64,000 nucleotides of DNA from Vicinamibacteria bacterium (lineage in GTDB: Bacteria; Acidobacteriota; Vicinamibacteria; Marinacidobacterales; Marinacidobacteraceae): NCBI GenBank assembly GCA_963555995.3, contig OY821641.1:2880001-2944000 (forward strand). The letters are read 5' to 3'. How positions within the stretch are numbered: the first letter of the stretch is position 1; each line of letters begins with the position of its first letter. The translations under genes and the position numbers were made by a program. Shown here one piece after another: positions 1-64,000 of this stretch. Below the pieces are notes generated by a model. That model had not been told where the DNA came from and searched no databases. It was given only the letters and a program-made list of their open reading frames with translations.

Positions 1-391
1 CCTGGCCGGGAAGCTTCGCCAGCGCCTCGAACTGCTGCGGATCGACCCGCTGATCGGAGACGACCCCGCCCTTGTACTGGAAGGCCGCGAAGTCCTTGGT
101 CCCCTCGTGGAGCACCTTGGCCAAGGCCACCGGATCGTCCTCGCTCCAGGCGAGACCGGTCATCCCGGCGAGCTGGTCGTCCAGTCCGGAGATGCCGGCC
201 TCCTCGAAGGCCCACTTGGCCGTGCTGTTCTTCACCACGCGGTACCGGCCGCCGGCTTCGCGGACCCGGCGGCGCAGATCCGTGACGTCCGCCACGGAAA
301 GGCCCCGGTAATCGAAAGAGAACACCGCCGTCTGCGCCTTGAGCAGCGCCGCGAGCGACGCGGCCGCTTCCTGCTTCTCCATGCGTTGCAT
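1..391 (-). CDS. rplJ: 50S ribosomal protein L10 (3' end runs off the window)
   Basis: Manual translation MQRMEKQEAAASLAALLKAQTAVFSFDYRGLSVADVTDLRRRVREAGGRYRVVKN; follows rplA. Confidence 0.95.
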   Translation of the reverse strand, partial: MQRMEKQEAAASLAALLKAQTAVFSFDYRGLSVADVTDLRRRVREAGGRYRVVKNSTAKWAFEEAGISGLDDQLAGMTGLAWSEDDPVALAKVLHEGTKDFAAFQYKGGVVSDQRVDPQQFEALAKLPGQ

Positions 392-428
392 CGTTTCGAC
401 CCTTTCCCGAATCTCCGGTGGCGCCGGC

Positions 429-1118
429 CTACTTGGCTCCGACCAATGAGGGGCTGATGCGGAGGCCGGGGCTCATCGTCGAACTGATGGCGACGCTCCG
501 GATGTAGCGGCCCTTGGCTGCCGCCGGCTTCGACCGAACCACGGCGGAGACGAAGGCCAGCGTGTTTTCCACCAGCCGCTCATCGGAAAAAGAGAGCTTC
601 CCCACGGGAGCGTGGATGTTGGAGGTCTTGTCCACGCGATAGTCAACCTTGCCGGCCTTGATCTCCTGCACGGCCTTCGCCACCTCGAACGTGACGGTCC
701 CGGACTTGGGGTTGGGCATCAGTCCCCGCGGCCCCAGGATCCGCCCGAGCTTGCCGACCGAACGCATCATGTCCGGCGTCGCCACCACGGCTTCGAAGTC
801 CAGGAAGCCGCCCTGGATGCGGGCCACCATGTCGTCTCCGCCCACCTCGTCGGCGCCCGCTTCCTCGGCCTCCTTGGCCTTTTCGCCGGAAGCGATCACC
901 ACGACGCGGCGCGAGATCCCAAGTCCGTGCGGGAGGACCACGGAACCGCGCACCATCTGGTCGGCGTGCCGTGGATCCACCCCGAGCCGCATGGCGATCT
1001 CGGCAGTCTCGTCAAAGGAGGCGAAGCTCGCGCTCTTGAGCGTCTTGAACACTTCGTCCAGCGTTTCCGGCTGTGAATCAGCGACCGTCGTCTTCGCCGC
1101 CTGGTACTTCTTTCCCAT
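429..1118 (-). CDS. rplA: 50S ribosomal protein L1
   Basis: [14 protein letters not shown] and [16 protein letters not shown] motifs; follows rplK. Confidence 0.98.
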
Positions 1119-1150
1119 GATTCGCGTCCCTGATCTCTTTCCCTAAATCG

Positions 1151-1570
1151 TCAGGCCACTTCGATGCCCATGCTCCGGGCCGTTCCCTCGACGATGCGCC
1201 GCGCGGCGGCGATGTCGACGGCATTGAGATCCTTCATCTTGAGCTGGGCGATTTCCTCCACCTGGCCGACCGTCACCTTGCCCACGCGCATCCGGTTCGG
1301 CTCGCCGGATCCCTTCGCGATTCCCGCCGCGCGCTTCAGCAGCACGGCCGCCGGCGGGGTCTTGGTGATGAAGCTGAAGGACCGGTCCTGGTAGACCGTG
1401 ACCACGCAGGGAATGATCATCCCGGCGTCGTTCTGGGTCTTCGCGTTGAAGGACTTGCAGAAGTCCATGATGTTGATGCCGTGCTGTCCGAGCGCGGGCC
1501 CGACCGGCGGCGCCGGGGTCGCCTTGCCGGCGGGCAACTGGATCTTCGCGACCGCGAGCACTTTCTTCAT
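1151..1570 (-). CDS. rplK: 50S ribosomal protein L11
   Basis: [30 protein letters not shown] signature. Confidence 0.98.
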
Positions 1571-1601
1571 GGCATGTTTCTCCGATCGGAACTCCGGGGG
1601 G

Positions 1602-2129
1602 TCAAACCTTTTCCACCTCGAGGAACTCCAGCTCCACGGGAGTCGAGCGTCCGAAGATCGTCACCATGACCTTCACCTTGTTGCGGTCCGGCTGGACTTC
1701 GTCCACGACTCCCTGAAAGCCGTTGAAGGGGCCGTGAATGATGCGGACCGATTCGCCCGTCTGGAAGGTGTGCCGCAGCTTGGGCGCCTGGCTCGCGTCG
1801 TCCATCTGTTCGCGAATCCGGAGGACCTCGTCGTCCGGCATCGGCTGGGGCTTGTGCGGTGGCACGAACCCCATGACCTTGTCGGTGTTCTTGACGACCT
1901 GCCAGGTGTCGGCGTTCATCTCCATGTTGACGAGCACGTAGCCGGGGTAGACCTGCTTGGTCGTCACCACGCGGCGTCCGCCGCGCATCTCCACGACCTT
2001 CTCGGTGGGGATCAGGATCTCGCCGATCTGCTCCCCGAGCCCGTACGCGTTGGCCCGGTGGCGCAGTGCTTCCTTCACGCTCTCTTCGAACTTGGAGTGC
2101 GTCGAGACGATGAACCACTCTCTGGCCAT
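1602..2129 (-). CDS. nusG: Transcription termination/antitermination factor NusG
   Basis: NGN domain (YPGYVLVNM) and KOW motif ([11 protein letters not shown]...[12 protein letters not shown]). Confidence 0.97.
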
Positions 2130-2133
2130 GCAA

Positions 2134-2343
2134 CTACCCGATCAGGTTCGTGACGAACGCCGAGATGTACGACATGACGACGTCGAGGCCGTAGAGGTAG
2201 AAGCCGAAGAAGAAGACCGTGATCAGCACGATGATCGTGGTGCCGCGAACTTCCTCCCGCGTCGGCCAGGTGACCTTGTCGAGTTCACCCCTAACTTCCC
2301 CGAGGAAGTTGCGGGCGGAGCCGATTCTTTCGAGCACGCTCAC
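2134..2343 (-). CDS. secE: Preprotein translocase subunit SecE
   Basis: ELDKVTWPTREE plus one TM helix; GTG start with GAGGGG RBS; lies between tRNA-Trp and nusG. Confidence 0.93.
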   Translation of the reverse strand: MSVLERIGSARNFLGEVRGELDKVTWPTREEVRGTTIIVLITVFFFGFYLYGLDVVMSYISAFVTNLIG

Positions 2344-2385
2344 GACGAACCCCTCAGGCCGTGATGTCTCGAAGGAACGTGGGGA

Positions 2386-2461
2386 TGGCAGGCCAGGAGG
2401 GGATCGAACCCCCAACCCCCGGTTTTGGAGACCGGTGCTCTGCCAATTGAGCTACTGGCCT
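2386..2461 (-). tRNA. tRNA-Trp(CCA)
   Basis: Cloverleaf AGGCCAGTAGCTCAATTGG...CTCCAAA...GGTTCGATCC...CCA. Confidence 0.96.
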
Positions 2462-2479
2462 TCGCACCCCTCACGGTAG

Positions 2480-2644
2480 TCAACGCGTCTCCCGATGCAA
2501 CACGTGCGTCCGGCAGAAACGGCAGAACTTGCGCAACTCCATCCGGCCCGGATGAGTCGCCCGGTTCTTCGTCGTCGAATACGTACGCCGCTTGCAGTCG
2601 GTGCATGCCAACGTGACGATCTGCCGCTTCTTTTCGCGAGCCAT
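2480..2644 (-). CDS. rpmG: 50S ribosomal protein L33 (Zn-ribbon type), not in the ORF track
   Basis: [54 protein letters not shown]. Confidence 0.96.
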
Positions 2645-2754
2645 GCCGCTTTCCCGCCGGTTCTGTTCCGGTCAAATGTTTCGAGGATGGCCCTCCCGAC
2701 GGACGAATCATGCCGTCCGCGGGAGGACCGTTTCCCGTTTCCCGTCCTCGCCGT

Positions 2755-3942
2755 CTACTCCAGGATCTCGGTGGTCATCCCGGAGGCGACCGTCCGGCCG
2801 CCCTCGCGGATCGCGAACCGGAGTCCGCGGTCCATGGCGATCGGGGTGATCAGTTCCACCTCGAGCTGGATGTTGTCTCCCGGCATGGCCACCACCTGAT
2901 CTCCCAGGAGGGTGGCGGTGCCGGTCACGTCCGTGGTCCGGAAATAGAACTGCGGGCGGTAGCCGCTCTTGAACGGCTTCTCGCGTCCCCCCTCTTCCTT
3001 GGACAGGACATAGACCTCGGAGCGGAACCTGGTGTGGGGCGTGATGGAACCGGGCTTGGCGAGCACCATCCCGCGCTCCACGTCCCGGCGATCGGTTCCC
3101 CGCAGCAGGATTCCGACGTTGTCACCGGCCTCGCCCTCGTCGAGGAGCTTCTTGAACATCTCGACTCCGGTCACGACCCGCTTCCGGGTCTCCCGGATCC
3201 CGACGATCTCGACCTCGTCCTGGACGCAGACCTTGCCCTGCTCGATCCGGCCGGTCACCACGGTGCCGCGGCCCGAGATCGAGAAGACATCCTCGATCGG
3301 CATCAGGTAGTCCTTGTCGATCGCCCGCTCCGGCACCGGCACGTACTCGTCAAGAGCCTTCGTCAGCTCCCGGACGGGTTCCCAGTCGGCCGGGTCGTCC
3401 GACTCGAGCGCCTTGAGCGCGCTGCCCCGGATGACCGGGATGTCGTCGCCGGGGAAGTCGTAGTAGGAGAGCAGCTCCCGGACTTCGAGTTCCACGAGCT
3501 CCAGGAGCTCCTCGTCGTCCAGCATGTCCACCTTGTTGAGGAACACGACGATCCGGGGCACGCCGACCTGGCGGGCGAGCAGGATGTGCTCGCGCGTCTG
3601 CGCCTGCGGGCCGTCCGGAGCGGAAATCAGCAGCACCGCGCCGTCCATCTGGGCGGCGCCGGTGATCATGTTCTTGATGTAGTCGGCGTGGCCGGGGCAG
3701 TCCACGTGCGCGTAGTGGCGCGCCGCGGTCTCGTACTCGACGTGTGCGGTGGCGATCGTGATGCCCCGCTCCCGCTCTTCCGGAGCGTTGTCGATCGAAT
3801 CGAAACTCCGGAAGTTTCCGCCCTGTTCGGCGGCGAGGACCTTCGTGATCGCTGCGGTCAGGGTCGTCTTGCCGTGATCCACGTGACCGATGGTCCCCAC
3901 GTTGACGTGAGGTTTGGTGCGTTCGAACTTCTCCTTGGCCAT
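2755..3942 (-). CDS. tuf: Elongation factor Tu
   Basis: [26 protein letters not shown] and RFAIREGG motifs. Confidence 0.99.
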
Positions 3943-3990
3943 CTGGTCTTCTCCTTGTTAGCTGCGAGACCTGAGATTCAGATCGTCCCT

Positions 3991-4174
3991 TGCGGGCCGT
4001 GGGCGGGGTGACGTGAGCGCCGAGAGCGGTGAGGCGCCCGGCTGACAAGGCGCGCGAGGGAGGAATACCGGGTGTATTCCGACCGAAGCGCAACGATGAG
4101 CGCCGCTGCAGCGGCGCGGTTCAGCCGGGATGGATCGCCGCTCGAACGCCGCGTCACCCCGTTTACGGCCCGCA
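3991..4174. repeat. Repeat family A copy (about 185 bp structured element) with a divergent outer stem
   Basis: Shares the core CTGACAAGGCGCG...GGAATACCGGGTGTATTCCGACCGAA with the copies at 10.0-10.7 kb and 14.0-14.35 kb. Confidence 0.85.
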
Positions 4175-4189
4175 GGACGGGGGCGAGAG

Positions 4190-4264
<75 letters not shown>

Positions 4265-4357
4265 GGAGACGAGGGCGGGGGCCGATGGTGCGGCTCCGGA
4301 CCGCGCCGGCGGATCGGCCGCGGTCCCGGGACAATGCGAACCGCGCCGTTTTCAGCA

Positions 4358-4433
4358 TGGAGCGGGAGACGGGATTCGGACCCGCGACCCTCAGCTTGGA
4401 AGGCTGATGCTCTGCCAACTGAGCTACTCCCGC
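4358..4433 (-). tRNA. tRNA-Gly(TCC)
   Basis: GCGGGAGTAGCTCAGTTGG...CTTCCAA...CCA; T-loop reads TCCGAAT. Confidence 0.92.
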
Positions 4434-4604
4434 GTTATGGAATGAAGGGACCGCCGGCGGCGGACGAACCGTGCGAAGGGTCGCCCCGGGCGCCGGGACC
4501 GGTACGTCACAGCGTGCGCGCAAGCGCGCGGTGGCGGTCCGGAGCAAGCCGTTGTCGGTGGTCAAAGCAGGGGGTGGGTTCGGTCGAGGAAACGCCGGAA
4601 GAGG

Positions 4605-4691
4605 TGGTGGAGCGGGGAGGATTCGAACCTCCGAAGGCGTAAAGCCGGCAGGTTTACAGCCTGCTGCGTTTGGCCGCTTCGCTACCACTCC
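4605..4691 (-). tRNA. tRNA-Tyr(GTA)
   Basis: Anticodon loop CTGTAAA, long variable arm, GGTTCGAATCC, CCA end. Confidence 0.96.
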
Positions 4692-4841
4692 GCCCGGGAA
4701 ACTCCGCCACTCACGAGACAGGAAAGCAGCCTCCGTGATAATCAGCCGGCCGATCCGGACCGTTCTTCCCGGATTGGGTCGTCCGGATCAGTCCCTCCGG
4801 ACCCAGCGTGATCCGGTCCGATGCGGTCTGGCCCGATCCGG

Positions 4842-4914
4842 AGCTGGCGAAGGGACTTGAACCCTTGACCGGCTGATTACAAATCAGCTGCTCTGCCTCC
4901 TGAGCTACGCCAGC
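4842..4914 (-). tRNA. tRNA-Thr(TGT), CCA not encoded
   Basis: GCTGGCGTAGCTCAG...TTTGTAA...GGTTCAAGTCC...GCCAGCT. Confidence 0.94.
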
Positions 4915-4933
4915 GTGCACCGGCGAACGGTTG

Positions 4934-4963
4934 AGTATAGGTTGACGCCCGTTCGAGTGTCAA
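4934..4963 (-). promoter_or_regulatory. Sigma70-type promoter of the tRNA-tuf operon
   Basis: TTGACA-18 bp-TATACT on the minus strand, about 20 bp before tRNA-Thr. Confidence 0.85.
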
Positions 4964-5030
4964 CTGCGAACCGGGATGGGTCGGCGCCGCCCTGCAACCG
5001 GCAGCCAACGCGCCGGCCGGTGGCAGCGCC

Positions 5031-5093
5031 GGCCTGGAACGCCGGCCTCCAGACCGGCACGCGCGGCGCTCCGCGCCGCGCACCTCGTAACCC
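5031..5093. repeat. REP-like family B palindrome
   Basis: GGCCTGGAACGCCGGCCTCCAGACCGGCAC followed by a GC hairpin; recurs across the window. Confidence 0.75.
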
Positions 5094-5132
5094 CACGCAC
5101 CCTGACGGCGCCCACGGCCTGGAACGCCCCGG

Positions 5133-5969
5133 CTACGGACCGCCAACGTCCTCGCGCGCCCCACCCCCAGACCCACCAGCGCGCTGGCGGACCCCTTCGT
5201 AGAGCACGATCCCGGCAGCCACGGAGACGTTCAGGGAACGGACGGAGCCCAACTGCGGCAGCGAGACCAGGACCTCGCACTCCTTCGACACCCCGGCGGC
5301 GAGGCCCCGGCCCTCGGACCCCACGACGAGGACGGTGGGCTGGGTCCAGTCGAACTCGTACCAGCGGACCTTCGCCCGCGGGGTGAGGCCGACGGTCCAG
5401 TACCCGTGAGCCTTGAGCGCCCGCAGCGCGCTCGCGGCGCCCGGGATCCGAACCAGCCGGGCGCGGGCGATGGCCCCCGCCGACGCCGCGACGGCGACGG
5501 CCGAGGGAGGAGCCGCGCCGCGCCGCGGAACGAGCACCGCATCCACTCCGGCGCCGTCCGCCGCCCGGACCAGAGCGCCGAAGTTCCGGGGGTCCTCGAT
5601 GCGATCGAGGAGCAGCAGGCGGCTCGGCTTCGGGTCCAGCGACAGCATCTCGCCAAGCGCCAGCCACCGCACCGGCGACACCTCGCAGGCCGCGCCCTGA
5701 TGGCGCGCTCCCGCCGCGATCCGGTCGAGGTGCTGATTCGGTACCCGCTGCAGCGGGGCGCCGCGGGCCCGCGCGATCTTGAGCAGGGCCTGATGGCGGC
5801 TCTCCAGCCGTCCCGTCCGGACCAGCACCCGCCGGACCTGGTTCGGGATCCCCTGGAGCGTTTCCTCCACCCGGGCGGGACCGAAGACCCAGGTCGCGGC
5901 CCGTTCCGCGCCCGTTTCGTCCGCCGGAGGGCCGGCCCTCGCCGGACGGCGCTGCTCGCGGCGGGTCAT
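5133..5969 (-). CDS. rlmB: 23S rRNA (G2251-2'-O)-methyltransferase RlmB, SpoU family
   Basis: DRIEDPRNFGALVR, VVGSEGRG, SLNVSVAAGI; ATG overlaps the ispDF stop. Confidence 0.9.
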   Translation of the reverse strand: MTRREQRRPARAGPPADETGAERAATWVFGPARVEETLQGIPNQVRRVLVRTGRLESRHQALLKIARARGAPLQRVPNQHLDRIAAGARHQGAACEVSPVRWLALGEMLSLDPKPSRLLLLDRIEDPRNFGALVRAADGAGVDAVLVPRRGAAPPSAVAVAASAGAIARARLVRIPGAASALRALKAHGYWTVGLTPRAKVRWYEFDWTQPTVLVVGSEGRGLAAGVSKECEVLVSLPQLGSVRSLNVSVAAGIVLYEGVRQRAGGSGGGAREDVGGP

Positions 5970-7216
5970 CCCGGAGGGGATGCCGGTCCCGGCACCCCTG
6001 ACCGCGGATCGAGACGGACGAGAGCCTTCGCCGCCAGCCCCTCGCCCCTTCCCGTGAAGCCCATGCCGTCGGTGGTGGTCGCCTTGAGACCCACCGCGTC
6101 CGGGGCGATGCCGAGCATGGCGCCGAGCCGCCGCCGCATCTCCTCGATCCGGGGAGCGAGCCGGGGACGCTCGGCGATGATGGTGAGGTCCACCTGGCCC
6201 GGCCCATGGCCGGCGGCGGCGGCGATTTCGAGCGCCCGCCGCACGAACCGTTCGCTCGCCGCGCCCCGCAGCGCCGGGTCGGACGACGGGAAGAGCGCCC
6301 CGATGTCCGGCCCGGCGACCGCGCCCAGGATGGCGTCGGCGAGGGCATGCAGGACCGCGTCCCCGTCGGAGTGTCCTTCCAGCGAAGGAACGCCCGGAAA
6401 CGCGATTCCCCCCAACTGGAGGGTTCCGGCCGTCCCGAAGCGGTGCGCGTCGAATCCGAACCCGATGCGGGGCATCCCGGAGACCCCGCCGAGGACGGTT
6501 CGCGCGAACTCCAGGTCGGCCGGGTGGGTCACCTTCAGGTTCCGGGAACTCCCCTCGACCACCCGCACCGGATGTCCCGCGGCCCGGACCAGCGACGCCT
6601 CGTCGGTCCCGCGCAGTCCGGCTTCCTCCGCCCGGGCGAGCGACTCCCTGAGCAGGCGCCGCCGGAAACACTGCGGTGTCTGCACGGCGACGGTGCGGTC
6701 CCGGTCCACCAGGCTCTCCACGTTGCCGTCAACGCTCACCCGCCAGAGCGTGTCCGGCGAGCGGCGCCCCGGGATCGCGGCGCCGTGGCGGCGGGCCGCC
6801 TCGATGACTTCTTCAACAAGCGGCAGCGGCGGCGCCGGCCTCGCCCCGTCGTGGACGGCGACCAGATCCGCGACCGCACCGTCTTCTTCCTCGAACCGCG
6901 CGTCGAGCGCCGCGAGTCCGCGCGTAACCGATTCCTGCCGGGAAGCGCCGCCGGGACAGCAGGAAACCCGGCCCGCGTCCGGCTCCAGATGACGGCCGAG
7001 GTCCGCCTGCCAGGATTCGAATCCCCGCTCCGGCAGGACGACCACCAGCCGCGCGACCTGCTCCGAAGCCAGCACCGCGCGGACGGAATGAACGACCAGC
7101 GGCAGGCCGAGGACCGGCTGGAACTGCTTCGGAGCGTCGCCGGCACCGAACCGGGCGCCGGAACCGGCGGCCACGACGACCGCGCCAACCCGCACGGTGA
7201 TCCGTTCCTCTGCCAC
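5966..7216 (-). CDS. ispDF: Bifunctional IspD/IspF (MEP cytidylyltransferase plus MEcPP synthase)
   Basis: AAGSGARFG, VHDGARP and QTPQ in the N-half; RIGFGFDAH, GHSDGDAVLHA and KATTTDGMGFTGRGEG in the C-half. Confidence 0.95.
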   Translation of the reverse strand: MAEERITVRVGAVVVAAGSGARFGAGDAPKQFQPVLGLPLVVHSVRAVLASEQVARLVVVLPERGFESWQADLGRHLEPDAGRVSCCPGGASRQESVTRGLAALDARFEEEDGAVADLVAVHDGARPAPPLPLVEEVIEAARRHGAAIPGRRSPDTLWRVSVDGNVESLVDRDRTVAVQTPQCFRRRLLRESLARAEEAGLRGTDEASLVRAAGHPVRVVEGSSRNLKVTHPADLEFARTVLGGVSGMPRIGFGFDAHRFGTAGTLQLGGIAFPGVPSLEGHSDGDAVLHALADAILGAVAGPDIGALFPSSDPALRGAASERFVRRALEIAAAAGHGPGQVDLTIIAERPRLAPRIEEMRRRLGAMLGIAPDAVGLKATTTDGMGFTGRGEGLAAKALVRLDPRSGVPGPASPPG

Positions 7217-7222
7217 CGGCTC

Positions 7223-8608
7223 TCAGGACTCGCCGATGGCCGCCAGCGCCTCGTCGAGGGTCGCGACCGCGACGAGAGCGATGTCCGCCGGCGGTTCGGC
7301 CGCGCGGGCCTTGCCCGGATTCATCACCGCGCGGCGGTACCCGAGGCGCGCCGCCTCCCGCAGGCGCACCCCCGCCTGATGGACCGGCCGCACCTCTCCG
7401 GAGAGTCCGACCTCACCGATGAAGAGGGTCCCCGGCGGCACCGGGACGCCGCGTCGCCGGGAAGCCACCGCCGCGAGGAGGCCCAGGTCGGCGGCCGGTT
7501 CGTTCACGGTGAGGCCGCCGGTCACCGACACGTACACGTCGCTGCGCAGCAGTCCTCCCCCTCCTCCCGTCTCGAGGACCGCCAGCAGCACCGCCAGCCG
7601 GCCGCTGTCGAACCCCACCGGAACCCGCCGCGGATAGGCGAGCGGGCTCTCGGCGAGCAGCACCTGGATCTCGGCGAGGAGGGGCCTCGTTCCCTCGAGC
7701 GTACAGACCACCGCCGATCCAGGCTTCGGGGGTCCCCCGGTGAGGAACAGTTCCGAGGGATTCCGAACCGGGACGAGTCCCTCTCCGGTCATGTCGAACA
7801 CGCCGAGTTCCCCGGCGGCGCCGAACCGGTTCTTGACCGCGCGGAGCAGCCGGTGCGACTGCCTCCGGTCCCCTTCGAAGTGCAGCACGGTGTCCACCAT
7901 GTGTTCGAGCGTGCGGGGGCCGGCGATGGCGCCGTCCTTGTTGACGTGGCCGATGATGAAGACGGGAACCCGGGTCGCCTTGGCGAACAGCACGAGCGCG
8001 GCGGCCGACTCCCGAACCTGGGTGACGGTACCCGGGGCGCCGCTGATCTCCGGAGAGTGGACGCACTGGACGGAATCGAGCACCACGAGCTGCGGTTCCG
8101 CGGACTGCGCCGCGTCGAGGATGCGGGGCATGCTCGTCTCCGAGAAGAGGAGGAGCGAGTCCGGCTGGAGTCCGAGCCGCTCGCCGCGCAGCTTGAGCTG
8201 GTGCTCGGACTCCTCCCCGCTGACGTAGAGCACGGGGGCTCCGGAACCGGCGGCCGCGGCGGCCAACTGGAGGAGGAGGGTGCTCTTGCCCGCGCCCGGC
8301 TCTCCCGCGACCAGAACGGCGGAGCCGGGCACCACCCCGCCGCCCAGGACGCGGTCGAGTTCCGGAATGCCCAGCGGACGGCGGGGCGCCGTCCGGGTGT
8401 CCACCTCGTTCCAGGAGACCGGCGCCGCGGCCCCGGCGCCCGCCGCCGCGGCGAACCCGCGCCAGCGTCCGCCGGCGGCGCCTTCCGGCGGCGCCTCCTG
8501 TTCGACGAGCGGCGTCCGGGAGGAACAGGACGGGCAGTACCCCATCCAACGGGAGAAGTCCTGCCCGCACTCCACGCAGGCGAAGCGAACATTGGAGTTC
8601 CTGGGCAC
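7223..8608 (-). CDS. radA: DNA repair protein RadA/Sms
   Basis: C4 Zn finger, GEPGAGKSTLLLQ, KNRFG, Lon-like C-terminus; GTG start at 8608 inferred. Confidence 0.96.
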   Translation of the reverse strand: MPRNSNVRFACVECGQDFSRWMGYCPSCSSRTPLVEQEAPPEGAAGGRWRGFAAAAGAGAAAPVSWNEVDTRTAPRRPLGIPELDRVLGGGVVPGSAVLVAGEPGAGKSTLLLQLAAAAAGSGAPVLYVSGEESEHQLKLRGERLGLQPDSLLLFSETSMPRILDAAQSAEPQLVVLDSVQCVHSPEISGAPGTVTQVRESAAALVLFAKATRVPVFIIGHVNKDGAIAGPRTLEHMVDTVLHFEGDRRQSHRLLRAVKNRFGAAGELGVFDMTGEGLVPVRNPSELFLTGGPPKPGSAVVCTLEGTRPLLAEIQVLLAESPLAYPRRVPVGFDSGRLAVLLAVLETGGGGGLLRSDVYVSVTGGLTVNEPAADLGLLAAVASRRRGVPVPPGTLFIGEVGLSGEVRPVHQAGVRLREAARLGYRRAVMNPGKARAAEPPADIALVAVATLDEALAAIGES

Positions 8609-8612
8609 CGGC

Positions 8613-10007
8613 TCACCAACCGGTTTCCTCGTCCGGATCGGGATAGTCGGCGCCCTCGCCCGCCTCCTCCAGGTTCTGGAACTTCGTGTAGCGATCGAGC
8701 CAGGCCAGCCGGACGTCACCCACCGGACCGTTGCGGTTCTTCGCGACGATCACCCGGCGCACGGGGGGCGACGGCGCTTCGATCCCTCCCGTTCCGTCCT
8801 GTTTCTTTTTCCATTCCCGGTGAATGAAAACGACGATGTCCGCGTCCTGCTCGAGAGCGCCGGACTCGCGCAGATCGGAGAGGCGCGGCGCCGTCAGCGC
8901 CCCGGTCCGCTGTTCCGGCGCCCGGCTGAGTTGGGAAAGCGCCAGGATCGGCACCTCGAGTTCCTTGGCCAGCAGTTTGAAGGACCGGCTGATCTCGGCG
9001 ATCTCCAGATTCCGGTTTTCGAAGCGCCGGGATCCGGGCTCCGACGCCCGCATCAATTGCAGGTAATCAATCACGATCAGATCGAGTCCGTGTTCCCGCT
9101 TCAGTTGACGCGCCTTGGACCGCAGTTCGACCGGAGTGACGTTCGAATCGTCCACGTAGATCGGCATGCGCGCGACGACCGGAAGCGTGTTCTGGATAAG
9201 CCGGCGATCCCGCTCGCTGAGCAGTCCGGGCCGCGAGAGCTGCCGGGCATCCACCTCCGCCTGGGAGAAAAGCAACCGGGTGGCGATCTGCCGGCGGGGC
9301 ATCTCCAGGCTGAAGATGAGCACCCGCTTGTCGGCGCGGCCGGCGGCCAGCGCAATGTTGAGCGCCAGGCTGGTCTTGCCCTCCCCGGGGCGGGCCCCGA
9401 CCAGGATCAGGTCCGACTCGCGGAGGCCTCCCATCAGGTTGTCGAGGTCCTGGAATCCGGTGCGGATCCCCGAGAACCCCTCCCGCTGGCGGCCGGACTC
9501 CTCGGCGAGTTGGCCCAGGTCCTCCGTGAGCCGCACCGGACCGGAGGCGAACGTCCCCTCCGCAATGGCGTACAGGCCCTCCTGGGCCGCGGAGAGGGTC
9601 TCCCGCGGGGAGTCCCGGATCGCGTCGCTGGCGAGGCGGCTGCCGAAGTGGTGGAGCTCCCGACTGAGCGCCCGTTCGCGAACGAGCCTCGCGTAGTCCG
9701 CCGCGTTCGAGGAACGAGCCACCCCGTCCGACAGCTCGCTCAGGTAGCCGGCGCCGCCGGCCGCGTCCAGCTTCCCGGTCCGCTCGAGTTCCGCGCGAAC
9801 GGTCAGCAGATCGATCTTCCGCAGTTCGGGGGCGTCGTCGAGTTCGCAGAAGGCGTCGAAGATCCGCTGGTGGCGAACATCGAGGAAGTCCCTGGTCTTC
9901 AGGACCTCCCGCACCGAATCGAGCTGACTCCGGTCCACCAGGACCGCGGCGAGCACCGCTCGTTCGGCGGCCAGGTCGTGCGGGAGGCGGACGGCTTCGT
10001 CCGGCAC
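8613..10007 (-). CDS. dnaB: Replicative DNA helicase
   Basis: GARPGEGKT, FSLEM, IDYLQLM, LSQLSR, LRESGALEQDAD, KNRNGP. Confidence 0.97.
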   Translation of the reverse strand: MPDEAVRLPHDLAAERAVLAAVLVDRSQLDSVREVLKTRDFLDVRHQRIFDAFCELDDAPELRKIDLLTVRAELERTGKLDAAGGAGYLSELSDGVARSSNAADYARLVRERALSRELHHFGSRLASDAIRDSPRETLSAAQEGLYAIAEGTFASGPVRLTEDLGQLAEESGRQREGFSGIRTGFQDLDNLMGGLRESDLILVGARPGEGKTSLALNIALAAGRADKRVLIFSLEMPRRQIATRLLFSQAEVDARQLSRPGLLSERDRRLIQNTLPVVARMPIYVDDSNVTPVELRSKARQLKREHGLDLIVIDYLQLMRASEPGSRRFENRNLEIAEISRSFKLLAKELEVPILALSQLSRAPEQRTGALTAPRLSDLRESGALEQDADIVVFIHREWKKKQDGTGGIEAPSPPVRRVIVAKNRNGPVGDVRLAWLDRYTKFQNLEEAGEGADYPDPDEETGW

Positions 10008-10021
10008 GGACAGACGCCTCG

Positions 10022-10208
10022 CTAGCAGCCGGTGGTGAAACCCACGTGAGCGCCGAGACGGGCGAGGCGCCCGCCTGACAAGGCGCGTGAGGGAGGAATA
10101 CCGAGTGTATTCCGACCGAAACGCAACGATGAGCGCCTCGCAGAGGCGCGGTTCAGACGGGATGCATCGCGCGTCGAACGCCGCGTGGGTTTGGCCACAG
10201 GCTGCTAG
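10022..10208. repeat. Repeat family A, complete MITE-like copy flanked by CTAG
   Basis: CTAG-CAGCCGGTGGTGAAACCCACG...CGTGGGTTTGGCCACAGGCTG-CTAG terminal inverted repeats. Confidence 0.88.
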
Positions 10209-10297
10209 GGGTCTTGGGTTGAGGGAGCGGAGCGGCTCAGCCGGAGTCCGTCATGACGGGGCCGCGTGACGTCTTCCACGGGCTGCTCCGGGCGGGG

Positions 10298-10667
10298 TTA
10301 ACAGCCTGTGGTGAAACCCACGTGAACGCCGAGACGGGCGAGGCGCCCGGCTGACAAGGCGCGTAACGGCCTGTGGTGGAACTGACGTGAGCATCGAGAA
10401 CGGCGAGGCGCCCGGCTGACAAGGCGCGTGAGGGAGGAATACCGGGTGTATTCCGACCGAAACGCAACGATGAGCGCCTCGCAGAGGCGCGGTTCCGGCG
10501 GGATGCATCGCTGTTCGAATGCCACGTGAGTTTCACTACAGGCTGTTGCAGGAGGAATACCGGGTGTATTCCGACCGAAACGCAACGCAGAGCGCCTCGC
10601 AGAGGCGCGGTTCCGGCGGGATGCATCGCGCGTCGAACGCCGCGTGGGTTTTGCCACAGGCGGTTAA
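10298..10667. repeat. Repeat family A, one copy (10364-10549) nested inside another, TTAA flanks
   Basis: The outer copy is split between ...AAGGCGCG and AGGAGGAATAC... by a full inner copy. Confidence 0.85.
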
Positions 10668-11248
10668 TCCTCCGAGTCGTCCGTTTCCCCGGAGGAGGCG
10701 GCGGCGACGGCCTCATCATCGTCGGACTCGGCATTGTCGGCCCGCTTCGCCGACACCTCCGTCGGGATGTCCGGTACCGGCTCCACTCCAAGCGACCCGG
10801 CGGCGACCGGGGACACCTCGATCGGGAGATCCACCTCGATCTCGCTGTGGAGCCGGACCACGGCCGACGCCTGGCCCGCCACCTTGATCGGGCCGCCGAG
10901 GATGATGCGGTTGCGGGCGATCTCGAACCCGCCCGCAGCGAGCTCCCGCGCAATGTCCTGGACCGACACCGAGCCGTAGAGCTCGTTGGAATCGGTCTTG
11001 ACCCGGCGCTCGAAACGGAGGGTCCGGCCCTCGAGGGAACGGGCGAGCGCCTCGGCGGCTTCCCGTTCCTTGATCCGCTCCACGGCCCAGACTTTTCTCG
11101 CCTCGGCGACTTCCCTCCGGTTCTCGTCCGTGATCGGAACCGCAATCCGGCGGGGAAGCAGGTAGTTCCTCGCGTACCCCGGACGGACGTTGACTTCGTC
11201 GCCCGGTTCCCCCAGGGCGTCCACGGGCTGTTTCAGCAGCAGGCGCAT
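10664..11248 (-). CDS. rplI: 50S ribosomal protein L9
   Basis: LGEPGDEVNVRPGYARNYLLP and LYGSVS motifs; acidic tail. Confidence 0.97.
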   Translation of the reverse strand: MRLLLKQPVDALGEPGDEVNVRPGYARNYLLPRRIAVPITDENRREVAEARKVWAVERIKEREAAEALARSLEGRTLRFERRVKTDSNELYGSVSVQDIARELAAGGFEIARNRIILGGPIKVAGQASAVVRLHSEIEVDLPIEVSPVAAGSLGVEPVPDIPTEVSAKRADNAESDDDEAVAAASSGETDDSED

Positions 11249-11268
11249 GGCTCTTTCCCCGCCGGCCC

Positions 11269-11514
11269 CTATTCGTAGGGCAGGAGCGCCATCTGCCGGG
11301 CGCGCTTGATGGCGATCCGGATCTGGCGCTGGGCCCGGGCGCCGGCGCGCGACACGCGCCGCGGGGCGATCTTGGCGCGATCACCGAGGAACTCGCGCAG
11401 AAAGTCCACGTCCTTCCAGTCCACCCGGTCCACGCCGTTCAGCAGTGGATTGACGCGCACCCGCCGGACGTTCTGCCGGCGGCGGCGGCGCGGGGTCGCG
11501 GGCCTGTCGCTCAT
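11269..11514 (-). CDS. rpsR: 30S ribosomal protein S18 (Cys-free form)
   Basis: [22 protein letters not shown]...[13 protein letters not shown]. Confidence 0.96.
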
Positions 11515-12233
11515 GATGTCTCCTCCTCATTCCGGGGGGATCCGTCCGGTGGCGCTGCCTCTCCGGCGCCGTCGGGCTCCCCGGCGGCGGCTTCCTTCGT
11601 GGCGCCAGCGTCCTCAGCCGCTGGTTCGGCCGGCTTGGCGGCAGCCTCACCAGACTTCCCGGCCGTCTCTGCGGACGGCTCGGCGGCAGCCCCGCCGGAC
11701 TCTCCGGACGGCCTGGCGGCAGCCTCGCCAGATTTTCCGGACGCTTCTCCAGCCGGCTTGGCGGCGGTCTCGGCAGCCTCCCCGGCCGCTTCTTCCGCCG
11801 CCTTGGCGGCGGCCTCGGCAGCCGCGGCGGCCGCGCGGGCGGCTCGCTCCTCCCGCCGGCGGAGGTCGGCGGCCTGGTCGCGTTCGCGGGTTTCCTTGTC
11901 GGTCCGCAGCACGATGAAGCGCAGCACGCCCTCGGCGAGGCGGACGCGGTTCTCGATGCCCCGGATGGAAGCCGGGGGCGCATCGAAGTAACAGAGGATG
12001 TAGAGGCCTTCATGGTGCCCGGCGATGGGGTACGCCAGCCGCCGCCGCTCCCAGGGTTTCAGGCTGACGACCTCGCCTCCCTGCCCCTTCACGATGCCCT
12101 CCACGCGCTCGACCACCGCAAGGGAAGCCGCGTCGTCGAGGGTCGGATCCAGAATGAACATGAACTCGTAGCCGTTCATGAGGGAATCCGGTGGGGGCGG
12201 AGCCGCCGTTTGGGGACTCGACTGTTCGTTCAT
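11511..12233 (-). CDS. rpsF: 30S ribosomal protein S6 with a long Ala/Glu-rich tail (start could be 12179)
   Basis: [26 protein letters not shown]; precedes rpsR. Confidence 0.93.
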
Positions 12234-12306
12234 TCGAGAGTGTCTCCAGCGTCACCGGTGACGCACCCCGCAGGGAACCGTGCGGGAATCTGCGGAAGGT
12301 TCCGCA

Positions 12307-12873
12307 TCATGCAGCCGCCCGGTTGAACCGGTTCATGGCAGTTTCGATCCCCTGCCCGACCGCGGTTTCGATGGCCCGCACCGCACGCTCCAGCAGATCC
12401 TCCACGGAAGCGGCCTCCTGGGGGGCGAAGTGAGAAAGCACGAAGTCAGCCGGATCTTCCCCCGCCGGGGGATTCCCGATCCCGAGGCGCATCCTGGGGA
12501 TCTCGTCCGTTCCGAGCGCGGACAGGATGGACGCGAGGCCGTTGTGACCCCCGTCGCTGCCGCGGCGGCGGGTCCTGATCGTTCCGAGCGGCAGTGCGTA
12601 GTCGTCGCACACGATGAGGGTCTCCTCCGGCGAACGGCGCTCGCTCTCCAGCAGCCGCCGCACCGGACCGCCGCTCCGATTCATGTAACCCATGGGACGC
12701 AGCAGGCCGATGTCGCGGCCGGCGATCTCGGCCTCGACGAGGAGGCCCCCGTCGAAGTGCCGGGTCCGAACCGACCCGTCCCCGAGGAGCGCGGCAACGG
12801 CGTCGAACCCGATGTTGTGCCGGGTCCCCTCATACCGGACCCCCGGATTGCCGAGCCCCACCACGAGCTGCAC
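12307..12873 (-). CDS. pth: Peptidyl-tRNA hydrolase
   Basis: VVGLGNPG, TRHNIGF, YMNRSG, GSDGGHNGL; GTG start with GAGG RBS. Confidence 0.96.
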   Translation of the reverse strand: MQLVVGLGNPGVRYEGTRHNIGFDAVAALLGDGSVRTRHFDGGLLVEAEIAGRDIGLLRPMGYMNRSGGPVRRLLESERRSPEETLIVCDDYALPLGTIRTRRRGSDGGHNGLASILSALGTDEIPRMRLGIGNPPAGEDPADFVLSHFAPQEAASVEDLLERAVRAIETAVGQGIETAMNRFNRAAA

Positions 12874-13041
12874 GGGAACCTCGACGCGAGCCGGAGTCTC
12901 GTGCGGCGACCCGCCGGCGGCGCCGCCGGGTACGCCCGCAGGGGGATCGCTCACCACGGTCGCCGGCCACGGCGCGGCGTGGGAACCGGGGCCGGGGGGA
13001 AGAGGACTGGGCAACACGCTGGATCAGAAGGGTTCCGCCGG

Positions 13042-13665
13042 TCACTCTTCCGGTTCGTCGGCTGCTTCTTCTTCACTTTCGTCTTCCTGCTCGGCCTCTT
13101 CCGTTCCCTTCGGGGGAGAGACATGCACGATGACCACGTCCCGCTCCGTCGCGAGGGTCAGCCCCTCCGGCAGTTCGATGTCCGCCGCCCGGACGGTGTC
13201 CCCGTAGTCGAGCTCGCCGACGGCGAGCGGCAGGAACTCCGGAATGTCGTGCGGCAGGCAACTGACGGTGAGAGAGCGGCTGATGAAGTCCAGGTGGCCG
13301 CCGCGCTTGACACCCACGGACTCGCCCTCGAGGTGAACGGGAACGTGCCAGTCCGAAGCCCGGTCCGGGTCCACCCGCATGAGGTCCGCGTGCAGGACGG
13401 AATGATCGAGCGGATGCAGTTGGTAGTCGTGGATCATCACCTGCTCCACGCTCTCCTCGCCGTCAATCTCGAGCGAGAAGATGGTGTTCACCCCCCGCGG
13501 CGACCGAACGATGTCGGTGACGTGGCGCGGTGAGACGGTGAGCGAACGGGAGCCGGCGGAGCCGCCGTAAACGACCGCCGGAATCATCCCGGCCGCCCGC
13601 AGACGGCGGTTCGGCCCCTTGCCGACGGCAGTGCGGGAACTCGCGGGGATCGAGAGCTGAGCCAT
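13042..13665 (-). CDS. rplY: 50S ribosomal protein L25/Ctc (long form)
   Basis: GKGPNRRLRAAGMIPAVVYG, HADL, GVKRGG; between prs and pth. Confidence 0.94.
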   Translation of the reverse strand: MAQLSIPASSRTAVGKGPNRRLRAAGMIPAVVYGGSAGSRSLTVSPRHVTDIVRSPRGVNTIFSLEIDGEESVEQVMIHDYQLHPLDHSVLHADLMRVDPDRASDWHVPVHLEGESVGVKRGGHLDFISRSLTVSCLPHDIPEFLPLAVGELDYGDTVRAADIELPEGLTLATERDVVIVHVSPPKGTEEAEQEDESEEEAADEPEE

Positions 13666-13850
13666 GGAGTGTGCGTGGGGTTGTTCGGGTGGGACAGGGT
13701 GGCGCGGAGGCCCGGGAACGGGAAGACGTGACGCGCGCGGCGTCGTCCTCGAAGGTCCCTCTCGGCGGGCTCCGAGGGAGTGCGACCCAGGAAGTCCGGC
13801 GGATGTCGCCCGAGCGCCATCCACTCCTCAGCGGCAATGCAGGGCGCGAG

Positions 13851-13859
13851 AGTCTAGCA
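13851..13859 (-). promoter_or_regulatory. Putative extended -10 promoter (TG-C-TAGACT) for rplY
   Basis: TGCTAGACT on the minus strand about 185 bp upstream of the rplY ATG. Confidence 0.45.
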
Positions 13860-13984
13860 GCCCGACCACCGCTCCCGCGCCTGCGAATTCCCGGCGGCGC
13901 ACCGGTTGCTGGGCAAAGGCGCGCTCCCGGCCGCCCGGATGGCGCGCCGGCCGGGACCGCCGGCCGGTTCTCGCGGTAGCGGCC

Positions 13985-14354
13985 TTAACAGCCTGTGGCA
14001 AAACCCGCGCGGCGTTCGAGCGGCGATGCATCCCGCCTGAACCGCGCCTCTACGAGGCGCTCTGCGTTGCGTTTCGGTCGGAATACGCCCGGTATTCCTC
14101 CCTCACGCGCCTTGTCAGCCGGGCGCCTCACCGCTCTCGGCGCTCACGTGGGTTTCACCACAGGCTGTTAACAACCTGTGGCAAAACCCGCGCGGCGTTC
14201 GAGCGGCGATGCATCCCGCCTGAACCGCGCCTCTACGAGGCGCTCTGCGTTGCGTTTCGGTCGGAATACGCCCGGTATTCCTCCCTCATGCGCCTTGTCA
14301 GCCGGGCGCCTCGCCGCTCTCGGCGCTCACGTGGGTTTCACCACAGGCTGTTAA
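13985..14354. repeat. Two tandem family A copies (183-bp period, opposite orientation to the 10 kb copies) sharing TTAA junctions
   Basis: TTAA at 13985, 14168 and 14351; near-identical units. Confidence 0.9.
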
Positions 14355-14381
14355 CAGCCTGCGGCGCGGAGGGCAGCGCGG

Positions 14382-15380
14382 TCAGACGAAGAGGGAGCTG
14401 ACCGAGTCCTCCCCGTGGACGCTCTCGATGGCCCGCGCGAAGAGCGAAGCCACGGAAAGGACCTCGATCTTGCTGCCCGGCGCCCGCGCTTCGGGTGCGA
14501 GGGGAATCGTGTCTCCCACGATCAGGCGCTCGAGCCGGGCGTTCCGGATCCGTTCGACCGCGGGTCCGGAAAGCACCGCGTGGGTACAGACGGCCAGCAC
14601 CCGCGTCGCCCCGTCCCGGTGGAGCGCTTCCGCGGCGCGGACCAGGGTCCCGGCGGAATCCACGATGTCGTCCACGATCACCGCCGGACGCCCCTGCACG
14701 TCGCCCACGACGTGCATGGTCTCGACCTCGTTGTCGCTGCCGCGCCGCTTATCCATGACCGCGATGCCGACTCCGAGTTTCTTGCCGTAGGCGCGGGCGC
14801 GTTCCACGCCCCCGGCGTCCGGCGAAACGACCACCGGCCGCTCCAGCTCGAGGGTGGGCAGGTAGTCCAGCATCACCGGAGTCACGTACAGGTGATCCAC
14901 CGGAATGTCGAAGAATCCCTGGATCTGGCCCACGTGGAGATCCATGCAGATGACCCGGTGCACTCCGGCGACGGTCAGCAGATCGGCCACCAGCTTCGCG
15001 GAGATCGGGACTCGGGGACGGTCCTTCCGATCCTGCCGCGCGTACCCGTAGTAGGGGATCACCGCGTTGATGCGCGCCGCCGACGCCCGCTTCAGCGCGT
15101 CCACCATGAAGAGCAGTTCCATCAGGTTCTCGTTGACGGGCGGCGAGGTGGACTGGATCACGAAGGCGTCCGCGCCGCGGACGTTGTCCTTGATCTGGAA
15201 GCGGACCTCGCCGTCGCGAAAACGGCCCAGCGACGCCTCGCAGAGGGGAACGCCGAGGTGCCGCGCGATCGCGGCCGCCAGGTCCGGGTTGGAAGAGCCC
15301 CCGATGACCTTCAGTTCGCCCGCAAAGCCGTGGGTCGGGCTCCGGCACTGGCGATCGCCGGCAGATTCGGTCATGTCCAT
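14382..15380 (-). CDS. prs: Ribose-phosphate pyrophosphokinase
   Basis: IPYYGYARQDRK, DLHVGQIQGFFD, VSPDAGG, IVDDIVDSAGT. Confidence 0.97.
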   Translation of the reverse strand: MDMTESAGDRQCRSPTHGFAGELKVIGGSSNPDLAAAIARHLGVPLCEASLGRFRDGEVRFQIKDNVRGADAFVIQSTSPPVNENLMELLFMVDALKRASAARINAVIPYYGYARQDRKDRPRVPISAKLVADLLTVAGVHRVICMDLHVGQIQGFFDIPVDHLYVTPVMLDYLPTLELERPVVVSPDAGGVERARAYGKKLGVGIAVMDKRRGSDNEVETMHVVGDVQGRPAVIVDDIVDSAGTLVRAAEALHRDGATRVLAVCTHAVLSGPAVERIRNARLERLIVGDTIPLAPEARAPGSKIEVLSVASLFARAIESVHGEDSVSSLFV

Positions 15381-15459
15381 CAAGCAGGGAACGCCGGGCG
15401 AACGTCCAGCGGGGAACGCGCGCGTCGGGAAATCACGAACCGATCACCGGTGCTGCGGG

Positions 15460-15531
15460 CTGGGGCGGAAGGATTCGAACCCTCGTAAACCGGAACCAAA
15501 ACCCGGCGCCTATCCCCTCGGCCACGCCCCA
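15460..15531 (-). tRNA. tRNA-Gln(TTG)
   Basis: TGGGGCG...TTTTGGT...GGTTCGAATCC...CGCCCCAG; typical ispE-tRNA-Gln-prs position. Confidence 0.9.
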
Positions 15532-16493
15532 TCCGGCCCGTTCCCCCGGAGGGCCGCCCGGTGTTCGCTGCGGGTGATCGTGCGGGTCGCGATCGCCCGA
15601 AGGTTAGCCCCGGAGAGGCGGGCGGCCGCGTGCGCCGCCTGTTCCCGGCCGGGGAAGACGCCGAACACCGCCGAACCGCTTCCCGACATGGCGGTCTCCA
15701 GGGCTCCGGCCCCCTGCAGGGCGTTCCGCATCCGCGAAATGGCGTCGGGAGGCCGGGTCGTTTGCAGCACGGTGGACCGTTCGAGGTCGTTCGGAAAGCA
15801 TCCTGCGAGGAGCTCGCCACGGAGTTGGGGCCCCGAGGGACCCGACCCGAGAAACCGTACCAGACTATCGGCCCGTTCGGACCCACCCGCTCGGTGGGGC
15901 GGAGTCGGTGGCTCCGGCAGACCGCGGTAGGCGTCCGGGGTGGAGATGCCGAACTCCGGAATCAGCAGGACGAGCGGGAGTTCCGCGCCGCCGGCCAGCG
16001 GGAAGACGTGCTCGCCGCGGCCGGCGGCGAGCGCCAGCCCCCCGTAGAGGAAGTAGGGCGCGTCCATCCCGACCTCGGCCAACACCCGGTGCAGCACGCG
16101 GCGGCGCAGGCCGAGTCCGAACAGGCGGTTCAGACCGACGAGCGCCGCCGCGGCGTCCGAGCTTCCCCCGCCGAGGCCGCGGCCGGCCGGGATCGTCTTC
16201 CGCAGCCGGATGCGCGCGCCGGGGAGACGCCGGCCGAGCAGTTTCTCGAGCCGCAGCGCGGCGCGAAGGACCAGGTTCGTCCGGTCGGTGGGGATGGAGG
16301 GGCTGTCGCACTCCAGTCGGAGCCCGTCTCCGCCGGGTTCGAAGGTGAGGGTGTCCCAGAGGTCCACGCCGGCCAGCAGGGTGCGGACGGCGTGGTAGCC
16401 GTCGGGCCGTCGGGCGAGGACGCGCAGTCCCAGGTTGATCTTGGCCGGAGTCCTGAGGTCCAGGCGGCGGGCAGTGCGATCCGGACCGGCCAC
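15510..16493 (-). CDS. ispE: 4-diphosphocytidyl-2-C-methyl-D-erythritol kinase
   Basis: PAKINLGL, GYH, IPAGRGLGGGSSDAAA, NDLE, MSGSGSAVF. Confidence 0.95.
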   Translation of the reverse strand: MAGPDRTARRLDLRTPAKINLGLRVLARRPDGYHAVRTLLAGVDLWDTLTFEPGGDGLRLECDSPSIPTDRTNLVLRAALRLEKLLGRRLPGARIRLRKTIPAGRGLGGGSSDAAAALVGLNRLFGLGLRRRVLHRVLAEVGMDAPYFLYGGLALAAGRGEHVFPLAGGAELPLVLLIPEFGISTPDAYRGLPEPPTPPHRAGGSERADSLVRFLGSGPSGPQLRGELLAGCFPNDLERSTVLQTTRPPDAISRMRNALQGAGALETAMSGSGSAVFGVFPGREQAAHAAARLSGANLRAIATRTITRSEHRAALRGNGPDGAWPRG

Positions 16494-16507
16494 GGCGAAC
16501 CCTCCGC

Positions 16508-17308
16508 TCAGCGCTCCGGCAGCCTCGAGGCCCGGCTCAGTTCGCGGACCTCCGCCCGCCGGTAGCCGGGGGGCGTCCGCACCTGGAAAGAATCGGGGTG
16601 CAGAGCGGCGTTGACCTCCAGCTCCTCGACCGTCAGGGTGGCGCGCAGGGCTTCGGATACGACCTCCACGAGGCGGGGCACCTGGCGTCGCTGCCGCCGG
16701 TAGCGGCCGGGGTAGCGTGCCTCGTAGCCCGGGGCCACGACGCGGCGCACCTGGCCGCCGTCCGCCGGGTCGTCCCACCAGATCTCGGCCCCGTTCCCGA
16801 GGACAGCGGACCCGTTCGCCGGGAGCGACCGGAGATTCTCCGGCCCTCCTACCGGAGTACCGCTCCCGACCAGGAGAGCGGCGATCGCCTCGCGCCCCAC
16901 GGAGACGCCCAGCAGCGGTCCCGTGAACTCCTCCATTTCCTCTCCTTCCGCGAACGCGCTCTCTCCGGGCACCACGAGGCGCGCCTCGCCCGGGCTGGCC
17001 ACGAGCGTCCAGCGGGAGCCGCCGACCGGAGCGAAGAGCTCCAGGCGCATCGCCTCGACGCCTTCGGGGTCCGCGCCCCCGGACGGACGGGCGAACACCA
17101 CCAGCAGGCGTCCCGAGAAGCGGCCGCGCTCCCCTTCGCCGCGAAGGTGAACGACGGCCTGATACCGCCGCACCCCCGCGGCCAGCCGGGCCGTCTCGTC
17201 CAGCAGCCGAACCGCCGCGCTCTCGTCGAGGGGCGCCGCCGGGACCCGGACCGTCCGGGCGGCGCAACCCAGGGAAGCGGCGAGGCCGCAGAAGATCGCC
17301 AGTCGCAG
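16508..17308 (-). CDS. Putative outer-membrane lipoprotein in the lolB syntenic position; start uncertain (CTG at 17308?)
   Basis: The frame stays open upstream of the GTG at 17173 and encodes LRLAIFCGLAASLG-C (lipobox-like); beta-rich body. Confidence 0.55.
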   Translation of the reverse strand: MRLAIFCGLAASLGCAARTVRVPAAPLDESAAVRLLDETARLAAGVRRYQAVVHLRGEGERGRFSGRLLVVFARPSGGADPEGVEAMRLELFAPVGGSRWTLVASPGEARLVVPGESAFAEGEEMEEFTGPLLGVSVGREAIAALLVGSGTPVGGPENLRSLPANGSAVLGNGAEIWWDDPADGGQVRRVVAPGYEARYPGRYRRQRRQVPRLVEVVSEALRATLTVEELEVNAALHPDSFQVRTPPGYRRAEVRELSRASRLPER

Positions 17309-17375
17309 CGCCCCGGCGCAGGGACGGAGGTGGCCGATTCGCGGACGCTCCGGGGCAGCCGGAACCGCCGCCGTC

Positions 17376-19403
17376 CTAGTCCGGATCGTTACCGGCTTCC
17401 TCGATTTTTCGGGCGATCACCTCGCGTTCGAGTTCCTGGTCGCCGTCGTGCTGGAGGGCCATCCGCCAGAAGCGGACCGCTTCCTCGGCGTTTCCCTTCG
17501 CCCGGTAGAGGTCTCCGAGGTGGTCGAGGACCACGCTGTTCTCCGGCATGCACTGCCGGGCCCGCAGCAGGTTGGGTTCCGCCAGGTTCAGGTCGCCCTG
17601 CCGGAACTGCACCCAGCCGAGACTGTCGAGGTAGGAACCGTTGTACGGGTCCTCCGCGAGCGCCCGCTGGATCAGGTCCTCGGATTCCTCCAGCCGGTCG
17701 TTCCGGTCGGCGAGCATGTATCCGAGATAGTTGAGCGCGAGGTCGTGGCCGGGCTCCGCCGCGATCACCCGGCGGAACTCCGCCTCCGCCTCCTCGAGCC
17801 TTCCCTGCCGCTCCAGCAGGGCGCCGAGCTGAAACCGGAAGTCCGGGTCATCCGCCCGCTCCGCGAGCCAGTCGCGGGTGATCCGCTCCGCGACCGGCAG
17901 GTCGCCCCGTTCGACGTGATGGCGGACCAGCGCGTGCACCGCTCCCCCCGTCTCGGGATACTCGGCCACCAGGGCCCTGAGGATGCCAAGCGCGGCGTCG
18001 CTCCGGCCGCCCGCGTTCAGCACCCGGGCCTGGAGCGCGAGCAGGCCCGGTTCCCCCGGCCGATCCGCGATCAGCGCTTCGACCAGCACGGCTGCTTCGT
18101 CGGGCTGGCCGGCCGCCACCCGATTCTGCACGAGGGCCACCCGATACCGGAAAGCCTCGACACTGTCCCCGGAGAGCCGGAAGGCTTCGTCGAGCGCGTC
18201 GTACGCCTCCTCGTACTCTCCGAGGTGCTCCAGCGCCTGCGCGAGTCGGGCGAGGGTTTCACGGCGGTGGCGGGAGCCGTAGGAGTCCCGGGGGAGCGCC
18301 ACCACCGCCTGGAACTCCTCGGCCGCCCTGGCGTACTCGCAGCGGGTGGCGAAGACGCCGCCGAGCGCCATTCGCGCCGGGACGCTCCGGCTGTTCTCCT
18401 CCAGCAGCCGCAGCAGGGCCGCTTCCGCATCTTCGAGCCGACGCTGCTGCCTCCGCACCATCGCCAGACCCATCAGGGCGATTTCGCTGCGGGGCTCCGC
18501 CGCCAGGATCCGTTCGAAGGCCTCGGCGGCGGCCTCCAGCCGACCCAGGCGGGCCAGGCCGTCCGCGAGGGACAGGCGGAGCGCCTGATCGTCGGGATGG
18601 TCGCTGGACCCCTTCTCGTAGACGGCGACGACCTCGGCGAGGGCTTCGTCGGGCGCCCGGCCCGGGATCCCGCGGTCGCGCAGGAGATCGTCCACCATCT
18701 CCCGCGCCTCCGGCTGGCGCGGCTCGATGCGCAGCGACTCAAGCAGGTAGTCGAACGCCTGCTCCCGGTCTCCGGCGGACAGGCGGAGTTGCGCGAGCAG
18801 CAGCAACTCGCTGTAAGCGTCCGGCGCGCGGCGCAAGATCTCGCGAAGATGCGTCGCCGCTTCCTCGCCGCGTTGCAGGGCGGCGAGCAGCCGAGCCAAT
18901 TGGGAGCGGCTCCCGAGGTCCTCGGGGTCGAGGCGGACCGCCGCGCTCAGCGAAGCGACCGCGCGCTCCGCGGCCTCGGGATCGTCCCCGGACCGGAGGC
19001 GGCGGAAGTGCACCGCGCCGAGCGCCCGGTGGGCGGCGGCGGCGTCCGGGTTCCGCTCCACCGCTTCCGCGGCGGCCGCTTCCGCGGCCTCCAGGTCGCG
19101 GGCGGAGAGGCTGAGGTTGGCGATTTCAATGAGCGGATCCACCGCCTGGACATCGAGTTCGGCCGCCCGCCGGTAGGCGGCGATCGCCTCGTCACGCTCC
19201 CCGGACATCTGCGCGATCCGGCCCTCGCCGAACACCCGGTAGGCCTCGGCGACCGGATCCACCGCGACCGGATCGTCGGCGGCGTCCTCGGCTTCGGCCT
19301 GCCCCGGGGCTTCCTCGGCGGAAACGGGTTCCTGGGCGCCGGCGGTTCTCACGGGGAACGTCACGAGAAGCGCCAGCAGCGCCCACAGGGCCATCCGGTA
19401 CAT
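17376..19403 (-). CDS. Exported tetratricopeptide repeat protein
   Basis: Signal peptide, many TPRs, and C-terminal ALNYLGYMLAD...YLDSLGWV...DHLGD typical of the TPR gene upstream of lolB/ispE. Confidence 0.9.
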   Translation of the reverse strand: MYRMALWALLALLVTFPVRTAGAQEPVSAEEAPGQAEAEDAADDPVAVDPVAEAYRVFGEGRIAQMSGERDEAIAAYRRAAELDVQAVDPLIEIANLSLSARDLEAAEAAAAEAVERNPDAAAAHRALGAVHFRRLRSGDDPEAAERAVASLSAAVRLDPEDLGSRSQLARLLAALQRGEEAATHLREILRRAPDAYSELLLLAQLRLSAGDREQAFDYLLESLRIEPRQPEAREMVDDLLRDRGIPGRAPDEALAEVVAVYEKGSSDHPDDQALRLSLADGLARLGRLEAAAEAFERILAAEPRSEIALMGLAMVRRQQRRLEDAEAALLRLLEENSRSVPARMALGGVFATRCEYARAAEEFQAVVALPRDSYGSRHRRETLARLAQALEHLGEYEEAYDALDEAFRLSGDSVEAFRYRVALVQNRVAAGQPDEAAVLVEALIADRPGEPGLLALQARVLNAGGRSDAALGILRALVAEYPETGGAVHALVRHHVERGDLPVAERITRDWLAERADDPDFRFQLGALLERQGRLEEAEAEFRRVIAAEPGHDLALNYLGYMLADRNDRLEESEDLIQRALAEDPYNGSYLDSLGWVQFRQGDLNLAEPNLLRARQCMPENSVVLDHLGDLYRAKGNAEEAVRFWRMALQHDGDQELEREVIARKIEEAGNDPD

Positions 19404-19438
19404 GGACCGGGAATTTATCGCTGCCGGAAGGCGCACAC

Positions 19439-19604
19439 GGCTTGGAACGCCGGCTTCAGCCGGCACCCGCTGCGCAAAGCGCAGCGGACTGCACGACGCT
19501 ACGCCGCGCGATGGCGTTCGGCTCTCGGTCCATCACCGCGAATAGCGGCGGGACATCCGCGGGCCTTCGGCCCGCTGTGCCGGCTGAAGCCGGCGTTCCA
19601 GGCC
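19439..19604. repeat. REP-like family B inverted doublet (REPIN-like)
   Basis: GGCTTGGAACGCCGGCTTCAGCCGGCAC ... GTGCCGGCTGAAGCCGGCGTTCCAGGCC. Confidence 0.85.
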
Positions 19605-19641
19605 GGCGGCGTCATGCGGGCTCGGAGCGTACCGTGGGTCC

Positions 19642-21225
19642 TCAATGACGGAAGTGCCGCGCGCCGGTGAAGACCATGGCCAGGTTCCGCTCGTCGGCGG
19701 CGGCGATGACCTCCTGGTCCCTGACGGAGCCGCCGGGCTGGATCACCGCGGTGATCCCGGCGTCGGCCAGCACCTCGAGCCCGTCGGCGAACGGGAAGAA
19801 CGCGTCCGACGCCGCGACGGCGCCCTCGACCGGGGACTGGGCCTTCCCGATCGCGAGCCGGCAGGAGTCGAGGCGGCTCATCTGGCCGGCGCCCACCCCC
19901 AGCAGGGCGCTGCCCCGCCCCACCACGATGGCGTTCGACTTCACGTGCTTCGCGGCCTGCCAGACGAACCGCAGGCCCTCCCATTCGACCTCCGACGGCT
20001 CCCGGCGGGTGGCCACCCGGTACGCCGACTCCTCGTCGCCGCGGTCCCAGTCCTGGACCAGCAGGCCGCCCGCCACCCGGGCGAAAGTGCGCCCTCCGGG
20101 CGCGAAACCCCGCAGGTCCCTCATCTCGATCAGCCGGAGGTTCTTCTTCCGCCGCAGCCGGGCGAAGGCGTCCGGATGGAACGACGGGGCGGCAATGGCC
20201 TCCAGGAAGGTCGAGGCCATCTCCTTCGCGGTGTCCAGATCCACCTCGCAGCTCAGCGCCACGATGCCGCCGAAGGCGGACACCGGATCGGTGGCGCGCG
20301 CGGCCCGGTACGCCTCCACCAGCGTGCCCGCGACCGCGGCGCCGGCGGGGTTCGAATGCTTGATGATCGCCGCGGCGGCTTCGCTGTCCTCGCGGGAGTT
20401 CGCCAGGTCGGCGACCAGCCGCACGGCGGCATCGAGATCCAGGATGTTGTTGTAGGAGAGCTCCTTGCCGTGGAGCTTCCGGGCGCCCGGGATTCCGGCG
20501 GGTCCGGTTCCCGGATCGCGATAGAGCGCGGCCGTCTGGTGCGGGTTCTCCCCGTAGCGGAGTTCGGCCACCCGCGCGAACTCGAGCGACACCCGCTCGG
20601 GGAAATCCTCCCCGGCGCCGCCTCCGGCGAACGAACCCGCGACCGCCCGGTCGTAGGCCGCGGTCGCGGCGAACGCCGCGCCCGCCAACCGGCGGCGCAG
20701 CGCGTGGCCGGCGCCTGGGTCGGGATCGTCGAGGGCGGCGAGCACGCCCGGGTACTCGCCGGGGTCCACGACCACCGTCACGTCGGGCCAGTTCTTGGCC
20801 GCCGCCCGAACGAGGCAGGGGCCGCCGATGTCAATGTTCTCCCTCAGCTCGTCGTCCCCGGCGCCCCGGGCGAGGGTCTCCTCGAAGGGATAGAAGTTGA
20901 CCGCGACCACGTCAATGGGCCGGATGCCCAGCGACTCGAGCGACTCGAGATCGTCCGGACGCGAGCGCCGCGCGAGGATGCCGCCGTGGATGCGCGGATG
21001 GAGGGTCTTGACGCGGCCGTCGAGGATCTCGGGATGTCCGGTGACCTCGGAGACATCGAGCACCGCGATGCCGGAGTCCCGGAGAAAACGCGCCGTGCCG
21101 CCGCTGGCCACGATCTCGAAACCGCGCTCGAACAGCCCCCGGGCGAAGGCGTCGAGGCCCTCCTTGCGGCTAACGCTGAGCAGGGCGCGGCGCGGGTGGT
21201 TGCCGGGGTCTTGCGAATCACTCAT
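19642..21225 (-). CDS. purH: Bifunctional AICAR transformylase/IMP cyclohydrolase
   Basis: GRVKTLHP, IDIGGP, LRYGENPHQ, KHVKSNAI, ASDAFFPF, TGARHFRH. Confidence 0.98.
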   Translation of the reverse strand: MSDSQDPGNHPRRALLSVSRKEGLDAFARGLFERGFEIVASGGTARFLRDSGIAVLDVSEVTGHPEILDGRVKTLHPRIHGGILARRSRPDDLESLESLGIRPIDVVAVNFYPFEETLARGAGDDELRENIDIGGPCLVRAAAKNWPDVTVVVDPGEYPGVLAALDDPDPGAGHALRRRLAGAAFAATAAYDRAVAGSFAGGGAGEDFPERVSLEFARVAELRYGENPHQTAALYRDPGTGPAGIPGARKLHGKELSYNNILDLDAAVRLVADLANSREDSEAAAAIIKHSNPAGAAVAGTLVEAYRAARATDPVSAFGGIVALSCEVDLDTAKEMASTFLEAIAAPSFHPDAFARLRRKKNLRLIEMRDLRGFAPGGRTFARVAGGLLVQDWDRGDEESAYRVATRREPSEVEWEGLRFVWQAAKHVKSNAIVVGRGSALLGVGAGQMSRLDSCRLAIGKAQSPVEGAVAASDAFFPFADGLEVLADAGITAVIQPGGSVRDQEVIAAADERNLAMVFTGARHFRH

Positions 21226-21320
21226 GGGCCGGAAGGCGGCGGATGCTAGCAGGGGTCCGGGACCCCATGAGTACTCTTGGAAGCCCTCGCCAGATTTCCG
21301 TATGGCGGCGGCCTGATCCC

Positions 21321-22757
21321 GTGTCCGAAAGCCAACCGAGAGCCCTCGCGCAGCTCCCCGCGGTGGGCAGGCTTCTCGAGACCGCGCGCTTCCGGAACCT
21401 CGCCGATCGCTTCGGGAGACCGCTCGTCACCGCCGCGCTGCGGACCGAGATTTCGGACCTTCGCCGGGCGGTGCGCGCGGCGGCCGTTCCGGCAGGCTTC
21501 TCCTCGGGTCCCGAAGCCTGGCTCGCCGCGGCGGTGGAGTCGCGGCTCGACCGGGCGGCCGGGCCCGACCTCCGGCGGGTGATCAACGCCACCGGGGTGG
21601 TCGTCCACACCAACCTGGGGAGGGCGCCGCTCTCCGAGCGCGCCGCGCAGGCCGTTTTCCGCGCCGCGAGCGGCTATTCCGATCTCGAGTTCGATCTCGA
21701 ATCCGGCGGCCGGGGGAGCCGCCAGGAACACCTCGGCGGTCTCTTTGAAGCCATGTTCCCGGGAAGGGCCTCGGCGGTCACCGGGAACGCCGCCGGAGGG
21801 GTGCTGCTGGCGCTCGACACCCTCGCCGCCGGGAAGGACGTGGTGGTGTCCCGGGGGGAACTGGTCGAGATCGGCGATTCCTTCCGGATCCCCGACATCC
21901 TGAAGAAGAGCGGCGCGCGGCTTGTCGAGGTCGGAACGACCAACCGGACGCGGATCGCCGACTACCGGCGGGCCATCGCGGAGAGCGAAGGAGAGGTCGG
22001 CGCGCTGCTCAAGGTGCATCAGTCCAACTTCCGGATCGTCGGCTTCACCGAGGCGGCGCCCACCGCCGACCTCGTGGCGCTGGGAGCGGAGTTCGGGATC
22101 CCCGTCATCGAGGATTTCGGCAGCGGCAACCTGCAACCCCTGGCCGAACTCGGAGCGGAGGGCGCCGGGGACGAACCGACGCTCGCCGACCGGGTCGCGT
22201 CGGGCGCGGACCTCGTCATCTTCTCGGGAGACAAGCTGTTCGGAGGACCGCAGGCGGGAGTCCTGCTGGGGACCCCGGAGGCGATCCGCGCCTGCCGCCG
22301 GAACCCGCTCGCGCGGGCGCTCCGCCCCGACAAGATGGCCATCGCCGGGCTCCAGGCGACGCTCTGGAGCCACCTGACCGGACGCGCCCGCCGCGAGGTC
22401 CCGGTGATCCGCGCCATCGCGCGTCCGCTCGAGGAGATTGCGGCGGCCGCGGAACGCCTGCGCGACTCCATCGGGCCTGCCGGAGGCTGGAATGTGGAAG
22501 TGGTTGCGGAGACTTCCCGCATCGGGGGCGGAGCGGCTCCGGGAGCGGGCCTGCCGACCCGCTGCCTGGCTCTCTCCCGCACCGGAAGCGAGGCGGAAGC
22601 GCTCCGCCGGCGGCTCCTCCGGAACGACCCGCCGGTGGTCGCCCGCATCGTGGACGACCGCGTGCTCCTCGACCTGCGCACCGTGCCGCCGGAAGAACAG
22701 GACGAGCTGCGGGCGGCCCTCCAGTCCCTGGTGGAAGGGCCTGATTCCCCGGGCTGA
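21321..22757 (+). CDS. selA: L-seryl-tRNA(Sec) selenium transferase
   Basis: LPAVGRLL N-domain, VINATGVVVHTNLGRAPL, SRGELVEIG, EVGTTNRT, FSGDKLFGGPQAG; start uncertain. Confidence 0.93.
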   Translation: MSESQPRALAQLPAVGRLLETARFRNLADRFGRPLVTAALRTEISDLRRAVRAAAVPAGFSSGPEAWLAAAVESRLDRAAGPDLRRVINATGVVVHTNLGRAPLSERAAQAVFRAASGYSDLEFDLESGGRGSRQEHLGGLFEAMFPGRASAVTGNAAGGVLLALDTLAAGKDVVVSRGELVEIGDSFRIPDILKKSGARLVEVGTTNRTRIADYRRAIAESEGEVGALLKVHQSNFRIVGFTEAAPTADLVALGAEFGIPVIEDFGSGNLQPLAELGAEGAGDEPTLADRVASGADLVIFSGDKLFGGPQAGVLLGTPEAIRACRRNPLARALRPDKMAIAGLQATLWSHLTGRARREVPVIRAIARPLEEIAAAAERLRDSIGPAGGWNVEVVAETSRIGGGAAPGAGLPTRCLALSRTGSEAEALRRRLLRNDPPVVARIVDDRVLLDLRTVPPEEQDELRAALQSLVEGPDSPG

Positions 22758-22796
22758 ATCCGGCCCATCCACAAAGTACCCTTCCCGGACCGCCGC

Positions 22797-23048
22797 ATGA
22801 TTCCCGCCCACGAACGATCCGGCCAGGTCGCTTCCGCGAACCCGGCCGGCGTCCTGTTCATCAACGGGAAGGAGCGCGCGCTGCCGCAGCCGGCCTCGGT
22901 GCGGGGCGCCCTCGCGGCGCTCGGGCTCCTGAGCCGCCCGGTCGCGGTCGAGCTCAACGGGAGCCTGGTGCGCCGCGCCGACCAGGAGACCACTGCGCTG
23001 AAGCCCGGGGACCGCGTGGAGATCGTCAGCTTCGTGGGCGGTGGCTGA
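22797..23048 (+). CDS. thiS: Sulfur carrier protein ThiS
   Basis: VAVELNG...[14 protein letters not shown]-terminus; overlaps thiG. Confidence 0.92.
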
Positions 23049-23832
23049 AGTGACGTCGGTCGAAGACGCCCCGCTCTCGCTGGGCGGGCGCACCTTCGGG
23101 TCCCGCCTGATCCTCGGCACCGGCAAGTACGCGTCGCTGCCGCTGATGCGGGACTGTCACGCCGCCTCCGGGTGCGAGATGGTGACGGTCGCCGTCCGCC
23201 GGGTGGACCTCGACGCCGAGGAGACCCTCCTCGACTACATCCCGCGGGATCGCTACACCCTGCTCCCGAACACCGCCGACTGCTTCACTGCCCGGGAAGC
23301 GATCCGCACGGCGCAGCTCGCCCGCGAGGCGGGGCTCTCGAACTGGATCAAGCTGGAGGTGATCGGCGACCGGAAGACGCTCTATCCGGACAACGAGGAG
23401 CTCCTGATCGCGACCCGCGAACTGGTCGCCGACGGATTCGTGGTGCTTCCCTACACGAGCGACGACGTGGTGGTCGCTCAAAAGCTCGAGCAGGCCGGCG
23501 CCGCCGCGGTGATGCCGCTGGGAGCCCCCATCGGCTCCGGTCTCGGGATCCAGAACCGCAACAACATCGCGTTTATCCGCGAAGCGGTCTCGGTGCCGGT
23601 CATCGTGGACGCCGGCGTGGGAACCGCGTCCGACGTGACGGTGGCGATGGAGCTGGGCGCCGACGGAGTCCTCCTGAACACCGCGGTCGCGGCGGCGCGG
23701 GAGCCGGTGCAGATGGCCGAGGCGATGAAGCTCGCCGTCGAGGCCGGGCGGCTCTCCTGGCTCGCGGGACGGATGCCCCGCCGCCGCTATGCCACCGCGT
23801 CCTCGCCCCCGGCGGACGCGCCGCTCGCCTAG
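23041..23832 (+). CDS. thiG: Thiazole synthase
   Basis: [41 protein letters not shown]. Confidence 0.97.
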
Positions 23833-24602
23833 TGCCGCCCGCCTCCCGCAAGCAGGCCCGGGGCGCAGGGAACGAGCAGACCCCGGACAGCCAGGCCGCG
23901 GAGAGAGCCCTCAAGCGACGGGCGGGACGGATCGTCCGGGTGCTCGCCCGGGAGTACGACGCGGCCCAGTGCGCGCTCCTCCACGACTCGGCGCTCCAGT
24001 TGCTGATCGCCACCATCCTGTCCGCGCAGTGCACGGACAAGCGGGTGAACATGGTGACCCCGGCGCTCTTCGCCCGCTACCCGACGGCCGACGACTTCGC
24101 CGACGCCGACCCCGACGAGCTGGAGGAGAGGATCCATTCGACCGGTTTCTTCCGGAACAAGGCCCGTTCGATCATGGGGGCCTGCCAGCGCATCCGCGAC
24201 GATTTCGGCGGCGAGGTGCCGGACACCATGGAAGACCTCCTGACCCTTCCCGGCGTCGCGCGGAAGACCGCGAACGTCGTCCTCGGCACCTGGTTCGGCA
24301 AGAACGAAGGGGTGGTGGTGGACACCCACGTGTTCCGCATCTCGCATCGGCTGGGCCTCGCGCCCAGGAAGAACACGGCACACACCGAGCAGCGGCTCAT
24401 GGCGCTCGTCCCGCGCCGGGAATGGACCAACTTCAGCCACCGGGTGATCCTCCACGGTCGGGCCATCTGCGACGCCCGCAACCCGAAATGCAGGGAATGC
24501 GCGCTGGAGAGCATGTGTCCCCGGAACGGCGTCGAACCGCCGCCGTCGGAGCGCGTCCGGACTCCCGGCCGGCGGCGCGCGAGGCGCCCGGCCTCCGCAT
24601 GA
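23832..24602 (+). CDS. nth: Endonuclease III
   Basis: LIATILSAQCTD, HhH LPGVARKTANVV, VDTHV, 4Fe-4S C-x6-C-x2-C-x5-C. Confidence 0.95.
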   Translation: MPPASRKQARGAGNEQTPDSQAAERALKRRAGRIVRVLAREYDAAQCALLHDSALQLLIATILSAQCTDKRVNMVTPALFARYPTADDFADADPDELEERIHSTGFFRNKARSIMGACQRIRDDFGGEVPDTMEDLLTLPGVARKTANVVLGTWFGKNEGVVVDTHVFRISHRLGLAPRKNTAHTEQRLMALVPRREWTNFSHRVILHGRAICDARNPKCRECALESMCPRNGVEPPPSERVRTPGRRRARRPASA

Positions 24603-25075
24603 ATCCGTCGAAGACCCTCTATCTGGCCAATCCGTACGGCTTTTCCGAAGGACTGCGGGCGGGGCCGCTCGAGGAGCTGGTCCGCGCGCTGGAAGCGCTG
24701 GGCGCCGAGGTCTGGGAGCCCTTCGCCCGCAACAACCAGGTGGACCGGGCCGCCCCCGGGTGGGCGTACCGGATCGGCCAGGCCGACGTGCGGGACGTCC
24801 GGGACGCCGACGGCCTCTTCGCGGTGGTCAACGGTTGTCCTCCCGACGAAGGCGTGATGGTGGAACTCGGGATGGCCATCGCCTGGCGGAAGCCGGTGTT
24901 CCTGTTTCGCGACGATTTCCGGCGCTGTACGGACAGCGAGGAGTACCCGCTGAACCTGATGCTCTTCACCGGCCTGCCGGAGAACGACTGGGAGAACTTC
25001 TGGTACCGGTCCGTCGCGGAGATCGCCGACCCGGACAAGGCGCTCGCCCGCTGGCTGCGCGAGGAACCCGCCTGA
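24599..25075 (+). CDS. Nucleoside 2-deoxyribosyltransferase family protein
   Basis: LYLANPYGFS, DVRDADG, DEGVMVELGMAIA, NLML. Confidence 0.85.
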   Translation: MNPSKTLYLANPYGFSEGLRAGPLEELVRALEALGAEVWEPFARNNQVDRAAPGWAYRIGQADVRDVRDADGLFAVVNGCPPDEGVMVELGMAIAWRKPVFLFRDDFRRCTDSEEYPLNLMLFTGLPENDWENFWYRSVAEIADPDKALARWLREEPA

Positions 25076-26115
25076 TGCGCCTCGGCCTCGAACTCGGCTA
25101 CCTGACGAAGGGATCGCCCGACCCGGTGGCGCTCGCCGAGCGGGCGGAGGCCGCGGGGTTCGACTCGGTCTGGGTGTCCGAGGCGTGGGGCTCCGACGGG
25201 GTCAGCCTGCTCGCCTGGATCGGCGCCCGCACCGAACGGGTCGCGCTCGGCACCGCCATCCTGCCCATCGGTTCTCGGACGCCCGCCCTGCTGGCGCAGA
25301 CGGCGGCCACCCTCGACATGCTGAGCGGAGGGCGGCTGATCCTCGGCCTGGGCGTTTCCGGTCCGCAGGTCATGGAGGGTTGGCACGGGGTCCCGTTCGC
25401 AAGGCCGGTGACCCGGACCCGTGAGACCGTCGAGGTCCTCCGGCAAATCCTGCAGCGGCACGAGAAGCTGGAGTACGCCGGGCAATCCATCCGGCTGCCG
25501 ATGCCGGGCGGCACCGGGCTGGGCAAACCCCTGAAGCTCATGCTCCATCCCCGCCGGTCCGAAATCCCGATCTACGTCGCCGCGATCGGCCCGCAGAACA
25601 CCGCGCTCACCGCGGAGATCGCGGAAGGCTGGCTCCCGTTCCTCTACTCGCCGGACCAGGCCGCCGAGGTCTGGGGTCCCGCGCTCGCCGCGGGCGCCGC
25701 CAAACGTGAACGCGAAGCGCCGCTCGAAATCGCCCCGATGGTGGACTGCGCGCTCGGGGAGGACCTCCCCCGTCTCCGCGACCAGCTCCGTCCCGGCATC
25801 GCGCTCTACGTGGGCGGCATGGGCGCGCGCGAACGCAACTTCTACAACCAACTCGCGCGCCGCTACGGCTACGAAGCCGAGGCGAAGACGATCCAGGACC
25901 TCTACCTCGACGGGCGGAAGGACGACGCGGCGGCGGCCGTCCCCGACGGGCTGGTGGACGAGATCTGCCTCGTCGGTCCCGAGGCGCGGATCGCCGAGCG
26001 CATGGCCGCCTACCGGGAAGCGGGCGTCACGACCCTGATCGTCGCGCCGCCGGTCGATAAGGACGGCCAACCCGTGCCGAACGGGCTAGATGTCCTGCGA
26101 GCCGCCGGCTCCTGA
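25075..26115 (+). CDS. LLM class (F420-dependent type) oxidoreductase
   Basis: GFDSVWVSEAWGSD, LSGGRLILGLGVSGPQVMEGWHG; ATG overlaps the previous stop. Confidence 0.9.
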   Translation: MRLGLELGYLTKGSPDPVALAERAEAAGFDSVWVSEAWGSDGVSLLAWIGARTERVALGTAILPIGSRTPALLAQTAATLDMLSGGRLILGLGVSGPQVMEGWHGVPFARPVTRTRETVEVLRQILQRHEKLEYAGQSIRLPMPGGTGLGKPLKLMLHPRRSEIPIYVAAIGPQNTALTAEIAEGWLPFLYSPDQAAEVWGPALAAGAAKREREAPLEIAPMVDCALGEDLPRLRDQLRPGIALYVGGMGARERNFYNQLARRYGYEAEAKTIQDLYLDGRKDDAAAAVPDGLVDEICLVGPEARIAERMAAYREAGVTTLIVAPPVDKDGQPVPNGLDVLRAAGS

Positions 26116-26154
26116 AACGGCCCGATGCGCACAAGACCGGCAGAACGCAAGAGT

Positions 26155-27198
26155 TCAGGAGTCCCGACCTGACCGCCGCCATTTGGCCACCAGTGCCTTC
26201 CTCCCCGAAACCAGAATGTCGAACCGACGCATCAGCTCGAGGCCGCGATGCCGCGTGCCAACGATCTCCTCGCCATCGTCGGTCCTTCCGAGGAGCATGA
26301 CCACGACGCCTCCCACTCTCGTCACGCGTACGATCGCTCGAAACGCGGCCTCGTAGAGGGCGCGCAGATCGGCGATCTGCGGATCGAAGTGCCCCCAGGG
26401 CGGATCCGTAACGACCCGGTCCACGAACCCAGCCCGCAGTGTGTCCAGGGTTCGGGCGTCTTCCACACGGGCTACTACCGGCCCGCCCCGCAGGCCCCCT
26501 CTCCGCTCGATCTGTTTCGCGCGCCGCCTGATGGCGCCCGCCTTTGCGGCGTCCTTCTCGAACGCGAAGGCGATGTTGTACGGCCGTCCCACCCGGGCAA
26601 ACACGATCGCACCGGTGCCCGCAAACGGGTCCAGAAAGACATCTCCCGCAGCCGGTTCGGACAGTTCGCACAACAGCTGCGCCAGTTCCGGCCTCAGTTC
26701 GCCTTGAGCGAGCGTTTTCTCGGTCGCCCGTCGTTGCGTCAGCCGGACGCAGAAATAGGCCCGTCCAGTGCGGCGCCGAAGTAGCCAGAACTCGATCCCG
26801 CCGCCCCGCGGGGCGTGCCGCAAGCCGCAATGCTGCTCGATCGTACAGATCAGTTTCTTTCGCGCGTCCGAATCTCCCCGAGTGAGCCGATCCCCATCCG
26901 ACAGCATCACTCGAAAACTCGCCGACCCGCGAATTTCCCGGCGGGCCGCCGCCACCCATGACGGATCCGCGGCCAGACGGCGCAAAAGCACGACCATCTC
27001 GCCGCCTGCGAAACCGCGCAGCACTGAGAAACAGTTGTTCAGGTATCGAAGATCTTGAAGCGCAGCGACCCGGGACGGGGCCGCCAGGCAGAGAAACCCT
27101 TCCTCGACTTCCGACACTGCTACCCCGGGGACATCCCGAAGCACGAGCTCCCGGACGAATTCCTGCATCCCGGCAACGCAGCGAATCAGATACTCCAC
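26155..27198 (-). CDS. Putative RNA amino-methyltransferase (THUMP-like plus Trm11/RlmL-type SAM domain)
   Basis: GELRPELA, LDPFAGTGAI, VVTDPPWG; codon style differs from neighbours. Confidence 0.75.
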   Translation of the reverse strand: MEYLIRCVAGMQEFVRELVLRDVPGVAVSEVEEGFLCLAAPSRVAALQDLRYLNNCFSVLRGFAGGEMVVLLRRLAADPSWVAAARREIRGSASFRVMLSDGDRLTRGDSDARKKLICTIEQHCGLRHAPRGGGIEFWLLRRRTGRAYFCVRLTQRRATEKTLAQGELRPELAQLLCELSEPAAGDVFLDPFAGTGAIVFARVGRPYNIAFAFEKDAAKAGAIRRRAKQIERRGGLRGGPVVARVEDARTLDTLRAGFVDRVVTDPPWGHFDPQIADLRALYEAAFRAIVRVTRVGGVVVMLLGRTDDGEEIVGTRHRGLELMRRFDILVSGRKALVAKWRRSGRDS

Positions 27199-27404
27199 GA
27201 TTTCTCACTCACCTTGACGGTCGCTCGGATCCATGACCCTCGACGCCGCGCCGGCAGATCAGCGCACACAACATAGGTCATTTACCGCCAAAGCCGGGCC
27301 GGGAGACCTCTGGCTCGACCGCGCGTCAGAGCATGCGGCGTAACCGACCGGCGCTGCCGTGCGTCGTGCAGTTCGCCCCGGTTCGCGTGGCGTAGAGTCC
27401 CGAG

Positions 27405-28001
27405 ATGACGCTCCTCGTCCTGTTTCTGGCGTTCTACGGGATGACCGTGGTGCGGGCGCTGCTCGTTCGCCGGAGAACGGGGATCAACCCGGTGAAGTTG
27501 CAGGCGGACGACTCGGTATACGAGGTGACGGGCCGGGTTCTGAAGGCGAGCATCGGGACCTGGCTGCTCATCAGTCTGGTGTACGCCTTCGCGCCGGGCG
27601 TGAAGCCGTGGCTCGGCCCCATCCAGTACCTCGAGACGGAGGCCGTTCATCAGACCGGCACCATCGTCGCCGCGATCGCGATCCTGTGGATCGGCATCGC
27701 GCAGGCCCAGATGTCCGCTTCCTTCCGCATGGGAATCGATGCTTCCGAGAAGACGACCCTCGTCCGTCACGGGTTCTTCTCGTGGTCGCGAAACCCCATC
27801 TACCTCGGTCTCCTGACGGGGGTGGCCGGGTTCTTCCTGGTGGCGCCCAACGCCCTCAGCTTCGGCGCCTTCGTCGCCGCCTGGACCGGGATCAAGATCC
27901 AGGTCCGGCTGGAGGAGGAGTACCTGCTCTCGCACCACGGCGACGCCTACCGGGAGTACCAGGCCACCGTGCGGCGGTGGATCGGAACGCGGCGCGGCTG
28001 A
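27405..28001 (+). CDS. Isoprenylcysteine carboxylmethyltransferase (ICMT/PEMT) family membrane protein
   Basis: TM helices; LVRHGFFSWSRNPIYLG and EEEYL...YREY motifs. Confidence 0.85.
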   Translation: MTLLVLFLAFYGMTVVRALLVRRRTGINPVKLQADDSVYEVTGRVLKASIGTWLLISLVYAFAPGVKPWLGPIQYLETEAVHQTGTIVAAIAILWIGIAQAQMSASFRMGIDASEKTTLVRHGFFSWSRNPIYLGLLTGVAGFFLVAPNALSFGAFVAAWTGIKIQVRLEEEYLLSHHGDAYREYQATVRRWIGTRRG

Positions 28002-28035
28002 CCGGAGGTCGGACAACAGCCGTGACGGCGCCGCC

Positions 28036-28643
28036 GGCTTGGAACGCCGGTCTCCAGACCGGCACGCGCGGTGCTCCGCACCGCGCACGGCGCGGCGCTG
28101 ACCTGCGGAATGACTCTGTCTTGTGGTGCGGGGAACTGTCGCGCACCGGCTTCGCGAATGCGGGGAGCTTGCGTTCCCCGGCCCCGTGAGTGCGGGGAGC
28201 TGCGTTCCGAGTCGGGACGCCATCTGGGCTCGGAGCGTCACGACGTGCGCGGCGCGGAGCGACGCGCGTGCCGGGCTGGAGACCGGCGGTCCAGGCCGGG
28301 GGTGTCATCCGGGCTGGCGGCGTTCCGACGTGCGCGGTGCGGAGTGCTGGCGCGTGCCGGGCTGGAGACCGGCGGTCCAGGCCGGGGGTGTCATCCGGGC
28401 TGGCGGCGTTCCGACGTGCGCGGCGCGGAGCGACGCGCGTGCCGGGCTGGAGACCGGCGGTCCAAGCCGGGGGTGTCGTCTGGGCTCGCGGCGTTGCGAC
28501 GTGCGCGGCGCGGAGCGACGCGCGTGCCGGGCTGGAGACCGGCGGTCCAGGCCGGGGGTGTCGTCTGGGCTGGCGGCGTTGCGACGTGCGCGGCGCGGAG
28601 CGACGCGCGTGCCGGGCTGGAGACCGGCGGTCCAGGCCGGGGG
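28036..28643. repeat. Family B REP cluster: one inverted copy plus five tandem 85-86 bp units
   Basis: Units start at 28241, 28326, 28412, 28497 and 28582, each containing GTGCCGGGCTGGAGACCGGCGGTCCA. Confidence 0.9.
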
Positions 28644-28648
28644 CGCCG

Positions 28649-29734
28649 CTACGGGGTCCAGGCCTGGGCGCGTTCGAGGAACACGGAGGGGTTGGCCAGC
28701 CAGTCCGCGTAGCCGAGGTTCCGTTCGTCGGTGAGGTAGTCGAGCTTGTCGTCGAGGCAGGCGAGCAGAACTTCCTCGCCCTGATCGAGGGCGAATCCGC
28801 CGAGTTCGACCTCCGTGTCGAGGGCGGTCACCACGAAGAAGCCGTCGGAGGACGCTGCCGCGGCGCGGTTCCCGATCTCGTCGCCCGCCAGCGCGTCCAC
28901 TCCCCGGGTGGCCAGCGCCAGGAGTTGCTCGGCCCCAAGCGATTCGGCGCCGAAGAAAACGACCTGCGGATAACCGGGAGACGGCGGCTCCAGGTGGCTG
29001 CGTCCAGCGAGGTTCGCGGACGACCCGCTCGCGGCAATGCGAAAGGCCTCGGTGCCGTCGGCGACGACGACCCCTTCGGGGGTGGTGACGCTGGTCCCCG
29101 CCAGCAGCACGCCGCCGTCATCAATGAGTCCGACGATCCGCAGGAAGCGCGACTCGCCGGTCGTCTCCACCGAGACGCCGACGCGAGCCTCGCTCGTCAG
29201 GTCGCTGTATTCGCGGAGGGTCGCGGCGTCGGCGTCCCGCACGAGGAGCGAGTGGCGGAACTCGATGTGGCCCGACGTGAACGCGACCGCGGGAACGCCG
29301 GACGCATCCCGCGTGCGTTCCTCCAGGATCGTGATGCCGCCTCCCACCAGGCCGAACTCGGCGGTGGCCGGAAGCAGCCAGATCCCCGGCCAGTCGGCGA
29401 TGCCGCGGCGGTTGAAGGCGAGCCCGGCGCCGTCCATCGCTTCGAGCGCGCTCAGGAGATCGGCTTCGTAGCCGCGATGCTCGTCGAAGGCCGGCGAGTC
29501 CGGGTCGGGATCACCGCTGTAGCTGATCGGGTCGTAGAACGCGAAGAAGCCGAACTCGAGGACACGCCCTTCCTCCGCGCAGCGGACGGGGGCCGGGGCG
29601 GTGGGCGCGGGAGCCGGCGCCGGGGCCGTCGGCGACCGTGACGGGGCGTCCGAACCTTCATCGCACCCGGCGGCCGCGACACCGAACGCGAACGCGGCGG
29701 TCAGGAGAGGACGGGGAGCGCCGAACCGCGTCAT
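28649..29734 (-). CDS. Solute-binding lipoprotein (family 3, amino-acid type)
   Basis: Lipobox AAAG-C, Pro/Ala linker, GYEADLL, GGGITILEERT; ATG overlaps the dapF stop. Confidence 0.75.
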   Translation of the reverse strand: MTRFGAPRPLLTAAFAFGVAAAGCDEGSDAPSRSPTAPAPAPAPTAPAPVRCAEEGRVLEFGFFAFYDPISYSGDPDPDSPAFDEHRGYEADLLSALEAMDGAGLAFNRRGIADWPGIWLLPATAEFGLVGGGITILEERTRDASGVPAVAFTSGHIEFRHSLLVRDADAATLREYSDLTSEARVGVSVETTGESRFLRIVGLIDDGGVLLAGTSVTTPEGVVVADGTEAFRIAASGSSANLAGRSHLEPPSPGYPQVVFFGAESLGAEQLLALATRGVDALAGDEIGNRAAAASSDGFFVVTALDTEVELGGFALDQGEEVLLACLDDKLDYLTDERNLGYADWLANPSVFLERAQAWTP

Positions 29735-30615
29735 CGGCCGGCGGGCCGCCCCGCCCGGGGAGCCGTGGACTCGGGGAAAGGGCCCAAGGCGCCCTCGAAG
29801 ACCCGGGTGACCGGGCCCTCCATCAGCGGCGCCTCCCCGGCGCAATCAATATGGATCAGGTCGCCGCTCGCCACCCGGACCGGGACGGCCGCCGGCCAAC
29901 CGAAGAAGCGATGCGCCACCGTGACCGCCGCCGTGGCCCCCGTCCCGCACGCGAGACACTCGGCTTCGACGCCGCGCTCGAAGGTGCGCAGCCGGATCTC
30001 TCCCGAACTTTCGTCCAGCGCCATGAAGTTGGCGTTCGCCCCGGCCGGAAAAACCGCATGCCGCCGGATCGCGCCGCCCCGGCGCTCCACGTCCACGACG
30101 CCAACGTCCGGGACGACCTCGATGGCGTGCGGAACGCCGACCTCCAGCGCGAACAGTTCGGCCTCCCCACCCGGGAGATCGGACAGCCGGAGCCGGCGGA
30201 TGGGACCCGGCCTCGCCATGGCCACCCGCACCGTCGCCGCACCGTTCGCATGCCCCAGGATGTCGGCCCGCAGCACCCCAGCCGGGGTGGCGATCCGCTG
30301 CGAAGCCCCGCCCGCCCCGATCTCCCGCGCGAAGACCGCGGCGCAGCGGGTCCCGTTGCCGCAGAGCTCTCCCTCGCTGCCGTCGGCGTTGAAGTACCGC
30401 ATCACGTAGTCGGCCTCCTGCCCCGCGCCCTCCCGCTCGATCAGGATCAGGCCGTCCGCCCCGATCCCGAGCTTGCGGCGGCACGCCCGCCGGGCGAGCG
30501 GAGCCTTCGCCGCCTCCTCGATGAAGCCGTCGCGGTTGTCCGCGACCACGAAGTCGTTCCCCGCGCCGTGCATCTTCACGAAGGAGAGGGAGCGGGCCGC
30601 GGGGCTGTGGTTCAT
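29731..30615 (-). CDS. dapF: Diaminopimelate epimerase
   Basis: FVKMHGAGNDF, GIGADG, FNADGSEGELCGNGTRC, ERGVEAECLACGTG. Confidence 0.96.
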   Translation of the reverse strand: MNHSPAARSLSFVKMHGAGNDFVVADNRDGFIEEAAKAPLARRACRRKLGIGADGLILIEREGAGQEADYVMRYFNADGSEGELCGNGTRCAAVFAREIGAGGASQRIATPAGVLRADILGHANGAATVRVAMARPGPIRRLRLSDLPGGEAELFALEVGVPHAIEVVPDVGVVDVERRGGAIRRHAVFPAGANANFMALDESSGEIRLRTFERGVEAECLACGTGATAAVTVAHRFFGWPAAVPVRVASGDLIHIDCAGEAPLMEGPVTRVFEGALGPFPESTAPRAGRPAGR

Positions 30616-32891
30616 GACGGGCGACAACGGATCGTAGCCACCGCGCCGTCGTCCGCGCGGGGAACCACGGTCCCGATCCGGACCGCCTCCACGTCCGCTT
30701 CGCGGAGCCGACCCAGGAATTCCGCGGCTCGCGCATCGGGCACCCCGGCGAGAAAACCCCCCGCCGTCTGCGGATCGAACAGCAGCTCCAGGCCCGGATG
30801 CCGGGAAGCCTCGGCCTCGATGCGGATCGCCTTCGCGACGTTCCGGTTCGCCTCGTGCGCGGTGCTGCGGAGGCCGGAACCGAGGAGTTCCTCGGCGCCG
30901 GAGAGCGCGGGCAGCGCCGCGACGTCCAGCTCGGCCGACACGGCGCTCGCCCGCAGCATCTCGGCGAGGTGGTTCATGAGGCCGAAGCCGGTCACGTCGG
31001 TCGCCGCGCGGAGGCCCGCCGCGACCGCCGCCCGCGCCGCCTTCGCGTTGGGACACACCATCTGGGCGGCGGCGGCCTCGAGCCACGCCCCGCGTCCCCG
31101 GCCGAGCATGACGCCGCGCAGCACCACCCCGCTGCCGAGCCGCTTGGTCAGGTAGAGCCCGTCGCCGGCTTCGAGGCCGTCCAGGGTCAGGAGGCGATCC
31201 CCGATCGGGTGCCCTTCCACCGAGAAGCCGACGGTCAACTCGGGACCGACGGTGGTGTGGCCGCCCAGCAGGGCAACCCCGCACTCGTCGAGCAGCGAGC
31301 GGGCGCCCGCCAGGAGCTGGTAGAGCGTCTCCGCACCGGCTTCGGGGGTCTCCTCCTCGGGAAGGTTGACCAGCGCCATCGCGTAGCGCGGTTCCGCGCC
31401 CGTGGCGAAGAGGTCCGAGAGGGCATTCGCCGCCGCGACCTTCCCGTTCAGCCAGTGGTCCCCGCTGAACGCCTTGAACCAGTCCACGCTCGAAACCACC
31501 ACGTCGCCGCGCGGGGTCGCGAAGGCGGCGGCGTCGTCCGACTGTTCGAGCCCGAGGCGGACCCTCCCATGGCTCCCGCCGGCGCCGGCGCCGAGTTCGT
31601 CCCGCAGGCGGCCGAGCGCGCGGTCGAGGGTGGTCTGGCCGGCCTTCGCCGCGCAGCCCCCGCACACCATGGCCTCCATCGCCGTCCGGTCCATCCGGGA
31701 GAACTCCTCGGTGGTCCCGCCCCCGTCGTCGAGCACCTGGAACTTCCGCATGAACTTCCGGTCAATCCGGTCCTTGAGGTCCATCACCCAGCGGCCCTCG
31801 AAGGACGTTCCCCACTTCGCCCCGAGCGCCCGGCCGTCGCCGAGGTTCAGCAGGGTGAGGAAATCGGGCTGCGGCCGGTAGCGCCGCAGCGGACGCCCGG
31901 CCACCAGCCGGCGCAGGTTGTCGGCGATGAAGGGCCCCTGCCGCACGGCGTACACCCCGGCCTTCGGGGTCGCCGGCCAGTCCCGGAGGGTCGCGCAGTC
32001 CCCCACCGCGAAGATCCGGTCGTCGCCCAGGGTCTGGAGCGTCGGGCGGGTCAGCACGAAACCGCGTTCGTCGAGGGGCAGCCCCGAATCGCGGAAGAGG
32101 TCGAGGCTGCCGGCCCCCACCGCCCAGATGAGCGAGTCGGCGGGCAGGAGCTCGCCGTTTTCGAGCCGGACCCCGCCGTCCTCGGCGGCGGCGACCCAGG
32201 CGCCCGTGCGGATCGCGATTCCCCGGGCGGCGGCGTTGCGGCGGGCCCGGACCGCCAGCGAGGGCGGGAACCCGGTGAGCACCTCGGGAAGCGCCTGGAG
32301 CAGCGTGACCCGGAGCGCGCGCTCGACCCCGGCGCGCCGCGCCGCCGCCAGCAGCCGCTCCCGGACGGTGAACGCCAGCTCGACGCCGCCGGCGCCTCCC
32401 CCGGCGACCACCGCCTCGAACGGCCGGTCCGCGTCGTGTGCGAGGAACGACTCCGAGAGCGTCCCGATCTCCCGCACGAGGCGGGCGATCGGTCGGGTGG
32501 CGCGGGCCCACTCCCGGACACCAGGCAGGTCGAGTCCGGCGACCGTGCTGCCGATGTCGAAGGACACGAAGTCGTAGGCGAGGGGGGCGCGCCCCGCGAG
32601 ACGGATGCGCCGGTCCGGGGGATCCACTCCGACGGCGGGCGTGAGGACGACTTCGGCGCCCGCCAGCCGGGCGAGCGGGACCACGTCGATCTCCAGTTCC
32701 GAAGCCCGGTACTGACCGGCCACGAACCCCGGCACCATCCCGGAATAGACCGCGACCGGCGTGTCCAGCACGACCGTCACCCGCGCCTCCGGCCAGGGGC
32801 GCATCATCATCCGCCGCAGGACCTGGACGTGGGAATGACCGCCGCCCACGAGCACGACGTGGGGCCGGTGGACCGAAGGTTCTCGGATCAT
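30612..32891 (-). CDS. selD: FAD/NAD(P)H oxidoreductase fused to selenophosphate synthetase (SelD)
   Basis: N-half VLVGGGHSH, GGGAGGVE, FAVGDCA; C-half CGGCAAK, DDAA, NALSDLFA, GGHT, TDVTGFGL, DPQTAGG. Confidence 0.9.
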   Translation of the reverse strand: MIREPSVHRPHVVLVGGGHSHVQVLRRMMMRPWPEARVTVVLDTPVAVYSGMVPGFVAGQYRASELEIDVVPLARLAGAEVVLTPAVGVDPPDRRIRLAGRAPLAYDFVSFDIGSTVAGLDLPGVREWARATRPIARLVREIGTLSESFLAHDADRPFEAVVAGGGAGGVELAFTVRERLLAAARRAGVERALRVTLLQALPEVLTGFPPSLAVRARRNAAARGIAIRTGAWVAAAEDGGVRLENGELLPADSLIWAVGAGSLDLFRDSGLPLDERGFVLTRPTLQTLGDDRIFAVGDCATLRDWPATPKAGVYAVRQGPFIADNLRRLVAGRPLRRYRPQPDFLTLLNLGDGRALGAKWGTSFEGRWVMDLKDRIDRKFMRKFQVLDDGGGTTEEFSRMDRTAMEAMVCGGCAAKAGQTTLDRALGRLRDELGAGAGGSHGRVRLGLEQSDDAAAFATPRGDVVVSSVDWFKAFSGDHWLNGKVAAANALSDLFATGAEPRYAMALVNLPEEETPEAGAETLYQLLAGARSLLDECGVALLGGHTTVGPELTVGFSVEGHPIGDRLLTLDGLEAGDGLYLTKRLGSGVVLRGVMLGRGRGAWLEAAAAQMVCPNAKAARAAVAAGLRAATDVTGFGLMNHLAEMLRASAVSAELDVAALPALSGAEELLGSGLRSTAHEANRNVAKAIRIEAEASRHPGLELLFDPQTAGGFLAGVPDARAAEFLGRLREADVEAVRIGTVVPRADDGAVATIRCRPS

Positions 32892-33020
32892 GGATGGGGT
32901 GGCGGCAGGCAGAGTATCCGCACCCTGACGGCGACGGGCGTCGGCCATACAATCGCGGGTCCGGCCTGCCGCGGCACGGACGCCCTGTTTCCCGTCCCCG
33001 CAGCCGGGAGGAGACGATCC

Positions 33021-34625
33021 ATGAATCACCCGCTGACCCCCCTGCGAGAGCGTCCCGCGCTCCCGCTCCTCGCCGCCCTCCTGCTCGCGGCCGCCTTCGG
33101 CTGCGCGGGCGGCGGCGACGAACCGTTCACGGAGCAGCCGTGCACCGACGACATGGACCTCAACGAGTGCCTGGTCTTCCGTTCGGCGCAGTACGAACTC
33201 GACACCGAGCGGGAAAACCCGCCGCGGGGCGCTCTGGACCCCGACGTGTTCATCGAGCACGAGGCGGCCGGTTTCGCCAAGGTGCTCTGCTCGGCGGTGT
33301 TCCTGACCGGCCTCGACTTCGAGGCCGCTCAGCACCAGATCGGCGGCTTCACCTCGCGTTACCGGTACCGCGACCGGCTGACGGGGCGCGAGATCGACAT
33401 GGAGGGACAGAAGGTCCACATCACCACCGACACCGGGGTCACCCGGACGGCGGTGCTCCACGGCGACCAGGGCTGTGTCGCGCTCCCCATCGGCGAGGAA
33501 GCCCCGTTCTACGAGACGGTCCCGGTGACCTCGACCGTGAACCAGGACGACCCCTGGCCGATGGGCGACGTGCTCCCGGACGAACCGCTGCCGGAGGACG
33601 TGGACGCCGAGAAGCTCGAGGCCGCCGTGGACGCGGCCTTCGAGGAGGGCGCCATGACGCTCGCCTTCGTGGTCCTCCACCGCGGCCGGCTGGTGGCCGA
33701 GCGCTACCGCGAGGAGGACGGGATCACCAAGGACACCCCGCTCGAGAGCTGGTCCATGAACAAGAGCCTCTCCGCGACCCTGCTCGGGATCCTGATCACC
33801 CAGGGCGACTACACCCTCGACCAGCTCGCGCCGATCGACGCCTGGCACGAGGACCCGGACGACGTGCGCGGCACCATCCGCATCCAGGACATCCTCCAGA
33901 TGTCCAGCGGACTCCGCTGCCTGAACGCCGGCGATCCGGAGTGGGACGAGGCCACGATGGGGTATCCGGACCACCTCTACCTCTACACGGGCACGGTGGA
34001 TTCCCACATCTGGGCGACGGAGCGCGCGCCGCAGTGGGCGCCGAACACGGTCGGGCGCTACCGCAACTGCGACCCGATCCTCACGAACCACATCGTGCGG
34101 CTCGGGGTCGAGGGCCGCGGCGAGAACTACCACCAGTTCCCGCAGAAGCACCTCTTCGACCCGATCGGCGCCAACCGGTTCGTCGCCGAGGCCGACCCCC
34201 ACGGCAACTTCCTGCTGAACGGCTACGGCTTCGGCAGCGGACGGGCCTGGGCCCGGCTCGGCCAGCTCTACCTCGACGGCGGGATGGCCCCGAACGGCGA
34301 GCGGGTGCTGTCGGAGGAGTTCGTCGAGTTCGCCACCTCGGTGGCGCCCTCCTGGGAAGCCGACCAGCGGCCCATCTACGGGGGACTCATCTGGATCAAC
34401 AACCCGCCGCGCGGCGGCGAGAAGCGCTTCCCGGCGCTGCCCAACAGCAGCTACAACTTCGCCGGCGCCGGCGGCCAGAGCACGATCATCGTCCCCGAGC
34501 ACGAGATGGTGATCGCGCGGCTCGGCCTCTACGAGGGCTCGCTCGACGGCAGCGCCAACCGGGCGCTCCAGAACGCGCTGGGGATGCTGGTCGAGGCGAT
34601 TCCCCGGGCCGACGCGGCAAACTGA
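33021..34625 (+). CDS. Serine hydrolase, beta-lactamase family lipoprotein
   Basis: Lipobox AFG-C; SWSMNKS (SxxK), LQMSSGL, YRN, GAGGQ. Confidence 0.85.
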   Translation: MNHPLTPLRERPALPLLAALLLAAAFGCAGGGDEPFTEQPCTDDMDLNECLVFRSAQYELDTERENPPRGALDPDVFIEHEAAGFAKVLCSAVFLTGLDFEAAQHQIGGFTSRYRYRDRLTGREIDMEGQKVHITTDTGVTRTAVLHGDQGCVALPIGEEAPFYETVPVTSTVNQDDPWPMGDVLPDEPLPEDVDAEKLEAAVDAAFEEGAMTLAFVVLHRGRLVAERYREEDGITKDTPLESWSMNKSLSATLLGILITQGDYTLDQLAPIDAWHEDPDDVRGTIRIQDILQMSSGLRCLNAGDPEWDEATMGYPDHLYLYTGTVDSHIWATERAPQWAPNTVGRYRNCDPILTNHIVRLGVEGRGENYHQFPQKHLFDPIGANRFVAEADPHGNFLLNGYGFGSGRAWARLGQLYLDGGMAPNGERVLSEEFVEFATSVAPSWEADQRPIYGGLIWINNPPRGGEKRFPALPNSSYNFAGAGGQSTIIVPEHEMVIARLGLYEGSLDGSANRALQNALGMLVEAIPRADAAN

Positions 34626-34630
34626 CGCAC

Positions 34631-35806
34631 ATGCGCAGACACCCCGCTGGGCTGGCGGCTGCCGGCCTCTCCCTGATGCTGCTCGCGGGCTTCGGCTGCG
34701 CCGGAGTGGACAGCGATACGCCGGGCGACGGAGTCGCCGAGGCCCAGGGCGGGCCGCCCGCGCTCCCGCTGGAACGGCTCTCGCTGCCTCCCGGTTTCGA
34801 GATCGCCGTCTGGGGCCGGGTGCCCGGCGCCCGCTCGCTGGCCCGGGGGGAGAACGGCACGATCTTCGTGGGGACCCGCGAGGCGTCCGGCGGGGTGTAC
34901 GCGGTGCGCGACAACGACGGCGACGGCGAGGCCGACGAACTCCACACCCTCGCCGAAGACCTCTTCATGCCGAACGGGGTGGCGATGCGCGACGGCGACC
35001 TCTACGTCGCCGAGGTGAACCGGATCCTCCGGTTCGACGGCATCGAGTCGCGACTCAACGATCCCGGCGAGCCGGTGGTGGTCACCGACGACCTCCCGGA
35101 CATGCGCCACCACGGCTGGAAGTTCATTGACTTCGGCCCCGACGGGTTGCTCTACGTTCCCGTGGGGGCGCCCTGCAACCGCTGCGCCTCGGAGGACCCG
35201 CTCTTCGCCTCCATCGCCCGGATGCAGCCCGACGGCTCCGGCCTGGAGGTCGCGGCGCGCGGGGTGAGGATGTCCGTCGGGTTCGACTGGCATCCCGAAA
35301 CCGGTCAGATGTGGTTCACCGACAACAACCCGGACTGGCTCGGCGACGACAACCCGCCCGGCGAGATGAACATCCTCACCGAGGCCGGGCAGCACTTCGG
35401 CTACCCCTACTGCCACGCGGGGGACGTGAGCGATCCCTGGTACGGCCGGGACCGGTCCTGCGACGAGTTCGAGCCGCCGACCCAGAAGCTGGGACCCCAC
35501 GTCGCCGCCATCGGGATGACCTTCTACCGGGGCGACCAGTTTCCCGCGGAGTACCGGGGTCAGGCGATCGTCGCCGAGCACGGCTCGTGGAACCGCAGCG
35601 AGCGGATCGGGTACCGCCTGACCCTGGTGCGGAACGAGGACGGGGTGGCGACCGCCTACGAGGACTTCGTCACCGGCTGGATCGGGGAACCCGACGAGCG
35701 CGCCTGGGGCCGCCCCGTGGACGTCCTCGAGTTGCCCGGCGGCGACATCCTGGTCTCCGACGACCGCGCGGGAGCGATCTACCGGATTTGGTACTCCGGA
35801 GACTGA
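34631..35806 (+). CDS. PQQ-dependent sugar/sorbosone dehydrogenase family lipoprotein
   Basis: Lipobox; HHGWKFIDFGPDG, VGAPCN, EHGSWNRS, GRPVDV, SDD. Confidence 0.88.
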   Translation: MRRHPAGLAAAGLSLMLLAGFGCAGVDSDTPGDGVAEAQGGPPALPLERLSLPPGFEIAVWGRVPGARSLARGENGTIFVGTREASGGVYAVRDNDGDGEADELHTLAEDLFMPNGVAMRDGDLYVAEVNRILRFDGIESRLNDPGEPVVVTDDLPDMRHHGWKFIDFGPDGLLYVPVGAPCNRCASEDPLFASIARMQPDGSGLEVAARGVRMSVGFDWHPETGQMWFTDNNPDWLGDDNPPGEMNILTEAGQHFGYPYCHAGDVSDPWYGRDRSCDEFEPPTQKLGPHVAAIGMTFYRGDQFPAEYRGQAIVAEHGSWNRSERIGYRLTLVRNEDGVATAYEDFVTGWIGEPDERAWGRPVDVLELPGGDILVSDDRAGAIYRIWYSGD

Positions 35807-35832
35807 TCGGGCTCATCCTCAGGACATCGACT

Positions 35833-36822
35833 GTGGCCGGAGTCACCTACTTCCCAAGGTACTCAGGAAAGGAGAACGTCGTCACAAACAACACGTTGCT
35901 GTTGTTTTCCCGCATCTATGACTATTCTCCGCAGTCATTCCAGGAAATCATCAGCCAGTTGACCGCCTCAGACATAGAGGTCGGACCGGAAATCACTCAG
36001 CAAGATCGCTCCGGTAAGTCAGTGACGGACGGCAGCATTCAGCAACAGAGTTTCCGAATCCTTGTGGAGACGAAAGTCAGTGCCGGTATTGACTACGATC
36101 AGCTCGTCCGCCATTCAGAAAGATTCGGTGATGAGAGCGTTAGAGTCCTCCTCTTGATTACGAAGCATGCCTTAGACAACGAACAACAAACCGCGATCAA
36201 GAATCGGCTCAAAAAGGGTGTCATCTTTGGTGCGGTTGATTTCAGTACTCTATGTGCCGTGATTGAAGGACTGTTTGCTGAGTATGAACGTGACATAGGA
36301 GTCGTCGTAGAGGACTATGTGGACTACTGTAGACACGAACAGATCTTGGACGAGTCGAAAGAGACCATGCGAATCGTTCCATGTGGGCAATCTCATGAAT
36401 TGAACAGAAAGTACGGAATCTACTACCACCCATTCCGGCGTGGCTACAGACCACACGGATACATTGGGATTTACGCTCAGAAGAGCGTCACCGTCTTATG
36501 GAGAATCCGATCGGTCTTTGACGCCACTATCGATGATGCCGGCAAGCTGAAACGAGGTGCCGCCATCGTAGGTGAAGAGACTTCCGATTTTGACCAGAAG
36601 CTCATCGGCATTATCGGCGAAGCGCTCGAACACTGCGGCCATAGAATTCGTAGAGATCACCGCTTCTTTTGTGGAGATCCGATAGATACCGACTTCAGGA
36701 AAACGAGCAAGTACGGTCTTCGCAAGAACACCTACATAAACCTGAAGGAGAAAATTCCGGACGTTGATCTCGATTCCCCAAAGGCTGTTGCCCGCGCCCT
36801 GAAGAAGACTGATTGGCAGTGA
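35833..36822 (+). CDS. Lower-GC hypothetical protein with a PD-(D/E)XK nuclease-like motif
   Basis: TDGSI...ILVETK...DQLVRH pattern; visibly more AT-rich than the flanks. Confidence 0.65.
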   Translation: MAGVTYFPRYSGKENVVTNNTLLLFSRIYDYSPQSFQEIISQLTASDIEVGPEITQQDRSGKSVTDGSIQQQSFRILVETKVSAGIDYDQLVRHSERFGDESVRVLLLITKHALDNEQQTAIKNRLKKGVIFGAVDFSTLCAVIEGLFAEYERDIGVVVEDYVDYCRHEQILDESKETMRIVPCGQSHELNRKYGIYYHPFRRGYRPHGYIGIYAQKSVTVLWRIRSVFDATIDDAGKLKRGAAIVGEETSDFDQKLIGIIGEALEHCGHRIRRDHRFFCGDPIDTDFRKTSKYGLRKNTYINLKEKIPDVDLDSPKAVARALKKTDWQ

Positions 36823-38864
36823 CATCCCTTACCGCTGTCGGTTGCTCTACAGACAGACGACCGAGGCGAAATAGACTCTGCCGTCAGGCTCGTCGATTCC
36901 GGAGCACTCTCTACAACAGTTCGGTGGCGATGGTCGTTCTGTCGCTAGGAACTGTCGTCGTCTCGACGCAGATGGGCACCGCGCAGGAGCGCGACCCCGG
37001 GGAGTGGCCGCACTACGCGGCGGACCTGTCCTCGACCCGCTACTCCCCGCTCGACCAGATCCACGCGGGCAACGTGGACCAGTTGGAGATCGTCTGGCGC
37101 TGGACCTCGCGGAACTTCGGACCTCGTCCCGATCTCAACCTGCGAGCCACCCCGCTGATGCTCGACGGAGTGCTCTACGTCACCGCGGGCGCCCGGCGGG
37201 TGGCGGTGGCGATGGACGCCGCGACGGGGGAGACGCTCTGGACCTACCGCCTCGACGAGGGGAAACGCGGGGAGTCGGCGCCCCGGCAGACCTCCGGACG
37301 GGGGGTCGCGTTCTGGAGCGACGGCGAGACGGCGCGGGTGTTCCTGGTCACCCCGGCCTACCGGCTGGTGGCGCTCGACGCCGAGACCGGCCGCCTCGTC
37401 CCGGGATTCGGCCTCGACGGCATGGTGGACCTGCGCCGCAACCTGGGCCGGGAGGTGGATCTCGAGACCGCCGCCATCGGCTCCGGCTCGCCGCCCACCG
37501 TGGTGGGAGACGTGGTCGTCGTGGGGGCGGCGCTCGTGAGCGGCGGCGCGCCGCCGACGCCGGAGAACTCCCCATCCCCGGTGCGCGGTTACGACGTCCG
37601 GAGCGGCGAGCTGCTCTGGACCTTCCACACGATTCCCCGCGAGGGCGAGTTCGGGAACGACACCTGGGAGAACGACAGTTGGCGCTTCACCGGCAACACC
37701 GGGGTATGGGCCTGGATGAGCGCCGACCCCGAACTCGGGCTCGTCTATCTGCCGACCGAAGCGCCGACCGGGGACTACTACGGGGGGCACCGCCCCGGCG
37801 ACAACCTGTTCTCCCAGAGCGTGGTCGCGCTGGACGTGGCGACCGGGGAACGGCGCTGGCACTACCAGACGGTCCACCACCCGATCTGGGACTACGACCT
37901 CCCCACCGCCCCGGTGCTCCTCGACCTGACCGTGGACGGCCGGGAGATCCCCGCCCTCGCCCAGGTGACCAAGCAGGCGTTCACCTTCGTGCTCGACCGC
38001 CGCACCGGCGAGCCGGTCTGGCCCATCGAGGAACGTCCCATGCCGGCGTCCACCGTACCGGGCGAAAAGACGGCGCCCACCCAGCCGTTCCCGACGAAGC
38101 CGCCGCCGTTCCAGCGGCAGGGGGTGAGCGAGGACGACCTGCTGGATCTCACCCCGGAACTCAAGGAACAGGCGCTCCGGATCGCGCGGTTCTACACCCT
38201 CGGCCCGCTGTTCACCCCGCCGACGGTCATGGTCCCGCGGGGCAACCGCGGAACGCTGACGGTGCCCGGCGCCCTCGGCGGGGCGAACTGGCCGAGCGTT
38301 GCAGCGGACCCGGAGACCGGGATCGTGTACGTCTCCTCGGGTCTCGACGTGAACGTGCTCGGGCTCGAGAACGACCCGGAACGCTCGACCATGGACTTCG
38401 TGCAGGGGACGCGCCGGGAGATCCGGCTTCCGGAGGGCGGCGGGCCGCAGGGCCTGCCGCTGCTGAAGCCCCCGTGGGGACTCATCACCGCGCTCGACCT
38501 GAACCGGGGCGAGATCCTCTGGCAGATTCCGAACGGCGACACGCCGGAGTGGATCCGGGAGCATCCCGCGCTCGACGGGGTCGAACTGGAGCGGACCGGT
38601 CAGGCCGACCGGGGCGGGCTGCTGGTGACGAAGACCCTCCTCTTCGCGGGCGAGGGGTCCGGCATGTTCGCCGCGTTCGGCAGCGGCGGCCCCATGTTCC
38701 GCGCCCACGACAAGGCGACGGGCGAGATCCTCTGGGAGTTCGAGCTGCCGGCGAACCAGTCCGGCACCCCGATGAGCTACCTGGTGGACGGTCGGCAGTT
38801 CATCGTGGTCGCGGTGGGAGCACCGGACCATCCGGCCGAGTTCGTGGCGCTCGCGCTTCCGTAG
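36819..38864 (+). CDS. PQQ-dependent glucose/quinate dehydrogenase family protein (start uncertain)
   Basis: RYSPLDQI, ATPLM, GRGVAFW, WHYQTVHHPIWDYD, GGANW, TPMSY. Confidence 0.9.
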   Translation: MTSLTAVGCSTDRRPRRNRLCRQARRFRSTLYNSSVAMVVLSLGTVVVSTQMGTAQERDPGEWPHYAADLSSTRYSPLDQIHAGNVDQLEIVWRWTSRNFGPRPDLNLRATPLMLDGVLYVTAGARRVAVAMDAATGETLWTYRLDEGKRGESAPRQTSGRGVAFWSDGETARVFLVTPAYRLVALDAETGRLVPGFGLDGMVDLRRNLGREVDLETAAIGSGSPPTVVGDVVVVGAALVSGGAPPTPENSPSPVRGYDVRSGELLWTFHTIPREGEFGNDTWENDSWRFTGNTGVWAWMSADPELGLVYLPTEAPTGDYYGGHRPGDNLFSQSVVALDVATGERRWHYQTVHHPIWDYDLPTAPVLLDLTVDGREIPALAQVTKQAFTFVLDRRTGEPVWPIEERPMPASTVPGEKTAPTQPFPTKPPPFQRQGVSEDDLLDLTPELKEQALRIARFYTLGPLFTPPTVMVPRGNRGTLTVPGALGGANWPSVAADPETGIVYVSSGLDVNVLGLENDPERSTMDFVQGTRREIRLPEGGGPQGLPLLKPPWGLITALDLNRGEILWQIPNGDTPEWIREHPALDGVELERTGQADRGGLLVTKTLLFAGEGSGMFAAFGSGGPMFRAHDKATGEILWEFELPANQSGTPMSYLVDGRQFIVVAVGAPDHPAEFVALALP

Positions 38865-40069
38865 CCCACATCGCCGTTGCCGAATCACTACCGCTCCGCC
38901 GAGCGCGATAGAGGCCATTGAATGGACGCCAACAAAGTAACTTTGGTCAAGTTGTTCCAAGGGGATCGTCAGTTCAGGGTCCCGCTATATCAGCGTTCCT
39001 ATGTGTGGGATTTGGACCCGCAGTGGGAACCCCTGTGGGAAGACGTCACTCGCGTTGCCGAGGGCGTCCTCGCCGGAAAGGAATCTATAGCGCCTCATTT
39101 TCTCGGCGCGATTGTCGTTTCCCAGTTACCACAGCCGACGGGGGACTTGGAAATCCGGGACGTTATCGACGGACAGCAGCGTTTGACGACGTTGCAACTC
39201 CTTATGGATGCTGTCGAAGAAGTACTCCGAGAGTCGAACCATGTTACTGAGAGTCGACGTCTTCGTAGTCTCCTGCTCAATGACGATGGACTGTTCTCTG
39301 GCGATGATCAGTTCAAGGTGCGACCAACCAATGCCGATCAGGCGGCTTTCAGAAGTGCCATGGACGACCATCGGGTCGCGAGTCCTGACACCGCAGAAAC
39401 GAATATCGTGAGGGCTCACGAGTACTTCAAGGCATCTGCACGTGCATGGGTATCGAATCTTTCGGCAACCGAAACGAAGGACCGCTTTTCCGCACTAGTC
39501 ACTGCTATACGAAACCACCTCTGTGTAGTCGTCATTGATCTCACGGTTAGCGATAACCATCACGCCATCTTTGAAACGCTAAACGCTCGCGGTACGCCTC
39601 TATTGGCATCGGACCTCGTAAAGAACCATCTTCTCCACGAGGCGGAGAGGCAGAATCTAGATGTCGAGCAAATCTACCGGGAGAACTGGAAACAGTTCGA
39701 GGATCCATGGTGGCACGGCGAGATTACGCTAGGACGCCTCCGATGGCCCAGACTTGACGCATTCCTGTACTACTGGTTGGGGATGCATCTCGCGCAGGAT
39801 ATCAACACGCAGCAGCTCTTCGGCATCTATAGAGAGTTTGTCACCGAGTCCAATCTGAGCCCCCAGAGTGTCGCATCGGACTTCGCAAGCCTTAGCAGGA
39901 CATTCCGATCCATCGAGGACGGTGAACTCTTGGCCGAGGAATGGGATTTCTTCGAGAGGCGAAATGTACTCAATCTTCGCGTCCTCACACCGCTTCTCTT
40001 GTGGCTCTTCGGAGACAAGACCGCGCCGCCAAAGGAAACCCGAAGCGTGTGTCTTCGCCTTCTCGAGAG

Positions 40070-41456
40070 GAGCTATGTCCGAAAGTGGGTGACGGCTGAG
40101 AAGGGGGTGGCGTATCGTGGGGGTTGCTGACCTTCCACATCTCCAAGGAGGAGTGATACGCCATGAAGGAGAGTACTGTTGTTCGCCTTCCCTCGCCAGA
40201 GGGGGTTGAGGACCCGCTGACGGAGGTTCTTCGAGCGGGCGCCCGCGAGTTGGTGCGGCACGCCGTGGAGGCGGAGGTGGCTGCCCTGCTGGCGGCGTAC
40301 GAGGATCATCGGACGGCAACCGGAGTTCGGCGTCTGGTGCGTCACGGCCACGGCCCGGAGCGGACGATCCTGACGGGGATCGGGCCGGTTCCGGTGCGGC
40401 GGCCGAAGGTCCGGGATCGCGGGGACAGCGGGGAGGACCGGATTCGGTTCTCGTCGAGGCTTCTGCCGCGGTTCGCGCGGCGGACGCGCTCGCTGGACGC
40501 GGCGCTGCCGACGCTGTATCTGCTGGGGGTTTCGAGCGGGGACTTCGGGGAGGCGCTGTCGGAGCTGTTGGGCTCGGGGGCATCGGGGCTGTCGCCGGGG
40601 GTGATCGGCCGGCTGAAGTCGGCATGGGAGGCGGAGCACGAGCGCTGGCGGGGGCGGGATCTCTCGGGTCGGCGGTATGTCTACGTCTGGGCGGACGGGA
40701 TCTACCTGCAGGGCCGGCTGGAAGACGAGAAGCAGTGCGTTCTGGTGCTCATCGGCGCCACCCCGGAGGGCAAGAAGGAACTGTTGGGGTTCCAGGCCGG
40801 GTTCCGGGAGAGCGCCCAGAGTTGGCGGGAGCTACTGGTGGACCTGCGTGGGCGCGGCCTCGAAGTCTCCCCGGAGCTGGCGATCGGGGATGGTGCGCTG
40901 GGCTTCTGGAAGGCGCTGGACGAGGTCTTCCCCAAGACCCGCCGGCAGCGCTGCTGGGTCCACAAGACGGCGAACGTGCTGAACAAGTTGCCCAAGTCCC
41001 GGCAACGCAACGCGAAGCAGGACCTCCACCAGATCTGGATGGCGGAGAGCCGCAAGAAGGCGGAGAAGGCGCTCGACACCTTCGCCGCCAAATACCAGGC
41101 GAAATACGGGGAAGCCGTTCGTTGCCTGACCAAGGACCAGGAGGCGCTGCTCGCGTTCTACGACTTCCCCGCCGAGCACTGGCAGCACATCCGCACCACC
41201 AACCCCATCGAGAGCGTGTTCGCCACCGTCCGCCATCGCACCGTTCGCAGCAAGGGATGCCTCTCCCACCGAACCGCGCTGGCGATGGTCTTCAAGCTGG
41301 TCACCGCCGCCAGCGAAACCTGGCGTCGGCTCAACGGCTACGACAAACTGACCCAGGTCATCGAGGGCGTCCAGTTCACCGACGGCATCCAGGCCGACGA
41401 AACCGAAACCCGCGCCGCCGCCTGATCATGCCGTCACCCACTTTCGGACATAGCTC
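40070..41456 (+). mobile_element. IS256-family insertion sequence, apparently intact
   Basis: Perfect 27-bp IRs GAGCTATGTCCGAAAGTGGGTGACGGC; flanking direct repeat TTCTCGAGAG at 40060-40069 and 41457-41466. Confidence 0.95.
40163..41425 (+). CDS. IS256 family (Mutator) DDE transposase
   Basis: YVWADG, AIGDGALG, QRCWVHK, RTTNPIES. Confidence 0.96.
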   Translation: MKESTVVRLPSPEGVEDPLTEVLRAGARELVRHAVEAEVAALLAAYEDHRTATGVRRLVRHGHGPERTILTGIGPVPVRRPKVRDRGDSGEDRIRFSSRLLPRFARRTRSLDAALPTLYLLGVSSGDFGEALSELLGSGASGLSPGVIGRLKSAWEAEHERWRGRDLSGRRYVYVWADGIYLQGRLEDEKQCVLVLIGATPEGKKELLGFQAGFRESAQSWRELLVDLRGRGLEVSPELAIGDGALGFWKALDEVFPKTRRQRCWVHKTANVLNKLPKSRQRNAKQDLHQIWMAESRKKAEKALDTFAAKYQAKYGEAVRCLTKDQEALLAFYDFPAEHWQHIRTTNPIESVFATVRHRTVRSKGCLSHRTALAMVFKLVTAASETWRRLNGYDKLTQVIEGVQFTDGIQADETETRAAA

Positions 41457-42216
41457 TTCTCGAGAGTTGGTTCATGCGGCGCATGATCTGTGGCTACCGC
41501 GCGCAGGGATACCAAGACTACCTCAGCGCGGTCCTTCGAGACGTCAAGGAACACTCCGTCGATCACGCCTCGAAGGTCGTGGCGGAGGCGCTGTCTGTCG
41601 CCGGCGCATCAGGCACCAAATGGCCGACCGACGAGGAAATACTGTCGGCTGTCCTGACTCGACCGATGTTCAGCTATTCCAGTAAGCCTAGACTCCGTTT
41701 GATTCTCGAGGCCCTTGAGGACCGGGCGCGAAACGACAGCCACGGAAAGACGGAGGACGTTCGTTGTCCAAAGGGATTGACGCTCGAACACATCATGCCG
41801 CAGACTTGGTCACACGAAGACTGGCCGTTGCCGGATTCACACGATCACAACACTAATCCCGAAGATGAGAGGGAAAGCTTGATCCATACACTAGGTAACC
41901 TAACGCTGGTCACTAACAAGCTGAATCCGGCCCTCTCAAACTCGTCGTGGAGAAACAAGAGACCCGAGCTCAGAGAGCACTCGGTCCTTTTTCTGAATCG
42001 AGAGTTAGTTGAACTCGAGTCGTGGAATGAGGACTCGATTCGCCAACGAGGTCGGAGCCTCGCGGCTCGAATATGTCGCATTTGGCCTCGAGACGAAGTC
42101 AGCGTCGACGATGTAGAGGCGTGCATAGCGGACACATTGGCATCGGCGCGAGTGAAGGACTCCTAACAGCGTAGACACGTGGTGAAGAGCCAGCTGAAGG
42201 TGAATTGGAGGTTCCT

Positions 42217-42615
42217 ATGAAGACCGTGTTGGCCCGCCACCGGGAATCGGCCTACGCGCTGCTGCGCATCGTCGTGGGCTTCTCGTTCCTCTGTCACGGC
42301 GTGGTGGCGGTCTGGTTCCTGTTCGGCGAAGGGACCCCCTACTCCCCGGCGTGGCTCTACAACACCGCCGGGATCGTCGAGTTCGTGACCGGCGCGCTGG
42401 TCCTCGTCGGCTACCGGACCCGGATCGCGGCGTTCCTCGCGTCCGGCCAGATGGCGGTCGCCTACTTCTATCGCCATCAGCCCGACGGGCTGCTCCCGAT
42501 CCAGAACGACGGCGAACTGGCGGCGCTCTACTGCTTCCTGTTCCTCTTCATCGCCGCCGCGGGTTCCGGCAAGTGGAGCATCGAGTCCTGCTGCCCGCCG
42601 GGCGGAAGGGCCTGA
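42217..42615 (+). CDS. DoxX family membrane protein
   Basis: ALLRIVVG, TRIAAFLASGQMAVAYF, PIQNDGELAALYC, GSGKWS. Confidence 0.88.
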   Translation: MKTVLARHRESAYALLRIVVGFSFLCHGVVAVWFLFGEGTPYSPAWLYNTAGIVEFVTGALVLVGYRTRIAAFLASGQMAVAYFYRHQPDGLLPIQNDGELAALYCFLFLFIAAAGSGKWSIESCCPPGGRA

Positions 42616-42639
42616 TCGGCCGAAGCCGAGCTTCTTTCG

Positions 42640-42660
42640 TGACAGCATATACGCTATCAT
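42640..42660 (+). promoter_or_regulatory. Imperfect palindrome (candidate TA operator) overlapping a -10-like TATCAT
   Basis: TGACAGC-ATATAC-GCTATCA just before the toxin GTG, suggesting a leaderless autoregulated promoter. Confidence 0.45.
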
Positions 42661-42666
42661 TCGTGA

Positions 42667-43101
42667 GTGAGGGTCGTAGTGGACACGAATGTCCTCGTCG
42701 CTGCCGTGTCCAGCCCGGACGGCGCCAGCCGCGAGGTGCTTCGGCGTTGCCTCCGTGGCGAGTACATCCCGCTACTGGGGGAGGCGCTCTTTCTGGAGTA
42801 CGAGGCCGTTCTTCGACGGAAGGAGCCGTTCGCCAAATCAATCGCGTCGCCTGAAGAGCGCCACACCCTGTGGGCAGCCATGGCAAATCGCTGCGAATGG
42901 GTCCGCGTTCACTACCTTTGGCGTCCCAACTTGCCGGACGAGGGCGACAACCACATCATGGAACTGGCGCTGGCCGGTGGCGCAGAGGCAATCGTCACTC
43001 ACAACACAGGAGACTTCCGGGGCGGCGACCTGCGTTTTCCCCAAGTGCGGGTCCTGACCCCCGCCAACTTGCTCACGGAGACCTCAAAATGGCGACAATG
43101 A
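42667..43101 (+). CDS. PIN-domain toxin (toxin-first TA pair)
   Basis: VVVDTNVLV, EYE, WRPNLPDEGDNHIMELA, IVTHNTGDF. Confidence 0.9.
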   Translation: MRVVVDTNVLVAAVSSPDGASREVLRRCLRGEYIPLLGEALFLEYEAVLRRKEPFAKSIASPEERHTLWAAMANRCEWVRVHYLWRPNLPDEGDNHIMELALAGGAEAIVTHNTGDFRGGDLRFPQVRVLTPANLLTETSKWRQ

Positions 43102-43346
43102 CCATTCGTATTCCGGACGACACCCACGCACGTATCAAGCGCCTGGCGCGCCAACGCGGAATGAGCGTGAACCGCCTCATCGAGGAATTGAGCGTGATTG
43201 CCGTAACCCAGCACGACGCCGAGGCGCGTTTCCGGGCTCTCGCAGCACGCGGATCGGCGCGGGAGGGGCTCGCGCTTCTTGAGAAGCTCGACCGCGCGTT
43301 CGGCGCCGAGCGCTCCGCAGGCCATTCCGAGGAAAGGCCGGCATGA
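43089..43346 (+). CDS. Ribbon-helix-helix antitoxin
   Basis: MATMTIRIPDDTHARIKRLARQRGMSVNRLIEE; overlaps the PIN gene. Confidence 0.85.
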   Translation: MATMTIRIPDDTHARIKRLARQRGMSVNRLIEELSVIAVTQHDAEARFRALAARGSAREGLALLEKLDRAFGAERSAGHSEERPA

Positions 43347-43912
43347 CCCGCGACGAGGCCTGGGCGCACCTGACGACCTGGTGCGAAACGGAATCGCTCC
43401 GCAACCACGCGCGCTCGGTGGAGATCGTCATGCGCGCGGCCGCCGGCCGCTACGGCGGACCGGATGCGGACGCCGAGGTGTGGGGCATTGCCGGGATGCT
43501 CCACGACGCCGACTACGAGAAGTGGCCGGAGGACCATCCGAACCGGATCGTGGCCTGGCTCCGGGAGCGCGGGGAGGAGGAAATCGCCTACGCGATCTCC
43601 GGCCACTACACGAAATGGGGCGTCGAGTGGAAGTCGCCGATGGACAGGGCGCTCCTCGCCTGCGACGAGCTCACCGGGTTCATCGTCGCCTGCTGCCTGG
43701 TGCGGCCCGAGGGGATCTCGACCCTGGGCGCCCGCAGCGTCAGGAAGAAGCTGAAGGACAAACGGTTCGCGGCGAAGGTGGAACGGCACGAGTGCCGCGT
43801 GGGCGCCGAGCTCCTCGGCGTGGACCTCGGCGAGCACATCGAGTTCATCGTGAGCGTGCTGAAGCCCCACGCCGGGGAACTCGGGATCACCGGCCGCCGG
43901 CTGGATTCCTGA
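43343..43912 (+). CDS. HD-domain hydrolase
   Basis: LRNH, GMLHDADYE, HP, AISGH, LLACDELTG. Confidence 0.85.
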   Translation: MTRDEAWAHLTTWCETESLRNHARSVEIVMRAAAGRYGGPDADAEVWGIAGMLHDADYEKWPEDHPNRIVAWLRERGEEEIAYAISGHYTKWGVEWKSPMDRALLACDELTGFIVACCLVRPEGISTLGARSVRKKLKDKRFAAKVERHECRVGAELLGVDLGEHIEFIVSVLKPHAGELGITGRRLDS

Positions 43913-43943
43913 GAGCGAAAACGGACCGGCCAACCGAGCGCAT

Positions 43944-44293
43944 TAGTGACAGGAGCTCCCCGCCAAGAGATGGCGTTAGTGACAGGAGCTCCGGCCAACC
44001 GATCGCTCTAGTGACAGGAGCTCGACGGGGCAAACCGGGCGAAAGTCGTCCGAAAAACCGGATTTCGGGTCGCCTGGCCGGATTAGTGACAGGAGCTCCA
44101 CCGCCGAGACGGCGTTAGTGACAGGAGCTCGGCCGCCACCGGCGTGATTAGTGACGGTAGCTCCACCACCGAGACCGCGCTAGTGACAGGAGCTCACCGC
44201 GGAATTGCCGGATTAGTGACAGGAGCTGGACCTCCCGGCGCCGGTATAGTCGCAGGAGCTCGGCGTAACCGAAGCGAATAGTGACAGGAGCTC
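43944..44293. repeat. Array of ten 15-bp direct repeats TAGTGACAGGAGCTC with 17-18 bp variable spacers (one 60-bp spacer)
   Basis: Starts at 43944, 43977, 44009, 44084, 44116, 44149, 44181, 44214, 44247 and 44279. Confidence 0.95.
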
Positions 44294-44326
44294 CGGCAGC
44301 GCGTCCGGCAGTCATTCCCCGTCATC

Positions 44327-45367
44327 GTGGCCATCCTGGACCTGCGGCAATCGCCCCCTTCGGAAGCTCCCGGCGGAGACACCGCCACCACCGGAGAGGT
44401 CGAATCCGTTCGCGAAATGATCGAGTCCGGGGAGCCTCCCGGTCTCGACCGCATCCGGCGGTTCGTGCTGAAGCCGCGCCCGCGGCTCTGGAGATTCGGC
44501 GTCGGGATCTGGCTCTGGATGGTGCGGATCGCCGAGTGGTTCGTGCGCTTTTTCCGGTGGACTGGAGACCTGGCCGTGCGGCTCGCCCGCGCCGCGAGGC
44601 TCGCCGCGTTCCTCGGGCGGCGGACCCAGAACCTCGGGGCGCGGGTCGGCGCCGTCGGCCGGAACTGGAGTTCGGCGGAAGGCCGGCTCGGAGCGGCGGG
44701 TGGGTGGCTGGAGCGATGCGGCGCGCGTCTCGTCGGGGGAGGCGCGAACCTCGCCCAGGTCGGGGACGGCGTGACCGAACTGACGACCCGGGCGGCCCGG
44801 TTCCTGGCCGGCGCTCCCGACGCCGGCAGCGGAAAGCCGCACCCGGCGAACGCCCCTCCGACGGCGACGCCGCCCCCGCCCCGGTCGAGGCGAGGCAGGC
44901 GGCGGGCCACGGACGTCGCGGCGGGTCCGCAGCCGTCCCCCGCGGAGCGCGGCCCGCTTCCGGCCGCCAATGTGGAGGACTCCCCGAAGACCGTCCCGGC
45001 GCCCCCGGTTGTCACGAGCGCGCCGCAGCCCCCGCCCGGCGACCCCCGTCCGTCGGCCGCCGCCGCCGATCCGCCGCCCCTGCCCGACGACCTGCCGTTC
45101 TACCTCCGGAACCAGATCGAACACCTCGGCCAGCGACCGCGCCGGGAAACGGTCGAGAAGCTCATTCTGGCGTTGACCGAAGATCGGGGCTGGCTGGAGC
45201 CGGTCCAGCTCGCGGCGTGGCTCGGCATGACGGTGCCGTATCTGTCGCGGCGGTATCTCGGTCCCATGACGGAGGCCGGCCAACTCGTGCGCCGCTATCC
45301 GAACCGGCCCACGCACCCGGATCAGGCCTATCGTTCGGCGCTCGGCGGCGCGGCCCCGCACCCGTGA
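44327..45367 (+). CDS. Hypothetical protein: amphipathic/hydrophobic N-region, Pro-rich linker, C-terminal winged-helix-like domain
   Basis: WRFGVGIWLWMVRIAEWFVRFFRW; C-terminal LAAWLGMTVPYLSRRYLGPMTEAGQLVRRYPNRPTHPDQAYR resembles the wHTH tail of Fic and AlbA-2/HATPase regulators. Confidence 0.7.
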   Translation: MAILDLRQSPPSEAPGGDTATTGEVESVREMIESGEPPGLDRIRRFVLKPRPRLWRFGVGIWLWMVRIAEWFVRFFRWTGDLAVRLARAARLAAFLGRRTQNLGARVGAVGRNWSSAEGRLGAAGGWLERCGARLVGGGANLAQVGDGVTELTTRAARFLAGAPDAGSGKPHPANAPPTATPPPPRSRRGRRRATDVAAGPQPSPAERGPLPAANVEDSPKTVPAPPVVTSAPQPPPGDPRPSAAAADPPPLPDDLPFYLRNQIEHLGQRPRRETVEKLILALTEDRGWLEPVQLAAWLGMTVPYLSRRYLGPMTEAGQLVRRYPNRPTHPDQAYRSALGGAAPHP

Positions 45368-45380
45368 CCGCTCCCGATCC

Positions 45381-45411
45381 GTCCAACACTACAGACAAAC
45401 TACAATTGGAC
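45381..45411 (+). promoter_or_regulatory. Candidate vapBC promoter/operator
   Basis: GTCCAA...TTGGAC inverted repeat enclosing two ACTACA copies and a TACAAT -10. Confidence 0.45.
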
Positions 45412-45427
45412 GCATCGAGGACTTCCC

Positions 45428-45724
45428 ATGGCGATCAACCTGACCCACCGGCCCGATCTGGAACACCGGATCGAACGGCTGGCCTCGCGGTTCGGAATGA
45501 ACGGGCGGGGGCGCAAGACGGCGGTGATCGAGCGGGCGCTCACGGCACTCGAGGCGCAGAACGCGCCGATGTCTCCGGAAGAGATACAGGCGTCGCTCGC
45601 TCAATTCACGCATGGCGACCAGATCGCCGCGGAACTTGCGGACGATCCTGAACTCGATCACAGCAAGCCCCTGTCCCAAGCGCTTCAGGACGTCCTGTAC
45701 GACGAATACGGCCTACCCAAGTGA
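45428..45724 (+). CDS. vapB: VapB-type antitoxin
   Basis: MAINL...KTAVIERAL...LYDEYGLPK; overlaps vapC. Confidence 0.8.
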   Translation: MAINLTHRPDLEHRIERLASRFGMNGRGRKTAVIERALTALEAQNAPMSPEEIQASLAQFTHGDQIAAELADDPELDHSKPLSQALQDVLYDEYGLPK

Positions 45725-46116
45725 TCGTCCTGGACACGTCTGCCGTGGTGGCGATCGTGCGGGAGGAACCGGAGCGGGATCGTTTCCGGGAGGAGATAGA
45801 GCGTGCCGGCGTGGTCCTGGTGTCCGCTGGAAGTTGCATCGAGCTCGCCGCCGTCGCGGGCCGCTCGGACAGGCTCCGGACAGATGTCGCCAGGTTCCTC
45901 CAACAGCCGTTCGTCAGGATCGAACCGGTCACGATGGCCCAGGCCGAGATGGCGGCGGACGCATTCGAGGCGTGGGGCAAGGGCCACCATCCGGCGGGCC
46001 TGAACCTCGGGGACATGTTCGCCTATCTGCTGGCGCGGGAACGGGACCTCCCGCTGCTGTTCAAGGGAAACGACTTCGCCCGGACGGACGTAAGGAACGC
46101 ACTCGAAGACGAGTGA
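45721..46116 (+). CDS. vapC: VapC PIN toxin
   Basis: MIVLDTSAVVAI, GKGHHPAGLNLGD, LLFKGNDF. Confidence 0.92.
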   Translation: MIVLDTSAVVAIVREEPERDRFREEIERAGVVLVSAGSCIELAAVAGRSDRLRTDVARFLQQPFVRIEPVTMAQAEMAADAFEAWGKGHHPAGLNLGDMFAYLLARERDLPLLFKGNDFARTDVRNALEDE

Positions 46117-46132
46117 CGGAACGGAGGACCGG

Positions 46133-46618
46133 ATGCGCACGTCGCGATGGATCGCCGCCGCCATGGCGGCCGGCATGGCTCTGGGAGGGGTAGCGATGAC
46201 GAAGGGACAACCGGCTCACGACGCGGTCTCGCGTCACCTGGTGGCGGAAGCGATGCTGGCAGCCCACTTCGTGGACGCCGCGGTCAGGGCGGGGATGGAC
46301 CGGGCCGCGATCAACGCGGTGCTGAGCCGCATCGCGGACGAAACCGTCATCTCCGAGTTCTGGGTGAGCGACGAGAACGGCGAGATCGCGTTCACCAACG
46401 TCGAGGGCGCGAACTTCGCGTTTCCCACCGATCCGTCGGCGGACTCCCAGGCGGCCCCGTTCGCGGCGCTCCTGACCGGGGACCGGACCGTCGTGGTGCA
46501 GGAACCGGGGCCGCGCGTGCTCGACGGGGCGGTCTTCCAATACGTCGGCGTCGCCGGGGTGGATCAGACCCGGATCGTCCAGGTCGGACTGTCGGCGGCG
46601 GAACTCGACGAGCCCTGA
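46133..46618 (+). CDS. Exported protein, stand-alone Cache/PAS-like sensor domain
   Basis: Signal peptide; EFWVSDENG...FQYVGVAGVDQTRIVQVG pattern resembles extracellular sensor domains. Confidence 0.6.
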   Translation: MRTSRWIAAAMAAGMALGGVAMTKGQPAHDAVSRHLVAEAMLAAHFVDAAVRAGMDRAAINAVLSRIADETVISEFWVSDENGEIAFTNVEGANFAFPTDPSADSQAAPFAALLTGDRTVVVQEPGPRVLDGAVFQYVGVAGVDQTRIVQVGLSAAELDEP

Positions 46619-46632
46619 CGGCGGGGCCGGCA

Positions 46633-46658
46633 GGGACCGCCGACCTCCAGGTCGGCAC
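46633..46658. repeat. Family B REP variant
   Basis: GGGACCGCCGACCTCCAGGTCGGCAC. Confidence 0.65.
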
Positions 46659-46730
46659 TGCTGCGCGCAGCCCGGCGAAGTGTCTGTTTCGCTCGTGCCT
46701 GAGGGACGCACCCCAGAAGGAGGGATCGGG

Positions 46731-46787
46731 ATGCGCCAAACCCGATGGATTGCCGCCGCGATGGCGGGCGGCATGGCTCTGGGAGGA
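46731..46787 (+). pseudogene. Truncated 5' fragment of a paralog of 46133-46618
   Basis: MRQTRWIAAAMAGGMALGG versus MRTSRWIAAAMAAGMALGG, with its own RBS; similarity stops abruptly. Confidence 0.75.
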
Positions 46788-48595
46788 CCGTGGACCCGAG
46801 TGACCAGCTTTTGGGCGTTTCCGACGGCCCTTCTTTCGCTTCGGAGTGCTGAGAAGGACGCGCGCGATCCGCTCGATGTTCTCCTCGGTCAGCTCCCGTT
46901 CGATAGGGACTTCGGGCGGAGGGAGGCGCTTCTCGGTCACCACGGACCGAGAACTACCGCAACTCGAACATCCCGTATCATCGGGTCTGCAACAATCAGC
47001 GAGCGCCCGCCGCCTGACTGCGGGACGCTCATCCTCTCTCGTCTTGCCGGGATTTCTTCCTCGCCCTCAGTATCGCCATGACGTTCAGAGCGTGTAGCGG
47101 CCCCGAGTGAACGCCAACACCCTCTACTACGGAGACTGCCTCGACTGGATGAGGCAATGGCCGGATCAGTCCGTGGACCTGATCTACCTCGACCCGCCGT
47201 TCAACTCCAACGCCGACTACAACATGCTCTATTCGAGCGCGGCCGGGGCGGCTCAGTACCGAGCCTTCAATGACACCTGGTATTGGGACGAAGGGGCCGC
47301 GGAGCGGTATGAGGTCTATCAGGGCGCACCAGGACGGCCTGCTCGTAGCGCCGTGATGGGGATGGCTCAGATCTTCGGGCGCTCGGGAATGCTCGCCTAC
47401 CTGACCTATATGGCGGAGCGGCTAGAGCAGATGCACCGGCTCCTGCGGCCTACCGGGAGCATCTACCTCCACTGCGACCCGACCGCGAGCCACGGGCTGA
47501 AGCTCCTCATGGACTCCATTTTCGGGAGTCGCAGTTTCCGGAACGAAATCGTTTGGTGCTACACGGGTCCGGGATCGCCCGGACAACGGCAGTTCAGCCG
47601 AAAGCACGACACGATCTTCTGGTACTCAAAATCGGACCATTGGTGCTTCAACGCGGACGCGGTAAGGGTTCGGCATCACACCAAGACGAAAGCCAATTTC
47701 AAGGACGGTCTTCGAGGGTCGGGGTTCGTAGCCGATACATACGACCTGGATTCCGGGGGGAAGATCCCGGAATCATGGTGGGCACAGCAAAAGGGAAACG
47801 GCTTGGCTATTGCCGCCCGGCAAAAGAGGCAGTATCTCGGGTATCCGACTCAGAAACCCGTCGCGCTCTTGGAGCGAATCATCCGGGCGAGTTCCAATCC
47901 GGGCGATCTTGTCCTCGATCCGTTCTGTGGGTGCGGAACTGCGATTGAGGCCGCTCACAGACTCAACCGTCGGTGGATCGGGGTAGACATTTCCTCATTT
48001 GCTATCGACCTCATCCGGCGCGAGCGGATGAAGGGCATGAAGATTCCGACCAAGGGAATCCCGCAAGATGTGGATTCCGCCCGAAAAATGGCCCGCGAGC
48101 AGCCCTTCGCCTTCGAGTCATGGGCCGTGACCCGGCTCCCCGGCTTTGCCCCGAACACGAAACAGGTAGCAGACGGCGGAGTAGATGGCCGGGGGATGCT
48201 CGTGGAGAAGCCTGAGGACTTCAATTCCCGGCTGGCGCTTGCTCAGGTGAAGGGCGGGAAGTTCAGCCTTTCGGGACTCCGGGACTTCATCGGAGTAACG
48301 AAGCGGGACGAAGCGGCGCTCGGGTGCTATGTCACGCTCGACCCCGTGAATACGCCAGCAGCGAGAGCGGAGGTCGCGGGACTCGGGAAGATCAGGGTTG
48401 CCGGGCGGGAGTTCCGGCGGATGAGCCTTTGGCCTGTCTCCGACTACTTCGACGGACGGCTCCCGATCCTCCCGAGCATGACGGACCCGTATACAGGGCG
48501 GCCGATGGCCCCGTCGCTGTTCCGCTAGGCCGTCAGGTCGGCGTAGGTGAAGCGCTTCCCCGCCATCCCTCCGTTCGCGGTAGATGGTCCATGGC
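46788..48595 (-). mobile_element. Decayed IS1595-like element carrying a passenger MTase (boundaries uncertain)
   Basis: Minus strand 48525-48566 encodes MAGKRFTYADLTA*, like an IS1595 transposase C-terminus; a small basic ORF (TEENIERIARVLLSTPKRKK) lies at the other end; no clear IRs. Confidence 0.5.
47107..48528 (+). CDS. Beta-class N6/N4 DNA methyltransferase fused to an Mrr-like endonuclease domain
   Basis: YLDPPF, YPTQKP, DPFCGCGT; C-terminal ADGGVDG...AQVKGG. Confidence 0.9.
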   Translation: MNANTLYYGDCLDWMRQWPDQSVDLIYLDPPFNSNADYNMLYSSAAGAAQYRAFNDTWYWDEGAAERYEVYQGAPGRPARSAVMGMAQIFGRSGMLAYLTYMAERLEQMHRLLRPTGSIYLHCDPTASHGLKLLMDSIFGSRSFRNEIVWCYTGPGSPGQRQFSRKHDTIFWYSKSDHWCFNADAVRVRHHTKTKANFKDGLRGSGFVADTYDLDSGGKIPESWWAQQKGNGLAIAARQKRQYLGYPTQKPVALLERIIRASSNPGDLVLDPFCGCGTAIEAAHRLNRRWIGVDISSFAIDLIRRERMKGMKIPTKGIPQDVDSARKMAREQPFAFESWAVTRLPGFAPNTKQVADGGVDGRGMLVEKPEDFNSRLALAQVKGGKFSLSGLRDFIGVTKRDEAALGCYVTLDPVNTPAARAEVAGLGKIRVAGREFRRMSLWPVSDYFDGRLPILPSMTDPYTGRPMAPSLFR

Positions 48596-48711
48596 GGCGG
48601 TCCCTACCGCCAGGCCAAGACGACCGTAGGCTAAACCGCGTGAAGACTCGCGGCTCTTGAAGCGCGGTCGCTTGGCCATACCGGTCTACGACAGGCGCTC
48701 CTTCCTTCCCC

Positions 48712-51561
48712 TCAGAACCCGACGCGAGCGGTGCGGTTCCTGTCCCGTGACTGGGTGACCAGTTCGGACGCGATCTGCTCGGGGTCTTCGAGAAAGCCGA
48801 GCTTCTCAGCGCGCTCGTGGACCAGGGCGAAGTCGGCCGGGACCAGGCGCGTCAGTGTCCGCACCCGCGCCAGGCAATCGCCGCCGAAGAAGAACGTCCA
48901 GGCGCGGACGACGCGGGGTTCGTCGAGGAACTTGAAGGTCGCCCGGAAGAGGAACCGGCGGGCCACCGCCGGGTCCAGCCGGTCAGCGAGGTTCGTGGTG
49001 AAAGCGTAGGGCAGGTCGTGGGCCTCGAGCTGGCTCAGCATCTCGTTCACGTGGCTGATCTCCCAGTTGCGGTGGGCGCCGCGCCGGTCGGCGAGGAAGG
49101 AGTCCGCCTCGTCAATGATGAGGAAGCTGCCCGTCGCGCGCGCCTCGGCGAAGGCCCCCGCGATCTGCTGCTCGGTCTCCCCGATGTATGGGGTCATCAG
49201 TTCGGAAGCGCGCTTCGTCAGAGGATCGAGACCAATCCGCTTCGCAAGCTGCTTTGCGTACTCGGATTTGCCGCTCCCGGACGGACCGTCGAGCAGGATC
49301 CCCAGCCGGCGGCGGCCGATCTTCACGATGCGTTCGGTCAAGGCGGCGATATCCGGCTCGGCGTGGACCAGGGAGAAGTCGTACTTTTCCACCGCCTTCG
49401 CCTCGGCCGTCCGCTTCCCGCGCAGGAGCCGGGCCTTCTCCCGAACGGCGCGCCGCGCCGCATCCGCTCCCCCGCCCGAGAGCGTGGCCACGAGACCGGC
49501 ATTCCGGACCTGCCGCGGCGTGACGCGGCGGTCGGCGGCAAGTTCGTCCGCGACGGCGTCCAGGTCCGCCGAGCCGCCCGCGGCCAGCAGCTTCCGGAAC
49601 ATCGCGACCCGACGGTCCCGGGGCACGTGCTGGAACTCCAGCGAGTAGGTGAGACGGTCGAGAAAATAGGGGAGGTAGCGGCGGAGGTCGCGGATCGAGT
49701 TTGCGGTGAACAGCAGTGGCACCCGGCTCTTCTCCACCAGTCCGTTGAGCCACTGTTTGCACTCGGAGAACGCGAAATCCTCCAACTCGTCGAAAAGGAT
49801 CACGGCATCGGGCTCGTCCGTCAGCGCCTCGACGGCGTATTCGAGACTCACACGCCGCGGTACCGGAAGGCGCGACTCGGGACCGTGTTCCCGTTCTCCA
49901 ACCGAATAGAGCGTGGCCCCGGTCTCCGCGGCGAGGGTTCGGCAGAACTCGGTCTTGCCGCACCCGGGAGGGCCGTAGGCCAGGAAGGCAATCCCGCGAC
50001 CTTCGGGACGGCCGTCCCTTCGCGCGGAAAGCGCCTCCGTGAACACGCGGCGGAAGTCGTCGGCGCTCTGACCGAGATGCCCGAAGGCATCCCAGCGAAG
50101 GTCGGCGCCGACCGGCGCCCCCAGGCGCGGCCGGCGGATGTGGGTCGAGACGGTCCGCTCGTGGCGTTCGGCGAAGCGGAAGAGGTCCTCCGGGGAACCC
50201 TGAATCAACGACGTGGAACGAATGGCGCGTTCGATGATGCCGGGCGGGCACTCCAGCTCGTCGGCCAGACGGACGGCAAGCGGTTCCAGTGCCTTACCCC
50301 GCACGCTCTCGATCCCGGAGTTCGTCAGCATCCGGCGCACCACCGAGCGGCGCCGGGTGGGACTGTGCGCCTTGAAGTGAATCGTCAGATCAAAGCGGCG
50401 GAGCATCGCCTCGTCGAACCGGGAGAGGTCGTTACCGGTGAACACGACGGGAACGGCGGCGTTCTCCAGCAGGCCGTGGTTTTCCCGGCGGCCGCCGTCG
50501 CTGGACGACAACACGTCCTCCACCTCGTCGCACAGGATGGCCGCGCCGGGTTCGCTGCTGAGCAGCGCGAGCGCCATCCGGAGGCGGTTCCGTTTGTCCG
50601 CCGAGCGGTCCATCCGGCGATCGGTCCGCTCCTCCTTCCAGACGCCGCCGGGCTCGGGCTCGCAGAGGTCGTAGAGGCGGCCTCCGCACTCGCGGACCAG
50701 CGTCTTCGCGAATTCCGTCTTGCCGGTGCCTGCCCGGCCGTAGAAGAGCAGGCGGACGCTTTCGCGGGACTTGTTCGCGGCGGTGAGGAGACGGACCGCG
50801 TCCTCCCGGGCGTTGAGGTGGTCGAACGCTTCCATCTCCAGGAGCGGCTCCGGCGCGGGTGGCACCAGGCGCTCCCGGAGCTCCCCTTCATCGGCGACCG
50901 GGGGCCGGTAAACGCAATCGAACCAGCCCTCCACGTAGTCGTCGGGCTGCGCCCCGTTTCGGCTCCAGTTCCCGGCGTCGGCGATGCCGACCTCCGTCAG
51001 CCGGCGCAGCGATTTCTCGACGCGGCCCCGGGAAGTCCCGAGCAGGACCGCGCTCGCCTCCAGCGGATCGCCCAGGGCATCCTTCACGGTGTCCCAGAGA
51101 TTCTCCACCGGCGACCTGCGGTCGTCGTAGAGGCGCGCGAGCTCGAGGAGCGGGCCGCACGCCTCGTCAAGCTGGAAGCGGCGCACCGCGAGCGCCGTGG
51201 CGCGCGCCTCGGCCCCTGCGGCGGGTGGCTCGGCGACGGACCGCTCCACGGCGTCGGCCGCCCAGGCCAGGAACTCCTTTGCCTGTTCGCGCGCGGGCGC
51301 CCGGCCGTTGCCGGTCGCGCGCCGGCGGCGGGGGCGTTTCCGCCGGCCTCCGAAGGCGAAGTGGGGGTCGCCCTCGTCCACGTCGTCGAGGCCCGACTCC
51401 CGGAACTTCACCGCCAGGAATCCGGCACCCACCATCTCGAGTTCGTCCTCGCTGGCCCCGATCCAGCCAAGGAGCTTCGTTGCGAGCGGCTTGTCCCGCA
51501 GGGCGCGGTGGAGCGCGGCCATCAGGTAGCCGCGGGTCAGGAAACGGTCGTACTTCTTCAA
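48712..51561 (-). CDS. AAA+ ATPase with three AAA modules
   Basis: Walker A GRAGTGKT, GPPGCGKT, GPSGSGKS; Walker B ILCDE, ILFDE, LIIDE. Confidence 0.9.
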   Translation of the reverse strand: MKKYDRFLTRGYLMAALHRALRDKPLATKLLGWIGASEDELEMVGAGFLAVKFRESGLDDVDEGDPHFAFGGRRKRPRRRRATGNGRAPAREQAKEFLAWAADAVERSVAEPPAAGAEARATALAVRRFQLDEACGPLLELARLYDDRRSPVENLWDTVKDALGDPLEASAVLLGTSRGRVEKSLRRLTEVGIADAGNWSRNGAQPDDYVEGWFDCVYRPPVADEGELRERLVPPAPEPLLEMEAFDHLNAREDAVRLLTAANKSRESVRLLFYGRAGTGKTEFAKTLVRECGGRLYDLCEPEPGGVWKEERTDRRMDRSADKRNRLRMALALLSSEPGAAILCDEVEDVLSSSDGGRRENHGLLENAAVPVVFTGNDLSRFDEAMLRRFDLTIHFKAHSPTRRRSVVRRMLTNSGIESVRGKALEPLAVRLADELECPPGIIERAIRSTSLIQGSPEDLFRFAERHERTVSTHIRRPRLGAPVGADLRWDAFGHLGQSADDFRRVFTEALSARRDGRPEGRGIAFLAYGPPGCGKTEFCRTLAAETGATLYSVGEREHGPESRLPVPRRVSLEYAVEALTDEPDAVILFDELEDFAFSECKQWLNGLVEKSRVPLLFTANSIRDLRRYLPYFLDRLTYSLEFQHVPRDRRVAMFRKLLAAGGSADLDAVADELAADRRVTPRQVRNAGLVATLSGGGADAARRAVREKARLLRGKRTAEAKAVEKYDFSLVHAEPDIAALTERIVKIGRRRLGILLDGPSGSGKSEYAKQLAKRIGLDPLTKRASELMTPYIGETEQQIAGAFAEARATGSFLIIDEADSFLADRRGAHRNWEISHVNEMLSQLEAHDLPYAFTTNLADRLDPAVARRFLFRATFKFLDEPRVVRAWTFFFGGDCLARVRTLTRLVPADFALVHERAEKLGFLEDPEQIASELVTQSRDRNRTARVGF

Positions 51562-51691
51562 CGATTCTCTTCTCCTCGTTCGAAAAAGGGGACGCTAAAC
51601 GCGGGGCACGCCATTTCCTGTCACTTTTCGAATGAGGTCCTGACATCCCGCCACACTCAAGGCGCCACCGATCCGGGAATCCGACTCTGCC

Positions 51692-51972
51692 GTGCCGGCT
51701 GAAGCCGGCGTTCCAAGCCGTACGCACCGCCCTGCGCGAGCGGCGCTGCGCCGTGCGCGGCGCAGAGCGCCGCGCGTGCCGATCTGGAGATCGGCGTTCC
51801 AAGCCGGTGCGTGATCCGAGCGGGCAGCGGCACGCGGTTTCGCCCGCCTCTGGCGGGCGGTGCCGGCCTGAAGGCCGGCGGTCCCGGGGACGCGCCGTGA
51901 AGATGGGTGGAGTTGCGACGGGCGTGGCGCGGGGCGACGGGCGTGCCGGTCTGGAGACCGGCGGTCCAGGGC
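51692..51972. repeat. Cluster of four family B REP variants
   Basis: GTGCCGGCTGAAGCCGGCGTTCCAAGCC and related copies. Confidence 0.8.
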
Positions 51973-51988
51973 CGGTGCGCCGTTCGGG

Positions 51989-54673
51989 TTAGAAGCTCGG
52001 GGCGAAGAGGACGGCGTTCATGAAGAGGCGGGTGAGGCCGTCCCAGAAGAGGCGGAAGTTGGGGTCGTCGAGGAACAGGACGACGCGGCCGGAACCGACC
52101 CGCTCGGTGACCAGATAGGGCGTGCCGGCGATGCGGGCGAGCGAGTCGGGGAAGGCGAAGCCGCTGCCGAGGAGTTCGTCCGGATCGTCGGGGAAACGGA
52201 CCGCGGCGGCGACGGCCGGGTTGGGCTCGAAGGCGAGGCTCGACCAGACCATCACCGGAAACGGCTCCTCGTAGCCGAAGCTCAGGAAGCTCTCCGGGTT
52301 GGGAAGGGCGCGGAGGATGGCGCCGGGGATCGGCTCGGCGGGCTGCCCGGTTTCTTCCGCATCCGGTGAGGGATCATCGGGGCGGCCGCCGTCGGTCATG
52401 AAGGCCGATTTCGAGGTGAATCCGGGCTTGAGCCGGGTCCGGGTCCAGGAGACGTCCGCTCCGGCGAGCCACGCCGAAGCGCCCCGCATGGCGATGAGCA
52501 CCCCGCCCCGGTCCGTCCACTCCGCCAGGTGGTCGAGAACCGGCCTCGCGCGGGGGTCGCCGTCCGGGTCCGGATACCTGCCGTCCGGGAGGATGAGGAC
52601 CCGGTAGCCGCGGAGATCGGTAGCGGCGAGCCGGTCCCACGAGAGCGCGGTGAACGGCAGGCCGAACCGGCGCTCGAAGAGATACCAGGGGCTGCCGTAG
52701 GCGGACGGGCGCACCGGGCCGCCCATCACCATGGCGATGCGCCCCCCGGCGACCTGGACGAACCGGTCCGATCCGAGGTGGGGACCGGAAGCGGTCAGCG
52801 GACCGTCCACCCCGAGGACCCGGGCCCCGGTCGCCGCCAGCCCGGTGAGCCCGGAACGTAGCGCCGGAAGGTCCGGCGCCTCACCGGCGAAGACCAGCAG
52901 GGCGCCGCGGCCGAAGCTCTCGGCACCGGTCTCGAATGCAGCGGTGGCCACCCGGAACGGGACGCCCTCCTCACCGAGCCACGCGGCGGCGCGGACCGCG
53001 TGATCGGTGTCCCCCGCGATGAGGAACCCATAGTCCGCGTCCCGGTTCCTGAACTCTCCCCTCGTGGGCGGCGGATCGGCGACCGGGTCCTCCAGGGACA
53101 CCGCCTCGGAGGCGGCGGGCGGCGGCAGGTCGGCCGTGCCGACTGTCCAGCCGTTCAGCCGGTAGGTGAGCGGGACGGACCAGCCGGTGATGTCGTAGAA
53201 GGCGTCGGCGCTGGTCCAGATGTCCGGATGGCCGAAGGAGGGATCGGAGCGGCGCTCGCGGTGCTCGTCCACATAGTCGAGGAACTCCTCGCTGAAGCGC
53301 GCGTCCTGTTCGACCAGCACCTGCAGCAGCCGGCCTTCCGGTTGGGCGCCGGGAACCACCAGGCTCCCCGGCGGAAGCGTGATCTCGGAGGCCGGGCCGC
53401 CGCGCGGGAACATGGGACGGGCGGCCCGCACCGTCACCTCGGATGACGTGCGCCGCACCTCGATGCCGTTCCGGAGCAATACCCCGCGCACGGCGTCGAG
53501 CCGCGCCGGATCGGACGCGCCCGAGAGCAGCCATCCACCGGGACGCTCGCCTTCGTCCAACGCTTCCCGCCGGTAGGCCAGGTAGTCACGGAGCCGCCGC
53601 TCCCGGTGGGCCGCGGTGAGCGCCAGCACGCTCCGGCCGGCGATCAGGTGCTGTTCGATCCCGTCCCGCAGCGTGTATTCGCCCCCTCCGGCGCGGGCCA
53701 GGCGCAACCCGCGCCAGCCGCCGCCGGTCGTCTCCAGCGTGAAACCGATGGAGCCAGTGAAGTTCGGCAGCGTGTCCCAGTAGCCCGGGTCGAACTGCCC
53801 GAACTCCCACGGCGCGTACGGGAAGCCCTCCGACGCGAAGTCGGCGGCCATGGCCCGGCCGTACTCGACGAGCCAGTCGCGCTGGTTCGCGGTGAGCACG
53901 GTGTGGAGGGGTTCGGCCATCCAGGGGCCGATGAACGAGTCGGTCTCGCCGTGGTGGTCCACGAACACCATCGGCCGGGTGTCGAGGTAGACCCGGACCA
54001 GCGCCCGGTTCTCGGGCTGGGTGCTCCAGACCGAATCCCGGTTCAGGTTGATCTGGTAGTGGTTGTTGTTCGTGGAGAGGCCCCACGGGGCGCGGTGCTC
54101 GACGGCGTTCGGGTCCGGGTCGCCGTCCGGCCAGCGGGCGGTCGCCTTGAACCAGGCCGCGAAACGCTCGTGGCTGTCCGGGTTCGAGGCGGGAACGACG
54201 TACACCACGAGTTCCTCGAGCAGCTTGTCGTGACGGCCGGACAGCAGTTCCCACGCCATCCAGAGCGCCGCCTCGAAGGCGGCGGACTCGTTGCCGTCGT
54301 TCCCGTAGTTGAGGAAGACCCCGGCGGGGGTGCGCGCGATGACCGCTTCGGCTTCGTCCGCGGCGAGCCCGCGCGGGTCGGCGAGGCGCCGGGTGTCGCG
54401 CTGGATGTCCTCCAGACGGGCGAGGTTGTCGGGCGAGCTGACGGTCAGCAGGATCAGCTCGCGGTGCTCGAAGGTCTCGCCGAAACTGGAGATCCGGAGA
54501 CGCGGCGAGTCCTCGATGGCGTCGAGGTAGCGGTAGAGGCCGCCGTAGTCGGTGACGGAGCCCCCCATCGGATAGCCGAGGACGTCCTCGGGAGAGGGAA
54601 CCTGGGCGACGGCAGTCGACACCGCGGCGAGAAGGCCCAGCAGACCCCCGAACCAGGGGAGACGGATGCGCAA
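51989..54673 (-). CDS. Secreted M14 zinc carboxypeptidase-like protein with a C-terminal GATase-like domain (TTG start inferred)
   Basis: Signal peptide; SNPD, NHYQINLNRD, VDHHG, YDITGWSVPL, DDPNFR. Confidence 0.82.
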   Translation of the reverse strand: MRIRLPWFGGLLGLLAAVSTAVAQVPSPEDVLGYPMGGSVTDYGGLYRYLDAIEDSPRLRISSFGETFEHRELILLTVSSPDNLARLEDIQRDTRRLADPRGLAADEAEAVIARTPAGVFLNYGNDGNESAAFEAALWMAWELLSGRHDKLLEELVVYVVPASNPDSHERFAAWFKATARWPDGDPDPNAVEHRAPWGLSTNNNHYQINLNRDSVWSTQPENRALVRVYLDTRPMVFVDHHGETDSFIGPWMAEPLHTVLTANQRDWLVEYGRAMAADFASEGFPYAPWEFGQFDPGYWDTLPNFTGSIGFTLETTGGGWRGLRLARAGGGEYTLRDGIEQHLIAGRSVLALTAAHRERRLRDYLAYRREALDEGERPGGWLLSGASDPARLDAVRGVLLRNGIEVRRTSSEVTVRAARPMFPRGGPASEITLPPGSLVVPGAQPEGRLLQVLVEQDARFSEEFLDYVDEHRERRSDPSFGHPDIWTSADAFYDITGWSVPLTYRLNGWTVGTADLPPPAASEAVSLEDPVADPPPTRGEFRNRDADYGFLIAGDTDHAVRAAAWLGEEGVPFRVATAAFETGAESFGRGALLVFAGEAPDLPALRSGLTGLAATGARVLGVDGPLTASGPHLGSDRFVQVAGGRIAMVMGGPVRPSAYGSPWYLFERRFGLPFTALSWDRLAATDLRGYRVLILPDGRYPDPDGDPRARPVLDHLAEWTDRGGVLIAMRGASAWLAGADVSWTRTRLKPGFTSKSAFMTDGGRPDDPSPDAEETGQPAEPIPGAILRALPNPESFLSFGYEEPFPVMVWSSLAFEPNPAVAAAVRFPDDPDELLGSGFAFPDSLARIAGTPYLVTERVGSGRVVLFLDDPNFRLFWDGLTRLFMNAVLFAPSF

Positions 54674-54794
54674 GAAACCGACTATAGTGGCCAGCCCGCC
54701 AGCGCCGGAAGGACGTTGCGTTTCGGACCTGTCAGCGTGACGTTCAGGCACTGCGGAAGACGGTCCAGAGGAACCCGAGCGAAGGAGTGAGTCC

Positions 54795-56156
54795 ATGTCA
54801 GAAGGAATCTGGTTGAACCGCAGGGCGTTTCTGAAGGGCGCCGGCGCGACCGCGCTCGCGGGCGCGGCGACGTCGGGAACCTCGCTGCTCCACCCGGTGA
54901 CGGCGGGAGCCGCGGTGCAGGACGGGTCCGGCCAATTCGACTTCGACACGCCCTACGACCGGCTCGGCACCGACTGCTCCAAGTGGGACACCATCATCGA
55001 GCGGTACGGCGCGGAGAACATCCAGGTGGCGATGGGCGTCGCCGACATGGACTTCAAGTGCGCCCCGGTCATCACCGAGGCCCTGATGGACCGGGTGAAG
55101 CACGAGAACTGGGGCTACCTCAAGATGCCGGAGGACTTCTTCCCGGCCATCCTCGACTGGAACCGGACGCGCCACGGGCTGGAGATCAATCCGGACCTGA
55201 TGGCGCTCTCCGACGGCGTCCACCCGGCGCTGATCGCGGCGCTCAAGGCGTTCGCGCGGCCCGGCAGCCGGGTGCTCCTGACGACCTCGACCTACAGCGG
55301 CTTCTACACCGACCTGCGCGAGTCCCACACGCTCGCGGAAGAGAGTCCGCTGATCATTGACAACGGGGTCCACCGGCTGGACTTTGACGACCTCGAGTCG
55401 CGGATCTCGCAGGAGACCGACGCGCTGATCCTCTGCAACCCGCAAAACCCCACCGGGAACTGCTGGTCGCCGGAAGACCTCATGCGGCTGGGCCAACTGT
55501 GCCTCGAGCGCCGGGTGGTGGTGCTGGCCGACGAGATCCACTGCGACTTCGTCACCAAGGGGCAGAAGTACACGCCCTTCGCCACCCTGCCCGACAAGGC
55601 GGTGGTGGACAACAGCGTCACCTTCCAGTCGGGGAGCAAGACGTTCAGCCTCGCCGCCATGAAGGTCGCCTGGTTCCACTCCACCAATCCCGAGTACTTC
55701 CAGAAGGTCCAGGATCAGCACATGGCGCAGACCAACACGCTCGGCGTGGTGGCGCACCATGCGGCGCTCCGAGGCGGCGCGGAGTGGCTCGACCAGTTGC
55801 TGGTCTATCTCGACGGCAACCACGATCTCGTCGAGCAGTACCTCCGCGAGAAGGTCCCGCAGGTCCAGTACTCAAAGGCGCAGGGCACCTACCTCGCCTG
55901 GCTGGACGTGTCGCAGGTCGCCGAGACGATCGGCGCGGCCGAGAAGGCCGCGGCGGCCACCGAGACCGAGGAAGAGGAGGTGACGCCGGAGGACATCGTG
56001 GTCCGCTGGCTGGTCGAGAACGCCGGCGTGTACACCAACCCGGGGTCGAACTACGGCCCGGGCGGCGAGGGCTGGGTCCGCATGAACCTCGGCACGTCGC
56101 GGCAGTTGATCCAGGTAGCGCTCGACAACATCGCGGAGGCGATGAACAGCCTCTAG
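54795..56156 (+). CDS. MalY/PatB-type PLP C-S lyase/aminotransferase with a Tat signal
   Basis: NRRAFLK; MGVADMDF, LCNPQNPTG, ADEIHCD, SGSKTFSLA, GTYLAWLD, RMN. Confidence 0.9.
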   Translation: MSEGIWLNRRAFLKGAGATALAGAATSGTSLLHPVTAGAAVQDGSGQFDFDTPYDRLGTDCSKWDTIIERYGAENIQVAMGVADMDFKCAPVITEALMDRVKHENWGYLKMPEDFFPAILDWNRTRHGLEINPDLMALSDGVHPALIAALKAFARPGSRVLLTTSTYSGFYTDLRESHTLAEESPLIIDNGVHRLDFDDLESRISQETDALILCNPQNPTGNCWSPEDLMRLGQLCLERRVVVLADEIHCDFVTKGQKYTPFATLPDKAVVDNSVTFQSGSKTFSLAAMKVAWFHSTNPEYFQKVQDQHMAQTNTLGVVAHHAALRGGAEWLDQLLVYLDGNHDLVEQYLREKVPQVQYSKAQGTYLAWLDVSQVAETIGAAEKAAAATETEEEEVTPEDIVVRWLVENAGVYTNPGSNYGPGGEGWVRMNLGTSRQLIQVALDNIAEAMNSL

Positions 56157-56162
56157 CGGCGG

Positions 56163-56438
56163 GTGCGACGACGCGACTTCGCGGCGCTTGCCGCGGCGAG
56201 CACTGCCGGCGCCCTGTGGCAACAGGCGTGCGCCGAGGTCGAGGACACCGGCGAGCTCTCCGCTGAAACGGTGGGCACCCTGCTGGACCACCAGGGGCCG
56301 CGAGGGATCTACGACGATCCGGCCGAACTCGAACGGCTCCGCCGGGCGGTCGAGAACATGATCGGCGTGCAACGGACGCTGCGGGAATTCCCGCTCGATC
56401 CCGACGAACCGCCCCTCACCATCTTTCGCCGGGGCTGA
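56163..56438 (+). CDS. Small protein with a Tat-like signal, upstream of the amidase
   Basis: MRRRDFAALAAAS...; ends LREFPLDPDEPPLTIF; 3 bp gap to the amidase. Confidence 0.7.
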   Translation: MRRRDFAALAAASTAGALWQQACAEVEDTGELSAETVGTLLDHQGPRGIYDDPAELERLRRAVENMIGVQRTLREFPLDPDEPPLTIFRRG

Positions 56439-56441
56439 GCC

Positions 56442-57917
56442 ATGGCAGTCGAGGAAGGGACCTTTTTCCTCACGGTCTCCGAGCTGGCGGCCGGACTCCG
56501 GAACCGGTCGTTCAGTTCCGTCGAGTTGACCCGTGCCTACCTCGACCGCGCCGAGGAACTGGACGTCCCCCCGTTCGACCTCCCGAGCGAGCCGCGCGAA
56601 GACCACCAGGGGAAGCTGGCCACCATGGTCACGATCGCCCGCGACCACGCCCTCGATGCCGCCGAGCGCGCCGACCGCGAGCTGGCGGCCGGTGACGCGC
56701 GCAGCGTCCTGCACGGGCTTCCCTACGGAGTGAAGGACCTGCTCGATACCCGCGGCGTCCGCACGACGTGGGGTTCCGGCATCTTCCGGGACCGCGTGCC
56801 GGACCGGAACGCCGCGGTGGTGGACCGGCTGGAGGAAGCCGGCGCGGTGATGATGGCCAAGAACTCGCTCGGCGAGTTCGCCGGCGGGAACACCAGCTCG
56901 GCGCTCAACCCCTGGAAGCTGGACCGGACGAGTTTCGGTTCGTCCAGCGGGACGGTTTCGGCCGCCGTGGCGGGCCTGATCGGATTCGGGATCGGCACCG
57001 AGACCGGCGGCTCCATCGTTTTCCCCGCCTCGGCGGTCGGCGCCTCGGGGCTCCGTCCCACCTTCGGGCGCGTGAGCCGGTTCGGCTGCATGGCGCTCTC
57101 CTGGAGCCTCGACAAGATCGGCCCGGTGGGCCGGTCCGCGGAGGACTGCGGCCACGTGCTGGAGGTGATCGCCGGCCGGGACGCCCGGGACACCTCGACG
57201 GCGGACCGCCCGTTCGTCTTCCGCGCGGACCCGGGTTCGATGCGCGGCCGGCGGCTCGGCGTCCATCGCCCCGAGTTCCTGCTCTCCCAGTCGGAGACGA
57301 CCCGGCGGATTTTTCAGGAAGCGCTGGACGTTTTCGCGGCAATGGGCGTGGAAATCGAGGACATCGAACTGCCCCGCTTCCCCACCGGCGCGCTCTTCAC
57401 CACCATCGTCACCGTGGAGAGCGGCACGAACTTCCGGTCCCTCTTCGACGACGGCCGCGCCGCCGAGATGTTCTCGTTCAACGAGGACCGGCGCGCCGGC
57501 TGGATGGCGGGCCGGATGCTCCCCGCCAGCGACTATCTGACCGCGCAGCGGATCCGCAACCAACTCGTCCGCGAGGCCGACGAGATCGTCTCCCGCTACG
57601 ACGCCGTGATCGCGCCGACCTGGCCGAACGGGGCGGCGCTCCGGGTGGTGCGGGACGGCTGGCCGATTCCGGCCCGCAACGAGTGGGAGCCACCGGACGA
57701 CGTGAGCGGGGCCACGCCGCGCCTCAACTACATCGCGAACCTGGTCGGCCACCCCGGCCTCGCCGTCCCCTGCGGCTTCGACGAGGACGGGTTGCCGCTG
57801 TCGCTCCAGATCGTCGGCTCACCGATGGACGACCAGGCGGTCCTGGACTTCGGGATGGCCTTCCAGCGGGAAACCGACTGGCACCGGCGCCGGCCACCCT
57901 TCCCCTGGCGGGAGTAG
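56442..57917 (+). CDS. Amidase signature (GatA-like) enzyme
   Basis: GVKDL, GSSSG, GTETGGSI (Ser-cisSer-Lys triad). Confidence 0.92.
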   Translation: MAVEEGTFFLTVSELAAGLRNRSFSSVELTRAYLDRAEELDVPPFDLPSEPREDHQGKLATMVTIARDHALDAAERADRELAAGDARSVLHGLPYGVKDLLDTRGVRTTWGSGIFRDRVPDRNAAVVDRLEEAGAVMMAKNSLGEFAGGNTSSALNPWKLDRTSFGSSSGTVSAAVAGLIGFGIGTETGGSIVFPASAVGASGLRPTFGRVSRFGCMALSWSLDKIGPVGRSAEDCGHVLEVIAGRDARDTSTADRPFVFRADPGSMRGRRLGVHRPEFLLSQSETTRRIFQEALDVFAAMGVEIEDIELPRFPTGALFTTIVTVESGTNFRSLFDDGRAAEMFSFNEDRRAGWMAGRMLPASDYLTAQRIRNQLVREADEIVSRYDAVIAPTWPNGAALRVVRDGWPIPARNEWEPPDDVSGATPRLNYIANLVGHPGLAVPCGFDEDGLPLSLQIVGSPMDDQAVLDFGMAFQRETDWHRRRPPFPWRE

Positions 57918-57949
57918 CCGCCCCGCCACCCCAAGTCCATGGCGCCGCC

Positions 57950-58160
57950 GGCTTGGAACGCCGGCTTCAGCCGGCACCCGCTGCGCAGAGCGCAGCGGAA
58001 CGACGTACGCCTCCTGCCCACATGGCGCGTGGGCAGGCGAGGCGCCACGAAAGAACTGGTGGCCAGCGTTCCCCGCCTTCGTGCCATCCGGGCAGATGAG
58101 ATCCGTCCCGCCGCCCGCCTTCGGCGGGCTGTGCCGGCTGAAGCCGGCGGCCCCAGCCGG
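57950..58160. repeat. Family B inverted doublet
   Basis: Same arms and internal CCGCTGCGC..GCGCAGCGG hairpin as 19439-19604. Confidence 0.85.
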
Positions 58161-58173
58161 TGCGCCGTCCGCC

Positions 58174-59169
58174 TCAGTCGCGCTCGGCCGGGGGCGTGGG
58201 CTGGGGGAGCCGGGCGAGGAAGTCGGTCGCGGAACGGGCGGTTGCGGCGGCCTCGACGACCGCGGCCGGGGACGCCTGGGCCAGCCGGTCGCGCTGCGCT
58301 GGGGGCAGGCTGGCGGCGAAGTCCGCCGGGACCTCGATGCCCCGGCGTCGCAGCAAGGCCTCGGCCATCGCGGCGTGGGCCTGCGCCATGGCCCGGGCGT
58401 GGCTCATCCGCTCCACCCGGGCCAGCAGGGGGTCATCGCGCCAGGCCGTCCCCTCCCGCTCCCCGAGCGCCCGGCCCACCCGCCAGAGGACTTCGGCAGT
58501 GTCCTCGCTCATCACGGCCTCGTTCAGCGCACGGTGGATCTCTTCGGCCCGCCACCCCGGAAACGCCCGGCTCACTGCCGACTCGCGGTACTCGTCGTCC
58601 TCCAGCAGGTGGATGACCAGCCCCGGCCGGCGGCTGCGTGGCCGGCGGGCGGAACCCGCCTCCGGGACCTCCACCCACACCTCCGGAAGGCCCCAGCCCG
58701 CGTACGCCAGGAGCTTGCCCCGCCGGACGTCCGTCGTGTGGTCCACTTCGAGCACCACGTCTGGCAGCGGGTCGTCTCCCACGATCACCCGGCCGCCGGT
58801 CGGCAGCACCGCTCGGCCCGGGTGCAGATACACCGTCTGGTCCGCCTGCATGATGTCGCCCAGCGTTCCGTCCTCGCGCCGGAACCGCAGGTCCGTCGCC
58901 CCGATGCAGCGCGCGTCCGACCCCCGCGCCTGGCAGATCTGCCGGACGAGCGCCGCCAGCCGCGCGGCCGGCCCCTCGTGGTACGCCGTGGTCGGCTCCC
59001 GGACCACCCATGCCGTCTCCGCCGCGGCGCTCCAGTACTCGACCTTCCGCCCCTCCCACTCGGGACCCAGGATCTCGGCCTCGGTCACCCGGACGGGCTC
59101 GCAGCCCGCGAACTCCAGGGCGGACGCCGAGGCCCGGTCGGCCGGCGCCGCTCGCCGCATGACGGGCAT
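58174..59169 (-). CDS. Uma2-like PD-(D/E)XK endonuclease family protein
   Basis: HE, MQADQTVY, PDVVLEVDHT, KLLAYAGWGLPEVW. Confidence 0.8.
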   Translation of the reverse strand: MPVMRRAAPADRASASALEFAGCEPVRVTEAEILGPEWEGRKVEYWSAAAETAWVVREPTTAYHEGPAARLAALVRQICQARGSDARCIGATDLRFRREDGTLGDIMQADQTVYLHPGRAVLPTGGRVIVGDDPLPDVVLEVDHTTDVRRGKLLAYAGWGLPEVWVEVPEAGSARRPRSRRPGLVIHLLEDDEYRESAVSRAFPGWRAEEIHRALNEAVMSEDTAEVLWRVGRALGEREGTAWRDDPLLARVERMSHARAMAQAHAAMAEALLRRRGIEVPADFAASLPPAQRDRLAQASPAAVVEAAATARSATDFLARLPQPTPPAERD

Positions 59170-59276
59170 TCTAGTCACCGATCCGCCGGCGCCGCGGCAT
59201 GCCGGCGGCGCGTTCCGGGCCGGGGCGCCAAAGGGCATAGACTGGCGCCGGGCGGCATGTCCCGGGTGGAGGCCAG

Positions 59277-60602
59277 ATGACCGGATTCAGGAACGGGCTC
59301 TCGCGGCGTCAGTTCCTGGCCGGGTCCGCCGCGTTCACGCTGGCGTGTTCCGCCCGCTCGGCGAGCGAGCCCGAGTTCGACCTGCTGCTGCGGGGCGGCC
59401 ACCTGATGGACCCGCGGAACGGGCTGAGCGCGGTCCGCGACGTCGCGGTCCACGAAGGCAGGGTGGCGGCGGTCGAGGAAGCGGTGGATCCCGGCCGCGC
59501 GTTCAAGGTGGTGGACTGCGGAGGGCTCTACGTCACGCCCGGGCTGTTCGACATGCACGTGCACGCGTTCGCGGGGACCAACGAACCGGGATCGCTCGTC
59601 GGCGACAGCAGCCTCTATCCGGACGGCCACACCTTCCGCTCGGGGGTCACCACCGTTCTCGACGCCGGGTGCGCCGGCTGGCGGGACTTCGAGACCTTCC
59701 GGGAGACCGTCATCAGCCGCGCCCGGACGCGGGTGCTGGCGCTCGTGAACATCGTCGGCCGCGGGATGCGGGGCGGAGCGATCGAGCAGGACCGGAGTGA
59801 CATGGAGGCCGGGCCGACCGCGGCGCTCGCGCGCGATCACGCCGATGTGATCGTCGGGATCAAGACCGCCCACTACGCCGCCCCGGACTGGTTCGCGGTG
59901 GACGAGTCGCTTCGGGCCGGCGAGGCGGCGGGCCTCCCCCTGATGGTGGACTTCGGGGACGATCACCCGGAGCGCCCGCTCGAAGCCCTGCTCGGCGAGA
60001 AGCTCCGCCGGGGAGACATCTACACCCACTGCTACGCCGGGAACCGGCGCGAACTGCTCGCGGACGGCACGCCGAATCCCGGCCTCTTCGCCGGCCGCGA
60101 ACGGGGCGTGCTCTTCGACGTGGGGCACGGCGGCCGCAGCTTCCGGTGGAGCGTGGCGGCGCGTTGTCTCGAGGCGGGTCTCCCGCCGGACGCGATTTCG
60201 ACGGACCTCCACATCGGCTCCATGAACTCCGGCATGCACGACCAGATCACCACCATGAGCAAGTTCCTCGCGCTCGGGGAGCCCCTGGAGGACGTGATCG
60301 CGCAATCCACCTGGAAGCCGGCCCTCGCGGTGGGACGCGAAGACATCGGACACCTGTCGGTCGGTGCGACGGCGGACATCGCGGTGCTCCAGAAAGAGAC
60401 CGGCGATTTCGGCTACGTGGACAGCTTCGGCGCGCGCCACGACGGATCCGAAAGACTGGTGGCGGAAATGACCTTCAAGGATGGCCGGCTCGCATGGGAC
60501 CGGAACGGACGAACTCGCCGGGACTGGCGCGAGCTGCCGCACGATTACGGAGAACAGGGCGACGCGCGCTGGGACGCCATCCTCTACCGCCAGCGTTCGT
60601 AA
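59277..60602 (+). CDS. Amidohydrolase/deacetylase (dihydroorotase-like) with a Tat signal
   Basis: SRRQFL; PGLFDMHVH, SGVTTVLDAG, GIK, THCY, DVGHG, ISTDLH. Confidence 0.88.
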   Translation: MTGFRNGLSRRQFLAGSAAFTLACSARSASEPEFDLLLRGGHLMDPRNGLSAVRDVAVHEGRVAAVEEAVDPGRAFKVVDCGGLYVTPGLFDMHVHAFAGTNEPGSLVGDSSLYPDGHTFRSGVTTVLDAGCAGWRDFETFRETVISRARTRVLALVNIVGRGMRGGAIEQDRSDMEAGPTAALARDHADVIVGIKTAHYAAPDWFAVDESLRAGEAAGLPLMVDFGDDHPERPLEALLGEKLRRGDIYTHCYAGNRRELLADGTPNPGLFAGRERGVLFDVGHGGRSFRWSVAARCLEAGLPPDAISTDLHIGSMNSGMHDQITTMSKFLALGEPLEDVIAQSTWKPALAVGREDIGHLSVGATADIAVLQKETGDFGYVDSFGARHDGSERLVAEMTFKDGRLAWDRNGRTRRDWRELPHDYGEQGDARWDAILYRQRS

Positions 60603-60617
60603 GAGGGGGACCGAAAC

Positions 60618-61817
60618 ATGCCTGTGAAGATGACCCGGCGGCGGGTGCTGCAGGGCGGCGCGTCGGCCGCCGTAGTGGGAGCCGCGGGCTGCGGCTCCGG
60701 ATCCGAGCCCGACACCCCCGCGGCGCCGGAGGAGGTTTACCGGCGACTGGGAATCGAGCCGGTGATCAACGGCATCGGCACCGTGACGGTGCTGGGCGGT
60801 TCCCTGATGCCGCCCGAGGTCACGGACGCCATGGTCGCGGCGTCGCGCAACTTCGTGCCCCTGCCCGAGCTTCAGGAACGCGCGGGCGACCACATCGCCC
60901 GGCTGATCGGGGTGCCGGCCGCCATGATCTCGGCCGGGGCCGCCTCGGCGATGACCTGCGGGACCGCGGCGGCGATCGCCGGCGACGACGACGAGAGGCT
61001 GCGGTCGCTTCCGGACACCACCGGGATGAAGAACGAGGTCATCCAGCAGCGGGCCCACCGCACCGGCTACCAGGCCCAACTGGAGCTCACGGGGGCGAAG
61101 GTCGTCTGGGTGGACACCCGGGAGGAACTGGAAGCGGCGATCAGCGAACGGACGGCCATGATGTTCTTCCTGAACTTCGCCGACCCGCGGGGGCAGATCG
61201 GCCGCGCCGAGTGGATCGAGGTGGCGCGGGCGCACGGCGTCCCCACGCTGAACGACGCCGCCGCGGACGTCCCGCCGCCCGAGCGGCTCCACACCTACGT
61301 CGAAGAGGGTTTCGACATGGTGGCCTTCTCGGGCGGCAAGGGGCTCCGGGGTCCGCAGGCCACCGGACTCCTGCTCGGACGCCCCGACCTGATCCGGGCG
61401 GCGCGCAAGGCGATCAGCCCGTTCGGCGGCATCGGCCGCGGCATGAAGGTGGGCAAGGAGGAGCTCGTCGGCCTGGTGGCGGCGGTCGAGCGCTACGTCT
61501 CCCTCGACCACGATGCGGAACGGCGCGAACTGGACGCCCGCGCCGCGTTGATCTCGCAGGTTCTCGGGAGCGTGACCGGCCTCACCTGCGAGACCCACGT
61601 ACCCGAGATCGCCAACCACGTCCCCCACGTGGTGGTGCACTGGGACGAGGGCAGCCTGGGGGTGACCTCGGAGGATGCGGTGGCGAAGCTTCTGGAAGGC
61701 GACCCGCCGGTCGCGGTCTCACACACCGGAGAAGGCCAGCTCCGCATCTCGACGTGGATGCTGCGCCCCGGCGAGGACGCGGTGGTCGCCGAGCGGGTGC
61801 GGGCGCTGTTCGCCTGA
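60618..61817 (+). CDS. SelA-related (DgaE-like) PLP enzyme with a Tat signal
   Basis: TRRRVL; VINGIGTVTVLGGSLM, DAAA, FSGGKGLRGPQ, IGRGMKVGKEE; lacks the SelA N-domain. Confidence 0.85.
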   Translation: MPVKMTRRRVLQGGASAAVVGAAGCGSGSEPDTPAAPEEVYRRLGIEPVINGIGTVTVLGGSLMPPEVTDAMVAASRNFVPLPELQERAGDHIARLIGVPAAMISAGAASAMTCGTAAAIAGDDDERLRSLPDTTGMKNEVIQQRAHRTGYQAQLELTGAKVVWVDTREELEAAISERTAMMFFLNFADPRGQIGRAEWIEVARAHGVPTLNDAAADVPPPERLHTYVEEGFDMVAFSGGKGLRGPQATGLLLGRPDLIRAARKAISPFGGIGRGMKVGKEELVGLVAAVERYVSLDHDAERRELDARAALISQVLGSVTGLTCETHVPEIANHVPHVVVHWDEGSLGVTSEDAVAKLLEGDPPVAVSHTGEGQLRISTWMLRPGEDAVVAERVRALFA

Positions 61818-61858
61818 CGCAGCCCGGCAGGAGCCGCCGACGGGCACGATTCGCGCAC

Positions 61859-62023
61859 GGCTTGGAACGCCGGCTTCAGCCGGCACCCGCTGCGCGACAG
61901 CGCAGCGGAATGGCCAATCGCCGTGTTGCCCGGTGTTCCGGGTGCTGGCCATCCCGGCGGATGAGGTCCGGGCCGCCGCCCGCCTGCGGCGGGCTGTGCC
62001 GGCTGAAGCCGGCGTTCCAGGCC
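61859..62023. repeat. Family B inverted doublet between convergent genes
   Basis: Same arms as the 19439 and 57950 copies. Confidence 0.85.
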
Positions 62024-62075
62024 GGCGGCGCCATCACCGCCGTCAACCGACGGGCAGCCGGCGTTCCCTCCCGCC

Positions 62076-63581
62076 CTAACGCCCCGAAGTCCGCTCGATG
62101 AACCCGCCGACGTCGTCCCGCCACTGCGGCAGGAGCGATTCCTCGACGTACATCATGTGGCCGGCGGCGAAGTCCGCCCGCTCGATGTTGGCCCGGAGGT
62201 CCGGGGGGAGCCCCATCTGCTCCACGGACCACATCGCGGCGAAGTAGGGCGTGGCGAGGTCGTAGATCCCGTTGACCAGCAGGACCTTCAGGTCGGGGTT
62301 CCGCTTCATGGCCTGCGCCAGGTCGGGCGCCACGTTGGGCGTCCCGCCGCCCCGGGCGAAGAAGCCGCCGCCGCCCAGCCGGCCCCAGTTCCAGTTGCGG
62401 GTGGCGCCGCTCGGCACGTACTCGCGGTCGCCGTCGTAGCCCAGCTCGCCGCGCAGGTAGCTGTTGAACGCCGAGGTGTAGGCGGAGCTGATCGCGGTGG
62501 ACTGGGGGTCGTGCGAGGGACGGCCGCCCAGCACGTCGCCGGCGGGTCCGGTGAAGCGGGCGTCGAGCCGTCCCACGATGCGTCCCTCATCGCGGAGCAG
62601 TTCGGCCTCGAAGGCGGGGGCGGTGACCCGCAGGTTCGACTTGGCGATGAAGTCCTTGCTGAGGCCGGTGTAGAGGTGCATCTGGTCAATCACGCGGGCC
62701 CGCTTTTCCGGATCGAGGGTCGTACCGGCGAGGAGCGCGGTCGCGTAGTCGTTCAGCGACCACGCCTCCACCTCGGCCATGAACGCCTCCAGGTTGTCGG
62801 GAGAACCGCCGGGGAGGCGGTCCAGGTAGCGCGCGGTGATGGCGTAGGACGGGAGGTTGACGATGTAGGGGATGTCGTCCCCGGGCGCGAACTGGATGGT
62901 GTTGAACTGGAGGACCACCGAGACCAGCACGATGCCGTTCAGATCAATGTTGGCGCGCTGCAGGTGTCGGGCGACGACCGCGGAGCGGGTGGTCCCGTAG
63001 CTTTCCCCGAGCAGATAGCGGGGCGAATTCCAGCGGTCGTACTCGCTCAGGAAGCGCCGGACGAATTGGGCGAGCGAACGGGCGTCCTCGTCGATGCCCC
63101 AGAACCAGGACCCCTCGGTGTCCCCGACGGGGTGGCTGAAGCCCGTGCCGATGGGGTCCACCATCACGATGTCCGCCATGTCGAGGAGCGTGTAGGCGTT
63201 GTCCTCCAGTGGATAGGGAGGCGCCCCCTGCGGCCCGACCTCGGGAGTGACCACCCGGCGCGGTCCCATGATGCCCATGTGCAGCCAGAAGGAAGCGGAG
63301 CCGGGTCCGCCGTTGTAGGCGAAGATGAGCGGCCGCTCGCGGGACGGGGCGCCGTTTGTGCGGAAGTAGGCGGTGTAGAAGAGCTTGCCGGCCGGCTCGC
63401 CGTCCTCGCCGGTCAGCGTGGTGTTCGCAACCACGGCGTCGTACTCGACGGTCTCGCCGTTCATCTCGATCGAGTGGCTGGTTTCCCAGCGGGAGGCCGG
63501 CGCCGCGGATTCGGTTTCCTGGGCGGCGGCTCCTCCGGTGACGAGGAGCAGAGCGGTCAGCAAGAGGAGCTTCTTCAACAT
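62076..63581 (-). CDS. Secreted serine carboxypeptidase (peptidase S10)
   Basis: NGGPGSAS, DPIGTGFS, GESYG, DLATP, AGHMMY. Confidence 0.93.
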   Translation of the reverse strand: MLKKLLLLTALLLVTGGAAAQETESAAPASRWETSHSIEMNGETVEYDAVVANTTLTGEDGEPAGKLFYTAYFRTNGAPSRERPLIFAYNGGPGSASFWLHMGIMGPRRVVTPEVGPQGAPPYPLEDNAYTLLDMADIVMVDPIGTGFSHPVGDTEGSWFWGIDEDARSLAQFVRRFLSEYDRWNSPRYLLGESYGTTRSAVVARHLQRANIDLNGIVLVSVVLQFNTIQFAPGDDIPYIVNLPSYAITARYLDRLPGGSPDNLEAFMAEVEAWSLNDYATALLAGTTLDPEKRARVIDQMHLYTGLSKDFIAKSNLRVTAPAFEAELLRDEGRIVGRLDARFTGPAGDVLGGRPSHDPQSTAISSAYTSAFNSYLRGELGYDGDREYVPSGATRNWNWGRLGGGGFFARGGGTPNVAPDLAQAMKRNPDLKVLLVNGIYDLATPYFAAMWSVEQMGLPPDLRANIERADFAAGHMMYVEESLLPQWRDDVGGFIERTSGR

Positions 63582-63653
63582 TTCGGGACCTCCGGGCATG
63601 GCGGGAGTGGAGCCGGCGAGCATACGGGATCGGTGGGCGCCGGGCGGATATGA

Positions 63654-63685
63654 GAAAGGGGGCCGCCCGTCACCGGGCGGCCCCC
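63654..63685 (-). terminator. Probable intrinsic terminator after the TonB-dependent receptor
   Basis: 12-bp GC stem GGGGGCCGCCCG/CGGGCGGCCCCC, 4-nt loop, short T-tract on the minus strand. Confidence 0.65.
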
Positions 63686-63704
63686 CCGGGGCAAGAGTGA
63701 AATC

Positions 63705-64000
63705 CTAGAAGACGAACCCCGCGAGGAACATCAGCCGGCGAGGCTCCACCCAGCTTGACGGGATGAACTGCTCGCCCGGAGTTTCGAGCCGCAGGCTCTG
63801 GTTCCAGATGCTCGCGGTGCTGTTCAACGCGTTGTAGAGATAGGCATCCAGTTTCAGGGTGGCGTCGCCGATGTCCAACCGCTTCCCGAAACGGATGTCC
63901 ACGATATTCAGTTGCGGATGCTCCAGCCCCGGGCGCGAACCGGCGAGTTCGACAATGATGTTGTTCGCCGGCTGCTCCGAGACGCCCGCGGCCCGAACCT
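63705..64000 (-). CDS. TonB-dependent outer-membrane receptor, C-terminal fragment (gene starts beyond the window)
   Basis: DIRFGKRL...YNALN...EPRRLMFLAGFVF with terminal Phe. Confidence 0.8.
   Translation of the reverse strand, partial: VRAAGVSEQPANNIIVELAGSRPGLEHPQLNIVDIRFGKRLDIGDATLKLDAYLYNALNSTASIWNQSLRLETPGEQFIPSSWVEPRRLMFLAGFVF

Follow-up and report, generated by a model that had tools for sequence, protein, structure and literature searches.

What is an array of ten short, evenly spaced DNA words doing directly upstream of a winged-helix gene? The question was raised by a 64,000-nucleotide stretch of a Vicinamibacteria bacterium (the window; chromosomal, 2.88–2.94 Mb of a 3.80-Mb contig; source genome G000), in which the original prediction saw either an iteron- or centromere-like platform for many copies of one protein, or a transcribed array cut into small RNAs. 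Below, the repeats at 43944–44293 are called the window array, the genomes of relatives carry other G numbers, and loci carry L numbers. The analysis indicated that the window array belongs to a real, conserved, and apparently undescribed family of arrays and genes; a literature search that lay largely outside the subscription journals returned no paper on this family or layout.

Phased direct repeats precede the winged-helix gene

All ten predicted copies were found, starting at 43944, 43977, 44009, 44084, 44116, 44149, 44181, 44214, 44247, and 44279, seven of them exact and three variant (one with one mismatch, two with two). By comparison, shuffled sequence held a mean of 0.80 and a maximum of 3 matches to the 15-bp word when ≤3 mismatches were allowed. 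The periods (33, 32, 75, 32, 33, 32, 33, 33, and 32 bp) and the 33 bases between the last copy and the GTG at 44327 were also as claimed. Stop codons occurred in all three forward frames of 43926–44326 (10, 6, and 6), in agreement with the prediction, and in the three reverse frames as well (5, 3, and 3); both strands are therefore non-coding. The word is asymmetric, its copies forming direct repeats, and the core terminates in a six-base palindrome. The −10-like hexamer described earlier is present at 44245–44250, but a sigma-70 scan of 43300–45600 returned 0 promoter-like sites. Contigs from public runs (X1–X3) matched portions of the window array with 0–2 differences, all within one study that may include the source sample. 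The features of the locus are listed in Table 1.

Table 1. Features at and around the window array (window coordinates).
Feature	Coordinates	Strand	Basis or remark
Conserved HD-domain gene; cassette inserted behind it	43343..43912	+	Context only
Lead-in to the first unit, resembling a spacer; marks the 5′ boundary of the mobile cassette	43926..43943	+	Repeat register; 91% like unit 3; start of G014 alignment
Ten 15-bp direct repeats, period 32–33 bp; likely winged-helix binding sites	43944..44293	+	Cores 93%, spacers 50%
60-bp spacer that creates the 75-bp (7-turn) interval, hairpin inside	44024..44083	+	Homologous interval in G014 106 bp, about 10 turns
33-bp leader from array to start codon	44294..44326	+	Promoter match: none found
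Gene for 346-aa protein: amphipathic helices, Pro-rich linker, winged helix	44327..45367	+	GTG start inferred from paralogues
N-terminal domain: conserved PPGL motif and basic Trp-rich amphipathic helices, with long helices after them	44405..44824	+	102–103 degree periodicity
Proline-rich linker, poorly conserved	44825..45076	+	
Winged-helix domain, kin to C-terminal tail of Fic and AlbA_2-HATPase_c_4 proteins	45077..45340	+	
Small gene and PIN-domain gene, vapBC-like pair	45428..46116	+	Context only; present in relatives without the cassette

Mean pairwise identity within the window array was 93% for the cores and 50% for the eight short spacers, compared with 45% for shuffled spacers (0/100 shuffles as high as the real value). 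Since a decaying minisatellite would lose cores and spacers alike, this difference argues that the core is selectively kept. The related spacer classes described earlier do exist, although they are weak, the closest pair agreeing at 14 of 17 positions.

Conservation of helical phase across the long interval, also predicted, was seen with a helix of 10.8 bp per turn (R 0.97) and disappeared with one of 10.5 (R 0.04). Therefore, a platform on one DNA face requires underwound DNA, whereas on relaxed B-DNA the sites would wind round the helix. Negatively supercoiled DNA in vivo has a helical repeat near 11 bp.

The encoded protein joins a Fic-tail winged helix to a helical domain of no matched family

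For the 346-aa gene an alternative start lies at the ATG at 44417. The winged helix was modelled with a pLDDT of 94.9, and its top match was a Fic-protein tail (4RGL), both by sequence profile (E 0.006) and by fold; in Foldseek, 4RGL ranked first (prob 1.00, E 1.3e-3), MarR/ArsR-type folds came next, and the model has the winged-helix fold with a Pro-rich wing of the 4RGL type. Against PF21247 (Fic-like_C) the window domain scored 17.8 bits, below the 27-bit curated cut-off, and the paralogues of G000 scored 22–24 bits; some family members bear a precomputed PF21247 label. Atlas leads for this domain reached 0.84–0.85, below the Atlas mark of 0.9. Compared with G014, the domain had a dN of 0.073 and a dS of 0.639, and dN/dS was <0.4 in six of seven pairs and about 0.9 in one close pair. 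Judged from these substitution rates, the winged helix is under purifying selection. An entropy listing of its columns failed to isolate specificity residues.

The N-terminal domain, rich in Ala, Arg, Gly, and Trp, gave no family match in Pfam, Atlas, or Foldseek. Among 38 members, no transmembrane segment was found in it (highest 19-residue hydropathy 1.52), and the best 18-residue hydrophobic moment averaged 0.64 with a net charge of +3.8 (22/38 above 0.6), the peak of the window protein itself being only 0.51; helical periodicity was 101–103 degrees. A single-sequence model gave one long helix (pTM 0.34), and a homodimer prediction with a score of 0.00 weighs neither way. Searches of Rfam, NCBIfam, PADLOC, and PHROGs with array or protein returned nothing informative.

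G000 holds six paralogues, five words, and many orphan arrays

Six paralogues are encoded in G000, each beside an array, and five different words are used. Four of them have an upstream array with a 32–33-bp period and two have a downstream 20–21-bp array in the opposite orientation. The two closest paralogues (65% identical) share a word with a two-base variant, while the other four have four other words.

The original prediction treated the window array singly, yet five more arrays of its word stand elsewhere in the chromosome, giving six arrays of 10–14 copies at 408, 540, 1102, 2320, 2924, and 3195 kb. All 69 one-mismatch matches to the degenerate window word lay inside these six arrays and none stood alone. 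Some of the six have near-identical spacers, and one mixes 21-bp and 32–33-bp periods. Each of the words also forms orphan arrays, so that G000 holds 25 arrays in total (about 7.6 kb, including one array without an identified gene).

Eleven of the 19 orphans lie between convergent genes, compared with 205 of 1113 gaps (18% expected; p 1.4e-4; rough gene calls), a preference that excludes them as the promoter operators of some regulon. At least 7 of the 19 border restriction, IS, or nuclease-ATPase genes, a count that carries no random control. The 25 arrays were not biased toward origin or terminus (Rayleigh p ~0.63). The 1102-kb orphan has counterparts at the same position in G007 and G015 (flanks 87–88% identical), with an intact core and with copy numbers of 12, 11, and 5 in the three genomes. 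A search at protein and DNA level found a gene relic beside 0/19 orphans, which speaks against their being relics of deleted cassettes in G000; in G002, one gene relic with three stops stands beside an array.

Several further observations were made. Locus L119 (G000:C1:114458-114790) has 11 copies with alternating 33/31-bp periods, and its word matches no adjacent winged-helix gene of G000. At L112 (G000:C1:914439-916665), an AlbA_2-HATPase_c_4 gene is divergent across the array from the 914-kb paralogue, possibly a trace of an ancestral link. Strictly alternating 21- and 32-bp periods, that is, 53-bp five-turn dimers, occur at L109 (G000:C1:1260295-1260765) and on G002 contig C131; one alternating 21/32-bp array is >1.7 kb long, and the 53-bp unit is near the 52-nt period of Firmicutes repeats. 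A large repeated region with very strong negative GC skew, probably giant repetitive reverse-strand genes, spans about 3.33–3.42 Mb of G000:C1, and tandem 80–86-bp hairpin-rich repeats, unrelated to the phased arrays, occur at many sites of G000:C1 (e.g., 643, 751, 1890, and 2805 kb).

Words follow the winged-helix clade across the family

The winged-helix domain was found in 22 of 28 family genomes with 1–8 matches each; since the other six lack it, the gene is not a core segregation factor. The full protein was found in 0/16 genomes of two sister families, and distant domain matches occurred in 6 of 250 genomes of the phylum. The loci examined held 75 domain matches, of which the 69 that were near-complete and first in their locus formed the analysed set.

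Phased arrays beside homologues, and a word co-varying with the winged helix, were the two checks named in the original prediction, and both came out in its favor. An adjacent array of ≥4 copies was detected at 57 of the 69 loci, compared with 27 of 500 random G000 genes; the nearest array was upstream in 41 of the 57 and downstream of the stop in 16. About half of the 12 genes without a detected array have short flanks. In 44 of the 57 cases, the closest winged helix from another genome is accompanied by a like word (chance 0.11), that is, the word follows the winged-helix clade. Words were shared by 79–100% of pairs with ≥65% domain identity, by 4–6% of pairs below 55%, and by 9% of same-genome paralogues. 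These figures use automatically derived motifs, some wrong picks included. Domain and word distances were correlated (Mantel rho 0.21, reached by 0/1000 permutations), with a significance that is overstated because kin are not independent. The window clade (L006, L007, and L024) was supported at 100/98. Thus, the claim of a multi-copy binding platform for the adjacent winged-helix protein gained support, while its strict iteron or centromere part did not.

Among the 13 nearest-neighbour pairs without a like word, L051 and L060 are detector errors, while L052 and L020/L057 appear genuine; the recognition-helix string of L020 is identical to that of the 914-kb paralogue, yet their words differ. 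At L052 (G013) and L086 (G001), 33–60 copies of one word precede a complete or fragmentary winged-helix gene that belongs to another clade, as swapped or recombined cassettes would. Single-linkage motif clusters placed on the tree chained several words into one group (m0), and the change counts drawn from them were discarded.

Column conservation within arrays averaged 0.97 in the core and 0.69 in the spacer, the core window being the best-kept one by choice. Of 550 spacings in the family, 473 were 19–22 or 31–34 bp (83 at 19–22 bp) and 23 were 23–30 bp, with a best fit of 10.7 bp per turn; true inserts measured 75, 106, 42, and 52 bp, many other long gaps being missed copies. As read from the compared genomes, these data show each winged-helix clade to have its own word, with a spacing that keeps whole turns of ~10.7 bp.

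Array and gene form one mobile cassette

The cassette is ~1.45 kb long. It was absent behind the HD-domain gene in all nine relatives examined, a tenth locus being cut by a contig end. In G014, a cassette that aligns with window positions 43926–45352 (73% over 1518 columns) occupies the site corresponding to the 3195-kb paralogue of G000. Because the cassette sits elsewhere in G014 and is absent from the HD site in 9/9 relatives, array and gene move together, and the alignments show them as a single cassette that moved and duplicated. Spacers of the G014 and window arrays are homologous in the same order, with the cores kept far better between the two species. A relative of the cassette was found on sponge metagenome contigs (X5), while a short-pattern scan of JGI metagenome and viral contigs, which reaches close relatives only, found no relative of the window protein.

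Neighbours of the cassette include a GmrSD gene that an IS256-type transposase interrupts, two PIN toxin–antitoxin-like pairs, and a methylase-Mrr gene. In detail, the GmrSD-type restriction gene spans 38922–42166, with GmrSD_N before and GmrSD_C after the IS256-family transposase (40163–41425); the PIN-domain pairs at 42667–43346 and 45428–46116 flank the HD gene and the cassette; and a 949-aa protein with three AAA ATPase stretches (48712–51561, reverse strand) adjoins the methylase-Mrr fusion at 47107–48528. The site behind the HD gene is an insertion hotspot, with different small modules in relatives and without a visible recombinase.

Arrays depend only partly on the presence of the gene

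The word of the 2.59-Mb paralogue forms seven arrays in G000, the only genome with that paralogue, and none in 27 relatives. For the word of L068–L078, seven genus genomes in ≤20 contigs were compared, and arrays were present in 4/4 with the gene and 0/3 without it; the word was also seen in six fragmented MAGs without a gene found (five re-searched). Two other words are most amplified in gene-bearing genomes, yet they also occur in the near-closed G009 and G013 without the matching clade; the BLAST matches for these words include cross-matches between words. Arrays of the window word were seen in G007, G015, and G002, although no intact cognate gene was found in these genomes; either arrays can outlast their gene, or the gene may have escaped assembly there.

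Distant relatives carry the repeats inside the gene

A winged-helix profile collected 2687 representatives at E ≤0.001, and the N-terminal domain was present in 32 of 136 newly listed ones. Among 65 others with ≥40 residues before the domain, strong repeats immediately preceded it in 26, all with a period of seven residues, and 9 of 15 long representatives scanned had AlbA_2 and/or HATPase_c_4 domains. Genes of this AlbA_2-ATPase type have DNA repeats of 21–22 and 43–44 bp inside the gene, while more distant genes have 12-bp repeats. Invariant repeat columns were spread evenly over codon positions (17, 20, and 19), as recent duplication would also give. In the coding repeat of L123, the last 9 of 15 bases are those of the window core in the same orientation. 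To judge from these relatives, the array likely began within the gene, at a two-turn spacing and next to its reader, and was later displaced to a position outside the gene, its spacing growing to three turns. If so, the low-complexity 7-residue repeats of many AlbA_2-ATPase–winged-helix proteins would be DNA sites for their own tail rather than protein features.

A proposed landing pad for a tethering, autorepressing protein

The array probably serves as a multi-site landing pad whose 15-bp word would be read by the winged helix, one per repeat and head to tail, so that about ten proteins would load on each array. Binding of the repeats by the winged helix is probable, given the array–gene association and the co-variation of the word. 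Fic-tail helix-turn-helix domains bind DNA, CccR doing so at its own promoter, in the available portions of two reports (PMC9755527; PMC10628234). Loading on an array that fills the whole intergenic space would repress the gene and buffer the protein level, and we consider such repression of its own gene somewhat more probable than its absence.

The many weak amphipathic helices, lined up on one side of underwound DNA, could then act as a multivalent membrane grip of the sort that RocS requires; as excerpted, PMC11500499 states that several amphipathic helices together are needed for membrane binding by RocS. Home and orphan arrays would thereby become motor-less tether points, a part of the model that we place a little below even. 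Paralogues would keep private words to avoid occupying each other's arrays, the module would have arisen from AlbA_2-ATPase–winged-helix genes with 21-bp repeats in a coding linker, and the three-turn period may give the long linker and the helical domain the space they need. As a whole, this tethering and autorepressing landing pad stands at close to an even chance.

It is less likely, and rather doubtful, that the arrays constitute a satellite-DNA system, in which paralogous binders, each co-evolving with its private word, gather spreading kilobase arrays at the membrane without a motor. If true, bacteria would possess their own equivalent of satellite DNA with its binding proteins, derived from 21-bp repeats within Schlafen-ATPase genes, and constant-size bacterial tandem repeats would have a name for their long-proposed protein partner. 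Tethering, if real, would be a further motor-less means of chromosome positioning. The family would also offer more than 12 naturally orthogonal pairs of winged helix and 15-bp word, with a code readable from sequence.

Other explanations of the arrays

Unlike the landing pad, plain autoregulation would let the array set only the protein level, with the N-terminal helices dimerising or binding a partner and the orphans arising as by-products or decoys. The upstream position of the nearest array at 41/57 genes, the window array filling the space to 33 bp before the start, the heptad-like N-terminal periodicity, which suits a coiled coil, and the autorepression of CccR via its Fic-tail HTH (PMC9755527, available text) are all consistent with it. 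However, it leaves unexplained the 16/57 nearest arrays downstream of the stop, the 11/19 orphans between convergent genes, without a promoter there, the orphan kept with an intact core at one site in three species, and the length of some arrays, which extend to kilobases. A protein that regulates nothing but itself would also lack an evident use. We consider it unlikely.

A DNA-held toxin is more unlikely still. Here the basic amphipathic domain would damage the membrane and the arrays would keep the protein bound until their DNA is lost or degraded, through phage attack or loss of the cassette, as in an addiction or abortive-infection module whose antitoxin is DNA. The setting of a mobile accessory cassette among toxin–antitoxin and restriction genes suits such a role, as do the orphans bordering restriction, IS, or nuclease-ATPase genes (at least 7/19, no random control), the Schlafen AlbA_2 domain of the ancestors, the greater number of arrays where the gene is present, and the switching of CbFic2 activity by DNA binding described in the accessible part of PMC10628234. 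Nevertheless, the window protein had no PADLOC match and no transmembrane segment, several genes are without an adjacent array, and up to eight paralogues coexist.

That the arrays are neutral minisatellites hitch-hiking with a gene whose product does not read the word is improbable. Because the gene and its array are physically linked, shared descent alone could indeed make them co-vary. Units within several arrays are nearly identical, as recent tandem amplification would leave them, neutral DNA is tolerated in convergent gaps, and arrays persist without the gene. Against neutrality stand the cores that outlast the spacers within one array, the length changes that keep whole helical turns, and the many unrelated words found beside one domain family, even within the coding region of distant relatives.

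It is highly improbable that the array is the iteron origin or the partition site of a mobile element that integrated, the protein being its initiator or centromere binder. Such a reading would fit the phased direct repeats next to the winged-helix gene, the words kept private in the manner of incompatibility groups, and the past movement of the cassette. But the ~1.45-kb cassette has no recombinase, ATPase, or AT-rich region; no initiator, melting region, ParA, or TubZ lies alongside; the scan for close relatives found none in viral contigs; and most arrays are orphans far from the gene, 0/19 with a gene relic.

A transcribed array cut into ~32-nt RNAs, as CRISPR-like or TIGR-like guides or regulatory RNA, hardly deserves credence: although the window spacers vary and both strands of the array fold more stably than shuffled sequence (z −3.0 and −2.4), the palindromic core end, by which copies pair on either strand, can explain the folding, the spacers are inherited vertically in order and are near-identical in sister arrays, 20–21-bp periods leave spacers of only 5–6 bp, Rfam gave no match, the spacer search gave no plasmid match and one phage match (43 bp, E 0.1), no Nop-domain gene was found, and the cas1 of G000, located 1.46 Mb into the contig, adjoins an unrelated array with a period of 61 bp.

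Comparison with known systems

CRISPR arrays have unique spacers of ~26–45 bp acquired from foreign DNA. The 17–18-bp spacers of the window array are homologous in order to those of G014, so acquisition of the CRISPR type is ruled out; near-identity in sister arrays and the want of a credible phage or plasmid match led to the same rejection. Sharing of a CRISPR repeat was likewise rejected, by the Rfam result and by the unrelated array beside cas1 (G000:C1:1460951-1466199, a 67-copy CRISPR array). TIGR-Tas systems comprise a Nop-domain Tas protein and 36-nt dual-repeat units; PF01798 was not found in the genome (93% complete), and each 32–33-bp unit has one repeat. An iteron replicon is a mobile replicon with a Rep initiator and an AT-rich unwinding region, whereas the array is chromosomal, 2-kb windows have 65–70% GC, and no Rep family was matched. 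A direct-repeat site upstream of a candidate binder gene is a trait shared with partition loci; type I, II, and III loci were nevertheless rejected, because no NTPase gene was found among the window neighbours (HD, RHH/PIN, and PIN) or among the genes scanned beside the other paralogues.

The likeness to TubR/tubC, of type III partition, is that of a winged-helix protein with direct repeats clustered in front of the gene that encodes it; TubR forms a filament and represses the operon, as far as the available text of PMC5016525 goes. That system differs in its TubZ partner, whereas here no TubZ or other NTPase is alongside, the array is chromosomal with a 32–33-bp period, orphan arrays exist, and the protein has an extra N-terminal domain.

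RocS of Streptococcus pneumoniae, pSK1 Par, and RacA/ram join a winged helix and a coiled-coil region in one protein without a motor ATPase; the RocS amphipathic helix needs multivalency for membrane binding, and RacA binds repeated centromere-like sites (PMC11500499, in the portion consulted). Membership of this group was rejected, since in its members a MerR-type winged helix at the N-terminus leads into a coiled coil, an order reversed here, where a domain of Fic-tail type stands at the C-terminus; in addition, the gene here is accessory, with 1–8 paralogues and long phased arrays spread without origin bias.

The C-terminal HTH of CccR (Yersinia pseudotuberculosis) and CbFic2 (Coxiella burnetii) is of the same broad kind, and CccR represses its own promoter via this tail (PMC9755527, PMC10628234, both as available in part). 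In contrast to both, the protein here has no Fic domain; neither Fic enzyme is described in those parts with tandem arrays, CccR binding one inverted pair as a dimer and CbFic2 being assayed on random DNA. AlbA_2 (Schlafen)-HATPase_c_4-winged-helix proteins (PF04326, PF13749, PF21247) share the C-terminal domain, but their repeats are coding and intragenic, with enzymatic domains present and the amphipathic domain absent. A preprint (10.1101/2025.09.30.679098) reports, in its available text, AlbA_2-wHTH genes near type I CRISPR loci without such repeats.

The nearest description is that of Subirana and Messeguer (PMC8161180), who, in the accessible part of their paper, reported Bacillus tandem repeats of constant size and variable sequence (20–21 and 52 nt), noted that 20–21 nt equals two helical turns, and proposed as binder a polymerising protein of no known identity. 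Alike are the several non-coding families per genome, each with one period, a short conserved word, and a variable remainder, as also found here. The main period here is instead 32–33 bp, or three turns, although 20–21 and mixed 21+32 (=53) also occur, and a candidate binder stands beside each family; the likeness is one of description. The present family makes testable why some bacteria keep fixed-length, helically phased, sequence-variable repeats of the kind described there. Compared with all of these systems, it is a variant of the binder-plus-direct-repeat design, distinguished by private words, chromosome-wide orphan arrays, and an amphipathic domain of no known family.
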